Shown here piece after piece: positions 1 through 64,000 of a DNA stretch of 64,000 bases. Position 1 is the first letter of the stretch, and each line of letters starts with the position of its first letter. The notes beneath the pieces were generated by a model, which made no database searches, was not told where the DNA came from, and saw only the letters and a list, made by a program, of their open reading frames with translations. This stretch comes from Utricularia gibba (lineage: Eukaryota > Plantae > Magnoliophyta), in the NCBI GenBank assembly GCA_002189035.1, contig CM007989.1:7998001-8062000 (forward strand), written 5' to 3'. Both the position numbers and the translations under genes were made by a program.

Positions 1-296
1 GTCAACGTTGAGTAATTGCTATTTTTAATTATGTTTTACAAAAATCATTTATTGAAAAACGTTTCCAATAATAACAAGAAAATTTGCAGTGGTTATTCTG
101 ATATTCTTGGTACGAGGTTGGGTGCATGTAGGGTTGAGTTAAATTTGATTGATAAATGAAAAAATTGATTAATTGAAAGACGGTTCGATTTGTATTAGTG
201 AAATTTGGCGTAAATCAATTATTGATTAGTTCTATTATTACTGGATTAACTGTTTTTTAGATAATTTGATTAATTTTATCTTCGTTTTTAATTCGG

Positions 297-356
297 TTTC
301 GGTTATCAGTTTACTTATTTGATTATGGTTTCGTTTCGATTTCGGTTATCAGTTTA
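297..356. repeat. 17-bp direct repeat in an AT-rich, TTCGGTT-rich tract (possible degraded non-autonomous TE)
   Basis: TTTCGGTTATCAGTTTA at 297-313 and 340-356; surrounding 1-500 region is AT-rich with recurring (TT)CGGTT motifs; no termini identified. Confidence 0.4.
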
Positions 357-790
357 TATAGTTATTTAGTTATGGGTTCGGTTCCCTCAATAAGTTATTT
401 TGTAAATAACACAAGTTTAAAAACGTTTATACTTTTAGTAAACTATACATTATTTTAATATTTTATTAAAATTATTTTCGGACGAATGCAATCAAATACA
501 ATTGGGCCATACATGTAAGAAAAAGGAGGTTTCCGTAATGGGTATATTGATAACGTCCAAAATAAGGCCCATCTACATAATGGGTTAAAAGCCCACCAAA
601 ATTTTAGAATATTACGGAGTGCTTTATTATAATTTTTTAAGTTGTTAATAATTTGTATAAAATAAACAAATGTAGAAAGAATATAATAACCTTAATTTGA
701 ATTATTATAAAAAAAAAATTCAACGACCAAACTCACTCGAATTCATTTTTAAAAGAATGATGACAGCTGGATTGGTGGCCATTCTCCGGG

Positions 791-1798
791 ATGGAAAAGC
801 AGAGTAGCGCAATCGCCGACGGCGGACTCGAACCATGGGCTAACCTTCACGAAAAGGTGGTGATGGTTACCGGCGCGTCGTCCGGTATCGGCAGAGAGTT
901 ATGCTTGGATTTGGCTGAAGCAGGCTGCAGAATCGTCGCCGCCGCTCGAAGAATCGACAATCTGAAATCCCTATGCGCAGAGATAAACAACTGCGGGGGA
1001 CATCTTGCAAAGGGATCCAGACGCGCGCCGTCGCTGTGGTTCTAGATATCGGATCAGGCGCGGCGGAGGTTGAGGCCTCAGTGGACAGGGCCTGGGCATC
1101 CTTCGGCAGAATTGATGCTCTAGTTAACAACGCCGGCATCCGAGGTAAAATAGGTCTCCGGATTTTTCTTCAAGCATTTGTTGTATTGTGAATTCCATTC
1201 AGAGAACTTCCGCAACGTAGGGAGTATACACACCCCCTTGACTTGAAGGAAGAGGAGTGGAACGACATCGTTAAGACGAATCTGACCGGAACTTGGTTAG
1301 TATCCAAGTATGTCTGTCGGCGAATGCGCGATTCCCGCCACGGCGGCTCCGTGGTGAACATCTCATCCATCAGTGGCCTCGAGCGGGGGCACCTCCCGGG
1401 CGGTTTGGCGTATAATTGCGCCAAAACTGCCATCAATTCGATGACTAAGGTGCCGTTGGATTGGATTTGAATCAGATTGGAGTTTTGATTGTTGACGATT
1501 GAATCTGACTTGCATCCAGGTGATGGCTCTGGAACTGGGGGCGTATAACATACGAGTGAACTCAATTTCACCGGGACTGTTCAAATCGGAGATAACTCAG
1601 GGACTGATGGAAAAGGAATGGCTGAAGAATGTGTTGACAAAAATAGTGCCGTTGCGGAGCTCCGGGACGGTGAATCCGGCGATGTCTTCGCTGCTGAGGT
1701 ACCTCATCGACGACTCTTCCGGTTACATCACCGGCAATATTTTCATCGTTGACGCCGGAGTCACCTTGCCCGGCATTCCTCTCTTCTCCTCCCTTTAA
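791..1798 (+). CDS. Short-chain dehydrogenase/reductase (FabG-like SDR), 3 exons, two apparent 1-nt frameshifts
   Basis: TGASSGIG cofactor motif, NNAG, NISS, YNCAK (YxxxK) and RVNSISPG. Introns 1145-1220 and 1450-1519 (GT-AG). Frame is restored only by adding one base at the G5 run 995-999 and one at the C5 run 1233-1237. Confidence 0.85.
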
Positions 1799-2085
1799 CG
1801 CTTATAACCAAGCACAGTCCCATTCTGCAAAAAAGTGTGTTTGGTCAGACCCCTTCTATATCAAATAAGGGGTTAATTATTTAATAAATAAGGAAATACC
1901 CATTATTATGATTTTGATTGTTTTCCGACAATTAAATTTAATAATTATTAAAAATAACCTTTGACGGAAATAACCTTCCAGGGGCCCACAATCGCTATTC
2001 AACTGTTGTTCTTACACTACTGTACTCTTTTTACAAGCCTTTCTTGACTGCACAAACACCGGCATTGATACGTAACCAGCAACCG

Positions 2086-3900
2086 TCAGGATGGGAGGCC
2101 GCTTTCCTGCAGATCGGATTCGCTGGGAGGGGCGACCCTTTTCCGTGCAGGAAGTAGGGTTTCGATGAACGGGGGATACTTTCTTTTCCGGCCGCCGCGG
2201 GGCCTCGACCGGAACTGCTGATCCCACTCTTGGAAATCTCCCTACATGATAACACATGGTTTCCATCAGCCTATCTAGTCCGTATCATTCTGGAGGGCAG
2301 CCAGCCTCTTTCACAAGATGACAGCAGAAACTTACAGGGGTATAAACATGAATCCCGGATCGTTCATGGTTGTCCCGTACGTGTTTGAATGCAAATCTCA
2401 TATAGCAACCGGGCATACAGCAATTGTATGGCTTCAGCTCCATGTGTACAGCTTTAACATGCTGCTTCAGATTTGATGCCTGTAGAGGTGACAGGCTGAA
2501 TGGTGAAACTCTGGGCGAAACGAGCCAGACAGATAATGTGAGGGAGGCATGGCACTTACAGTTGAAAACGTGAGGGGGCAACCCTCGTAAGTGCAGCTGA
2601 CTCTCTCGTGGGGAGTTCCCGATTCATGTTTCCTCATGTGACGCTTAATGTTCTTCTTTAGTTGCTTGGAACCGCATTCTTTGCAACTAATATACTGATG
2701 ACTGGCTGAAATATGCTCCTTGAGACATTTCTCATTGGTGAAATACTTCATACATCCAGGCTCAGTACATAGAGCCTCCACACAGTCCAGTTTAACTGCA
2801 AGCATACATGATTTAGTGCTGGGCAAACTGACAAAACAAAAAATGCCATGAAAAAAATGAAAACCCACCATGAGAGCCTGCGTGTTTACGCAATCTGGAC
2901 GGGTGAGGAAAAACTTTTCCACATCCATCTTCTTCACATCTATACACGGTTGGGCCCTGAACACTAGCTGAAGTTGATTCATCATGGAACTCTTTGGCAT
3001 GCCGTGTCATGTTACCACGAACCGTAAACCTGCTCTTGCAGCTCTCAACGGGACACTCAAACAATTTTCCTTCATGTAGAAGCATATGTCTGTTCAAATG
3101 GTCCTTCCTTCGATAACTTGAGTTACAGTCACTGACAGGACATACAAATGGCCTCTGTAAAACAAAAGGCAATCCATTAGATTAGTGTTGAACGACCCTT
3201 ATCGGATGAGCTACCCATGTCCTTCTAAGCAAGCAATGAATCCTCAAATCCACAACAACAGAAGGCGTGATCGAGGCTTACTTGATGGAGCTTCCCAGGC
3301 AGTCTCCTGCCTGGTACTGGTCCAGTCAAGGCGAAAGAGCTGCCTCTTGCATTTTGGAGTACTTTACGTTGGGATCCAATGCCTCACGCTACAAGAATCT
3401 TCCAACAAACCCATTCAATCTGCAAGATATGTGCTTCAATACCAAAAAAAACAGAGACAAACGACAACAGCAATCTTATAAGTGGCAGGCAGGAGACGCA
3501 CGCACAAAAACTCAGTGCAGCAATAACGAAGAAGAAAAATACAGACCAGAAGCGAATGGCTCAGCATGTGCTGCTTCAGATGCGCAGGTTTCTGAAAACT
3601 TCTTTGACAGATTTCACAGGTCGTTAATTTATCACAAGCCTCCTCTTCATCGTCCCAATCCCTTTTCTTGATCTCGGCCTGCGCTTTCAGACAAACGTTA
3701 AACTAAGCCACACCCACATAACAATGGAGAAAAAAACACCCATCGGGCACAGGATCAGAACAAAAGCATACCCCATGGTTAGCGAGTACATGGGATGTGA
3801 TTAAAGACTTTTTCGATCGGCAAATTCCACAATAATCACAATAATATCTTCTGATATCTCTAAAAATCGGGCCTTCCCCTCCCTTCTCTTCGTTCGCCAT
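2086..3900 (-). CDS. TFIIIA: Transcription factor IIIA (multi-C2H2 zinc finger, 5S rRNA gene factor)
   Basis: Exons 3900-3772, 3678-3547, 3154-2869, 2795-2560, 2479-2336, 2241-2086 splice in frame. N-terminus KGGEGPIFRDIRRYYCDYCGICRSKKSLITSH, serial CxxC...HxxxH fingers, C-terminal RSRPRGGRKRK; stop TGA 2088-2086. Confidence 0.93.
3282..3419 (-). ncRNA. P5SM: Plant 5S rRNA mimic (P5SM) cassette/poison exon inside TFIIIA intron 2
   Basis: 138-nt segment bounded by TTGCAG| and |GTAAGC within the 392-nt intron 3155-3546. In-frame TGA at codon 12 (3386-3384). Sense sequence GCATTGGATCCCAAC...ACTCC and CAGTACCAGGCAGGAGACTGCCTGGGAAGCTCC parallels plant 5S rRNA (GCACCGGATCCCATCAGAACTCC; TAGTACTAGGATGGGTGACCTCCTGGGAAGTCC). 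Confidence 0.9.
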
Positions 3901-4020
3901 CCACAGAAGCAGTCTCCACACCGCACAGAATAGGAAACCAAGGGCACGCCAAGAAACCTCTTCTGAACTTGATACAAAAGCGACGGAGCGGCGCTGAATA
4001 AAAGACTACCTGTCAGAAAT

Positions 4021-4079
4021 TTAGGGTTTGGTGATGTTGGGCTGGTTTCCGGCCCACGGGCTTAAAAAATGAAGGCCCA
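4021..4079 (-). promoter_or_regulatory. Telo-box plus site II (TGGGCY) module upstream of TFIIIA
   Basis: TTAGGGTTT (AAACCCTAA on minus) at 4021-4029; TGGGCT 4038-4043; GGCCCA 4051-4056 and 4074-4079, about 120-180 bp upstream of the ATG. This combination is typical of plant ribosome-biogenesis genes. Confidence 0.65.
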
Positions 4080-4434
4080 TAATATAAAACACGTGCTATT
4101 TTGAAATTTAAAAATTCGATTACAAAATTTAAAATATTCAAAATAGAAACTAATTTTATGCTTCTTACACATTCTCAAAATGAATTTTTGAGAAATAAGA
4201 ATAATAAATAAAATAAATTGATATTCGATAACTTCAAAAAGAGGGGAGATGGCTTGCCTGACCAATGGTGTTGACAAGGCGGTTTACTCTTCTGTATAAT
4301 CCCATGTTTTTTGCTCGGTTTGAAGGTGTGGAAGGTTTCAATATCAATTGATAGAGGAGTGTACTGCTGCAAATTCTCGAATTGGTTGCCCTGATTCGAT
4401 CATCTTCTCTTGCTTTAACTCCAGACGCGGAAAA

Positions 4435-4941
4435 ATGGGTCAATCTTTGGGCTGTATTAAATTACCGCAGTCAAATGTTGCAATGAGGAAGCAATTTGGC
4501 AAGTCTGATGGAGTACTTGAACCTGGTTGTCATTGCATTCTGTAGTGTATTGATTACCAAGTTGCAGGGTTTTTGTCCCTCCAGATTCTTCATCTGGCAG
4601 GCCCTCCCACTAGTCATCAAACTGAAAATATGTTTATTTTTTGTTACTGCTACAAGATAATGTTTTTGTTACTGTGATTGCTGCAATCCAGTGCCTGGGA
4701 AGGCATTTGATGCGTTCTGTAAGCTTACAAATACCATGAAACAGATTAAAGCATATGTTATTCGATGGTACTTGTTTATTTTTTGTGCCATAAATCTTGC
4801 TCAATGTTTAGAGTGGATGATTTTGGGTTACACCCCTTATTCTTTGAAGTCATAAGTGCAAGTGTCCCTAAGTTGGAGCTGGATGCTGCATTTGAACAGA
4901 AGAACGACATAGCCAGAGATGTAGAGGATGAACTTGAAAAG
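4435..4941 (+). pseudogene. HIR: Truncated hypersensitive-induced response (HIR, SPFH/band-7) pseudogene
   Basis: [36 protein letters not shown] then in-frame TAG (4543-4545). Later fragments DNVFVTVIAAIQ, KAFDAFCKLTN..QIKAYV and [31 protein letters not shown] lie in shifted frames. No recognisable downstream exons before CaM. Confidence 0.85.
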
Positions 4942-5367
4942 GTAAGATCAATTATCCCATTTGGGTAAATATTAGAGTTTGATCTCATAAATGTTTAGTG
5001 TGACACAATGAAAAAGAATGGGATTTTTTTCAATTCCCACGTTGGACGAATTTTCTTTGTGCCAGAAAATGTCCTCTCCACAGAGACAAGGATGGGTAGA
5101 CCGTGGGAGAGGGGCGCGGCCCACCACCAACGTCGAGACAACTCACACCGGAGCTAGGGAAGAAAAAACCATGGATTACAATTAATCTGAGGCATTCAAG
5201 ACTGTCGTTTCTCGCACAAAGATCCTGCTTTTTATATGGGATTACCTCTTTATTGCTTGCACGTCTGGTGAGTTTCAAATCCGCTGTCCCCAACCACTGT
5301 AACGCTTTCCTGGGGCCTCTCTTTTCCATCCGGGATTGGGAGATTGAGCTAGCGGCGAGGCGAAGAA

Positions 5368-6106
<739 letters not shown>

Positions 6107-6486
6107 AGCCACCTGCTTTAGCTTCCTGTCGTTTACCAATAAGGAGTTTTGCCTTCATTTTAGCCTTAACTGCATCTTCTTGAGGCTTATGGATTCTTCA
6201 TCTTTCGACATTTTGCATGTTTCTTTTTCTGAATGCTGGTGCTGATGATAATTATGAATCCATTAAACCACCTGCTAATCCATGTTTCTAGTTCTGAGTT
6301 GTCTTAGAAACTGCAATCAAATAGTGAAAACAGAAAAGCATCTAATTTTGAGAATTAGATAGGAAGAGAGTATTGTCAAGATACATGACAAGGCAAACCT
6401 GTGGCTCAGGCAGTGTGGTTAGAATAAAGGGATGCGTTGGAAGGTTAGTGGCTGCGAGTCTGTAAAAGAGAGCACCGGCAGCAGAA

Positions 6487-8431
6487 TTATCGTATAAGAA
6501 AACTGAATGCAGGCAGATCTCTAATGGTGGAGATATCCTCCAAAGCTAGCTCACGTTCAAGTTGAGACCTTGTTGCCTTGAGAACATCCTGAATGCAAAT
6601 TCGGATGAATAAATTGATTGAGAGCCAGAACATGCAATATGCAATGTGAAATAAGAACGGGGATGCAGCCTTACATTGAAGTCCATATATGAAGCACGTC
6701 TGGCAAGCCATTGTGCATCCAGCAGTTCGAAGGCAACACAGAAAAGGTTGTCGAATGCCATCTCATCATCACTGAGCAACTCTAGGAAGCGATGTCCAGC
6801 AATGGTGCTGGGGTTATCTGATAGTGATGAAATTTATCAAGCTAAATCCGTTCATTGTGAAGTTCGAATCTCCAATCAAATGCTAAATTTTAGTTGGGGT
6901 ATGGGATTCACTTGATTGAAGATCTAACATCTGGATGAGCATGAAGGAGACGTTGATTCCAGCCACAGCAAAAGGATACTCCCATTCGGACCTCTCTCCG
7001 TCTCTTTTGTGTAACAAGTTTTGAAAGGCTTCCTGTCAACAAGACCAGTAAACACAAATTGTGACAATTAGTTTTTTAACGACAGAAAATAGGAGGAACA
7101 CTGTGCCAGTAGAAGATATGCAAACCGGAAAAGTACTGGCAAAGAAGATGAGATTCTCCAGTGATATGTATCCTCCACCCCTGAACAAGAAGATCATTGA
7201 AGTTCATCGTGAGGAATGTTTGTGCATTCATATCTTGCTAATCTATCTCACTGTTGCACACCTGAAATCCGTTGAAGGATCTTGTCCCTGCCAACCCATA
7301 TCCTTCCAAGCCTCCGATTTAAGAGATGGAAGTGGTCTGTCAGAATAAGCTAACTTCCAAAGCTTTCTGAGCGCGTCCTGGCCATCATGTCTCAATTATA
7401 AATATTTCACAAGAAATAAATATTCATGTGAGTGATATCTTCACAAAATTGTCTCATAAAAAGGATGATTATATGGAAATAGCATCTAGTTGAAATGTAT
7501 CTGATGCTCTAACAAACTTCCATCAAAAGGAATAGACAGCCTCCGCTTTAAATACTTCAACCTTACTTCCTACTTTCAAAACACACAATCATAAACAGTG
7601 TTTCGTAAATAACAGCAATAAAATGTAGCAAAGGGGAAATAATGCATATGCTATGGCATTATGCACATAAAAAAGAAAAAACACTTCGAGACGACCCTGG
7701 ACTCTAGATGATACCTGTAAGGGACTAAGCACAGCAGGCGGAATACTATTTACTGTGCTATGGGAGCCTGGAATAAATGGAATAATTCGTCCCAACACAC
7801 AGCTAAATCCAATGAGAATATTTGCTGAAAGGGAAAAATAAAATGAGCAAACGGCCTTGTTGCATTGATTAATACAGAAAACGAACTACGTAATTAAACA
7901 AACAATAAAGAGCATCACTTTGTCTATTTTATGCAAGGTCACGCCACTCAATAGCATATACACCATACAAGGTGGTATCAAAGCTCACACCAAATCAGCA
8001 GCATGTACAACAAAACAGCACACATTTCTCTCCCCTCTCTCTTCGGAAAAGAATAGCGAGAACCGAAATTACAGTGAGCAATACCTAACCATTGCGCCCA
8101 CTGAGAAATTATGTTTGAAAAAAGAAAAGTCCAATGCAAGTGCTCTTCCTTCCGTTCATCATCCAAAGTATACTGTAGTGCTTGTGCCTAAAAATTTCCA
8201 CGCATGCTTTAGTTCCATAGGGGAAAAAAATTAAATTCGAAGAAACCAAATATCCTATAAAATTTCCACCGTCTATCAACCAGCATTTTAGTACCTCAGA
8301 GTGTTCCTTATAATCTCCGTTTCCGAGCAACGCCTCATTCAAAGAATCAAAACTTGAAGCCTCGTAGTGATCATGTTTTCCACCATCAGAATCTCCATGA
8401 TGCAGCCGCCGCCTCAACGCCCCGAGCTCAT
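6487..8431 (-). CDS. ELMO/CED-12 domain-containing protein (multi-exon)
   Basis: LRRRLHHGD N-terminus, WEYPFAVAG, AFDNLFCVAFELLDAQWLARRASYMDFN|DVLKATRSQLERELALED. The ATG at 8431 is in frame only if the C4 run 8420-8423 is one base longer. Internal exons were not all resolved. Confidence 0.85.
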
Positions 8432-8849
8432 TTAGAACCCAATTCCAGTATCCTCACCTGCTCAAACACTACACCTCCCGATCAATGAATCTGCATGAGC
8501 CAGCCGAACCAGAAAAAAAAAAAAAAAAACGCCAAAAATCTCAACAACTACCAACCACTCTGGATCGCCAATTGTTCTGTCACTTTTTTCCAACTAGGTG
8601 CTTTTTTCCTTTTTTTTTTTTACTTCCATTACAATAGGCCCAATTATTATTACCTCAGGCCCAATAGAAGATGTAGTGGGCTTGTCAGTTAAGAAATATA
8701 TTTCCTACTGAATTACAATACTCCGCATCCATTACATGGGCCGTTCGACCCGACCCGCCCGACCCGCTCACCCCGGATTGGAGGGAGTGGAGTTTTTACT
8801 AAGTACAGAGACACTACAAAGTAAGTAAATAGCTAATTTGGGAGTGCTC

Positions 8850-9308
8850 CTAGCAGCACCACGTGTGATCGTTGTTTGCTGAAGTCCCATCGTAATCAGT
8901 AAGCTCCGCCGTCGTCCTTCTGCTGCTTCCCTCCTCCGATCCGCCGGCGCCCTTCCCAGATTCGTCACCGAGCACAACAATAACCGTAAGCACACAAAAA
9001 CAATCATGCCACAGAACACACAAATGTCAGTTAATCAGCCTGAATCATCTCACTTCATGAGGGACGCCGCCGGCAGCCGCTTGATCTTGATCCACTGCTG
9101 CACTGTCCAGCCCTGTGTTCACAACTCTGGGATCAAGAGGTGGGGCAATGATCTGAAGACACTTATCTCAGACAAAACAAACAAACAGTCTTTCCGAACA
9201 GGGCTCACCTTGCTCTCTCTGACGTATCACGGGAGTCGCAGCGGAAGAAGCAACCAGAAAGAGGAGGAGCAACGCGAAAGCTAACGAACGCCGCCGTGGG
9301 AGAGCCAT
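8850..9308 (-). CDS. PSY: Small secreted PSY-family (sulfated tyrosine peptide) precursor, 3 exons
   Basis: Signal peptide MALPRRRSLAFALLLLFLVASSAA (exon 9308-9209); middle exon frame LQIIAPPLDPRVV...GGVPHE; last exon ...RRTTAELTDYDGTSANNDHTWCC* (DY at 8897-8892, TAG 8852-8850). The exon-2 acceptor is uncertain. Confidence 0.75.
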
Positions 9309-11554
9309 AGGTTTCCGCCGCCGCCTGTCACAGTTGTCTTTGCCGGAAAGAGGTGAAGGTAGCACCTCCCATCAGATGTATATGTACAGAAAAACGTAGG
9401 CCAAAAGTCAACCCGCTTTATTAAAAAATTACTTCGTATTTCCAGAAGTGATTAATTACGTGGACAAAAAGTCCGCTTTACCAACATCGTCGTCAAGATC
9501 GCCCAGCAGCATCATTCATCGTAAAAAATTTAATTACATTTTTTACACCAAAATGATTCTTTTTTACCCCGCGGCCCCATCTTCTTCAACAAATTATAAT
9601 TACATTTAACCCCCTTATTTTTAAAATATCAACAAAAGGTGCTTGTGCCGGTAATGTATTCGCCGTCCGCCCTCTTCGCACCGGCACTGTTCCCGTTCTG
9701 ATTAGCGAAGATTTAGGTTTGATTTCTTGAAAGTTGGAGCTGTGAGCCGTCAGTTTTGGAGTTTGGGTGTATTTCCCTCCAGAGCACATGTGCCGGCGAC
9801 TGCAGCGGCTGTCGCAGGCGCCGCGGTTGTCGGCGTGGGCGGCGCACGAACTGCCGGAGAGTGTCTCATTCTGTAGCAGGCAGATATCAACACTTCTTGG
9901 GTTTCCGGCAATCCACCTCTTCGCGACTCAGCTCGCTGTTTCTGCTGAGTAATGTGCCAAAAAATCAGGGAGCTGTGAAGGGCACAGAGTCACCGATCTT
10001 TTTCTCCTCCTCCTTCCTGAAAGATTTTCCCCAGGCAACGGCGTCGCCTCCATGGAAAAGGACTCTCCGGTGTGGATGCGGCCTTCCCGGCAGCGATTCC
10101 GGCGAAGAGTAGAATTTCCAAAATCCTCGAGAACCTACTTTTCCATGTAAAGAATCCACATCCTAAAAATGGTAAGAACAAATATTTCCGGAAATAAATG
10201 AAATATTTTCGTCTTAATTTTTAAACATTAATTTTTTTTAAATTTTGATAATAAAATTTAATTGTTATTTTCATTATTTAATTATTTTAAAAAATTAAAT
10301 AACACAAATAATTCATTAATATCGATTTAAATAATTAAATATATAATTTAATTAATGGAAATGAAAATGTTATATCAAACGAATCGTTTTGCTTAGGTGC
10401 GAAAGTTTCAAAGTCTAGAGAGCATTTAACCGCTGCCGGTTTACTTCAAAGTCTATTAATTACCGGTCCGGTTTAATTAAAAGTCGTTAATTTTGATCTT
10501 CCGGTTGACAAAATAATTCCGGGGGTATTTTTAAAAGTCAAGTTGCCCCCTTTTTTGTACGAATTATCGGAATAAAAAAAACAAATAATTACTCTGTCTG
10601 ATTTTTTTTCTCAATTGCCACGTGGCTTTTTGCTGTGTTTTTGTACGGAGAATTTGCACCGAGGAATTTCACTGATGCATGAAGAGGAGGAAGAGGAAGA
10701 AGGGAAACCGAAAGCCCAGATGTGTTTTTTTTTTAAAATGGAACTGCTCGGAAATGGGAAGCGACCGGACTGACCATTTTGTACGTCTGTGACTTATGGG
10801 AAGAAAGGATCCTGGAGATTTTTGTCTTCTTTTTTAACTGAAGTTGAAATCGTCAAGGTTCATCCTTTTTCTCTTATTTCGAATTTCCGGGGCGACAGCG
10901 ACATCAGATTCATTCCTCCCCGAAAAAAATTGAAAAATCTGTAAGTAGTGTTAAACCCTGAGCCTGCTGGATGAGTCGATGTATTGTATAATCATTATCG
11001 CAATTTCAGGTTATTTATCTTTTTCTTTTGTGAGGATTCCACGTTATTTATCCCTGGACCATTCGTTGTTTGCCCCTCCCGGGAAATTGGTTCTCTTCGC
11101 GTTGGTACATCTTGGGCGAGACTTGCAGGTCGCGCCCATTTAATCTTCGTCAACTTTCCCATTATAGTTTTTTCAATCTTTACGAAATGGGTTTTCTTTA
11201 GTTGAGATTCGCTTCATTTTGCATTCATGGTGCCGTTATTTCCAGACTTTTCGTGTATATTTTCATGGGATTTTGCGGGCGATGGTTTATAGGAATTAAC
11301 CGGTTCCAAATTTCTCACCTTGTGTGCTGTGAATGTTGTATTCTTCACTGACTCCTGTTCATGCTCTTTAATTGTGGATTAACGTGTCATTGAAAACTTG
11401 GATGTTTTAATTCTGCTGTTTGATTCTGGCTAAAAGCAGTGTTCCTCAAAGAAGAGTTTCTATGATGGTGTCTACATCAATGTTTGACGAAGAAATGCAG
11501 TCATGACGCAACCCTCTCTGATCTGCTTTTTGGGGAGCCAAGTTTGTAGGAAGA

Positions 11555-12938
11555 ATGGCACTTGTGTTATCATCAGCAGCAGCAACTGTATCACGTTCTT
11601 ATACAAATATGATTCCAAGATTATCAGGCGCTACATTCGTTAGCGGATATCATCGTCTTAGTATTCATCCAAAGATCGTGCAGAGAGAATCTACCTTCTT
11701 CGCAAATTCATTGAACAAATTGGTGTCAAGTGATGTTGCTTCTTTGAGCGGTTTTCAACATTGCAAGCCTTTGCTTATTTATCTCTCGACGGCTGTTGCT
11801 AGGTAATATATCATATCATCTTCCCTCTGAGCATATCTTATTTTACTTTCTTCTGTGATTGGCCTGAAACTGCTGCTCATGGTCAGCATATGTACTTGGA
11901 TCACATTGAGATAATGCTTTAACTCTATCGTTTTGAACTGCTTAGAACCCATCCCTGATCATTAACCATGGTTTCTCAATACCAGGGGATATCTTGGGAA
12001 TGAATCAGGGAGTGCCCCTGAAAATGATAATGATGATGACAGTGATTCTACAAGCTTCCAGCAGGATGGCTCTGAGATGCAGCTTGATTCCGAATTTCAT
12101 GGCAACGCAATCGATATCCAGATAGAAAAGATTGAAAATAATAGCCGTTTGATAAGGTCGATGATTGTTGTGGATGCTAGCAACATAGCAGTTTGGAATC
12201 TATTGACTGATTATGAAAGACTGGCAGATTTCATACCAGGACTGGCAGTCAGCCAGCTGCTTGAAAAGAAAGAGAACTATGCTCGCCTCTATCAGGTGAC
12301 ATTCTTGTGGAACTCGGCACTTGATGCTAAATTCTTACTTTTTAGGCTTTGCCGAAATCTCTTCAAAGCACCCCTGTATCATAAGTTCTGGTTCAAATCA
12401 ATGATCATGTTCATTGAGGGACATTATACACTGTCCTTTTCTGGATACCATCAAGCTATATGACTCATTCTATTCACCCTTCCTAATTCATCTGTGTTAC
12501 CACAGATAGGAGAGCAGACTCTTCCATTTGGCCTGAAATTCAATGCAAAAGCAACCGTTGATTGCTTCGAAAGAGATCTTGAGATCTTTCCAGGTGGATG
12601 TAGGCGAGATATCGAGTTCAAGATGGTTGAAGGTGATTTCGAGATTTTTGAAGGAAAGTGGTCTGTTCAGCAGGTTCATTCAGCCCCTTAGCCACATATA
12701 GAGATTCCAGAATACATTGTTTCATCTCTACAAGTTTTTTAAAGTTGTTGGCTTTGTTCAGGCAGATGGTGAAGACCCTACAACGACACTCTCCTACATT
12801 GTTCATGTGAAACCCAAAATGTGGCTTCCTGTGCAACTAATCGAGAGCCGTATCTGTGATGAGATTAAGCGAAATCTTTCTTGCATTCGAGAACAAGCTG
12901 AGAAATCTTTGCATGTGACAAATGCGATGGTTCAATAG
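11555..12938 (+). CDS. Polyketide cyclase/dehydrase and lipid transport (START/Coq10-like) protein, probably plastid-targeted
   Basis: Exons 11555-11802, 11986-12295, 12506-12673, 12762-12938 in frame. VWNLLTDYERLADFIPGLAVSQ, DIEFKMVEGDFEIFEGKWSV, VKPKMWLPVQLIESRIC; Ser/Thr-rich N-terminus. Confidence 0.88.
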
Positions 12939-13445
12939 TTCCAAATGCTTTTTCAGTTGGTTTTTCATCGTTTATGTATACTGCAGATCTTGAGGCTCTT
13001 GTACTGTACAGATTATGATTGTAAAACGAGGCTGCTCATCAACGATGATACAGCCAAATTGAGAGGCAGCAGATTGAAATTTTAGAGCTTCTCTGAAGCT
13101 AATACAGAAGAATGAAAGCAAGGCTGTCAGTTATTTATGCAGGTTGCATTTGTTTTCTTCTTTGATTCCTTGATCAGCTTTGAATGCACCTGTGTTTCCA
13201 TCTTTCGTGTCTTCCTTTCATTCCCAAAACAAAAAAGATTCATTCACAATCAGTTATAAGTTGATTTCAATGTTCAACACCATCAACGGCCAAGGATGCA
13301 AGTTTCTAACACATCTGATGACTGCAATAGGAACATTGATATCTTCAAATTCTCCTACCATGCACAAACTTCTCATAGGGGCGCAGAAAGCTAGTTAAAT
13401 CTACAAGTTGAGGTTCAAAGTCCAAACATGGCTGAAATCCTCCTC

Positions 13446-16400
13446 CTATCTGCGGCGCTGCCAAATGGAGTCTCGTGCACTGCTACTCATGGTGACGTGT
13501 TTGTCATCCAAGTCCGAACCGCTTCCTATCGATTCATCCGAACTCACCTCCGGGTTAATGTGTATTCTGCCTGCATCCCTGATGATCCAGTCTGTAAACT
13601 CAGGGACGCCACCAAACCGGAAAGTGCATCGCGGGTATATTCCTCAGTGAAATCCTTCCACTCTTCCTCAGTGAACCTTCTGTGGGGTGTCCTATGGAAA
13701 GTGGAGTAATATTCTGTGGAACTCAGTGCAGACCCACGACGACTTGGTGGAGTTACATCACCTGAACAACAAACAAAACCTACGGTAAAATATGTGGAAA
13801 ACAAAAATGTATTCCAGTTTTTTAAGTAGAATGAAGAAAAAATATATACCTCTCATGGGCGACTTTGACCACAAAGGCGAGCGCCTAGGGGATTTCCATA
13901 CATTACCTCTAGGCCTACTGAGAAATTCAGCATGCAGCTTGCTTTTATTCATTCTGGGGGTCCTTTTCCGCAGTGGACTCCAATCTGCTGAATAAACAGA
14001 CTCCCTGCATCAATGAACAGAATTCAGTGAACTTTGCATGATCTATACAGAATACAAACCCATCAGCATAAAATAAGTCAAACAAGTAAACTTAATCTCA
14101 CAAACAGCATGCCCCTCTTACAGGCTCTAAATGAGCAATGTTACTACATAAAGGGAATGTCGCAAACAGATACAAGAAACTCAAAAGCCCGTCACTTGAC
14201 ATCCCAGGACAAAAATATATATAACATCCAAAATGCCGCACCTACAGTTCACCATTATTAACAAACAAGTTATTTCAATGTGAACGGTACCACAGACATA
14301 AGGAGTTCAAAACGCAAAGCTACAGATAGAGAAAAAAGCTATCTAGTAAAGTCAAATGAATGATGTGCATCATCTTAATAATTTACAAAATCACCACCAC
14401 CATAAGGATTTTGATATGTTATAAGCTGGAAGATGACATCAGGAAGGTGCAAACGAGTGCTTACCACCAGTACCCCAGCTCCAAATGACTAAGAGTGAAC
14501 TTTGCAGCTAGAAGAGAAGCAAGCAGCAACAGCGCAAGCAGAGTGTCAAGGGTGCTCTGCAGTTAGATGAAAGATGACCTTAAATACAAAATATTTATAA
14601 ATTATTAAAAACAAAAAATTTGAGATCTCATTGTCATCGGAAGCACACTGTGTGGGTCGCAAGTCCAACATAATCAAGGAAAATGATCCGTTTCAAACTT
14701 CAGCTTTAGCTTGCTTGATAATAGAAAAAAATTACCTGAAGGATAAATGTCACAGCAGTCACCCGTAAGGCCCATTTAACAAATTGGGATACACTAGCAT
14801 CCACACTTCCATCATCAGCAACAACAAATTTACGAACAAGCCAATATCCGAAACCAGCTCCAGCAAGTGCAATCGCAACTAAAGAGAATACAAGCACCTG
14901 CATGATCAAAAAAAAAAAAGTAATCATAAAAAATAGATACATAGCAAATTTACACTTAACTCTAGCATCCAAAACTAAGTTTCAAAACTTACAGGATTAT
15001 GCATCTCTTTATTGATCCCAAGATTCACAAGCATTGAGTTGACAATCATTGACGCCCGGTTAAGTAAGAATGATCCAGCTCCAAGCTGAAGAATGAAGCA
15101 GAACATCGGGTAGAACAATAAATATCCAGAGCAGGCGGGATGAGACAGACACATGAACCAAAATATCAGAAAGATGAAAGTTGAAAATTACCGCAAAAGC
15201 AGAGAGAGTGCTATATAGAGCATTCTTTCGGGCTGTAGGCAGTAGTTTCATTCCCTGTATAAGCGGAAACACATTTACCACAAAAGTAGAGAGGAGACAA
15301 AAGGAAATGAAAGAAATTCAACTCTTCCCAACTAAGAAATGAAATCCAATTATGCATCACAAAAAACGTTTTAAGAGGGATGACACCAGATCAAACGTTG
15401 AAAGACCAATGCATATGAGAGGAAGCCTAAGCAAAATCTCTGCATTAAGATCAAACAACAAATTAAAAAAGGTACCTGGAACAGAATGACGATCACAACA
15501 AGACAAATTCCTATGACCATCGAGCTACTATAATAGAAGGGAACCCAGCTGCTTATAATTGGCGCTAGAAGCAATAGGCCAAGCCCAATGCCCAAAAATA
15601 TCAATCGCCATCTTTGAAATTCTGCCAATCAAATCAAAAAATGAGCATCAGTAAATTTGGGAACAAAACACCGTACAAAGATAAAAAAGTATTCATATAG
15701 AGATAACAAGTTTGCTGCTGTTAACAGATTCAAGAAGGAGATTCAAATTTTACCTAATGCAGTCGTCACAGTAACAAATCCAGACAAGTTGTCCACAAAC
15801 TTCACGTCAATATATTTGTCTTCATAAGGAGACACAACAGAGACCCAACTTCCACCATGGACATTTGCCCAAGTATCACTTTCGCATTGGCATAGTGCAA
15901 GCGAAGAATTGCTGCAGAAATATGTTTTAACACGTCAAAAAGCATCCACGGATCTTGAATCCTTAAAAGCACCTTCCTAAACAAAATCACAGTAGTTGGT
16001 TTAATATGTAACTGACCTGTGCAGACATATATGAATTTTTTTATAAGCTTTCTCCGGTATATCATCAGATGGAACCAAGGTAAGCCTGCGGGCACTAGAA
16101 TAACTCCAAACATTTAGTCTTGAAAGGCCAGATATGGATAAACGTGCGCACCGCACAGATTCCTTGGACAGCAAAGACTCCTCAAGCAAGATGGGTGTAA
16201 CAGTTACTAGTTGCTGTTCATTCGCATCGATGCCTGTGAATGAGAGAAAAGAACATAATGTGCCAAATGATGGTAAACCCATCCATGAGGATTACGATGC
16301 TTTATTGTTTCAATAAATTTCCATTAAACCGATTAAGGCTCAGCTAACAAGTACAAAAAAAAAATATGCCAACTACTGACTCAAATCAATAACGGAACCA

Positions 16401-16773
16401 AAAAAGAGGTCTTCTCCACCTTGTCACTACGATCAAATGCTACGACTTCCCATCAGAGTAAACAACGCCCGCAGCATATTTCCAAGAAAAAAACAAATAG
16501 CTCATAAATATACGGCCTTCCACAGTCAGGTGTACTCAGTTCTCCTCCGACGAAGAAAAATAAGATAATGAACATGCACAAGCTGGAAACATGAAACAGA
16601 ATATAAGCAAAACCCTGGGAAAATAAAACCCCAGCAAAATCTCACTCTACTCCCATAAAGATCTCTGCATTTTCGATACCTGCGAACGCCCTCGCATGAC
16701 TTGGGACTTTGATCAAAGAGGCGAGACCCAGAAAACAAACTACGGCAGCCGCCGCCGTACCGGCGGACAACAT
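13446..16773 (-). CDS. PNET2: Nuclear envelope integral membrane protein (NEMP/DUF2215, PNET2-like)
   Basis: Signal-like MLSAGTAAAAVVCFLG; GLSRL; LLLLAPIISSWVPFYYSSSM; GAGFGYWLVRKFVVADDGSVD; YYSTFHRTP..FTEEEWKDFT; SPEFTDWII (needs +1 base at G3 run 13603-13605); stop 13448-13446. Confidence 0.85.
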
Positions 16774-17718
16774 CGTTGTTCCTTGGCACCGAAGAAAAAA
16801 CCCGCGTTACCTCTCCCGGCGCCTTTGATATATTTTAATCCTTTCCGGGGCTCGAATCGAATTTCGAAGGTTTTCCTAAACAGACCAAAAGGAAATACTA
16901 GTAATGAGCTTCATGGGCTGGGCCTGAAGCCCAACCACCTCATTCTGTTTAATGTTATTTAATAAATAAAAATTCTTTGATTGTCCCACGTGGCTAGGGG
17001 CCCACTACGCACCGCCCTTTGGGCGGAAAGGCATGATACGATAGCGACGTGTCGTCATAAGACATTTTTGTAAAAGATTTTTTTTTTCACGAAATTCGTG
17101 ACAGTTTTACCGGGAAAAGAAATGGCGGTTGTTGGGCAACCGGCAGACGGAAAAGTGAATGCTGTTGTTGTCTCTGATTTTTCTCCGATTTAAGAAAGCA
17201 GGAAGATTCCCTATTAAAGAAAAACCTACATTTTGTTGTATTTGACAAAGGGAGCGCGCGCAATCATCTCCGTCTTTTGCAGTGATCTCTGGTTTGTTGA
17301 TCCAACACTGTTTTTCTTGTTTCTGTGTCGTTTTATGCTGATCAAATTGGATCGAGATACTTGGTATTGGATCTGAGTGCAAGTCATCATTTGGAAGTAT
17401 TAAGGTAACTGAATTCAACTCTGTGGCCTACTTCTAGTTTACCGCTGTTTTACAATTTTGTGGGTCTGTGGCTTTTCTGGATAAAAATTAAAAAGAACAT
17501 GTTTTGGTGACGAGGTAAGTTGGCTTCATTTTAAGCTTTAAAGATACTTCATAAGCTGCAACTTCTGAGGTTTATCCAGCCTGTGATGGGGAGCCTTGTT
17601 TTCTTCATTCTCATTATGCCGCAATTTGGGTCACATATCTCTCTTACGAATGGTTACCGGTGTTGATGTTGTAGGCCAACTTGCTATTGGACACTTTTGA
17701 AGAAGCTGTGGAATTTCC

Positions 17719-20700
17719 ATGACTGTTTCAATGAAAAATTTGGATCCAGCTTTCCAGGGGGCAGGGCAAAAGGCGTATCCTCATTTGAGTTTTTTTTCAT
17801 TATCTATACGCTGAAGTGATAGAATATTTTAGGTTTCTCATGTCTCATATCGGGAAAACTCCTCTTAGTGAGGATATGTTTTTTCCCATGTGGTACAGGA
17901 CATAATTATTATGGTGCCATGCATATTCTTTTCCTTGACTTCGTACAGGGGCATTGAGATGTGGAGAATTGAAAATTTTAGTCCAGTCCCTGTTCCAAAA
18001 TCTTCATTTGGGAAGTTTTTTTCCGGTGATTGTTATGTGATTTTAAAGGTTGCCTTTTGTGAATCCGCAAAGATTTCTACTTGTACTCACTCGTTAGTTG
18101 TGGTACCATTCATTAAGCATTGTTATGTGCGAAAAAAGGAATTGTTGGAAATTAAGATAAGGGTAACTTCTGATGGGGTTATATCCAGTACTTTGATCTT
18201 CAGCACCATCTTGTTCGATTTGTCACATTACATTGTCAACTTTCCTTTTTTTCACTGCACTTCCATTTATTTTATTTCTCAAACTATTCATGTTCATCCT
18301 CATGAGTAAGATTTTAGAGTTTTTTCAGCCTTACTGTTATTCAACTTTCTGCAGACTAGTGCCCTGAGAACTGGTGCTCTGCAGCATGATATTCATTATT
18401 GGCTAGGTAAAGATACTAGCCAGGCAAGTCTGCAACATCTCTCTTTCACCATTCCTATCACTGTATGGATTTTTCCTGGTTTTAAAGCCTTTCTTTTATA
18501 GGATGAATATGGAACCGCGGCAATCAAAGCTGTTGAGCTAGATGCTGCCCTGGGTGGACGTGCTGTTCAATACCGTGAAGTACAAGGTCATGAAACTGAA
18601 AAGTTCCTTTCTTATTTTAAGCCATGCATAATTCCACAAGAAGGAGGAATTGCCTCTGGCTTTAAGCATGTTGAGGTTGCAGAACACCAAACTCGTCTGT
18701 ATGTATGTCGAGGAAAGCATGTTGTACTTGTGAAAGAGGTGAGGTTGTTCTTGAGGCAGACAATGATGAATCTTATGTTGAAAATATGACTGTCATACCT
18801 TCCTCGTGGTGGCACAGGTTCCTTTTGTGAGGACGTCTCTTAGCCATGATGACATTTTTATTCTCGACACTCAATCTAAAATATTCCAGTTCAATGGCTC
18901 CAACTCATCTATACAAGAGAGAGCTAAAGCTCTGGAAGTTGTCCAGTATATTAAGGACACCTATCATAATGGAAAATGTGAAATTGCAACTGTTGGTAAA
19001 CATAATTCCTATTTTCACCTAGACTTTTTGCAGCGGAAATTTATAGGATCATCATGTTTGGCGTTTTCTTCAACTGCAGAAGACGGAAGATTAATGGCTG
19101 ATGCTGATACGGGAGAATTTTGGGGCTTCTTTGGCGGCTTTGCCCCGCTTCCTAGAAAAACTGCTACCAAGGAACCTGAAAGCACCAATGCTTCCTCTTA
19201 TAAGCTTTTTCGGTATTCATCATCTTTTTTTTTAAATATATGACGATGCTTCTTAGTTGGTGGATTCTCTTTGCCTTCATATTGAGCATTTTGCATTGGT
19301 TATGTTGTGAATCTGAAAGAAGTATATTTTCAGCTAGGAAGTACAGAAGTTTGTGCATACCTACTAACTTTTTTATTCCTAAAGGGCTTTTGGTCATGCA
19401 TGGGCTCTCTTTTCAGAACTGGTTAGGATAATTATACCCATTAGTGTACCATAATTTGTAATTCATATTTTGCAATTGTAATGCTGTTAGTGTTGAGAAG
19501 GGAGAGGCTATCACCGTTGATTCTGACCCTTTGACAAGGGAGCTAATAGACACATACAGATGCTATATTCTTGATTGTGGGACTGAGGTCTTTGTTTGGA
19601 TGGGGAGAAGTACTTCACTTGATCAAAGAAAAGCAGCAATCGGCGCTGCAGATGTCAGTCTTATTCTTTGTGTCAGGAACTCTTTTAATGAACTGCATAC
19701 GTTTATACTTTTGCTGAACTGTTTGCTTCAGGACTTGCTTCATAAGCTCAACAGAAAAAAGTCTCACATAACACATATTATAGAAGGGTTTGAAGCTGTG
19801 GAATTCCGCTCCAAGTTTGATAATTGGCCTCAGTCAATAACTGTGTCTCTATGTGAGGATGGTAGAGGAAAGGTCGCAGGTTAGTCACACACATGCATCC
19901 TGTAGATTTCGTACTTCATACTTCTCTTTATTTTGAACACTGAACTTGTAGTTTGATCATTTCTAAGAAAGACAACTATCTATATTACTGCCTCTAGCTC
20001 TTCTTAAGCGCCAAGGGATCAATGTCAAGGGTATCCTCAAAACAGAAACTCTGGAGGAGACTCCAGTGCATATTGACTGCACAGGAAACTTGCAGGTGAG
20101 ATACGTGCTGCTATTTCATTGTTTAATGCTCTCCTTTGTCTGGACCCTTCCTATGCTAAATATTATCAAGGTTACTGAAAAATAATGTTGCACTGCTTTT
20201 CCTGTTCCCTCGAACAAGATGAAGAGTCATCACATACTTTTTATGACAGGTATGGCAGGTAGATGGTCAAAATAAAACGCTACTTACGGGCTCCCATCAG
20301 TTCAAATTCTATACTGGAGATTCCTATATATTCCAATACTCTTATCCTGGAGAAGCAAGGGATGAAAATCTTGTAGGAACTTGGTTCGGAAAGCAAAGTA
20401 CTGAGGTCAACATTCATTTTACCTTTTCTAGTTTTTTGTAATCTTGGAAATGATAATTACATCAAACTAGGTCATGCATAGGAGCTTCATATTCACTGTA
20501 ACATGAGGAAACTTAGCCCTTTCTGCTGCAAAGATAACATATTGTGATTCCCTCATAGTTTTGCAATCGCAAGGCCGTGAATTTTCTAATATTGCTCCAT
20601 AGGAAGACAAAGCATCAGCTATTTCTCAGGCAAGCAAGATGGTGGAGTCTCTGAAATTCACTGCCACTCAGGTACTGCCTTCTTATATTCATTGTCCATG

Positions 20701-23247
20701 CTCCTTCTCGATGTTGGTGCTGATAATGAATCACTGGTTATAATCAGGTTCGTCTTTATGAGGAAAATGAGCCAATCCAGTTCTTCGCCATTTTCCAGAG
20801 TGTCATTATGCTTAAGGTCGGTGAATTGCTGATGTTGTGCACGTGTGACAATTCCATTCCATCTGTTTTAATTTCATGACCACTTAACTCCTGAGTCTCA
20901 TGCAAAGGGTGGCCTTAGCAAGAACTACAAAAACTACATAGCTCAGAAGGCACTTCCAGATGATACCTATGTGGATGATGCACTTGCATTGTTTCGAGTT
21001 CAAGGAAGTGGACCAGAGAATATGCAAGCAATTCAAGTTGAACCTGTATGCTACTGTTATATCTGTTTTGTTTTGTTTCTCCCCCCTACACCTAAAAACC
21101 TTTCGAGCTGTTGTAGTCTCTTGAACCCTTGAATTTTTTCACGAAGCTTCTGTCCACATGCTGTTTGTGCATCTTAATGATTACTTTTTCTCTCATTTCA
21201 GGTGGCTTCATCCTTGAATTCCTCATACGTATACATACTACAACATGCACAATCTGTCTTCATCTGGTCAGGAAGCCTCACTACCAGTGAATCCCAAGAA
21301 CTTGCTGAAAGGCTACTGGATCATATAAAGGTCTTATGGTCCTTCTTACTGTTAGACAAGCACCCCCTTTTTCTCGAATTTCATATGTTGCAAGATGTTT
21401 TCATAAGCTTCATTGCTGCTTCCATTGTAGATACTGTTTTAACTAAATGCCTACTTAGCCTGCATGGAGATTCATTCGCTTGTCACTTGCTTTATGTTGC
21501 AGCCAAATGTGCAGCCAAAACTGCAGAAAGAAGGTGCTGAATCTGAACAGTTTTGGGAACTGCTAGGCGGAAAATCTGAGTACCCAACCCGAAAAATTGC
21601 AAGAGTGGCTGAAAATGATCCTCGTCTTTTTTCCTGCTCTGTGGTTAAGGGTATTAAGTTTCCTATAGCTCTGTGGTTCTGTCGCTATGGTTTTGTTTAA
21701 CTGTTTTCTTTTTTTGTTCCATCCATGTGCTGCAATACTTGCTGCTGAACTTCAGGAGATCTGAAGGTGAGAACCTCGATAAAACTCTTTTTTAGCATTT
21801 GCCATGTATTCTCATTGCTGATCAATGCCTCAGGTGACTGAAGTACACAACTTTACCCAGGATGATCTGATGACAGAAGATATATGCATTGTTAACTGCC
21901 ACTCAGACGTTTATTTATGGGTTGGGAAACAGGTTGAAATGAAGAGTAAGATAAATGCTCTGAGTATTGGAGAGGTGAGCGTTTAGTTGATTCACATTGA
22001 TTTCTGTTCCCAAGAACTAGTCTCTGTAAAGAAGGTATTTGCTGCCACTTGCTTTTCGCTGAAGCTCTGAAAATTTTATTTCCTTCAAAGAAATTCCTGG
22101 AGCGTGATTTTCTTCATGAGAAACTGTCACTCCAAACTCCAGTATATGTGGTTACGGAAGGAAGTGAACCTTCATTCTTTACCCGTTTCTTCTTCTCCTG
22201 GGACAGCACAAAAGCTGCTGTAAGTGCTGCTATGATGTGTCCTAGAATGTCCTTGAAGTTAAAAATGTGATCATACTCACAGTCTTCATTGCCTTTCAGA
22301 TGCATGGAAACTCCTTTCAGAGAAAGTTAACTATTGTAAAGAACGGGGTGACTCCGGTGTTGGAGGTGAGTTTTCTTTGCTTCCAGCACCCTCTTTGGTG
22401 TCCTTTCTTTTAAGGTTCACAATTCTGTTGCAGACCCCTAAAAGAAGATCACCTGCATCATATAGTGGAAGAGCTGCCTCTGCAGTAGACAAATCCCAGC
22501 GTTCACGGAGCATGTCTTTTAGCCCAGACAGAGTCCGTGTAAGAGGCAGATCTCCTGCATTCAATGCGCTGGCAGCCAACTTTGAGAATATGAATTCAAG
22601 GAATTCGTCTACTCCTCCTGTGGCTAGAAAGGTTTACCCCAAGTCCGTGACACCAGACTCCGGAAGTCTAGCACAAAAATCGGCATCTATCGCTGCCATC
22701 AGTTCGGCATTCGAACGGCCAGCACCTGCACGAACTTTCCTTATTCCACGCTCTCTCAAGGGTATGCTTCCATGCATTTTCCATTGTGCTGTCTGTGGAA
22801 GTTTTTGTAGCATAAATGAAGATACGCAGCTGCCGAGTTCTTTCTGTTTCGACAGTTAGCAGCCCGGAGATCAACACGCCAAAGCCTGGAGTAATATCAA
22901 GTCCAGGCTCGGGTGAAGAACTAAAGCCCACTACAGCGATAGTTGGAGAAGATCTGAAGGAGAATGATGTCGAGGATGATGCAGGACTTACTTTATACCC
23001 ATATGACCGTCTCAGGATAACATCACCCAACCCTGCCCCGGATATCGATTTCACAAAGCGAGAGGTTGGTATTGAGTAACACTAGTGCTCTCAGGGACTG
23101 CATTCTCTAACTCTGAGCCATGTTCTTCTGCAGACATACCTCTCCTCAGAGGAATTCAAGCAGAAGTTCGGGATGTCAAAGGCTGTTTTCTCCAAGTTTC
23201 CCAAATGGAGACAGAACAAGCTAAAAATGTCTCTGCAGTTGTTCTGA
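17719..23247 (+). CDS. VLN: Villin (VLN4/5 type: six gelsolin repeats plus headpiece), about 20 exons
   Basis: [71 protein letters not shown], headpiece YPYDRL...[14 protein letters not shown]. Confidence 0.95.
17775..17948 (+). other. U12-type (minor spliceosome) GT-AG intron, villin intron 1
   Basis: 5' site GTATCCTC; branch site TTCCTTGAC at 17931-17939, 9 nt before the end of the intron; splicing gives the in-frame K-A-G-I-E. Confidence 0.8.
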
Positions 23248-25986
23248 TTCAAGCAAGGGTCCAAATCTGTTCCCTTGTCCTATAAAGGTCCGCAATGCAG
23301 AAGTTGGTATCCCATCCTTGTTCATATCCACCCAATGCAATCTTCAGTATACGGCCTGAAAAAAAAAACAACAGAAGAGATTTCTCAAGGTTGTGGGATA
23401 AGAGCATGAGATGCTCTCATTATGGTGACAATCAGCAGAAGTAAAAAAAGAAACACTTCACCTACATATAGAGATGCTGATGCAATTTCTTGTTGGGTTG
23501 CCATTTTTGCAGAAACATGCAAATGCAGGTATGATGCAGAGTGCTTTCTGTTCATCTCTTGTATTATCTTTGGAGTTGCATACTGTACAGAGCTGTACCA
23601 GGTTCATCATTTTATCAATTTTTTGTGGCATTGAATACAGATCATATCTATATTTGAGAACATAATCAATATCTAATTTTCCAAGCAAGTTTTTTTTGCA
23701 TAATATCAGACAGTATTCAATATCCAATCCTTAAAACATTTCCGAATTGGGTTTTCAGACACAAAATCTATCTAAAACAAAAGATTCAAACTTATTTTGT
23801 ATTTCGCAGACAAAAAATTAATATCGAAGATAATCAGTTTTTTTCATACATATATAACGTACCATGTGGAGATTTGTAAATCAACGAGTTGCGAAATCCG
23901 ATAGAGAATCATATCCATCTTGATCAGTTGCTAATAGAATAATCAGCGGACGTACGGAAACACGGAAGCGGGAGATCTGGAAGCCAGTAGGCACCACCGC
24001 GTTTGAATCTGGAGCGCGGCGGCGTTGATTTTGAAATTCCCGTCCCCATCATGACATCAATGTAAATCATCTCCGGGCAATCAATGCTACTCAGCAACTG
24101 CCACATTAACAAAGAATCGCAAGTCAAAATACGCAGGCTACCCTCCGCCAAACCTAACCTCCCACTCCCAAATTCCCCCCTTTTTTTATGGCCAAAGTCG
24201 TCAGTCACTCGGCAGCAGCCCCCGTTTTGGATTCCCTCCTCCACAAGCCACCGGATATACTAATAATTGACTACACCCCAATTGCAAATTATTAAATTGG
24301 GGTTTCAACAACCCCATGGCTCCAAAACTCGTATCCTAATGACGGGGGTAGATCCCCCAAGTAGGCTTGTTAAAAAGAATGAACAAATCGCGTTTGAGTT
24401 GTGTTTCCATTTAATTAATATTGTTTATTTTTATTTGAATAATATAAACGAATGAAATTCATGATTGTTTAGAATTATAATATTAGAGATTTTAACGTCG
24501 CAATATTTTGAGTTGATTGAAAATAAGTGTTATGAAATATATAATATTTTAATATATATTTCAATTATTTCTATAATATTAGTAGTTTCAAAACTACTTT
24601 TAATATTAGTAATCGAGTTATAAATAATTTTTTATCGTATTTATTGAATAATAAATTCATACATCCATCTATAGTATATGTAGCTGTCTAGTTTAAAAAT
24701 AATTCTATTTTTAGTGAATCAAGTATTACTTCAACAAGAATATAAAAGTTGTAATAATATTACAACAAATGTTGGATAAGCTAAGTATCACATGTATATA
24801 TATTATATAAGTTTGTTTTTGTTGTATTAATAAATAGACACTTAAAAAATATTTATTTGATTAACATAGACAAACAAATATAAATAAATTTCTCATTCAA
24901 TAAAATTAAATTAAATATTTATCCATTCAATAATTTAAACAATCATATAAGATAGTTATTATTTAAATTTTATAATTAGACTTAGATTTTTTTAATTTTT
25001 TATTGTACAAAAATAGAAAACTATTTATTGATAAAAAAAAATTAATGAATATAAAAAAAGAAAATTAATTCTAATAATTTGTATTAAAGAGAACTACAAG
25101 AAAATCAATATCAACTCACTTAAATTTATAGCTTACTTTATATTGATTTATCTCATATGAGAATATTCTCGGTTTTTATTTTTTTTCAAGTTATCATATC
25201 TCGTCTTTTCTTTTATTTTATTGTTTTCATTATTTGATATTCTTTAAAATTCAGAAGAAAAATCACCCACATGCATCATGAAATGGAGCACAACCAAACA
25301 ATAATATCTATCTTACCAAAGTGAGGGAAGGATACATGCAGCTGCACATCATGCAGATGCAGGACGCAGAACTATCGCATTCCGATTTTCAGACTGGTTC
25401 CCATTGGAACTCGACCGTAAATTCGAACAAGTTGAATCCCGAGATGTCGAATTTCTAGACACATTTGTCTGAAAACATCTGAAAGATCCATCTCAGACAT
25501 GGAAGTTCCATGAGTGAAACTGCGTTGGAGAAGAAGCATCTGTCTGCAAGCAGCACATGGGCAAAAAAAGCAGCATTTAATCGGCATTTGACTGGAGAAT
25601 TGATGCCATGGGAGAAGCAAATAATCTTCCATCTACCGGCATTTAAGGCGTAGTATAACAGTAATTAATCCTCCCTTGAAACCAGACAGTTATCTGATAA
25701 TGAAAAGAGAGAAAAATAAGGTGTTACTACCAAAAAAACTGTCCTCCCTCGTGGCTGCACAGAGTCAATGGGGAGCTTGGCTTTCATCTCTGATACGGCA
25801 GTTTCACCTCCTGTTTCCTTCGAGGAGTCATAACCCTAACGCCTGTAGTAATTATTGTACTCTAATCTTACTTTAATCATCTCATTAATACACTGCTTAT
25901 AATACTCTTACTAATACAATAATCAAACCCCCATTTCCCTCTGAGCCAGTCTGCTGCTCTTTGTTTCTCCTCCTTTGTTCTTAGCC

Positions 25987-26725
25987 ATGCCTTGCTCTGA
26001 CTCTGATGATGATCTGGTCTGCGACACCGACCTCCGGCTCCGGCCGTACACCACCACGGATTCCCTCGATCGCTCCGAGTTGAAAAACGGGCGCAAGCAA
26101 GACAGGTGTGAGGAGGATGAGAATCTGTCGGGAGGAAGAAGCTGAAGCTTAGCAGCGAGCAAACCATGCTGCTGGAAGAAAGCTTCAAACAGCATTCTAC
26201 TCTAACCATGGTGGCTCTCCTGCATTCCCGTCTTCCCTTCTTGTTGGTTAACTAACCATTTCCCCGCCTGCAGGTTCAGAAGAAGGCGTTAGCTGAGAAA
26301 CTGAATCTGAAGCAGAGGCAGGTGGAAGTGTGGTTTCAGAACAGGAGAGCCAGGTTCGTTCCGGGAATATGCATAAAGATGAAAGTATAGTGTACGTATT
26401 GACGTGTGAAATGGGGCTTCATGATCTGAATAGGACGAAGCTCAAGCAGACGGAGATGGAGTGCAAGGCACTGAGGAAGAGCTGCGAGAGGCTCATGGAG
26501 GAGAATCGGCGGCTGAGCAGAGAATTACTGGAGCTGAGATCGGGGCTCAGGCCGGAGGCCCCGCCGTATGTGTATCATTTTCACAAGGTGGCCGGAAAGC
26601 TCACCCCGCCCCCTTCTCGCGACAACATCAGCATCAGCTTCGACCAGGGCGGAGTCAGCGGATCCATGGAGGCGCTCCATACCTCACAGCTGATAACCCA
26701 TCGCCGCCGAATGGCCGGCGAATAG
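25987..26725 (+). CDS. HD-Zip class II homeobox-leucine zipper transcription factor
   Basis: Exons 25987-26210, 26274-26353, 26434-26725. RKKLKLSSEQTMLLEESF, LKQRQVEVWFQNRRAR|TKLKQTEMEC. Needs +1 base at G3 run 26130-26132 to link the ATG to the homeodomain. Confidence 0.88.
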
Positions 26726-27690
26726 AATCCCTGAGTTGCGACGGCCTGATTAGGGAAGCTCAATATTTTATTTACATACACATACGCATAATATATATGT
26801 AATTTCAATATATAAAAAAATACTAAAAAATCTGTCAAAATTCCATCTTCAAACGCTTGTAATAACAAGTCTCATTTTCTGCTCGATTCTTTATTTTACA
26901 AGTCATCCCGTATTTTTTTCTGGAAAATAATATGATTTTCGATTTCCAGCATTTGATATCGATTGAAATAGAGTGAAAATTGGTTCGATCATCTTTTCTG
27001 TATTTTTTGAATCCACAGATCCATTTTTTTTACATTAAGATTTAGATAAAATAATGTACTCAGTTACGAAAAATAAATTGTTATTTAGGAAAGAAGTGGA
27101 TTAATTTGATTAAAGAATATCAAAATACCGAACTTTAATACAATATCTTGGGATTGATATAATTTCATATTAATATATGATTTATTTGACATTTTAATGT
27201 GTTTTCGATAATCAATAATTCAATATTGGAATTCATATGGATAAAATGATGGGGCACCCAAAAAACCCTAATGAATATAATTAAAAATACAAATAATTAT
27301 TAGGGTTTTGGGGGTACAGAAAAGAGGCAAGGCGACAGTGACGTTTCCTTTTTTTAAGGTTTTATTTGTGTATACTATAAGTGGTAATACCATATGATAT
27401 GATATTCTCGACAAAGCGGAATTTTTTATGAGATTTTTTGTCGTCTTTTTTATATACTATTCATTTTTTCACAGTTTTGTTGGCAAGAAGAGAGCGGTTT
27501 TGGTGTCTGGAATTTTGGGCACGGCGCTCCTATTCCCAGATCGGTGGTTACATCCATTCATTTTTAGCCCTCAATTTCGCATGCCCGAAGGCTGGATCCT
27601 CGAAGATGTTTGATCAGTAATTTCTACGCCGGTTGTCTAGATTCTGGTATTGGTTTTTCGCAGGCTTTGGGGTGTTAATAGACGGATTTG

Positions 27691-28790
<1,100 letters not shown>

Positions 28791-28821
28791 CACCGGAGAT
28801 CAATGCTGTAAATGCTACGCT

Positions 28822-28875
28822 TGCATTTACAGTGTCTATCAAGAACCCTGGTGCATTTACAGTGTCTATCAAGAA
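28822..28875. repeat. 24-bp direct repeat, 30-bp period
   Basis: TGCATTTACAGTGTCTATCAAGAA at 28822-28845 and 28852-28875. Confidence 0.9.
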
Positions 28876-28906
28876 TCTCAGTGAGCACTAGCACAAAGAA
28901 CTATAC

Positions 28907-29170
28907 ATGGCTTCCAAGCACCAGAACCCAACAACTTCCTCAGGGAAAAGAACAGCCACAGAGAAACTCTAGGAAATTACGGAACAGGCAAAGAGGCGAG
29001 CTGAGATCGCCAGGTGCTTCACTTGCATTCTCCAGCTTCACCTATAATAGTTAATGATTAGTCAGTCAAGCATTTGCCTATTTTATTTTGTTGCAGACTT
29101 CGTGAGATTCATATGCTCAAGGGCCACGTCGGTCGTCAAGCTTAAGGGACTTGAACTATCCAACAGAGCA
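28907..29170 (+). pseudogene. Two-exon remnant of an unidentified small (coiled-coil-like) protein gene
   Basis: ATG 28907, in-frame TAG 28970-28972. The GT-AG intron 29014-29096 joins KRRAEIAR|LREIHMLKGHV in frame; downstream VKLKGL and TIQQS occur in shifted frames. Confidence 0.5.
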
Positions 29171-29684
29171 AGGGGAAACACAAAGAAGTGGTGCTAGAAG
29201 AAGGGGAAAAACCTAAGTCTAGAGAAAAGTGAGGAAAGAGAAGAGGGCTCTCTCAACCTTCTTTCGTCTGTTATGACAGTGCCAGACATGTATCATAGAA
29301 GTGATTCCAATCACTTTTAGGAACTGAGAAAATTATCATATTTGATATAAATACGTAAATTCATTAATATCTCATTATTTTTTAATTTGCATACCTTGAC
29401 ATGCTTGAAGAAGAGATGGAGATGAAGGACATTGGAGAAACGTGAGCCTATTAGTCGGGATTTACGAGATCAACATGGAGTTCACAACACATCTAAACAC
29501 AATTAAACCGTTCTACGCAACATATCTGGTTCATAAGCCATAAGCATTCGCGGGTTATCTCGTGGCAAGATGAGACAACTTACATCACAGTGCTTTGGGA
29601 GCTAGCACTAGCGGCCTTCTAGAGAAAACAATAAGTGAACACTAAGCTGGCGGTTGCTGTAATACCTCAAACTGCAGCTATGAT

Positions 29685-32414
29685 TCATTCCCTGTCCACA
29701 ATCAGATGGCCACTCAGCCTCCTGCAAAATATCATTTTTGGTTTCTCTTTTAGCTTCAGTGATTTGTCAACAGTCATCAAAATACTGATAAAAGAGAACC
29801 GGCCATGCCTTGGCTTCTCGGATTTTGCAAGGTGTTTAGACAAAGCAGAAGCCTGTGTTATTAAAAGCTCCGATTTAGCATGGAGTATTCGATGGCAGAA
29901 AAATTAAGGAACACTTGAGAACATAAAACCTGTTCTTCGATTATGCTTCTTGCTTCGGCAAGTTGAGCTTCAAGATCAAGTTCTCTCTCTGATGCATCAG
30001 AGGTTATTTCTGGACCTTTTTGTACATCTTGCAACTGAACCATGCGTTCCTTCATAATCATGTTGTCCACACTCAATATTCATATGCTATGAAAACCCAC
30101 ATCAGAATCATAACTGGAATATTACCTTTATAGAGGCCATCTTGTTGCGTAGGCTTTCCTCAATTTGATCTCGAGCTATATGGAGAGGCAGATCAAACAT
30201 ATCCTGCAGATGTTTAAAAAAGATTACCAGTTTGAAGCTGCTCAAAATCCAAAAGAACATTCAATCGCAACGTACCGTCCTACCACCTAATGGAGACTGG
30301 GATACATCCGAGTCTGGCCTCTCATTAACAGGGCAGGACTGCTTCCCATTTGGTGCATTCAAAAACTCACGCATGTCAACCTGGAGCGAAGTTTCATTCA
30401 CAGGATCAAAGCTTTCGTTATATCGCACTCCTCCCTAACGCTATTAATAAAAGATCATTCCCTTGAAACGCAAGAAAAGTGACGGAAATTTTGAATTTTT
30501 GCCATTCATTCTGGAGCTATTGTAAAATGCTAGAGACAAGCTCCATTAACTGAAAGTGCATACAAACCTATAATGAAAGATTAACAAATCACACTAAAAA
30601 TAGGCGTTATTCTAAAAGATTTAGTACAGCTTCCATTATCCCAATAACGTATATTTAATGCTCTTGCACTAGAATTTAAAGATGGGACAGCTTCCATTAT
30701 CCCCACACATGATAACAGCTTTCTATTTACCTGCATCGAGCGTAACAATGCCCTCAGATCCGCATTCTCTGTGACAAGTTCTTGATTTTTAATCTCAAGA
30801 GCATCTACCTACATGTATTCCAGGAAAGGATCACGTGCAAAAATCAAACATTTCTTTTTGAAAATAAGGAAAGAGAGAGGGACAGATACAATTTTTTTGT
30901 AGAAGTCATTGTCTGCCTTCTTCCCATTCCAGGTTCCTCGCTGCCGGCCACCTTCTTTCTATTGCAATCATAAACAAGTTAAGCTATGAGGAAAACAAAA
31001 ATGAAATGTAAATGATGATAAAATGAAATGTTCACCTGTAGTAAATTCATGATTTCCATGCCAGATCTAGACTCTTTCTTCTTCTCCGCTAGTACCTGAT
31101 TAAGACGCTCCTGCAACAAAACCGAATTTAAATAGTTGATTTTGTTTAAATGTCTTAGCATGCATGCCATTAAAAAACTATACCTCTAAGAAGATACGAA
31201 AAACATACGGTACCTGAAGTTTCATATACTCCTTTTCCTTCTTCTTCATCTCATGTATTTGCTGTGTTCTCACTTGCTGTCCATCATGAATGCATTGTGA
31301 CTACATTCAACAATAAAATTGAACCCAGATAGAAAGAAGCAGAAGGTATCGTATAAACCTGATTACCCAAAACCATCTTCTGAAATTCGTCTCTCTCCTG
31401 CTGAAGCTTTTCAATTTGAGCTTTGAAGGCTGCAGTAGCCTTAGCTTCCTGTGTAGGATTTCAAGGACCAGTGGACTAAGTAGATCAGATTTCCATTCTT
31501 GCAAAAATTTCCATCACGAAAGCAAAATAGTATGGAATCGTTTCATTCTACTTCTGTCACAGAAGCTGCGGTAGAATTGAATGAAGCAACCTCTGGGGTG
31601 TCTCAAAACATTCTATCTCGCTTCTGTGCCACGAATAGAACCAAACCAAACCACAAAATCCTGACCGTTCTGGTCATTGTAGCGATGTCCCTATCTTTGC
31701 TAGCTACTTGTCCTTCCAGCCTCTCAACTTTGGATTCCAATCTTGAAATGTCGGATAGCAATCTTCGAAGATCTCAAAAAATATCAGTATGAGTTCTTCT
31801 ATAAGGTGAGGGGAAACCACAGAACCCCTCAAAATATCAAAACAAAAAACATTGCACGTTATATCAATAGTTAAATACCGCTGTCGCTGCTCATTTGCAT
31901 TCTCCCTAAATTCAATGTCCCTCTGTCTCTGCTGCAACAATGTGTATAAGCAGTTGCAAGTCCTCGCGATGGAGACCTAAATCACCAAAAGTAAACATTT
32001 TGAGCAATTACTCACGCGAAATACGGTCTGAGGCCTAGAAAAGGTATTTAAAAACTTACTGGATCATTTGAGAACAGATCAAGTGAAGCGGGGAAGCCAG
32101 AATTGACAAGTGTTTGATTCAAATACTTCACGCAATGTTCTAGGTTGTTGATATCCGCAAACCCACTTCCTTCACTGAAAATACCCACAACTTCTTTATC
32201 AGGCATCACACACAAAAATCAACGTAAACCCCACTGCGATCCTTACCTAACACCGAGAGCAGCAGCATTACTTCCCGACATCTGAAAAAAACCAAAATCA
32301 GAGACAATGCAGCAGACACTGAAGACACGAAACGGGAAAAACCGAACGCGTAGTACAATGGGCCACTACCGGTGATTATACCCAGAGATCGGAATCGATC
32401 TTAGTCAGCGGCAA
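29685..32414 (-). CDS. MSD1: Afadin/alpha-actinin-binding (SSX2IP/Msd1-like) coiled-coil protein, multi-exon
   Basis: FADINNLEHCVKYLNQTLVNSGFPASLDLFSNDP, LQQRQRDIEFRENANEQRQR, QERLNQVLAEKKKESRSGMEIMNLLQ, LEAQLAEARSIIEEQ, ...PR|RLSGHLIVDRE* (29687-29685). First in-frame ATG is 32281; an upstream in-frame exon begins at TTG 32414. Confidence 0.85.
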
Positions 32415-33012
32415 CTCCTCCAATGCGCGACTGCAATTTGAAAATTGAATTTCGACGAGAAAGAAGCAGCCGCCAAGCTTCTTCTATACGCAAAGATTCC
32501 TGGAAAAAGGGAAAACCGGGCATCTCGACGTGGCCAAATACATTTCTTAAAATAGATCCCATTAATAACACACTTTTTGGAAATTAAATATCGAACAAAT
32601 TATATTCTTTTTTTTGAACAATTATTTTTTATTTTATTGAATATGGGCCTCCATAGACCAGCGACCCATCAATGAGGAATATGGGCGACCCGGACATCTG
32701 GCCCGGGTTTTACTGGGCCTTGTCATGAAGCCGTGGTAGCTCTATTTTTTAAATATATTTAAAAATTAAAAGTTATTTGAAAATAATAGATTACCAGAAA
32801 TTGGTTTTTAAAAAAATGAACGGTGAAAAAAAATGAGGGAGAAAAAAAACCATGAGGGATAACTTGTGGTTGTGGGAGTGACACGTGTCAGGATAGAAAT
32901 TACCAGCAAAAAGATTTGCTTTCCCACGGGATGACTTGGGTAGATACGCTCCTCCACTACACATCCAGCGGACGCCACTACTTCCGCCTTGTCATCAACC
33001 GTGAAAAAGGAA

Positions 33013-34170
33013 ATGGAGATCTCAGACGGCGGCGATTTGGCGGCCGCCGGCGGGGAGTCCACGGCCAAGCCCTGTGATTACTGCAGCTCTGCGGACGCCG
33101 TCGTCTACTGCTGCAAGCACTCCGCTTTCATGTGCTTGTCGTGCGACGTGAGGATCCATTTCGCCGACACGGGTGCCCGACACGGACGCGTATGGATATG
33201 CGAGGTCTGTGAACAGGAGCCGGCTGCAGTCACCTGCAAGGCGGACGCCGCCGCGCTGTGCGTCGCGTGTGACCGCGATATACACTCTGCAAATCATGTT
33301 GCTCGCAAGCATGAGCGGTACCCGATGGTGCAGTTCTTTGGCTCCGCCGAAGCGGAGGCGGCGAAACTGGAGGCTTCCACTGCCCTGTTCGCCGACGATG
33401 ACCAGAGCGCTTTCAATATGGATATACTTGAAACGAAACTCGATTCGTGGCCTCCGGCCGACGACACGCCGGAGCCGGCCACCGGCGACCTCGATCTGAA
33501 ACTGATCGATTTTCTGTTTTCTGAAGCCGATCGGAGCACCGACTTTCATAACTTCCAATTGCCGTACGATTCCATAGACAGCGTTATTCCCATTGAATCA
33601 ACAACGCTGTTAGAGGAGGAGGAGGAGGAGGAGGAGGCGGCAGCGTCGTCTCACATCCACGCACCGGAAGTCAGTTTCCATATCGATTTCTCCAAAACCA
33701 ACTACAGTTGCCATTCTCAGAGCGCCTGCAGTAGTTTCACATCCACAACTCTCAGCCAGAGCGTAATGCGCCACTCATTCCTCTCCTCCACCTTCATCTC
33801 CCCCATTTCCTCAAAACAATCCCAAATCCCTAGATCCCAAAATTTCTGACACATTCTCACTCAATTTCAGGTCTCTTCGTCGTCTGCCGGCGTGATAACG
33901 GATGGCAGCTCGTCCGAAGTTTCTCACCCGTTTCCAGCTACCGGAAACATATCAAGCGTCAACGCACAGGGAAAACAACCCCACATTGTCCCCAACGACA
34001 GAGTAGCTAGGGTTTTGAGATACCAGGAGAAGCGAAGAAACCGGAATTTCAAGAAAACCGTTCGCTACGCCTCCCGCAAGGCCTACGCGGAAACTCGCCC
34101 GAGAGTCAAAGGCAGGTTCATGAAACGGGGAGGCGACGCCGAGCACCATCCCGCCGCCGCAAAACAGTAA
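33013..34170 (+). CDS. COL: CONSTANS-like B-box/CCT protein (two B-boxes)
   Basis: Exons 33013-33762 and 33871-34170. [13 protein letters not shown] and [32 protein letters not shown]; CCT domain [40 protein letters not shown]. Confidence 0.95.
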
Positions 34171-35760
34171 TCAAGATGGTACTCCGACGACGCCCTAATT
34201 AATCAAGATTATAATCCCGGTGCTGGACATCGCCATATCAATAAACATCTCTTTTTTATTACTACGAATATCAAAACCAGAAAAGAAAAGTAAATAGATA
34301 ATTAGATAATTAGATAATTAATCATTAATGATAGTGATTAGTGGTAAAACATGACGTTTAGAGCTTTCGTCGTACTTATCAAGCAGCACTAATTAGCATC
34401 TAATCATGGGATTAGCGTTAGCTAAAAGAGGTTCTATCTCCGCAGCTACTTTCTCTGCAAGTGATTATTTGGGCAGTGCCAAATTAAATTTAATATTATT
34501 TACAATAATAATGCAATTTCTTTAATCTATAGTGGTTGGCTTCCACATGGGCGGACAGTGGTGTTCTAAAGCCGCCACCCCCACGACCCCCTACTTATTT
34601 TTAATATAAATAAAAATAAAAATAGAAGATAAAAAATTATCCCGCAATTTCCTATTCAATTTAGGAATATGAGTATGCAAGCAAATTTTGATTCTCATAA
34701 AGCTCAATGTCGAAAAATATTCAAAATTTAAGAAAATCCTCGTATTACATATTCTTTGTTTATTTATTTTCCATACTTACATATTTTGAGAATCTCATTT
34801 TTTAATTCATATTAATCAATGTAAGCATACTCACAACATTTGTATTACCAAATATTGTGACTCGTAATTTTTTGTATGATACTATTCGTTTAAAATATTC
34901 AATTCGAATGAATTTATATTTTTTCTTTCATAATAAAAAAAAATTACATAAAATTAAAAAAAATCTTTATTTAGATATATATATATATTATTATTGATTC
35001 ATAATCAATTTAATATATCGTCACTATACCTCACCAAACTCTCCTACAACTGCCTTTTCAACATTGAAGAGTCGTTCGAATATTTTATAAACAAATGTGA
35101 TCGATTAAAAAAAAACTTTCGAATAATATGTTGTAGATCTTATAAATTCAAACAATTCCTAAAAAATCATATCGATGTCGAACGATACAAAGTGTATCAT
35201 TTATTCGTACAAAACCACTAGATGCGATCATCCCAATACTAATACATTCTATGACAAAAGGGTTCGCTAACTCAATATCAATCAATGCTCAAAATTCGAA
35301 AAAAATTCAGATTTCAATCACATTCTGTGACAAGATTTGAAAGTATTTTGTTTCTGTAGAAGTTTGGATGAAGTATAAAATACCATCTTTTAGATTGAAG
35401 ACCCAGTTTACAAGATCACACCATAAGAGATGAAGATCAAAGCAACGGAAACGATCCTGCGTTTCTTACAAAACAGGAGTATTCTTCTGGTTAGAATGAT
35501 GCACAAGGACTGGGTGAGATGTTTCCGGGAGTGGTTGGGAAGCACGCGCGGCCGTTGCTGGAGGAGTTCTTTTGTAAGGAAGTGAAGTCTGGGGTTGGAC
35601 AGTATGCAGAGGGAGGAGACGGGTGCCACAATTTCAGACAAATGTATCAGATAGAAACAAACCATAGATGGAGTCGAGTCGGGCGGGGCGTGAAAGGACT
35701 TGACTTTTCGGGGAGGATGATGCTCCAGCTTCCTCATTCCAGTGTCCAACAAACAGCGCT

Positions 35761-36049
35761 GTGCTGCTGTTAAGAGATTCAATCCCATTCCCTGCACCAT
35801 TCTTGTTTGATTTCCAACAGATACATCAGAGTGGTTGATGTGCTACTGTTAGGAGATTCAATCCCTGCACCATTCTTGCTTGATATCCAACAGATACACC
35901 ACAGTATCTGCTCTGCTGTTGGTAAGAGATTCAATCCCTTCACCATCTTTGTTTGACATCCAACAGATACACCAGCGTGTTTGCTGTGCTGCTGTTAAGG
36001 GGTTCAATCCCTGTATCATATTTGTTTGATATCCAGGAGATACATCAGA
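35761..36049. repeat. Tandem repeat, four diverged units, 73-bp period (first unit 79 bp)
   Basis: Core TTCAATCCC starts at 35778, 35857, 35930, 36003; the units share TGCT.CTGTT, TTGAT.TCCAACAGATAC. Confidence 0.9.
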
Positions 36050-36298
36050 GAAGAAGGAAATCCACACCCATCCGGGTGTGATTAGGGTGCCTGGACAGCC
36101 CAACCATGCAAAGGAACAGACACAATGACAAAGATTAAAGTTGTTCATCTGGATCAATCATGAAGTTAGCAGGCAAACTTGGAGTTACCCAGCTGATGAA
36201 AGACGACGAAGATTGGAGTTGTGGAAGATTTACCACAACTTGGAATTAGGTCTACCGGCCGCATATCGGCACACCGGGATCTTAATCCATTTTCATTT

Positions 36299-36807
36299 TC
36301 AGTACGGGGTCTCTCCGTCCGGAGTACCCACGGCCAAAATCCTCTTCCATGGAGCACCACCACTGATCCAAGGGCCGGAAGCTCCAGTCCGGCTAATCTG
36401 TACGGGGCTCCGGCAAACAGGGCAATTAGGCTTGTTCTTTATCCACCGATCTAAGCAATCGGCGTGGAATAAGTGTTTGCAAGCAGGAATATCCCTACAA
36501 TGGTCACCTCGTCGGAAGGGATCCAAACAAATCGCGCAATCGGCGGCCTCGGGGCGGTGTCAGGATAGACGACGTCGTGAAGGAGGGGATGGAGATGGAG
36601 AAATTGATTCTTGGGCCGGCGGTGGAAGGCGGTGGACATGAAGAGGAAGTGGGTGACCACGATAGCGGCGAAACCGAGGAAGAAGAGGAAGAGGGAGATC
36701 ACGAGGACCATAACTGCGCATTTGAGGATGAAACACAGAGGCCTGCGTTGACTCCTGCTGCTGTACCGCCGCGGCGAGGAGGGCGTACCGGCGGAAAAAA
36801 TCGGCAT
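36299..36807 (-). CDS. RING-H2 ATL-family E3 ubiquitin ligase (intronless, one apparent frameshift)
   Basis: TM segment ISLFLFFLGFAAIVVTHFLF; RING-H2 DCAICLDPFRRGDHCRDIPACKHLFHADCLDRWIKNKPNCPVCR; joined if the G4 run 36551-36554 is one base longer. Confidence 0.85.
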
Positions 36808-37216
36808 ATGGGTACGAGGGATCGGCGATCTTGGGAATCTGGAGACGAAGGATAAGAACCAAAGCACAATGTTTCCGATAGATATCGATGAGCGTACACG
36901 ATTTCCGATGCCATTTACCCACAGGAGATCAACATTGGAAAAGTCTCGTGGCCTCAACCGACATTGAATTTGAGGCCACAAGAAAAAAAGACTCAAAAAC
37001 ACGACAGTTGACCGACTTCCAATGCTCCACCTGTCTGAAAAACATAAATCAAAATCGAAACCAACCAATTCGAGCCACCACAAGGGATCAGCGTCTGGCT
37101 GCAGTTCATATCACTTATAGAATCACCCTGAAGATGATGATGGAATGGAAGGCATCCGAAATGTCCTTTGGCAACTCTGTTTGTTCCATGTGCGTATAGT
37201 AACAAAATCAGGCTCT

Positions 37217-39443
<2,227 letters not shown>

Positions 39444-41448
39444 CTAGCTAGGAATCGGGACTGGAAGTTGCTTGAAAATGATGGAGCAATGATGGATGTG
39501 AGAGTCTAGGCGGCAATGGCATTAACTCACCTCACTTGTCCATCCATCCCTGTCTACGCTTCCCAGCAAACTCAGAGACGAGAAGAGGGGTCAAGATCAG
39601 ACCGTCGACAGGGAGAAGAAGAAGAGGAAAGAAAGGGATCGGAGCTGCTTCTCAGCACTGAGAAAACTCCCATTTAAAGCTCCGCTACCCCTACTCCACC
39701 CAGCCCAAATTCCAACTTCTTCACACGCCGCGAATAGTAAATACAGACGCCTGCAGCAGCACCCTTTCCAGGTAGATCGGACAACGGCCTGGATTCATTG
39801 TACTACAAAACTTGTAGGAACGAGTGCTGTGCTGAACAGAGAAATGAGAAATAGACGTAGCTTTCTAAAAGCACAAAGGTAATAAAGATCCACACACACC
39901 CTCGAAAGCTAGATGCCGAAACAAGGAGAGTACGAAGGAGCCAAATCACTGGGCCAGCACAACCCCAGTCCAATGGGCCCTGAAGGCCCACGTAAATAAA
40001 GAATAGTCCATAGTAATTGGGAAACAGGGATCACGTGTAAATATCTTGGCAATAAAATAATGTTGTAATATTATTATTATATGAGGCTGGGGTGACGTGG
40101 ACCCATAATGTGGGGCCCTCTGTCAGCACCGTGCGTCGTACTTGTAGCCCGCCCCCTCTCGCCGTCGAGACAAGTACACCTATCCACCATTTCTGTCTGG
40201 GGTGCACTTCCACTACTTTTTTGTGTTTTTTAATTCAATTAAATTCAGAAGAAACGACAAATCAGAGGGGAGGGCAACACGACAAGCGCATTTATGACGT
40301 CACCCACCAATTAAATGCAAATTAATCAAGGAATATGGGTATTTTTTAAATGAACTTAAAAATAATAACCAGTAATAAGATTGATAGAAAAGAATGAAGA
40401 GAAAAAGGTGAAAACTCGCTGCGGTGCGGTGTATTCGAGAAAGCTGCACCTTCATTACACACCCTGCGGAAAATTATCCACCCCACTTTTTTGGTCAAAC
40501 CCCTCTTGATACCCAAACCTCAACATTGTCCGCAATTAGTGGCTTTTTTTCTTTTTTTTTTTACATAGTTCCCCATTTTGGATACCTTTTTTTTCCTTTT
40601 TTATAATATTAATTAATCGTTTGAAAATCTCGATTGTCAAAATCAATAGAAATAAAAAATTTTAGTAGATAGTATTATATATAAAATATTAATAGATATA
40701 TCAAAATTTCATGTTTATTAAATACAATAAAATTGACGAGGAGGCCATAATGTGGGAATATGACGAGCTCGACCGTTAGGTAGAGTATGGGAGAACTCTA
40801 CCCTGAAATATGATGATATATCAAATATTGTGTGAGAAAAATTGATTATGAATAATATATATTTTTTTAATTTAATATGTAAAACAGAGTATAACATGAC
40901 AATTTTCCGTATTAAGTTAAAAAATTGAATTTTGAATTATTATAATTACTTTTTAACTTAAAAAATAGTATCCAAAAATTCAAATTTTGAATTATTACAA
41001 TTACTTTTTAAAATTTACATACATTTATATATTTCGGTATTATAATATTGAATAAAAAATGTGTACCGAATAGTGAATGCTCACGCATAATCCCAAACAA
41101 GTGGGTGGCTTGCATTTTTGGACATACCCATTTCCCCAATAACGGATGTGCGACATGCACTTTATTGCTATATTTTGGAAATTAATTCATTTTTTAATTA
41201 GATAAATACGTGGACTTTTTTATTTATTATTTTTGGGGAATAAAATAAGAAACAAAGGGTAAAAAGAAAACGGAAATTCCTGATTGGCCCCTTGGAGGCA
41301 TTTAGAACCCCCCCTCTGTCTGCCTTGCTAGACGTTGTTTGTTCGTATCTCGAGGTTTTTGCTTCTCGTCCGTAACGGATCGGCGAGGGAGGGCCCTCTC
41401 CGAGTGTTTCTTTCCCCTGAATCTGAACGTAGAGGCGCCAGAGAGTAC

Positions 41449-43708
41449 ATGCCTCCTTCTTCGTCGTCCTCGTCGGAGGGGAGCGCCACCGTGAGCTGGG
41501 AGCTGCAGCGGGCGTCGTCTTCCCGGATAAGGCGGCGGAGGAGGAGGCATCACAACCACCGCATTTGGCCGGAGCCCTTTGTGGAAGCTGTCGCGCTGCA
41601 GGTTGCCCTTGACGCCTTCCTCTCCCTCGGCCGCCTCTCCGCCGCCCCGGCCCTCTTCAACCTCTTCCAGGTAACACCCCGTCTCTCAAAACCCTGTCCT
41701 GGTTTTCTAGTGTGGCAAGTTCTTGCATATAGAACTGAATTGATTGTCTCCGGGGATGGAGACGATGTGGTAGTGAAGTACTGTGCTGGGGTGATTGTTT
41801 TAATCCATCCATCCATGTATCTGCCCATACTTATTTATGGTCTGAAATGCAAAAGGCACGAGACAGTGAATGAGCATCGGCCAGCAGAAGGTGTCTGTTT
41901 ATTACCCCAACCTATGACTTACACTTGGCTCTCCAACAAAACCCCATCCCTTTCATCCCTCTGTCTCTATTTACTCTTGTCCTGACCACCCCCCCTGACC
42001 AATTTCATCAATAAATGTCATTACAGCCGAGTCTAGTTGCCCTTCTGCATCTGTTTCATTCCAGGTATGGAGGAGCCTGAGGACCTCCCTCCCCTCCTCA
42101 GGCATCACCCTACAAGAAAACATTGTCTACCCATCTCTGGGAATCCAAACGGAGATTGAATTGAGTTAGATTCTGTAGAAACCTCACCCTGATTGAGATT
42201 GAACTTGCTCATTCATTCTTCTCTGGATCTGAGCAAATGCTTTTGTTAACGCCAGGGCAAGGGCTTTGAGGCCACCGCGCCTGAAAATGGGTGATTAAAG
42301 GCGTGGTTTTGATATGACATTAGGGTTCTTTCCCAATGTAGGGAACCGTAAAGGCTGTTTAAGGGTTTGTCGTTTCTGCCTACTTTTTTGATACGGGGTT
42401 TGACTGTGATTATTGACTGTGAGGGTTTTGGAGAGGTTGAGATTGACGGGGTTTTGTTGCAGGTTTGTTCGACGTGGAGGGCGATATCACGGTCGGAGTT
42501 ACTGTGGCGGAATCTGAGTCGTCGGATATGGAGCGTCGGATCACGTGAGCGGCGCACGTGGCTGGAGGAGTACGTGTACCGTCATCGCACCGCCACCAAT
42601 TTCCGGCGGGGCGGATACGTTTACACCACGCTTCATTTTGTTCCGACCAACGTGGAGAACAATGATGACGACAACAACGATGGGCCCTCCTGCCGCCGTT
42701 TGGCTCTTTCCGAGAGACACCTCGCCGCAGGATTTTCCGACGGCGCTGTGCACCTTTTCCATCTTCCGACCAGAATGTACCTCAACACCTTCTACCCCCA
42801 GCACCGCGATCGGGTTGGCCGGTTTTCAAGCGCTGTTTCCGGTATCGTTATGTTCGACAATCATCTCGTTTTCGCCACCCTGGATGGCGACGTCTATGTC
42901 GCCGTTTTCAACGGCGGCGCCCAGTTGAGACGCGCTCATTTGGGCGATGTGGTTAATCACGGCGCCTTGGTTGATTTTTCCGGCAGCGATCGGTGGTGGG
43001 TTGGCTTGTTCGCAGGTATCTTTCGTTTTATTTTAGAATTTAAACCTTTAAAAAAGGAAATAATAAAAAGTAGCATCAAGTACACATTTTGTACTCGTGA
43101 AATTAACTTTTCGGAGTCCGAAAGCAGGTGTACCGGAGCATGCCTTTCACATTTGGAATAGTGAGACGGAGGAGCTGGTCTTCATCGGAGGCACGATGAC
43201 GAACCCGGAGTCCGTTCGAGGGTGGCATCTCCTGAACGAGCTCACCGACCTGATAGGGCGCGTGCGGGTAACTCGCCACCAGACGGCCGTGGCGTGTACG
43301 AGCGAAATGGCTATCGTGGTGGACTTGACGACGGAGGGGCTGGTGCTGGGTCAGGAGGAGTGTCGGCGTGGGGTGATCGTCGGTGCCTTCGACGTGAACA
43401 ATGAAGTCGCCTTGATTGTCGACAGCCGCGGCGTGGCGTCCGTCCGCCGCGTTGCTGATCTCAGTAGCGAGGTATCCCGGTTTCCTATTCGCGGTGGTTC
43501 GCATGGCGGGGTCTTAGCATCCGTGAACCTAGGTTATGCGGCGGTGCTCGTCGGTGGCGGGATCAGGGTTTTGGATTTAGCCAATGGTGAGTATCTGTAT
43601 AGTCTCCGGGACGTCATCGTAGAGGCCAATGCCCTGGCCGCCGATGACCGGTACGTGGCTGCGTGTTCATCTGAGTGCACGATTCACTTGTGGGACTTCG
43701 GGGCATAG
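41449..43708 (+). CDS. SAP: F-box/WD40-like protein STERILE APETALA
   Basis: Exons 41449-41670, 42463-43015, 43128-43708. IWPEPFVEAVALQVA, VCSTWRAISRSELLW, YRHRTATNF, GALVDFSGSDRWWVGLFAG|VP..AFHIW, IHLWDFGA*. Confidence 0.93.
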
Positions 43709-44794
43709 TTAGAAGACTAACCGCCCTTAAAATCTGAGTTAAGCAAAATGGGAGAGCATATTTATTGTGGGGGTTTAGCTGCGTAGGTGTATTTAGGGTT
43801 CAGGGTTTGTCATTGTCTAGGATTGCAGCAACAGAAGCAGCAGCTTTTTGGGTCTTTGTTTTCCATATATGTGTATTTGTATTCTGCCGAGGATCTGCAA
43901 AGTGTTTCTCTTTGATTCCAGATTGGAGTACATGACAAGGCGTAACATTTCATAGGGATTCAGGAAATGCAGATAGATTTTGGACAAGCCTTCTGGTTTT
44001 TGTTGTTACTCAAACGGCCGCCTCCTCGTGCAAGCAAGAACAAAAGAACAAAAGAAATCAGACAAAAAGCTACTCGCACAGTGCACCCCCTTCTATGAAT
44101 GTGAACATCAGCCAAGTTGTGGTTTTTCAACAATCAGATGGGTCAAACACTGATCACTGTGGATCATTTATCCGCCGGTAAATTTCTTTTTTGCAACTGG
44201 AATTGAGAATTGGGTGTCCGTGATCCCTATCTTCTTTAAAGTGCTCCCCCTTTTGTCTGGTTACGAAGGGAATCTGCTGAACCTGGACAGGAATGTACTC
44301 TTAGAGAAGGAAGATTCCATTTGGGTAGCAACCTTCAGTCCATGAATCCCTTTTTAAACTGAGAGCCCACTCTCATGGGAGAGCTCTTGTGAAGTTCTCA
44401 TGGCGCATCACAGTCTCCATGGAACTTTCGTGGGTTGAGGTTTAGAATCCAACTGAGTGCTAATTGGCAGTTTAACCATGTGGAAGATGACCCGTGAAGG
44501 TTTCTTCTTGAATAAGTAGCATCTCACATGAACGCTCGATCCAGGAGTCCTGTTCTGTGGTTCCCTGATGGTTCTGGAACTCGCAGCACAGACAAATTGG
44601 ATGTTAGTTCTTGGATGAACACCAACTGCTTTAAGAATTTCTCAAAAGAGAACTTTTTTTTTTTCTGGATTATCATGGCAGGGGATACAGTCATGTTTTC
44701 TTTTAAAAAATGAGTGTTTTTAATGCAAGTAGTAACGGGCTGTTAGGTAGGGGTGGTTAGACTAGTTTTACCAGCTTTGGTTTAATATTAACTT

Positions 44795-45053
44795 TGTTTG
44801 GTAGAAGGGATTAGTTTAACACCAGGTTTAAATTAAACACTAATTTTCCTGGTTTTATGGGTTTAAATTCAACCCACCCCCTCATGGTTTTAAAATAAAC
44901 AGGATGTTTATTACTAAATAATTCAAATTATGAAATCAGGTTTTAAATAAACAACAATACCAAACTTGTTTCTATTTAAAGAGGTATAATTTTAAACACA
45001 ATTCTAAACCTTAATAATTCTAACCTATATTATTCCAAAACTGCTACCAAACA
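44795..45053. mobile_element. Possible Tourist/Harbinger-like MITE remnant
   Basis: 10-bp inverted repeat TGTTTGGTAG (44795-44804) / CTACCAAACA (45044-45053) around an AT-rich interior; the right end is followed by TGTCCTAA. Left outer TIR and TSD are not clean. Confidence 0.4.
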
Positions 45054-45857
45054 TGTCCTAATAATTTGGCATCTGTATCATCGTCTGGTATCATCCAAAT
45101 TCCACCACGTCCCAATCTCTCTCTCTCTCTCTGTTTCTCATCCACAAGTCACAGTGGGGAAGACAATGGATAGGAATTGCAGCACGGCCATGAACGAGAC
45201 CATTCAAAGATGGCTCTTTGTTTCTCTTTCCTCCTTTATGGAGTATAATTTTTGTACGTACTGAATAGATAGAGAGCACCAGCCGTTTCAGCTGTGGCGC
45301 CGACGCAGAAATTCCATCCATCCTCCTGGGTGAGGCCCAGTTGGGGTTCGCTGGACCACGAAATTGGTTCAATCATGTGGATGGATGGATTAGCGTGAAT
45401 TGGATGCTTTCTTCTGTGTATTGATTTTCCCACTTCAGATGCAACGCACGCTGTAGAAAAGATTCCATCTTTGATCCTCATCGGGATGAGATCGACCTCC
45501 CGTCTCCCTGCCCTGTTTTCCTCTCATCACCAATTTTCTCCACTGGGTTTTTATTTTTTGCCCGTGTTATGTCGGCTTTTTCGGCAATTGCTTTGGTCAC
45601 AGTCTAGCTACAGAGAAACCAGAAGGAACGCAAGGAAGGAAAAGAAGAAAGAACCTCCCCACCTCGCACATTCCCACGCCTCTCAATTTCCCTTCTTTTG
45701 TTTTCTTCGTTGTGTGCTAACTCCTCTCTATCCTCCTATTGCCGTCCCATTCTTCGGCGACTCTTTCGTTGTCGGCAGACCCATCTTCTTCCTGTTCTTT
45801 TTTACCCATCGATCTTGCACAAGATCGCAAGTTTGGTGAGAAGGGTGTCTTGATCTG

Positions 45858-47137
45858 ATGGCTGAGAGTAATGGGGCGGTTCTGGATTCAATGCCAGGGC
45901 ACAGGAGTGGTTCTTTTGAGGATGCTACTGCCCGGCTTAAGCTTCAAACTCTCGTGCAAAACTATCAGCAACTGCAAAGGGTTTTCTTCTTCCCCCCTTT
46001 TCGTTTGAGATTTGTCGTTTAATTTACTAATCAAATTTCGTGTTTGGATCTGTTATACATGATTTCGTTTCATCGGGTTGTTTATTGCTTCTATTACAGG
46101 TTCTTTCCCCCATGCCTTACTCCCTTTTTAACAGTGCTGTGCTTAGTTCTTAATGTCTACGCTTCATTGGTTCTTCAAGTTTATTGAACTGTTTCCCGTG
46201 GTTTTTTCCTCATGCTTTACCATGACTTGTTCATCACCATTCGTTACTGCAAGTGCCGCAAAATAAGTAGAGAATGATGTTTATGAATGAACACAAGAAC
46301 AATGAGGCCTGATGTCTCCCCATCGACATTTTCAGGAAGTTGATGCAATGAGAAGGAATTTAGGAGCAGCAAAGAAGAGGGAGATTGTGGTTGAAGCCGA
46401 AGTTCGGTATCAACATTCTTTTCCCCTTACAGTCTATCATTGTTGCCCTGCCTATGTTCACTTCCATTGCTTTTGATCTGTGACATTTGCTGCAGCTTCT
46501 GGTGCTTTTCTTGCTGATCATCCAACTTCTGTTTCCCTTTCACCATTTGTGTAGGTTCTTACGGAGAAAATATCAGTCCTTGGTGAAAGGAAGTACTGCG
46601 AGCACAAGGTTGTCCAACCATTCGGAGCAGATCAGAGGTCTCATTTTCTGTTCAGAGAGAAGGGATGTGTGCCGGAGTAGTTCTTCTTCTCCCTTGGCGC
46701 ATCCACATTGCAGAGAAGTGCCGCAAGGGAGACAGAGGAGTAGTATGCTTGCCTTACACGGTGGAGCAAGCAAAGTTGGCGTTGCTGTGAAGAGGGAAGC
46801 ATGGAAACCAAGTGAAAAGACGGATCCTGAACATGGAAAAGGAGATGCAAACATGTTCGATGTCGAATCACTGGATCGAAGCCGAGCTTCCAAGGTCCGG
46901 ACTGAAGATTTGTTAACCATCAGAGCCCCGTTATTTGATCTGAATGAAGCCTCAGTAGGCGATGAGAGCTTCCATTGCGATGCTGAACCTGTGATGAGCA
47001 TGAAGGCTGGCACTGGGGATAACTTCCAGAATGGCTTGAAGGTGCTTCTCTGCCGAGATGCGGGCGAAGGCTCGTCCTCATCCCGTGTAGCGAAGAGGAA
47101 GATTTCATGGCAGGATCCTGTTGCTGTAAGAGTGTGA
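45858..47137 (+). CDS. Uncharacterised conserved plant protein (coiled-coil N-terminus, KRKISWQD C-terminus)
   Basis: Exons 45858-45980, 46336-46406, 46555-47137 in frame: ..LVQNYQQLQR|EVDAMRR..EAEVR|FLRRKY..AKRKISWQDPVAVRV*. Confidence 0.75.
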
Positions 47138-47761
47138 AGCTCGCACTACTCATCTTGCGCTTTGTCATTACAGAGGAAGCAAGTTTGCTGGTTTTGGCTA
47201 GCAACTGTCTGGTGATACATGAGCTTTGAACTTGTGAATGTAATGGCTGCTTCTTGGAAACAGCATCTTGTGTTGATTGATTGAGGATGAATAATGAAAT
47301 CAATCTGAAGACAGAGGCATGAGAACTGTAAAACAAGCATAGCTGCATGAATCTGCATTTGTTCTTTCCTAAGGTTTCTGTAAGCTGAATCATTAGCAAA
47401 GAACAAGTACACCTACCACCACCAGCAAGAACTGATACCCTATCGCAGTGGAAACGGTGAGGAACAGGGAAGCTGTAAATTCTTACTACAGAAGAATGTT
47501 TCTTTACTAGACTAGAACCTGCATCCGATATTCCTCTCAACTGGGATCATCACCAATACCAGCAGGTCGTTTACTCCCTAGAGAATGCATGAATGATGTT
47601 TTGTACCGATGGTACAGTCTCATCATTACAAAGATTGTATGACAATGTCTGAGATGACTATAAAACACAACTTTCAGAAAGTTATCATTGTCCAGTACAA
47701 ATATCAATCAACCAAGCAACTAAATCATGGAGTGATCAAAAGGGCGAGTAGCGAATTGAAT

Positions 47762-48159
47762 TTATATCATTTTCGATAGCTTGTTTCTCCTCTTTGTATT
47801 CTTCTTTCTAAGCAAATGCCCTCCTCCGCTCGTCTTCTCATTATCTTACCACCCCCAGAAACCCTGAACAGCTTGGCAGACGCCTGAAGTCATCTTAAAA
47901 AAGACACTGAAAAACAAATGCGCAAAAAATTGCCTTGTGCGTCTTCATCTTGTAGCCCTTGACGCATTCCTTTCTTGAAGGTCGGGCTTCCCATGTCTCC
48001 TGGCGCAACGTCTACTCCAGAAATAAGATGCATCGACGCAGATGACTTGTTGCAGAAACTGAGTTTGGGAGCAGGGTTTTCCCCGCAGGAAAAGATGTGA
48101 CTGAAACACCCACCGAGGGCTACCGCACACAACGCCGTCGCCATTGCTGATGCAGCCAT
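47762..48159 (-). pseudogene. RPL35: Degenerate plastid 50S ribosomal protein L35 gene
   Basis: Transit-peptide-like N-terminus, then VKGYKMKTHK|ASAKLFRVSGGGKIMRRRA..HLLRKKNTKRRNKLSKMI* spread over three frames; 50-bp GC-AG intron 47933-47884; C-terminal tail missing. Confidence 0.7.
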
Positions 48160-51100
48160 GGAAGCTCTCTATGCTTTCTTTTCCCACTGAAAACCCCTGG
48201 TTGTGGTCGAGCCCGGAGAAGGATTGGGCCTGAGTCACCCGTATATATACACAATCGGACTTAATTAAAAATATCTTGAAACGGTGTACCCTCCACCAAT
48301 TCCAATCCAGCCCCACCGCCGTGCTATTTCCACCCGTTAAGGCGTGCCCAAAAGAACGAACCCCGGAAAAACAGGCCACCTCGAAATGGGTTGTCCTCCG
48401 GCGGCGGTCTCGAGGTCAAGCAAGAAAGAGGCACCTCGAGATGGGTAAGCGCCGGCTCGGGAGGAGGGGTACGACGGGGATTCCCACCACTGAAGAGGGC
48501 AAAAGTGGAACACTCCGAAGCGTCGCTGTTTCAGAACTGCTGCTCTGGTCCCGCAAATCTAGCTCCACCGTCCACATGCAGGGACCTGCAACTGCAATTA
48601 TGATAATTTAATACAAACTTATTATAACTTTACCCCCTATTCATTTTAGCCCCTGTATTATGCACATATTATTTATGGCAACTACAAAAATTCTTTTTAG
48701 TCCTCAATAAGCATATTAGAGACTCCCTTTCGAAATTAATATATACTTTCCACTCCCTCCGAGTTTTTAACTTAATTTATATTAAATAATACATATTAAT
48801 CATATATTTAATCAATATTAATATTTAAAATTATAAATTCGACATTTAAATTTAAAATTTTTAAAATTAATGTCTAAATAATATTTTTAATTATTCATTT
48901 TTAAAATACTCCATAAATTATAAAACGACTCTTTTATTTTTCCATTTTGAGCAATTAATGATCATATTTTTGCAATTAACCCCCTCAACAATATGGAATT
49001 TACGCTGGACAACATCATGATACAACAGCGGGAAAAAGGTTTTTTTTTTCAAATTTTTTTCAGATGGGGAGAGGAGAAGAGGGTGATGGTTCATGTGAAA
49101 ACTAAGCAGAATTTGTATTAGAAAAAGTAAACCAGAGTGAAAGGTTTCGTGGCTACAGTGAGAGTGGAGGAGACAGACAAACTGCAGACGTATTTGCAGA
49201 AACAAGCAAAGCAGCAGCAGCATTCATTGTTCCGAGCCTTTCTTGCTCCATCCGCTCTTCTAAGATCCCTCGATTTCCCTACACACAGATTTCATTTTTC
49301 TTCGGAAATGAAGCCCTGTTGAGAAAAAGGGGTGTGCTTCGTGTTGAGCTGTGTATTTCACCTGGGAGAAAAGAAGATTCTTAACTGTGTTTGTGTTGTG
49401 GAGTTGATGTTTTGAAATGAGGTTCTGGGTTCTGTTTTTCTGGCGGTGGTGGAGGCGGGTGCGCCGGTGGAGGTGCAGTTAGAAGCGGAGGAAATGGCGG
49501 CGGGGTGGCTCCATGTTGCGTTTTGATTTGGTTCCAAGATCGCAGCTTTTTGAGAAGGGGCTTCTTTTTTTACCTGTTCCTCCGTCGTCTCGGCTTATGA
49601 CGCCAGCGGAGATGGTTGCGGCGGTGACGATGATATTGGCGGGATGGCTCAATCTTGTGATTTCTGTCTTCTTTTCTCCCTTTTTTGCTTCTTTTGAATC
49701 ATTTTTCTCCACCGTCCAGGGCTGTGTTCCAGTTGTGGGCTTGGAAATTTAATCTCAGTTCTACTGTTATAAGTCTTCATGCTTCACTTCTCCCAAATTT
49801 GTTAAAACAGTCTGCTGTTCAGCTCAAACCTGCTGTACATCTATTGCTCTCTGTCTGTAAATCACTTCGTTCTTTCCTCCACTTTCGCTACTAGGGTTTC
49901 GAATTCATGCTTTAGCAGAATCAAATCACAGGTTGCTGACTTCGAACCCACGGGTAATGTTGATGGATAGAAAGATGGTGTTGATGTTTTATGGCAAACC
50001 ACTTGAAAATGGGGAGCTTCGTCTTGCGCTGTCGGTAAGAATGAGCATTCAAACGAGATTCCCAATGAGCATTTGGACAAGCATCGGATCTTGTCGGACT
50101 GTTGGAATCAATCATGCGCGCACGGGCCGCTTTTGGCCAACTACCCGTACACATTACTCCATTACTCTTGTAGGTGATCCTCAGGTGAGCCAACATCAGA
50201 GATTACCCCATGGCTTCTTCATACAGATGCTGCTGCTGAATGACCACGGCGCAGATTCAGGCATTTCTTCTCAGGAAGAGCTGTGATTTACTCAATGCTT
50301 CAAGAGACAAGACGAAGGTTTTGATTGTTGGGCATTCCGATAAGCCCCAGCAGCATCATCACCTTAAACAATAGTAGCTATGGGTGAGCAATGCAATCTG
50401 AAGGTAAGAGAAGGGAAAGAGTACCATCAAGGAAGGGTCAGGTCAATGTTTTTCAGAGAGATCTTCGGCGTCCCTGCCAATTCCTCCAACTTCGAGATAC
50501 CCATCAGCTCCAACACTCTCTCCCCTGCATATCCCGCAACTTCCTTCGCCAATTCAGCTAAACCCACTACGCACATCCATATGCTCTCGTCCAAAGTAGT
50601 TCTCAGTTGAGAACAGTATCGCATCAGCAAGATCATCAACATGGGCGAACTATCGGAGTGGATTCCCACTTCCCCAGTTAAGACGTCGGAATTCTCGGGG
50701 TGGAAGTTGTCAGTGGGCCGTATACGTTTGTGGGCATGGCTGAAATCGCGTCCAAGGAAAGTTGATCCGAAATTTTAGCGATTGCATAGCATTCATTGGT
50801 AGGTTCCAAGTGAATTTGCTATAGATGCAGGATGAGCCCAGAGAGCTGAGCTTCCGGGTTCCATGGACGCACTGTTCCTTCTCTGGAAATTCAGGTATCG
50901 GACGCATTCCTGGAGTTACCATCAGAAATAGCAATGCATCTCGTGGCAGCAAAACCACTTGGGCGAGAAATCCTCAGGCCTCAAGTGGATTAAGAAAGTA
51001 CTGCGAAGTCAGAGATGGCGATCAACATGATGGTTGAAGATCCCTAGTTCTTCTTGAACAGAAAGAAATCCTACGGTTGATGACACAGAGAACATGACGG

Positions 51101-51791
51101 CGAGTGAGAGTTATCACTTCCATCCATCGTCACTTCTGCCTTGCTCATATACCTTCTCATCCATTCACTACCAGAGCTTGTTGAGCAACCTATCGGAGCA
51201 AGTCCGAGGCGAAGATCGCCAACTTCACTCGCGAAGACGCAAAGGGCTGAAGAAGGTAACACCACATCCCATCTCCTCAATCCAGTGTCTTCTGTAACAA
51301 CATCGTTTCATTTCTGCTGACGCCTGTTGTACGTCATTTACTGTTTATATCATTTTTATTTTTATTTCATAAATTGAGTAAAATGAAAAAATTATGTGAT
51401 CATTTTTTTTCACAAACGTATTACAATATCGTCAACTATTTCAAAACCAACACAATATTTTGGAGGGATTCTTGAGAGTAAGAACTTTGATTTTTTTCCG
51501 ATATTGTGATAAAAAAATGATGATTATTATTTAATCTTAAAGTGTTTATGGTAAATGAATTAAATCGATATAATCATTCAAATAAAAATGATTCACTGTT
51601 TTTTATAAATTAAAAATATGAATTCGCAATATACAACATGACATATGGTTTTGGTGCGGTTGTTTTTGTATGCAAAATATAAAATATAATTTAATCATAC
51701 AAATAATTAGGGTTTTAATTTAAATAAAGAAATGGGTGTTTTGGGTGGGGTGCTAAAACGACGACGTCTTGAGGAGCAAGAGATTCGGGGC

Positions 51792-54175
51792 ATGGCGGCA
51801 AGCCCGTCCTCTCACCGGATTCTCTCCGCTTCGTTCAACCAAGACAATAGGTGCCGTTTTTTTTTTTTTTTTTTGTATATAATCTATGTGTCCGCGATTG
51901 ACCGCGGGTCTCCGACCGCAATCAAGGAATTCTGAGATCCTTTTCTTCAATCTCTCTTTTTTTTTGCTGCTTCAGCTGCTTCGCAATCGGAACTAGAGAT
52001 GGCTTCAAGGTATTCGACTGCGATTCGGGAAGGCTTCTTTATGAGCGAGGTATTTGGATATTGCAGCGCGTTTAATTTTGTTTTTGTTTTTTTCGTGGTA
52101 TATTGTTTGTGGTATGTCTGTTGGGTTCTGTGCAACTGCACCTTGTTTATGAAAACATTTAACTTTGGTAAATTTGTCTTGTTATGTGTATTTTGATATG
52201 TAGCAGGGGTCTTACTGGTTCACATAGTTCAGGATACTTATTTTTTTCCCTTACTCAGTTCTCAAGCCCTTCTAAGGTGTTACATAGATTTTTATTCTTT
52301 TGTTAGTGGTTGGGGCTTTCGTCATTGTGGAAATGCTGTACAGATCAAACCTTTTGGCTGTAGTTGGAGCTGGTGAACAGGTTCGTATATTCTGCTGATC
52401 AATCATTTCTTGGGCTTGCTCTTGCTTTCTCTCTAACGCATACTCACAGCAGCCATCTTTATCTCCGAGGATATTATGTTTATTCAACACTCTTGATGGA
52501 AATGCTCTTCAAGAACTCAACTTCTTGACTTCCATTCTGGCAGTACGTATAAATAGAAAAAGGTATATATTTAGTGCCTGAAGAATGTAGCTTTCTTTGT
52601 TAGGTGGCTAACTGGCTATGCATCTGTCGCGACCTCATGATTGAATAGCAGATTCTCTAATTTTAAATATTTTTTGCATGAATGTTCTTTGCAAAGTAAT
52701 CGAATTTCAGAGTTACTGCTGTAGTCTGTCTTAAATTTCATGTGGGGGTTGCTTACTGTCAGGTTAATAGTTGTATTGCAAGATCAGACGTACATCTATG
52801 ACGTTAACAGTCTGGAGAAACAGCAAGTAATTGATACAGTGCCAAATTCAAAAGGTTATTTGAAAGTTTGCGTTTTGATTTCAAACTCTCCTTCCCTTCT
52901 CTTCACAGTTTTTGTTTGCTTTCCTTCCACTCAGGACTTTGTGCATTTTCTACAAGTGTGGATGGTCCATACCTGGCTCTTCCAGCAAGCACAGCAAAAG
53001 GGTCTGTGTTGGTCTACAATGTTATGGATCTGCAGTCACATTGTGAGGTTGCAACTTTTACTCTTGACATTGTGTAAATCTCTGGAAATTTCACATTTGA
53101 TCTTCTAAATGAAGCTAATGTCCAGATAGATGCCCACCGCTCTCCATTGGCCGCCATGGCATTTTCTTCCAGTGCAATGTATCTGGCTACTGCTTCGGAA
53201 CAAGGACCATAATCCGAATTCATCCAATTTCAAAAGCAACTAAGGTATTCAGACTGAAATCTTTACTCTATTGGATTTGTAGCACCATCTTTACTTTGAA
53301 TTATTTTCCTTTTATAGATTCGCTTGTATCTCCAAGCTTCTTTATTTGAGAGTTAATTGCAGTATGTTTATCAGTCCTACAGTTTTCGTAGAGGGGCATA
53401 TCCATCAGCAATATATTCTCTTTCTTTCTCACCATCAGCTGATCTTCCTGACATTCTTCTTGCCACAAGCGGTTCAGGTTCTGTCCACATATTCTCATTG
53501 GGCTCTGATCAGAATGAAGGGTAAGTTCCTTGTCATCTATTCACTCTTCTTACATGAGTTATATTTTTAGCTTGAATGAATGCCAAAAGGTACCGCCAGT
53601 TACACCTGCAAAATGTTAGAAATCTTATCATCTGTTTGCCCATCTTTACTTCCTTCATGTTCAGGATCAGAAAACCGAGCAATTTCCTCGGGTCCATAAT
53701 ACCAGGTTCCGTATATGATGCTTTGGATCCCACTCATCATATCGTATTTCACCATGCCTCCCCTGCCGGAATAAAAAGGTATGCATCCATCTCTCTCCCT
53801 GTCTCTGGTTGTCACTTGCTGGAGACACCCCCATGAACCCATTCCTTCACTTGGTGCATAGCAATGCTGTAATCAGGAAACTCGAGAAACTGAATGGATC
53901 ATCGAACCACAATGGCTCTACAGCGTTCAGGTGACTGGTTTACACCCTGGTCTCAAGATGAGCTCTTGATCATAATGTCATCAACTTTGCTTCCTTCTAA
54001 CACTTGCATCTGTGTGTCCTCCTTCAGAGCAACTGTTTCGATCATTACACTGAATGGGCATTTCCAAGAGTACAGCCTATCCATAAACCAGAAACGTGAA
54101 GCTACATGGAGTCTGGAACATGAGTTCAATCTTCTCACAGACGCCGCAGAACAAACAGCAACTGTAGTTGTCTGA
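51792..54175 (+). CDS. ATG18b: Autophagy-related protein 18b (WIPI/PROPPIN), multi-exon
   Basis: ILSASFNQDN|SCFAIGTRDGFKVFD, VEMLY, ELNFLTSILAVR, DAHRSPLAAM..ATASEQG(T)IIRIH (needs +1 base at GG 53204-53205), SYSFRRG lipid-binding motif, SWSLEHEFNLL-like end. Confidence 0.92.
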
Positions 54176-57109
54176 TTGGCATGCAGGAGCATCATGTACC
54201 AGTTTAAACCAAAACCCTATCCCCTCCGGTGTCCCACCTCCACGTGTCCGTCCGGATGTCGGAACTGCGGGTGGATCATTTCTATTAATATCTAAACTCT
54301 AGTTTCCTTGGATAAACGCTGTCGGGTAGTATTTAAAGTAATGTTTTAATCATGAATTGGGCCCCATTTTAGTTCATGGGCGTCCAGGCCCATCAACTGT
54401 AGTCAAACGTGGGCCCATGTGGTCGGTACAATGATATTTCTTTAGTTTTAATAAAAAAATAATATTCAATTTACTAGATTATATATCTTAAATGAGTGTC
54501 GATGATCTCATGTCCCAAAGACACCATCAGCATCGCTATTTTTTAAAAAAATTTATTGAATGAGACATTTTAATAATTATCTGTATAAATTCAATTATAA
54601 AATATTCTATTACTAATTTTCTTAAATGATAACAATATCCATTTAAATTATATATTTAAATTATTTTAAAATAAATTAAAATGTTGGACCAAATAGTTCC
54701 AAGATATTTTAAATAAAATAAAGTGATAACAATTGGTTTTCATCAGGAGGCAGGTGGCCATCTTAATGACGTAATTAAGGCGCAAATTAAGACCAACATA
54801 CTTTTTTCTTCCGTTAATTTCTGATTAACTCCCAGCTAATCAGCATCTTCTGTACCCTTCGACGGCTGCCGGAGCGAGGTAGGGCACGTCATCCTACGCA
54901 GAAAGAGATCGCGACGACCGGAGATCCGTGATGGTCATTAGCGGCCTTAATTACGAGGATCGCGACTCGGTAAACAACGATTTGCATTTAATGACGCCAT
55001 ACGCCACCCACGGCATTTACCTCCCAGATGCTGCTTGTTGGCTGAATCCGACGGTGGATTCCCAAACCGTTGGCCGGAACGCCGTTTCGGAATTCAAGGG
55101 GCGCTTTTATTGTTTCTATTTTCCCAAAACAATCCTTTTTAAATGTCGGAAAGCGACCTTCTCGATATGCAAGTACAAATTGGGCACTCACTTTTCAAAA
55201 ACAAAAATAAAAAGGGTAAATAGTTATACATAGCATAAGTTTTTTTCAAGAAAAAAATTGTAATAATCTAGTATTTTTAATAATATTTAATATTTTTTAA
55301 AAATGTATTTGGTCGGTTGGCGTAAATCTTAATTGAGTTTAAATCAAAAAAATAATATTGAGAATATAATTTTTATTACAATCATATCATGAAATGATCA
55401 ATTTTCTAAATATCGCGGTTCTAAACCCATGGATTAATATATTTTAATTTATAAGGTAATTATGATTTAATTCATATTATGCATAAAAATAAAAATCATA
55501 CTGAAATTAATAAAATATTAAAATTTATAATTAAATACCTAATTTTACTATTAAAATTCATAGTTTATGGTATAAAAATAATAACAACATATGTTATCAA
55601 CGTGACAAATATACTTTGAACTCAATCAATAAGATGCTTTTAATGTAATTTCACATTAAAAAACCAATATTTGAATTAACAACGGTAATAAATTCCACAC
55701 TATAATATAGCTCAATATATTAATAAAAAACCTTGGGCTGTAGCGTAATTTTATATGATTTCAATTCCCATGGGCGTTTTTGACAAGCAAGGAACAAAAA
55801 GCCAATTTCCATTTCTATCCCTCAATGTCCCACGTGGATGAGATCAATATCCAGCTTCTACTTGTGAGAAAATTTCACATAAATAATTTTGTTATCAAAT
55901 AGTAATAATTTAATAATAATATTTTTAAGAAGTGAGTGGATATTTAGTTTTTATTATATTAAAAAAATTCTCGAAAAATAATTTTGATAATTAGAATCAA
56001 ACAAATTTTAAATTATTCAACTCTCTCTCTCTCTCTCTTTTTAAATTAATAAAAAAATATTCCAAAAAATTAAGGAAATTTTTGGTGCCTGTTTGAGGTT
56101 TTTTTTCATTCTATTCGAATAATCAACGCAAATGAAGTCAACGAGGAGACCTGTTTTTCTGACACATTTTTCCTTATGGTGCATTAATATCATGTGTTGA
56201 AATTGGCGGGGAAAAAAAAGGAAATTTTGACTCAATTTTATTTTGTATAATGTTATTTTAGATGCTCCCCAAAATAAAAAGAATGTATATATAATACATA
56301 AAAAAAATGTTGGAGGAAGAATATTGAGGCAGGGGTAATATGGTCATTGTGAGGGGATGCATGCGCAGGATGGTGGGACAGAGCGACATGTCAACATATG
56401 CCCCCCTCATCCGTAATGAACCAGAAAACGAGGCCGGAGGAGAAACCAGGAGCCGCATGCGCAAGAGAAGGTCAAATACGGGTCGGAGAAGAAGGAGAAG
56501 TAGCCTGGATCCCTCTTTTTAAGAAAGTTTTTGGCACGTCATCATAATTTTGATTCTCCGTCGCGGTTATTTGTATCATTTCGAGGTGGGTAAGCGCGTA
56601 ATTGCTCTGTGTTTGTTTTGTTTTCCGAGGTGTCGGGTTTTGGTTTGTGTTGAAGATCTCATTTTGTAGATCTGGGCATTACCGATTACACGCATTGGTT
56701 TGTCGAATAGCCTGAGTCCTAGTGTTTTTTTGCATGCATTGATGACCCAGATGCTTTGTTAATCCATGGATGAACTGAATCAATCCTCTTTTCAAAGCTG
56801 ATTAGTCATCGGGACGTGGGTGGTTTTCTTCTTGTGGAATTGTAAAATCTATTCTGGGTTTGGATTACTCCTTTTTCGGTGGCAATGATTAAGATCAATT
56901 CTTTAATGATGAGTGGTTTGAAAAAGGAAGAAAGTTTGGATCTCTCTGCTTTTTTCTCAAGCTGCGAATGGCGTACTCTTTACTCCGTCGCATTTTGTGG
57001 TGCTGATGCTGCAGGGAATCGCGTTGCCGGATCAAATTGAATTCCTCGGGATTTTCACCCGATAACGGACTCATATCCGAGTTTTTCATTTGGCTAAGTG
57101 GGTTCCGGC

Positions 57110-59728
57110 ATGAGAATAGCTATTCGAGCGGTGACTCAATTTAGGCGGGCTAGTCGCTGTAGAGACAATTTTATCCGCAAACATGGAAGCGATTATGGGC
57201 TGAGTAAGAATCATCGTTTCTCCAGTGCCGCATCCGTTTCTGGCCTTCCTCATCCCAGACATGCTACCCAGAGAGCCTTTTCCGTTGGAGAAGCTGCTAG
57301 AATTGCTTATGGAGGTAAATTTTGAAGATGGGTGATGATTTGTATTTTTGGGCGTGTTAATGTTTTGGTTTTATTGGCAGAACAAGCTTTTGGGGGGCCT
57401 CTGGTTGAATATGGACGAAGAGTTTCCGCTGGTGAACTTCTTGATGGGGATGCCTGTCAGGTATTGGGGCTTTCTTCTTGTTTTTTCCATTGATTGAGAC
57501 ATTGTCAGTTTATGCGGCAATACTCAATTTCATTAGCAAACTAAAATCGAATTTCGAATCTGTGACAGCTGAATACACTTGGGGAGCTTCAAAGATTATA
57601 TGATGAGCTTGTGGAAAATGAGGCTGCTTGCAAGTTGGATCGATACGCTGCCTCTGAAAAAGCTGGGAGGCAAGTTTAGTTTATTTCAATTGGTTAAGCT
57701 GTCATCCTACGCTGTTTTTTGATTGCAAGGTTTTTGCTATATGCAGAAGTAGGTGGTTGTGGTCCCGTTTCGTTCCTCAGTCTTCATATTCTCCTGTCAA
57801 GGGTCTTTATCTTTATGGAGGAGTAGGCACTGGAAAGACGATGTTGATGGACTTATTTTTTAATCAGCTGTAATACCTCCTTCATTCAAACTTTCGTTTG
57901 GTCCACCACCTAGCTGCTGATTCAGTGCTTTTTTCTCTTCTAAATTCTGGAATTACTTCCAGGCCTGGGAACTGGAGGAAGAAGAGAATTCACTTCCATG
58001 ACTTCATGCTGAATGTTCACAGCCGTTTGCGGGTATGCTCTAACTCTCTTCGTTCACCAAGATAAGAACACTATAGATTGCCTGGAATCTCATCTGATGC
58101 CTTATCTTATTGAAATAGATTCATGTGAAATTGTAAGCTTTGAAATTATAGATGTTACTAGTGCACTGAACTGATGATATCTGATGATTGCATCGAACCT
58201 CAGATGCACCAGGGAGTTGCAGATCCTCTTGAAGTTGTTGCTGGAGAGCTATCAGATGAAGCCATATTGTTGTGTCTTGATGAATTCATGGTACCTTGAA
58301 TCTAGTTTAACTTGGAGATGTTAGTTTTATGTGCATCCTTGAATGAAAACCATCCTGCTTGTTTGTTCAAAAGGTTACCGACGTCGCTGACGCCTTGATT
58401 TTGAACCGTTTATTCGGGCATCTGTTCAGCGATGGATCAGTGAGTACCTCAGCTCATCCAGTTTGTTCCCCATTCTCTGCATCATGATTGTATTGTCACA
58501 GATTCTTGTGGCTACCTCCAACCGAGCTCCTGATAAGCTCTACGAAGGTGGTCTGCAGAGGGATCTCTTTCTTCCCTTTATTGCCACTTTGAAGGTATCT
58601 ATCTAGTTCTCAATCTCCAGCATTACTCACATCAAACAATGGAATGATTTTCAGTTTCGTAATCTAGGAAAGATGTGCAGTTCATGAGATCGGATCATCC
58701 GTTGATTACCGAAAAATGACATCGGTAACGCCTTCTGAATTCCCTTCTTTCCCTAATGCTATGAGCAATATGGGATGATTACCTGTTTGCTGACACTTAG
58801 CTTGCATTTCAGGCTGAAGAAGGTTTCTATTTCGTAGGCAAGCATCTGTCCGCCATTCTTAAACAGAAATTCCAGCAACTGAGTGGAGAAGCCACTCCCT
58901 TCCCACAAGATGTTGAAGTTGTGATGGGTAGAAAACTGCATGTACATCATCTTTCTCTCTTTTGGAAACTACCTTCCTTCATCTCACAAATCTGTGACCT
59001 CTGTCGCCTTTATCCGCATTCCGTTTCAGGTTCCGATAGGCGCCAACGGTTGCGCCTATTTCTCCTTCAAGGAACTGTGTGAGAACCCCCTTGGAGCCGC
59101 AGATTACATGGGACTCTTCAGTAAGTCCTCCCAGTTCTGGGGTCCTTATTCTCCATCTTTCCCTCATACTCCTCACCTGCTTTCACCAGAGAAGTTCCAC
59201 ACCTTGGCATTGGATGGCGTACCGGTTTTCACAGTGGCCAATAAGACGTCCGCCTATCGATTCGTAACCTTAGTTGATGTTAGTTCTTTCCTTACCAGTC
59301 ACCATCTTCATAGAATCAGTCCCCCCCACAAGGCATCTGCTGCATCCTGTCTCTGCAGGTCATGTATGAGAACAGAGCTCGCCTGGTGTGCACAGCGGAG
59401 GCCCCCCCTTTCCAACTGTTCGAACACGTCGTGACCATTGCTGACGCGCAGCAGATGGCCCCCAGAACCTCCTCCAGATCAAGGAAGCACGATGTGCACG
59501 ATATCTGCGTCGACAACGAACTGGGTTTCGCCAAGGATCGAACCATCAGCAGGTTAGCCTTCTCCGGCCGTTTGCTAAGATTCCGGTGTTGCGCCACCGC
59601 CCTTCAGCCTGGAGCTGAAATCGAACCTCTTTGGCAGGTTGACGGAGATGAATAGCAGAGAGTACTTGGCTCAGCACGAGGAGATGCTGATGGAGAAGCA
59701 GCCGTTGCAGGAAGGAGCCTTCCCTTGA
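57110..59728 (+). CDS. AFG1: AFG1/LACE1-like mitochondrial ATPase, multi-exon
   Basis: Mitochondrial-type presequence; Walker A KGLYLYGGVGTGKTMLMDLF, RIHFHDFM, LCLDEFM, TSNRAP..LY.GGLQRDLFLPFI, DELGF-like NELGFAKDRTISR|LTEM. Confidence 0.92.
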
Positions 59729-60610
59729 ATTACCTCCTGAAACCTTGGTGTACCATAGAAATAAGACAGGGACTCGGTTTTCCCCACATTATTGTGCATA
59801 TAGTAAATAAATATTTTTTTTTTCATTTTCAAAGATAGAATAATAAAATATATTTAGGTTACAAAATTTGAATAATATTTTTTAAAATACTCAATATATT
59901 AATTATTCAATTATTTCAACTTAGCTTATCAAATATAATAATTTCTTGCATTTACATATATTATTAGTTTATAAATTGTATTTTTTTATTAGTTTTGATG
60001 ATGAAAATCTTGTTAAATTGATAAATAATACAAAATTAGTAAAGATGAAATAATAAAATAATAAAGATGAATAATTAGTAATTATAAAGTGCTATTAATT
60101 CTTTAAAAATGATAAATTATTTGTTTTTCTTGATAATTTTTAAAAATATCATTTTTGCTTGAATTCTCCCCATGCATGCGGATCTTTCTTAATATGAACG
60201 AAAAAAAGAACCGTTGAGATGCGAGAATCGGGTAGTATGCAACGTAGTTGCAGAGCGAGCATTTATGATCGGCATGGGAGGGTCTTCCGCTATCATCGGA
60301 GTGAGCCGGCGGTCTGAATTTTCTGATATTGTCCCTGCCGGGATCTTTACGACGCCGTTCTTCCAGGGCACCCGGCGCGATTCTGTTGGAGGTAAATGTT
60401 CTCCGATCACGATTCTTGATGTGGTTGATGAAGCCCGCGATCGATGGAATGATTATGATGTTTAATTGGATGCGCGGGGGATTGGTGATGTTATTCCGGA
60501 TTAATTCCACGTCGTACAGTCTCAGCCAGATTCGACTTAATTTGTTTTTCCTGATTGGTTGCAGGTTGTGCATCTTAAGGTTTGGTGACTTTATCGAGTC
60601 TTTATTTCAT

Positions 60611-63601
60611 ATGAACATGGCAGCTAGTGGTAGCGGGCAACAAAACATTAAGAAAGCAATTGCGACTATAAAAGATTCTACCTTGGTTGGAATAGCTAAA
60701 GTTAATAGTGAATACAAGGTGATAAGTTTTAGTCAGGTTGCTGACAAAACGGTTGGTTTTTTAATGGTTAGATTTTAACGATTGTTTGTAGGATTTAAGT
60801 GTTTCTATTCTCAAAGCCACCAACCATGTTGAGGTTCTTCCAAAGGAGAAGCATGTACGAAGTGAGTAACAGGGCATTGCATTCTGCCTCATAATCCCCG
60901 GAACTGGTTCAGGGTTTGCCTTTTTCTTTGTAGTGGAACTGATTTTAAATATGTTATCCGCTATGCTCAGATATTTTAGGTGCACTCTCTGGTTCAAGAC
61001 CACGGGGATATGTTTCATATTGCATACATACCCTTACAAAGCGTCTTGCTAAAACACATACGTGGGTGGTACCATATTGAGGCCTTATCTCCCCATCTCT
61101 CTTTTTGTACTGTTCTTAAAGCTGCTAGAAAAATTGGTAAGAGATTTCATTTTCAGGTTGCTTTGAAGACATTGATCGTTATACATCGTGCTATTAGAGA
61201 AGTTGATAATCCATTCTGCGAGGAGATGATTAGCCATCAGAAAACCAGGGGTCATTTGGTGAATCTATTACATTTCAAGGATGACTCACTCCCCAGCGGT
61301 ACTCTTCCGTATGATATTCAATTACCTGATTTGTGCTGTGAGGCTTCATCAGTGTCTCTGTTTTTCAGCATGGGATTATTCGAAATGGATCCGCTCATAC
61401 GCTTTATATATTGAGGAGTGCCTTGAATGTTTTCGTGTGATTAAGTATGATTTTCACAGAGATTATTCGGTATGTCGTTTATCCTTTACAATAACTCTTG
61501 CCTTCAATGAATTAGCTCTCGAGTTAAGTCTTCTTTCTATGGACTAAGTTACTAATTCTTGTTTCTGAAGAGAACTAAGAGCTTTGACACTTGGGAGCTT
61601 CTTGAACATTTGCCTGCTCTGCAGCAACTTCTCTTTCACCTTCTTGCTTGCCAGGTATGGATGAAATGTGAATCTATTTATCTTCATATGGTTGAAGGAA
61701 AACATAGTTCAGAGTTCAGAGACATTTTGGTTAATTTCTACTGCTGCAGCCTGTTGGTGCAGCTAGATACCATTTCATCATCCAATATGCCCTTTCTATT
61801 GTAAGAAACCATTATTGATTATTCCTGATTCTACATAAGATCAACGGAAACTCGTTATATTACCTACATTATTAACGATCTTATCCAGGTTGCAGCAGAA
61901 AGCATGAGGCTCTATGTTGCAGTAACAGACGGTGTACTTGTCTTGGTTGAAAAGGTTGGAGTTTTTCCTGCTTCTCTTCAGGGTTGCAACATCTCATGTC
62001 AAACTCAAATGCATTTAACAAATTCTTCCAGTTTTTCGAGATGCAACGTCGCGATGCTCTCAAGGCTCTTCATATCTACAAAAGATCCATTGAGCAAGTG
62101 AGTTTCTTCATTCCATGTTCTATCAATTCTGCATGTCTTTTGGTTTTACAGCTTAAGCTGCACTTATCTTGACGACCCAGGCTCGGGAGCTGTCTGCCTT
62201 TTTTGAGATGTGCCAGGCTCTGGGGTTTGGCATGAGACAGAAATATGTTAAAATTGAACAGGTGCAAATTCCTTCTCCTATCATGAAAGCCTGATATAAT
62301 GAACACTCTGAAAGTTCTCAGATATGGTTTCTCTTTCCCAGCCTCCTGCATCTTTCTTGTCAGCCATGGAAGAGTACGTGAAGGATGCACCGCAGACACT
62401 AATGCTTCCATGGAGACCTGTATGTAAATTCCACTCCAAATATGCCTTGAGTTGTCACAAAAGTTCCATAGAGATCTTTAACCGTTATACCTCTTGATTC
62501 CATAAGAACGATGGCGGTGGCGATGCAACAAAAGTAATTGCCATTCCTGCGGGAGATCCTGAGAAAACTGAAGCAGATCCTTCTACTGATTCCTCAAGAA
62601 ATAGCAAGAGCAATTCGGATGCTGTTCCATTAATACCTGATCTACTGGTATTGACTAAGATGGATATTTCACAAGACATGGTTAGAGAACAACACAATAT
62701 AGACTAACGTTCATGTCATCAGAGCTGGGATGAACCTGATTTGGAAGCATCAGAATTGGACATAGGTAACTCCGCTGCTCTATCCACTGCCACAGCAGAT
62801 TCAGAGACTGTTTGTGAACCAACTCTCTGGGAACTTGCTCTCGTTGCTACTGCTTCTGAAGCTTCTTCTTCAAATCAGCCAAGCGAAGTGTTCATCAACC
62901 AGGCCACTGTTCTGGACAGATTGACAATGGACAGTTTATATGAAGCTGCTTTGACGAACCCATCTCCGAGTGGTAGCTCCTCAGTAAATCCTTTTGAAGC
63001 TGGCAATTATAATCAGCTGGTGGCCTGTGATCAAAGCATGCTGGCGCAACCTTATCCCATTGAAATGACTGGAATGGCGCAAGTAGCAGCGATGCAGCAT
63101 TATTACCAAGAACCACAGCAGCAGCAAGAATTCATTGATCCCCAGTTTTTTCTACAGGAAAGACAGTTTCCTGGGCAATGCCAAGTTTTGATGCAGCAGC
63201 AAGAGAAGTCATTTTCCGGTCTTGATTCTAGTAACCCCTTTGGCAATCCATTCACCATGGACCAAGATTCGTTTCCTGTAGAGCTGATGCCACCTCCATT
63301 GCCCAGTGAACGAACCAGCCAGCCAACTGATTTGGGAACCGGTGTTTCTTTTCCGGCTGCACCGAAGGAACAGTCTCCCGGTCTGATTTTCCGACATCTG
63401 GTGGATTTGGGCAACCGCCCATATGATGACATTCCGTCGGTGGCCGCAACCCAGAGCCAGAGCTCTTGTATTGGTTTGCAAGATTCGTTGCCTGGCGCAA
63501 TATCAGAAACCTGCCCCCGTGATACTAAACTGCCTGAGTTTCCCGATACACCAAACCCAAACCAACCTGCTGGCTCGAGCTTCAGCCTGGCCCTCATTTG
63601 A
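60611..63601 (+). CDS. ANTH-domain clathrin assembly protein (PICALM-like), multi-exon
   Basis: [17 protein letters not shown]|, [74 protein letters not shown]; stop 63599-63601. Confidence 0.92.
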
Positions 63602-63766
63602 AGTTACATTTTTTTTTTCTTTGCAACAAGCTTCTGCTGCGGTGAAGGGGCGCTGGTTCTGATCGACGGGGATGATGGTGAATTTAGATTTCTTTTTGAG
63701 ATTTATTCGAATTATAGTATTTTAAAAAGTTGAACGGATCCAATTTAACGGCGTCGTATTGCATTG

Positions 63767-63838
63767 TGGGCCTTTGGGCTTTTCGTAATTTATATCATGG
63801 GCTTTGATATAAATACAAGCTCTCCAATTTTCGGCCCA
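63767..63838. promoter_or_regulatory. Site II (TGGGCY) cluster, probably the promoter of a gene starting near or beyond the window end
   Basis: TGGGCC 63767, TGGGCT 63775 and 63798, GGCCCA 63833. Confidence 0.45.
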
Positions 63839-64000
63839 TTAAGACGGAATTGGGGCTCTATAAAGTCTCTCCCTGTCGGGGAATTTGGCCAGTGGTTCAA
63901 CGGTTGTGCTCCTCACTTCTGCTTCCCCCGTCGCCGATTTTCCAACAAGTAAGGAAGGTGCGAAAGTTAGTTAGTTCGGTTTTTGGGTACTGCTGTCTAC

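Follow-up and report, generated by a model that had tools for sequence, protein, structure and literature searches.

A 5S rRNA-mimic poison exon in a plant TFIIIA gene, with its donor splice site inside the RNA fold

The TFIIIA gene and its cassette exon

The window (the whole stretch of 64,000 nucleotides analysed here) carries on its minus strand a gene of six exons, the features of which are collected in Table 1; the string quoted in the original prediction is the reverse complement of the plus strand. Translated exon by exon, the gene encodes nine C2H2 zinc fingers, eight lying within exons and one split over exons 4 and 5, in an open reading frame that is intact down to the stop codon at 2088-2086 in exon 6. 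C2H2 fingers were found in each exon when the exons were searched singly. The coding part of exon 1 (3900-3772) measures 129 nt and exon 2 measures 132 nt, both ending in phase 0. Xenopus TFIIIA (1tf6) is the top PDB match of exon 3 alone (E 1e-17), and the Pfam TFIIIA_zf-C2H2 model gives a sub-threshold match (24.4 vs 27 bits). In a protein search against 1.8 billion representatives, the single-stretch matches are plant proteins with 50-68% identity, and relatives from Triticum, Hordeum, Lolium, Aegilops, Gossypium and Cocos are annotated as transcription factor IIIA. The nine C2H2 fingers, the 1tf6 match and the named relatives identify the host gene as TFIIIA.

The limits of the gene were also considered. 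Segment 1824-766, envisaged as TFIIIA exons 7-9, was rejected because it belongs to a short-chain dehydrogenase gene convergent with TFIIIA. Three further intervals (134, 70 and 87 nt) are located past the stop codon or in this convergent neighbour and are not TFIIIA introns. Twelve "extra letters" at the joint 1145>1233, envisaged as a micro-exon, correspond to positions 1222-1233 of the window and reflect an aligner boundary effect. At the other end of the gene, the 5′ ends of the transcript contigs are found at 3954-3959, and exon 1 is spliced to exon 2 at 3771/3677. A telo-box and three site II motifs lie about 70-120 nt upstream of these 5′ ends.

Intron 2 had been singled out by the original prediction as being 392 nt long, about four times its neighbours. 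This is the case, the remaining TFIIIA introns measuring 93, 73, 80 and 94 nt. A cassette of 138 nt with good splice sites had been proposed within this intron, which separates the finger-2 exon from the finger-3 exon, and transcripts confirm it. Four public runs, all of assembled contigs, were aligned to positions 1-4300 of the window; the contigs are spliced and are therefore derived from RNA. The joints 3677>3771, 3419>3547 and 3154>3282 are present in contigs of runs X1 and X2 (study P1) and X5 (study P2), and all joints read CT..AC on the plus strand, hence GT..AG on the minus strand. The cassette is included at exactly the predicted boundaries in these three runs from two independent studies, its borders being ttgcag/AUUGAA and CAUCAA/guaagc (the slash marks the splice junction), that is, AG/GT sites. 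The joint 3154>3282 is free of positional ambiguity.

In the frame of exon 2 the cassette is translated as IEWVCWKILVA followed by a stop, in agreement with the in-frame TGA predicted at codon 12 (3386-3384). This stop is located upstream of four exon junctions, and the inclusion mRNA is therefore a predicted target of nonsense-mediated decay (NMD). The joint expected from skipping, 3154>3547, is absent from all four runs. However, these consist of assembled contigs only, which drop minor isoforms, so that the missing joint is no proof of a lack of skipping. Finally, the X5 accession has a 17-nt deletion (3364-3348) that takes out the 3′ strand of helix P2 of the RNA element described below, and the cassette is still included.

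Table 1. Features of the TFIIIA locus and of its RNA element (window positions)
Feature	Position	Strand	Description and basis
TFIIIA exon 1	3772..3955	-	5′ UTR, ATG 3900-3898, zinc finger 1; transcript contigs, translation, C2H2 motif
TFIIIA exon 2	3547..3678	-	spacer and zinc finger 2; zf-C2H2 26 bits, zf-met 27 bits
Intron 2 of skipped isoform	3155..3546	-	392 nt = 127 + 138-nt cassette + 127
Cassette (poison) exon	3282..3419	-	138 nt; joints in X1, X2 and X5 contigs
In-frame TGA, codon 12 of cassette	3384..3386	-	translation; within conserved helix P1 5′ strand GCGUGA
TFIIIA exon 3	2869..3154	-	fingers 3-5; joints, translation, domain and PDB matches
TFIIIA exons 4-6	2795-2559, 2478-2335, 2240 to ~1965	-	fingers 6-9; joints, exon-wise translation
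Complete P5SM element	3265..3389	-	5S-like three-way junction, 125 nt, last 17 nt intronic; R1 match and MFE
Helix P1, 5′ strand GCGUGA	3384..3389	-	pairs with 3270-3265; 97% of cells paired, 12 sequences
P2 and L2 loop, helix III/loop C look-alike	3349..3382	-	GCAUUGG(A)...(U)CC[AA]AAUGC; 100% of cells paired
P3a, 5′ strand GAGGC	3342..3346	-	duplex with 3277-3273; compensatory changes at 3 pairs across species
P3b/loop E/P3c arm, helix V/loop E/helix IV look-alike	3281..3330	-	CUUGA(C)UGGA...UCCAUCAAG; pair probability 0.82-1.00 in every folding context
P3a, 3′ strand GCCUC	3273..3277	-	intron positions +5 to +9
Helix P1, 3′ strand UCACGC	3265..3270	-	intronic here, +12 to +17
5′ splice site used by cassette	3276..3284	-	CAA/GUAAGC; joint 3154>3282; exon ends 3282/3281
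Distal donor counterpart	3246..3251	-	GG/AUUUGA here vs AG/GUUUGG elsewhere; alignment A1, donor table
Promoter-proximal telo-box (AAACCCTAA)	4029-4021		motif scan
Three TGGGCY site II motifs	4038-4043, 4051-4056, 4074-4079		motif scan

The 5S-like RNA element and its family

The P5SM (plant 5S rRNA mimic) was reportedly described by Hammond, Wachter and Breaker in 2009 and by Fu et al. in 2009 as a suicide exon of TFIIIA in Arabidopsis thaliana and Oryza sativa. In this system, ribosomal protein L5 binds the mimic and promotes exon skipping, which leads to the nine-finger TFIIIA, and inclusion of the exon gives a truncated frame and NMD (PMC3378873, PMC6164485, PMC8909551); binding of L5 and the promoted skipping are known for Arabidopsis and rice (PMC3378873). 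The element has also been used as a tool (PMC3378873). The original prediction placed the system in angiosperms; its occurrence in plants stands, but the restriction does not, since it is described for land plants generally (PMC3378873, PMC8909551).

A covariance model, R1, was built for the purpose from nine elements of other plants, the window being left out. Searched against the 64-kb window, it gave one match, at 3392-3262 on the minus strand, over its full length and with 123.9 bits (E ~1e-28). This score is mid-range among the 15 elements, which score 103-143 bits with R1. In Rfam 15 there is no model recognising the P5SM element, and no family of that release has a match at its gathering threshold anywhere in the window. 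With the Rfam 5S_rRNA model, the cassette alone gave an alignment of 3324-3286 (minus strand) to 5S positions 69-107, at 13.4 bits (E 2.3) for a gathering score of 38, and no separate match for the 5′ block (P2/L2). The same model aligns end to end with the element of locus L013, at 11.9 bits. Matches to miRNA, CRISPR and lncRNA models in a permissive Rfam scan of 3000-3700 and of the cassette only were disregarded as noise.

Related loci were found by protein matches and by one DNA pattern scan. Logan contigs provided L001, L005/6, L007 and L018/19; Fragaria x ananassa, L002; and plant DNA in JGI metagenomes, L003/4 and L013/14. At each of these loci, the aligning element is flanked by TFIIIA exon 2 upstream and exon 3 downstream. 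The element is single copy in the window, and two tandem copies are present in Fragaria and in the plant of L013/L014. A metagenome pattern anchored on both 5S-like blocks gave 0 matches. From a second pattern, which gave 9 contigs, 7 (L008-L012, L015, L016) were dropped as chance matches in unrelated DNA. A search with an exon-3 word gave only 4 fragments, and L018, envisaged as an inclusion transcript, turned out to be unspliced DNA.

The original prediction equated the P5SM with the cassette itself, at 3282-3419. The element is larger than that: it extends from 3389 to 3265, and its complete fold needs the 3′ strands of P3a (3277-3273) and P1 (3270-3265), which, the exon ending at 3282, fall within the 17 intron nucleotides that follow the donor. 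In the description of the Arabidopsis P5SM the entire element is inside the exon, but this is not a defining feature. Since it is on the pre-mRNA that the element acts, the intronic location of these strands does not bar membership of the P5SM family. The extent of the element also matters for its folding. The single-sequence MFE fold of 3392-3262 is exactly the proposed junction, with -46.6 kcal/mol (z -3.02), a value reached by 0/200 shuffles, whereas the MFE of the cassette alone is unremarkable (z -1.07). Thus, the expected 5S-like architecture is recovered, but not from the predicted exon taken on its own.

The junction is composed of helix P1, of the P2 stem with its L2 loop, and of a P3a-P3b-P3c arm. 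P2 has an AA bulge at 3354-3353 (AU in L003, the pairs being kept), and the L2 loop spans 3374-3359. In the arm, the P3b strands are CUUGA-UGGA and UCCAUCAAG; an AGUA/GAA internal loop (loop E) and an 8-bp P3c hairpin with a GAGA loop follow, with compensatory changes at 2 pairs of P3c across species. RNAalifold, unaided, gives P1, P2 with the two-nucleotide bulge, P3b and P3c. P3a was hidden by a misaligned variable region, and duplex folding of each sequence finds it in every species. In the window, the duplex 3346-3342/3277-3273 amounts to -10.0 kcal/mol, a value matched by 9/500 shuffles. Extensions of P3a covary: L018 has GAGGCUGU/ACAGCCUC, equalled by 0/500 shuffles, and L005 has AGAGGCA/UGCCUCU.

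In a first pair count, 94.3% of the cells were paired, vs 37-44% with slid partners. In alignment A4, which holds 12 distinct sequences and was fitted to the structure by the model, the figures are 95.7% vs 33-45%, and five pairs show compensatory changes. In these counts the covariation score is above that of 500/500 shuffles. The covariation evidence is consistent in direction and modest in amount, most pairs being invariant and the evidence resting on five pairs. In contexts of 190-701 nt, only P3b and P3c persist in the thermodynamic model, the probability of P1, P2 and P3a being at most 0.17, because the 5′ part of the cassette competes. According to this modelling, formation of P1, P2 and P3a may need co-transcriptional folding or L5.

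The L2 loop measures 12-18 nt across the species compared, and the P5SM is known to be variable in this loop and in the P3a/b region (PMC3378873). An insertion regarded as lineage-specific in the original prediction, CCCAACGTAAAGTACTCC, is indeed present at 3373-3356 on the minus strand, but it corresponds to the L2 loop of the family, variable in each of the species. The window departs from all other species at a few positions that are otherwise constant: L2 reads GUACUCC where the others have GAACUCC, and an A of P3b is replaced by C.

Two blocks resembling 5S rRNA had been noticed in the cassette, and both are real. The 3′ block is the one aligned, sub-threshold, to 5S positions 69-107, and the 5′ block imitates helix III and loop C, with a bulge of two A. 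The GGAUCCCA...ACUCC sequence and the AA bulge of this 5′ block are shared with plant 5S rRNA. Like 5S rRNA (RF00001), the window element is built as a three-way junction; one stem, with its two-A bulge and the GGAUCCCA...ACUCC loop, is similar to helix III, and an AGUA/GAA internal loop of the loop E type leads into a hairpin similar to helix IV. However, it fails the family threshold (13.4 vs 38 bits), it is devoid of an equivalent of helix II, its loop C is enlarged (16-18 nt), its helix P1 has no sequence similarity to helix I, and it is carried by a Pol II pre-mRNA and not by a Pol III gene. It is therefore a mimic, not a 5S gene. The likeness of L2/P2 to 5S rRNA has also been stated for the family (PMC3378873).

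With the described P5SMs, the window shares the host gene, the intron between the finger-2 and finger-3 exons, a cassette with a premature stop, and the P1 / P2-L2 / P3a-b-c-L3 layout in which L2/P2 and P3c/L3 are the 5S-like parts. In sequence, its element strongly matches those found at ten other plant loci. The differences are in the exon. It measures 138 nt, the Arabidopsis exon being 175 nt long (PMC3378873), and the donor that closes it is a proximal one within P3b/P3a, the distal donor being mutated.

On the identity of the host gene, the included cassette with its stop and the R1 match, the P5SM-type poison exon foreseen by the original prediction is well supported. We estimate at roughly 0.9 the probability of the explanation preferred here, that the gene is the TFIIIA of a eudicot with the conserved plant P5SM in its intron 2 and that this element acts as outlined below. 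The element is a genuine member of the known family, ordinary but for the position of its donor. The system has been known since 2009, and the window provides a further member, with a shifted donor as a minor variant.

A donor site within the fold

The donor used by the cassette is embedded in the element. Its positions -3 to +1 belong to the P3b 3′ strand and its positions +5 to +9 constitute the P3a 3′ strand; positions -3 to +1 are paired with a probability of at least 0.94 in contexts of 131-701 nt. A distal AG/GU, about 20 nt past helix P1, is kept in 9/11 other distinct elements and is absent from the second tandem copies of Fragaria and of L014. In the window, a G to A change at +1 means that the distal site is no donor. 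Conversely, the proximal GU is missing from the elements of L003, L005, L013 and L018. Translation of Gossypium raimondii TFIIIA isoform X3 (XP_012442878) and of the Cocos nucifera model (KAG1338430) runs uninterrupted across the 3′ strands of P3a and P1 up to exon 3, so that these models use the distal donor. With this donor, the predicted exon lengths in the fetched loci are 132-186 nt. L001 and L007, whose elements are most like that of the window, have both donors, and only the proximal one puts the conserved P2 AUG of these two loci in frame and leaves that frame open. As far as can be judged from these sequences, the proximal donor may thus be common to a wider clade.

For the window, the analysis establishes the fold and where it lies, its conservation and covariation, the in-frame stop, and inclusion of the 138-nt cassette in mRNA. 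The pre-mRNA at 3389-3265 (minus strand) folds into a 5S-like three-way junction closed by helix P1. P2/L2 is a copy of 5S rRNA helix III and loop C, two-A bulge included, and the P3a-P3b-loop E-P3c arm is one of helix V, loop E and helix IV. The regulatory steps may be envisaged as follows. By analogy with the published Arabidopsis and rice work, binding of free ribosomal protein L5 (uL18) to the mimic would lead to skipping of the cassette, to the nine-finger TFIIIA mRNA and to more 5S rRNA. Without L5, the cassette would be included, translation would stop after finger 2, and the mRNA would be a predicted NMD target. Two steps would be specific to the window. The folded, L5-stabilised mimic would hide the donor in P3b/P3a directly from U1 snRNP, and the spliced inclusion mRNA, having lost the 3′ strands of P3a and P1, would no longer contain the complete mimic. 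In Arabidopsis, the purine-rich part of L2 is reported to be an exon-definition signal (PMC3378873). More distant parallels may be drawn with the TPP riboswitch in THIC and the 45ABC element of RBP45 genes (bioRxiv 10.1101/2025.11.25.690383), where a conserved pre-mRNA fold likewise has its occupancy by a ligand or a protein shift the choice of splice site, coupled to mRNA decay, although folds, ligands and host genes differ from those of the P5SM.

A bolder scheme can be built on the position of the donor. In this lineage, the donor of the poison exon would have moved from beyond the mimic into the P3b/P3a helices and the ancestral distal donor would have been lost. Skipping would then result from direct occlusion when L5 locks the fold, and the inclusion mRNA would contain a truncated mimic unable to hold L5 and no AUG for a seven-finger protein; the L5-TFIIIA-5S loop would thereby be rewired. 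This scheme is tentative and, in our estimation, rather doubtful as a whole.

Alternative readings and implications for the P5SM family

It may be asked whether the resemblance to 5S rRNA arose by chance, or from a 5S pseudogene fragment in an intron. The sub-threshold score of the Rfam 5S model and the unremarkable MFE of the cassette alone would go in this direction. However, every other plant locus fetched has the same element at the same place of TFIIIA, the segment is spliced into mRNA as an exon, and the window matches the covariance model with an E of ~1e-28. The related loci and the covariance model scores refute this idea, to which practically no credit is left.

Another possibility would be that inclusion mainly serves the production of a shorter protein of the TFIIIA-7ZF type from a downstream open reading frame, and not mRNA destruction. 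A seven-finger protein from the exon-included mRNA is found in the literature (PMC6164485), Gossypium RefSeq isoforms of 300 amino acids begin inside the mimic, the conserved P2 AUG is usable with the proximal donor in L001 and L007, as seen above, and inclusion is the form assembled in the window. In the window, however, the frame that begins at the P2 AUG is not that of TFIIIA and closes after 8 codons, the P3b AUG is replaced by ACU, and the first in-frame AUG after the stop falls inside finger 3. The cassette thus has no in-frame AUG, and neither conserved AUG can open a downstream reading frame. Moreover, the frame status of the conserved AUGs differs between species. A shorter protein as the main purpose of inclusion is improbable here.

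It could also be imagined that the element is an inherited P5SM turned relic, the cassette ratio being now fixed, with no response to L5 in this lineage. Consistent with this, the inclusion form alone is found among the assembled transcripts, the substitutions specific to the window affect otherwise constant positions of L2 and P3b, the moved donor leaves the mature mRNA without two strands of the fold, and the X5 deletion removes the P2 3′ strand without abolishing inclusion. Against it, all five helices are intact and the R1 score is mid-range against a model derived from other species. In addition, the nine-finger reading frame is intact, so that skipping must occur for TFIIIA to be made, and TFIIIA is reported to be single copy (PMC6164485). 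We consider loss of the L5 response very improbable, and the reading of the element as an ordinary P5SM with an unusually placed donor is preferred.

The presence of a P5SM in one more plant is expected, as the element is said to occur in all land plants examined. R1 and A4 recognise it cleanly, which, Rfam having no model, now makes annotation of the P5SM across plant genomes possible. Lineages differ in the start codon that could serve the debated seven-finger isoform, and the window has none; therefore, the species of the window constitutes a natural control when asking if translation of the inclusion mRNA yields the seven-finger protein. Were the rewired loop envisaged above true, the 17-nt deletion allele of X5, in which the L5-binding arm is lost, would offer a test made by nature. 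Finally, the place of the donor with respect to the fold varies, from a proximal one within it in the window to a distal one in Gossypium and Cocos, and this variability bears on how the binding of L5 becomes exon skipping.

Variation of the 5S rRNA mimic in copy number and structure

The mimic element (P5SM) in the TFIIIA intron occurs as one copy in the window, whereas two complete tandem copies lie within one TFIIIA intron of Fragaria x ananassa and of the plant represented by the metagenomic loci L013 and L014 (see table). The tandem copies score 103-127 bits apiece with the covariance model, from whose training set the second copies of L013 and L014 were left out. The second Fragaria copy carries a mismatch in P1 and is without the distal donor.

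Coordinates of the neighbouring gene (window) and of tandem mimic copies (other plants' TFIIIA loci)
Feature	Locus	Positions	Strand	Pfam
Short-chain dehydrogenase/reductase gene, convergent to TFIIIA	window	766-1844	+	adh_short, adh_short_C2
Tandem mimic copies	L002 (Fragaria x ananassa)	3329-3452; 3594-3717		
Tandem mimic copies	L013	9897-10016; 10544-10662		
Tandem mimic copies	L014	2171-2290; 1585-1703		

Compared with the window, 17 nt (3348-3364, minus strand AAGUACUCCAAAAUGCA) are absent from the transcript contig of run X5, which comes from a separate study under the same species label and shows about 99.3% identity. Half of loop L2, together with the 3' strand of P2 and the conserved AUG, is lost through the deletion, which is bordered on both sides by an AAG/AAG microhomology; these parts form the arm mimicking the portion of 5S rRNA bound by L5. 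In spite of this loss, the cassette exon is still included in the contig. The deletion could correspond to an allele or a homeologue; an artefact of reverse transcription is less likely.

At window 3405-3368 (minus strand), nucleotides 14-25 of the cassette (GUUGGAAGAUUC) are complementary to the 5' half of P2/L2 (UUGGAUCCCAAC). In thermodynamic folds computed with longer context, this pairing ousts P1, P2 and P3a. No such complement was seen in L001, the TFIIIA locus of another plant. The predicted pairing may represent an alternative conformer or else be noise of the prediction.

The convergent dehydrogenase gene and other reading frames

In the X1 and X5 contigs, the dehydrogenase gene is linked to the 3' end of TFIIIA via a minus-strand GT..AG joint (1959>1824); the two transcripts are separate in the X2 and X6 contigs. 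The joint would reflect either a spliced, long TFIIIA 3' UTR that extends into the neighbour in antisense orientation, or convergent, overlapping transcripts that were merged during assembly. An additional G follows window position 994 in all three transcript contigs that span it (two studies); without this G the dehydrogenase frame is broken between ORFs 791-1045 and 973-1191. The window probably carries here a 1-nt deletion error of the assembly or a frameshift allele.

Elsewhere, two pairs of equal-length ORFs, probably repeated elements, were observed: 286 aa each (32989-33849 and 62741-63601, ~29.7 kb apart) and 216 aa each (41335-41985 and 46487-47137, ~5.1 kb apart).

Promoter motifs of TFIIIA

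A telo-box (AAACCCTAA), a motif occurring 4 times in the window for 0.74 expected, is located ~70 nt upstream of the TFIIIA transcript start, adjoining a 42-bp stretch that holds three site II motifs of the form TGGGCY (both within window 4021-4079). The pairing of these two elements is typical of promoters for plant ribosomal-protein and translation-apparatus genes. Such a promoter would couple the transcription of TFIIIA with ribosome biogenesis.
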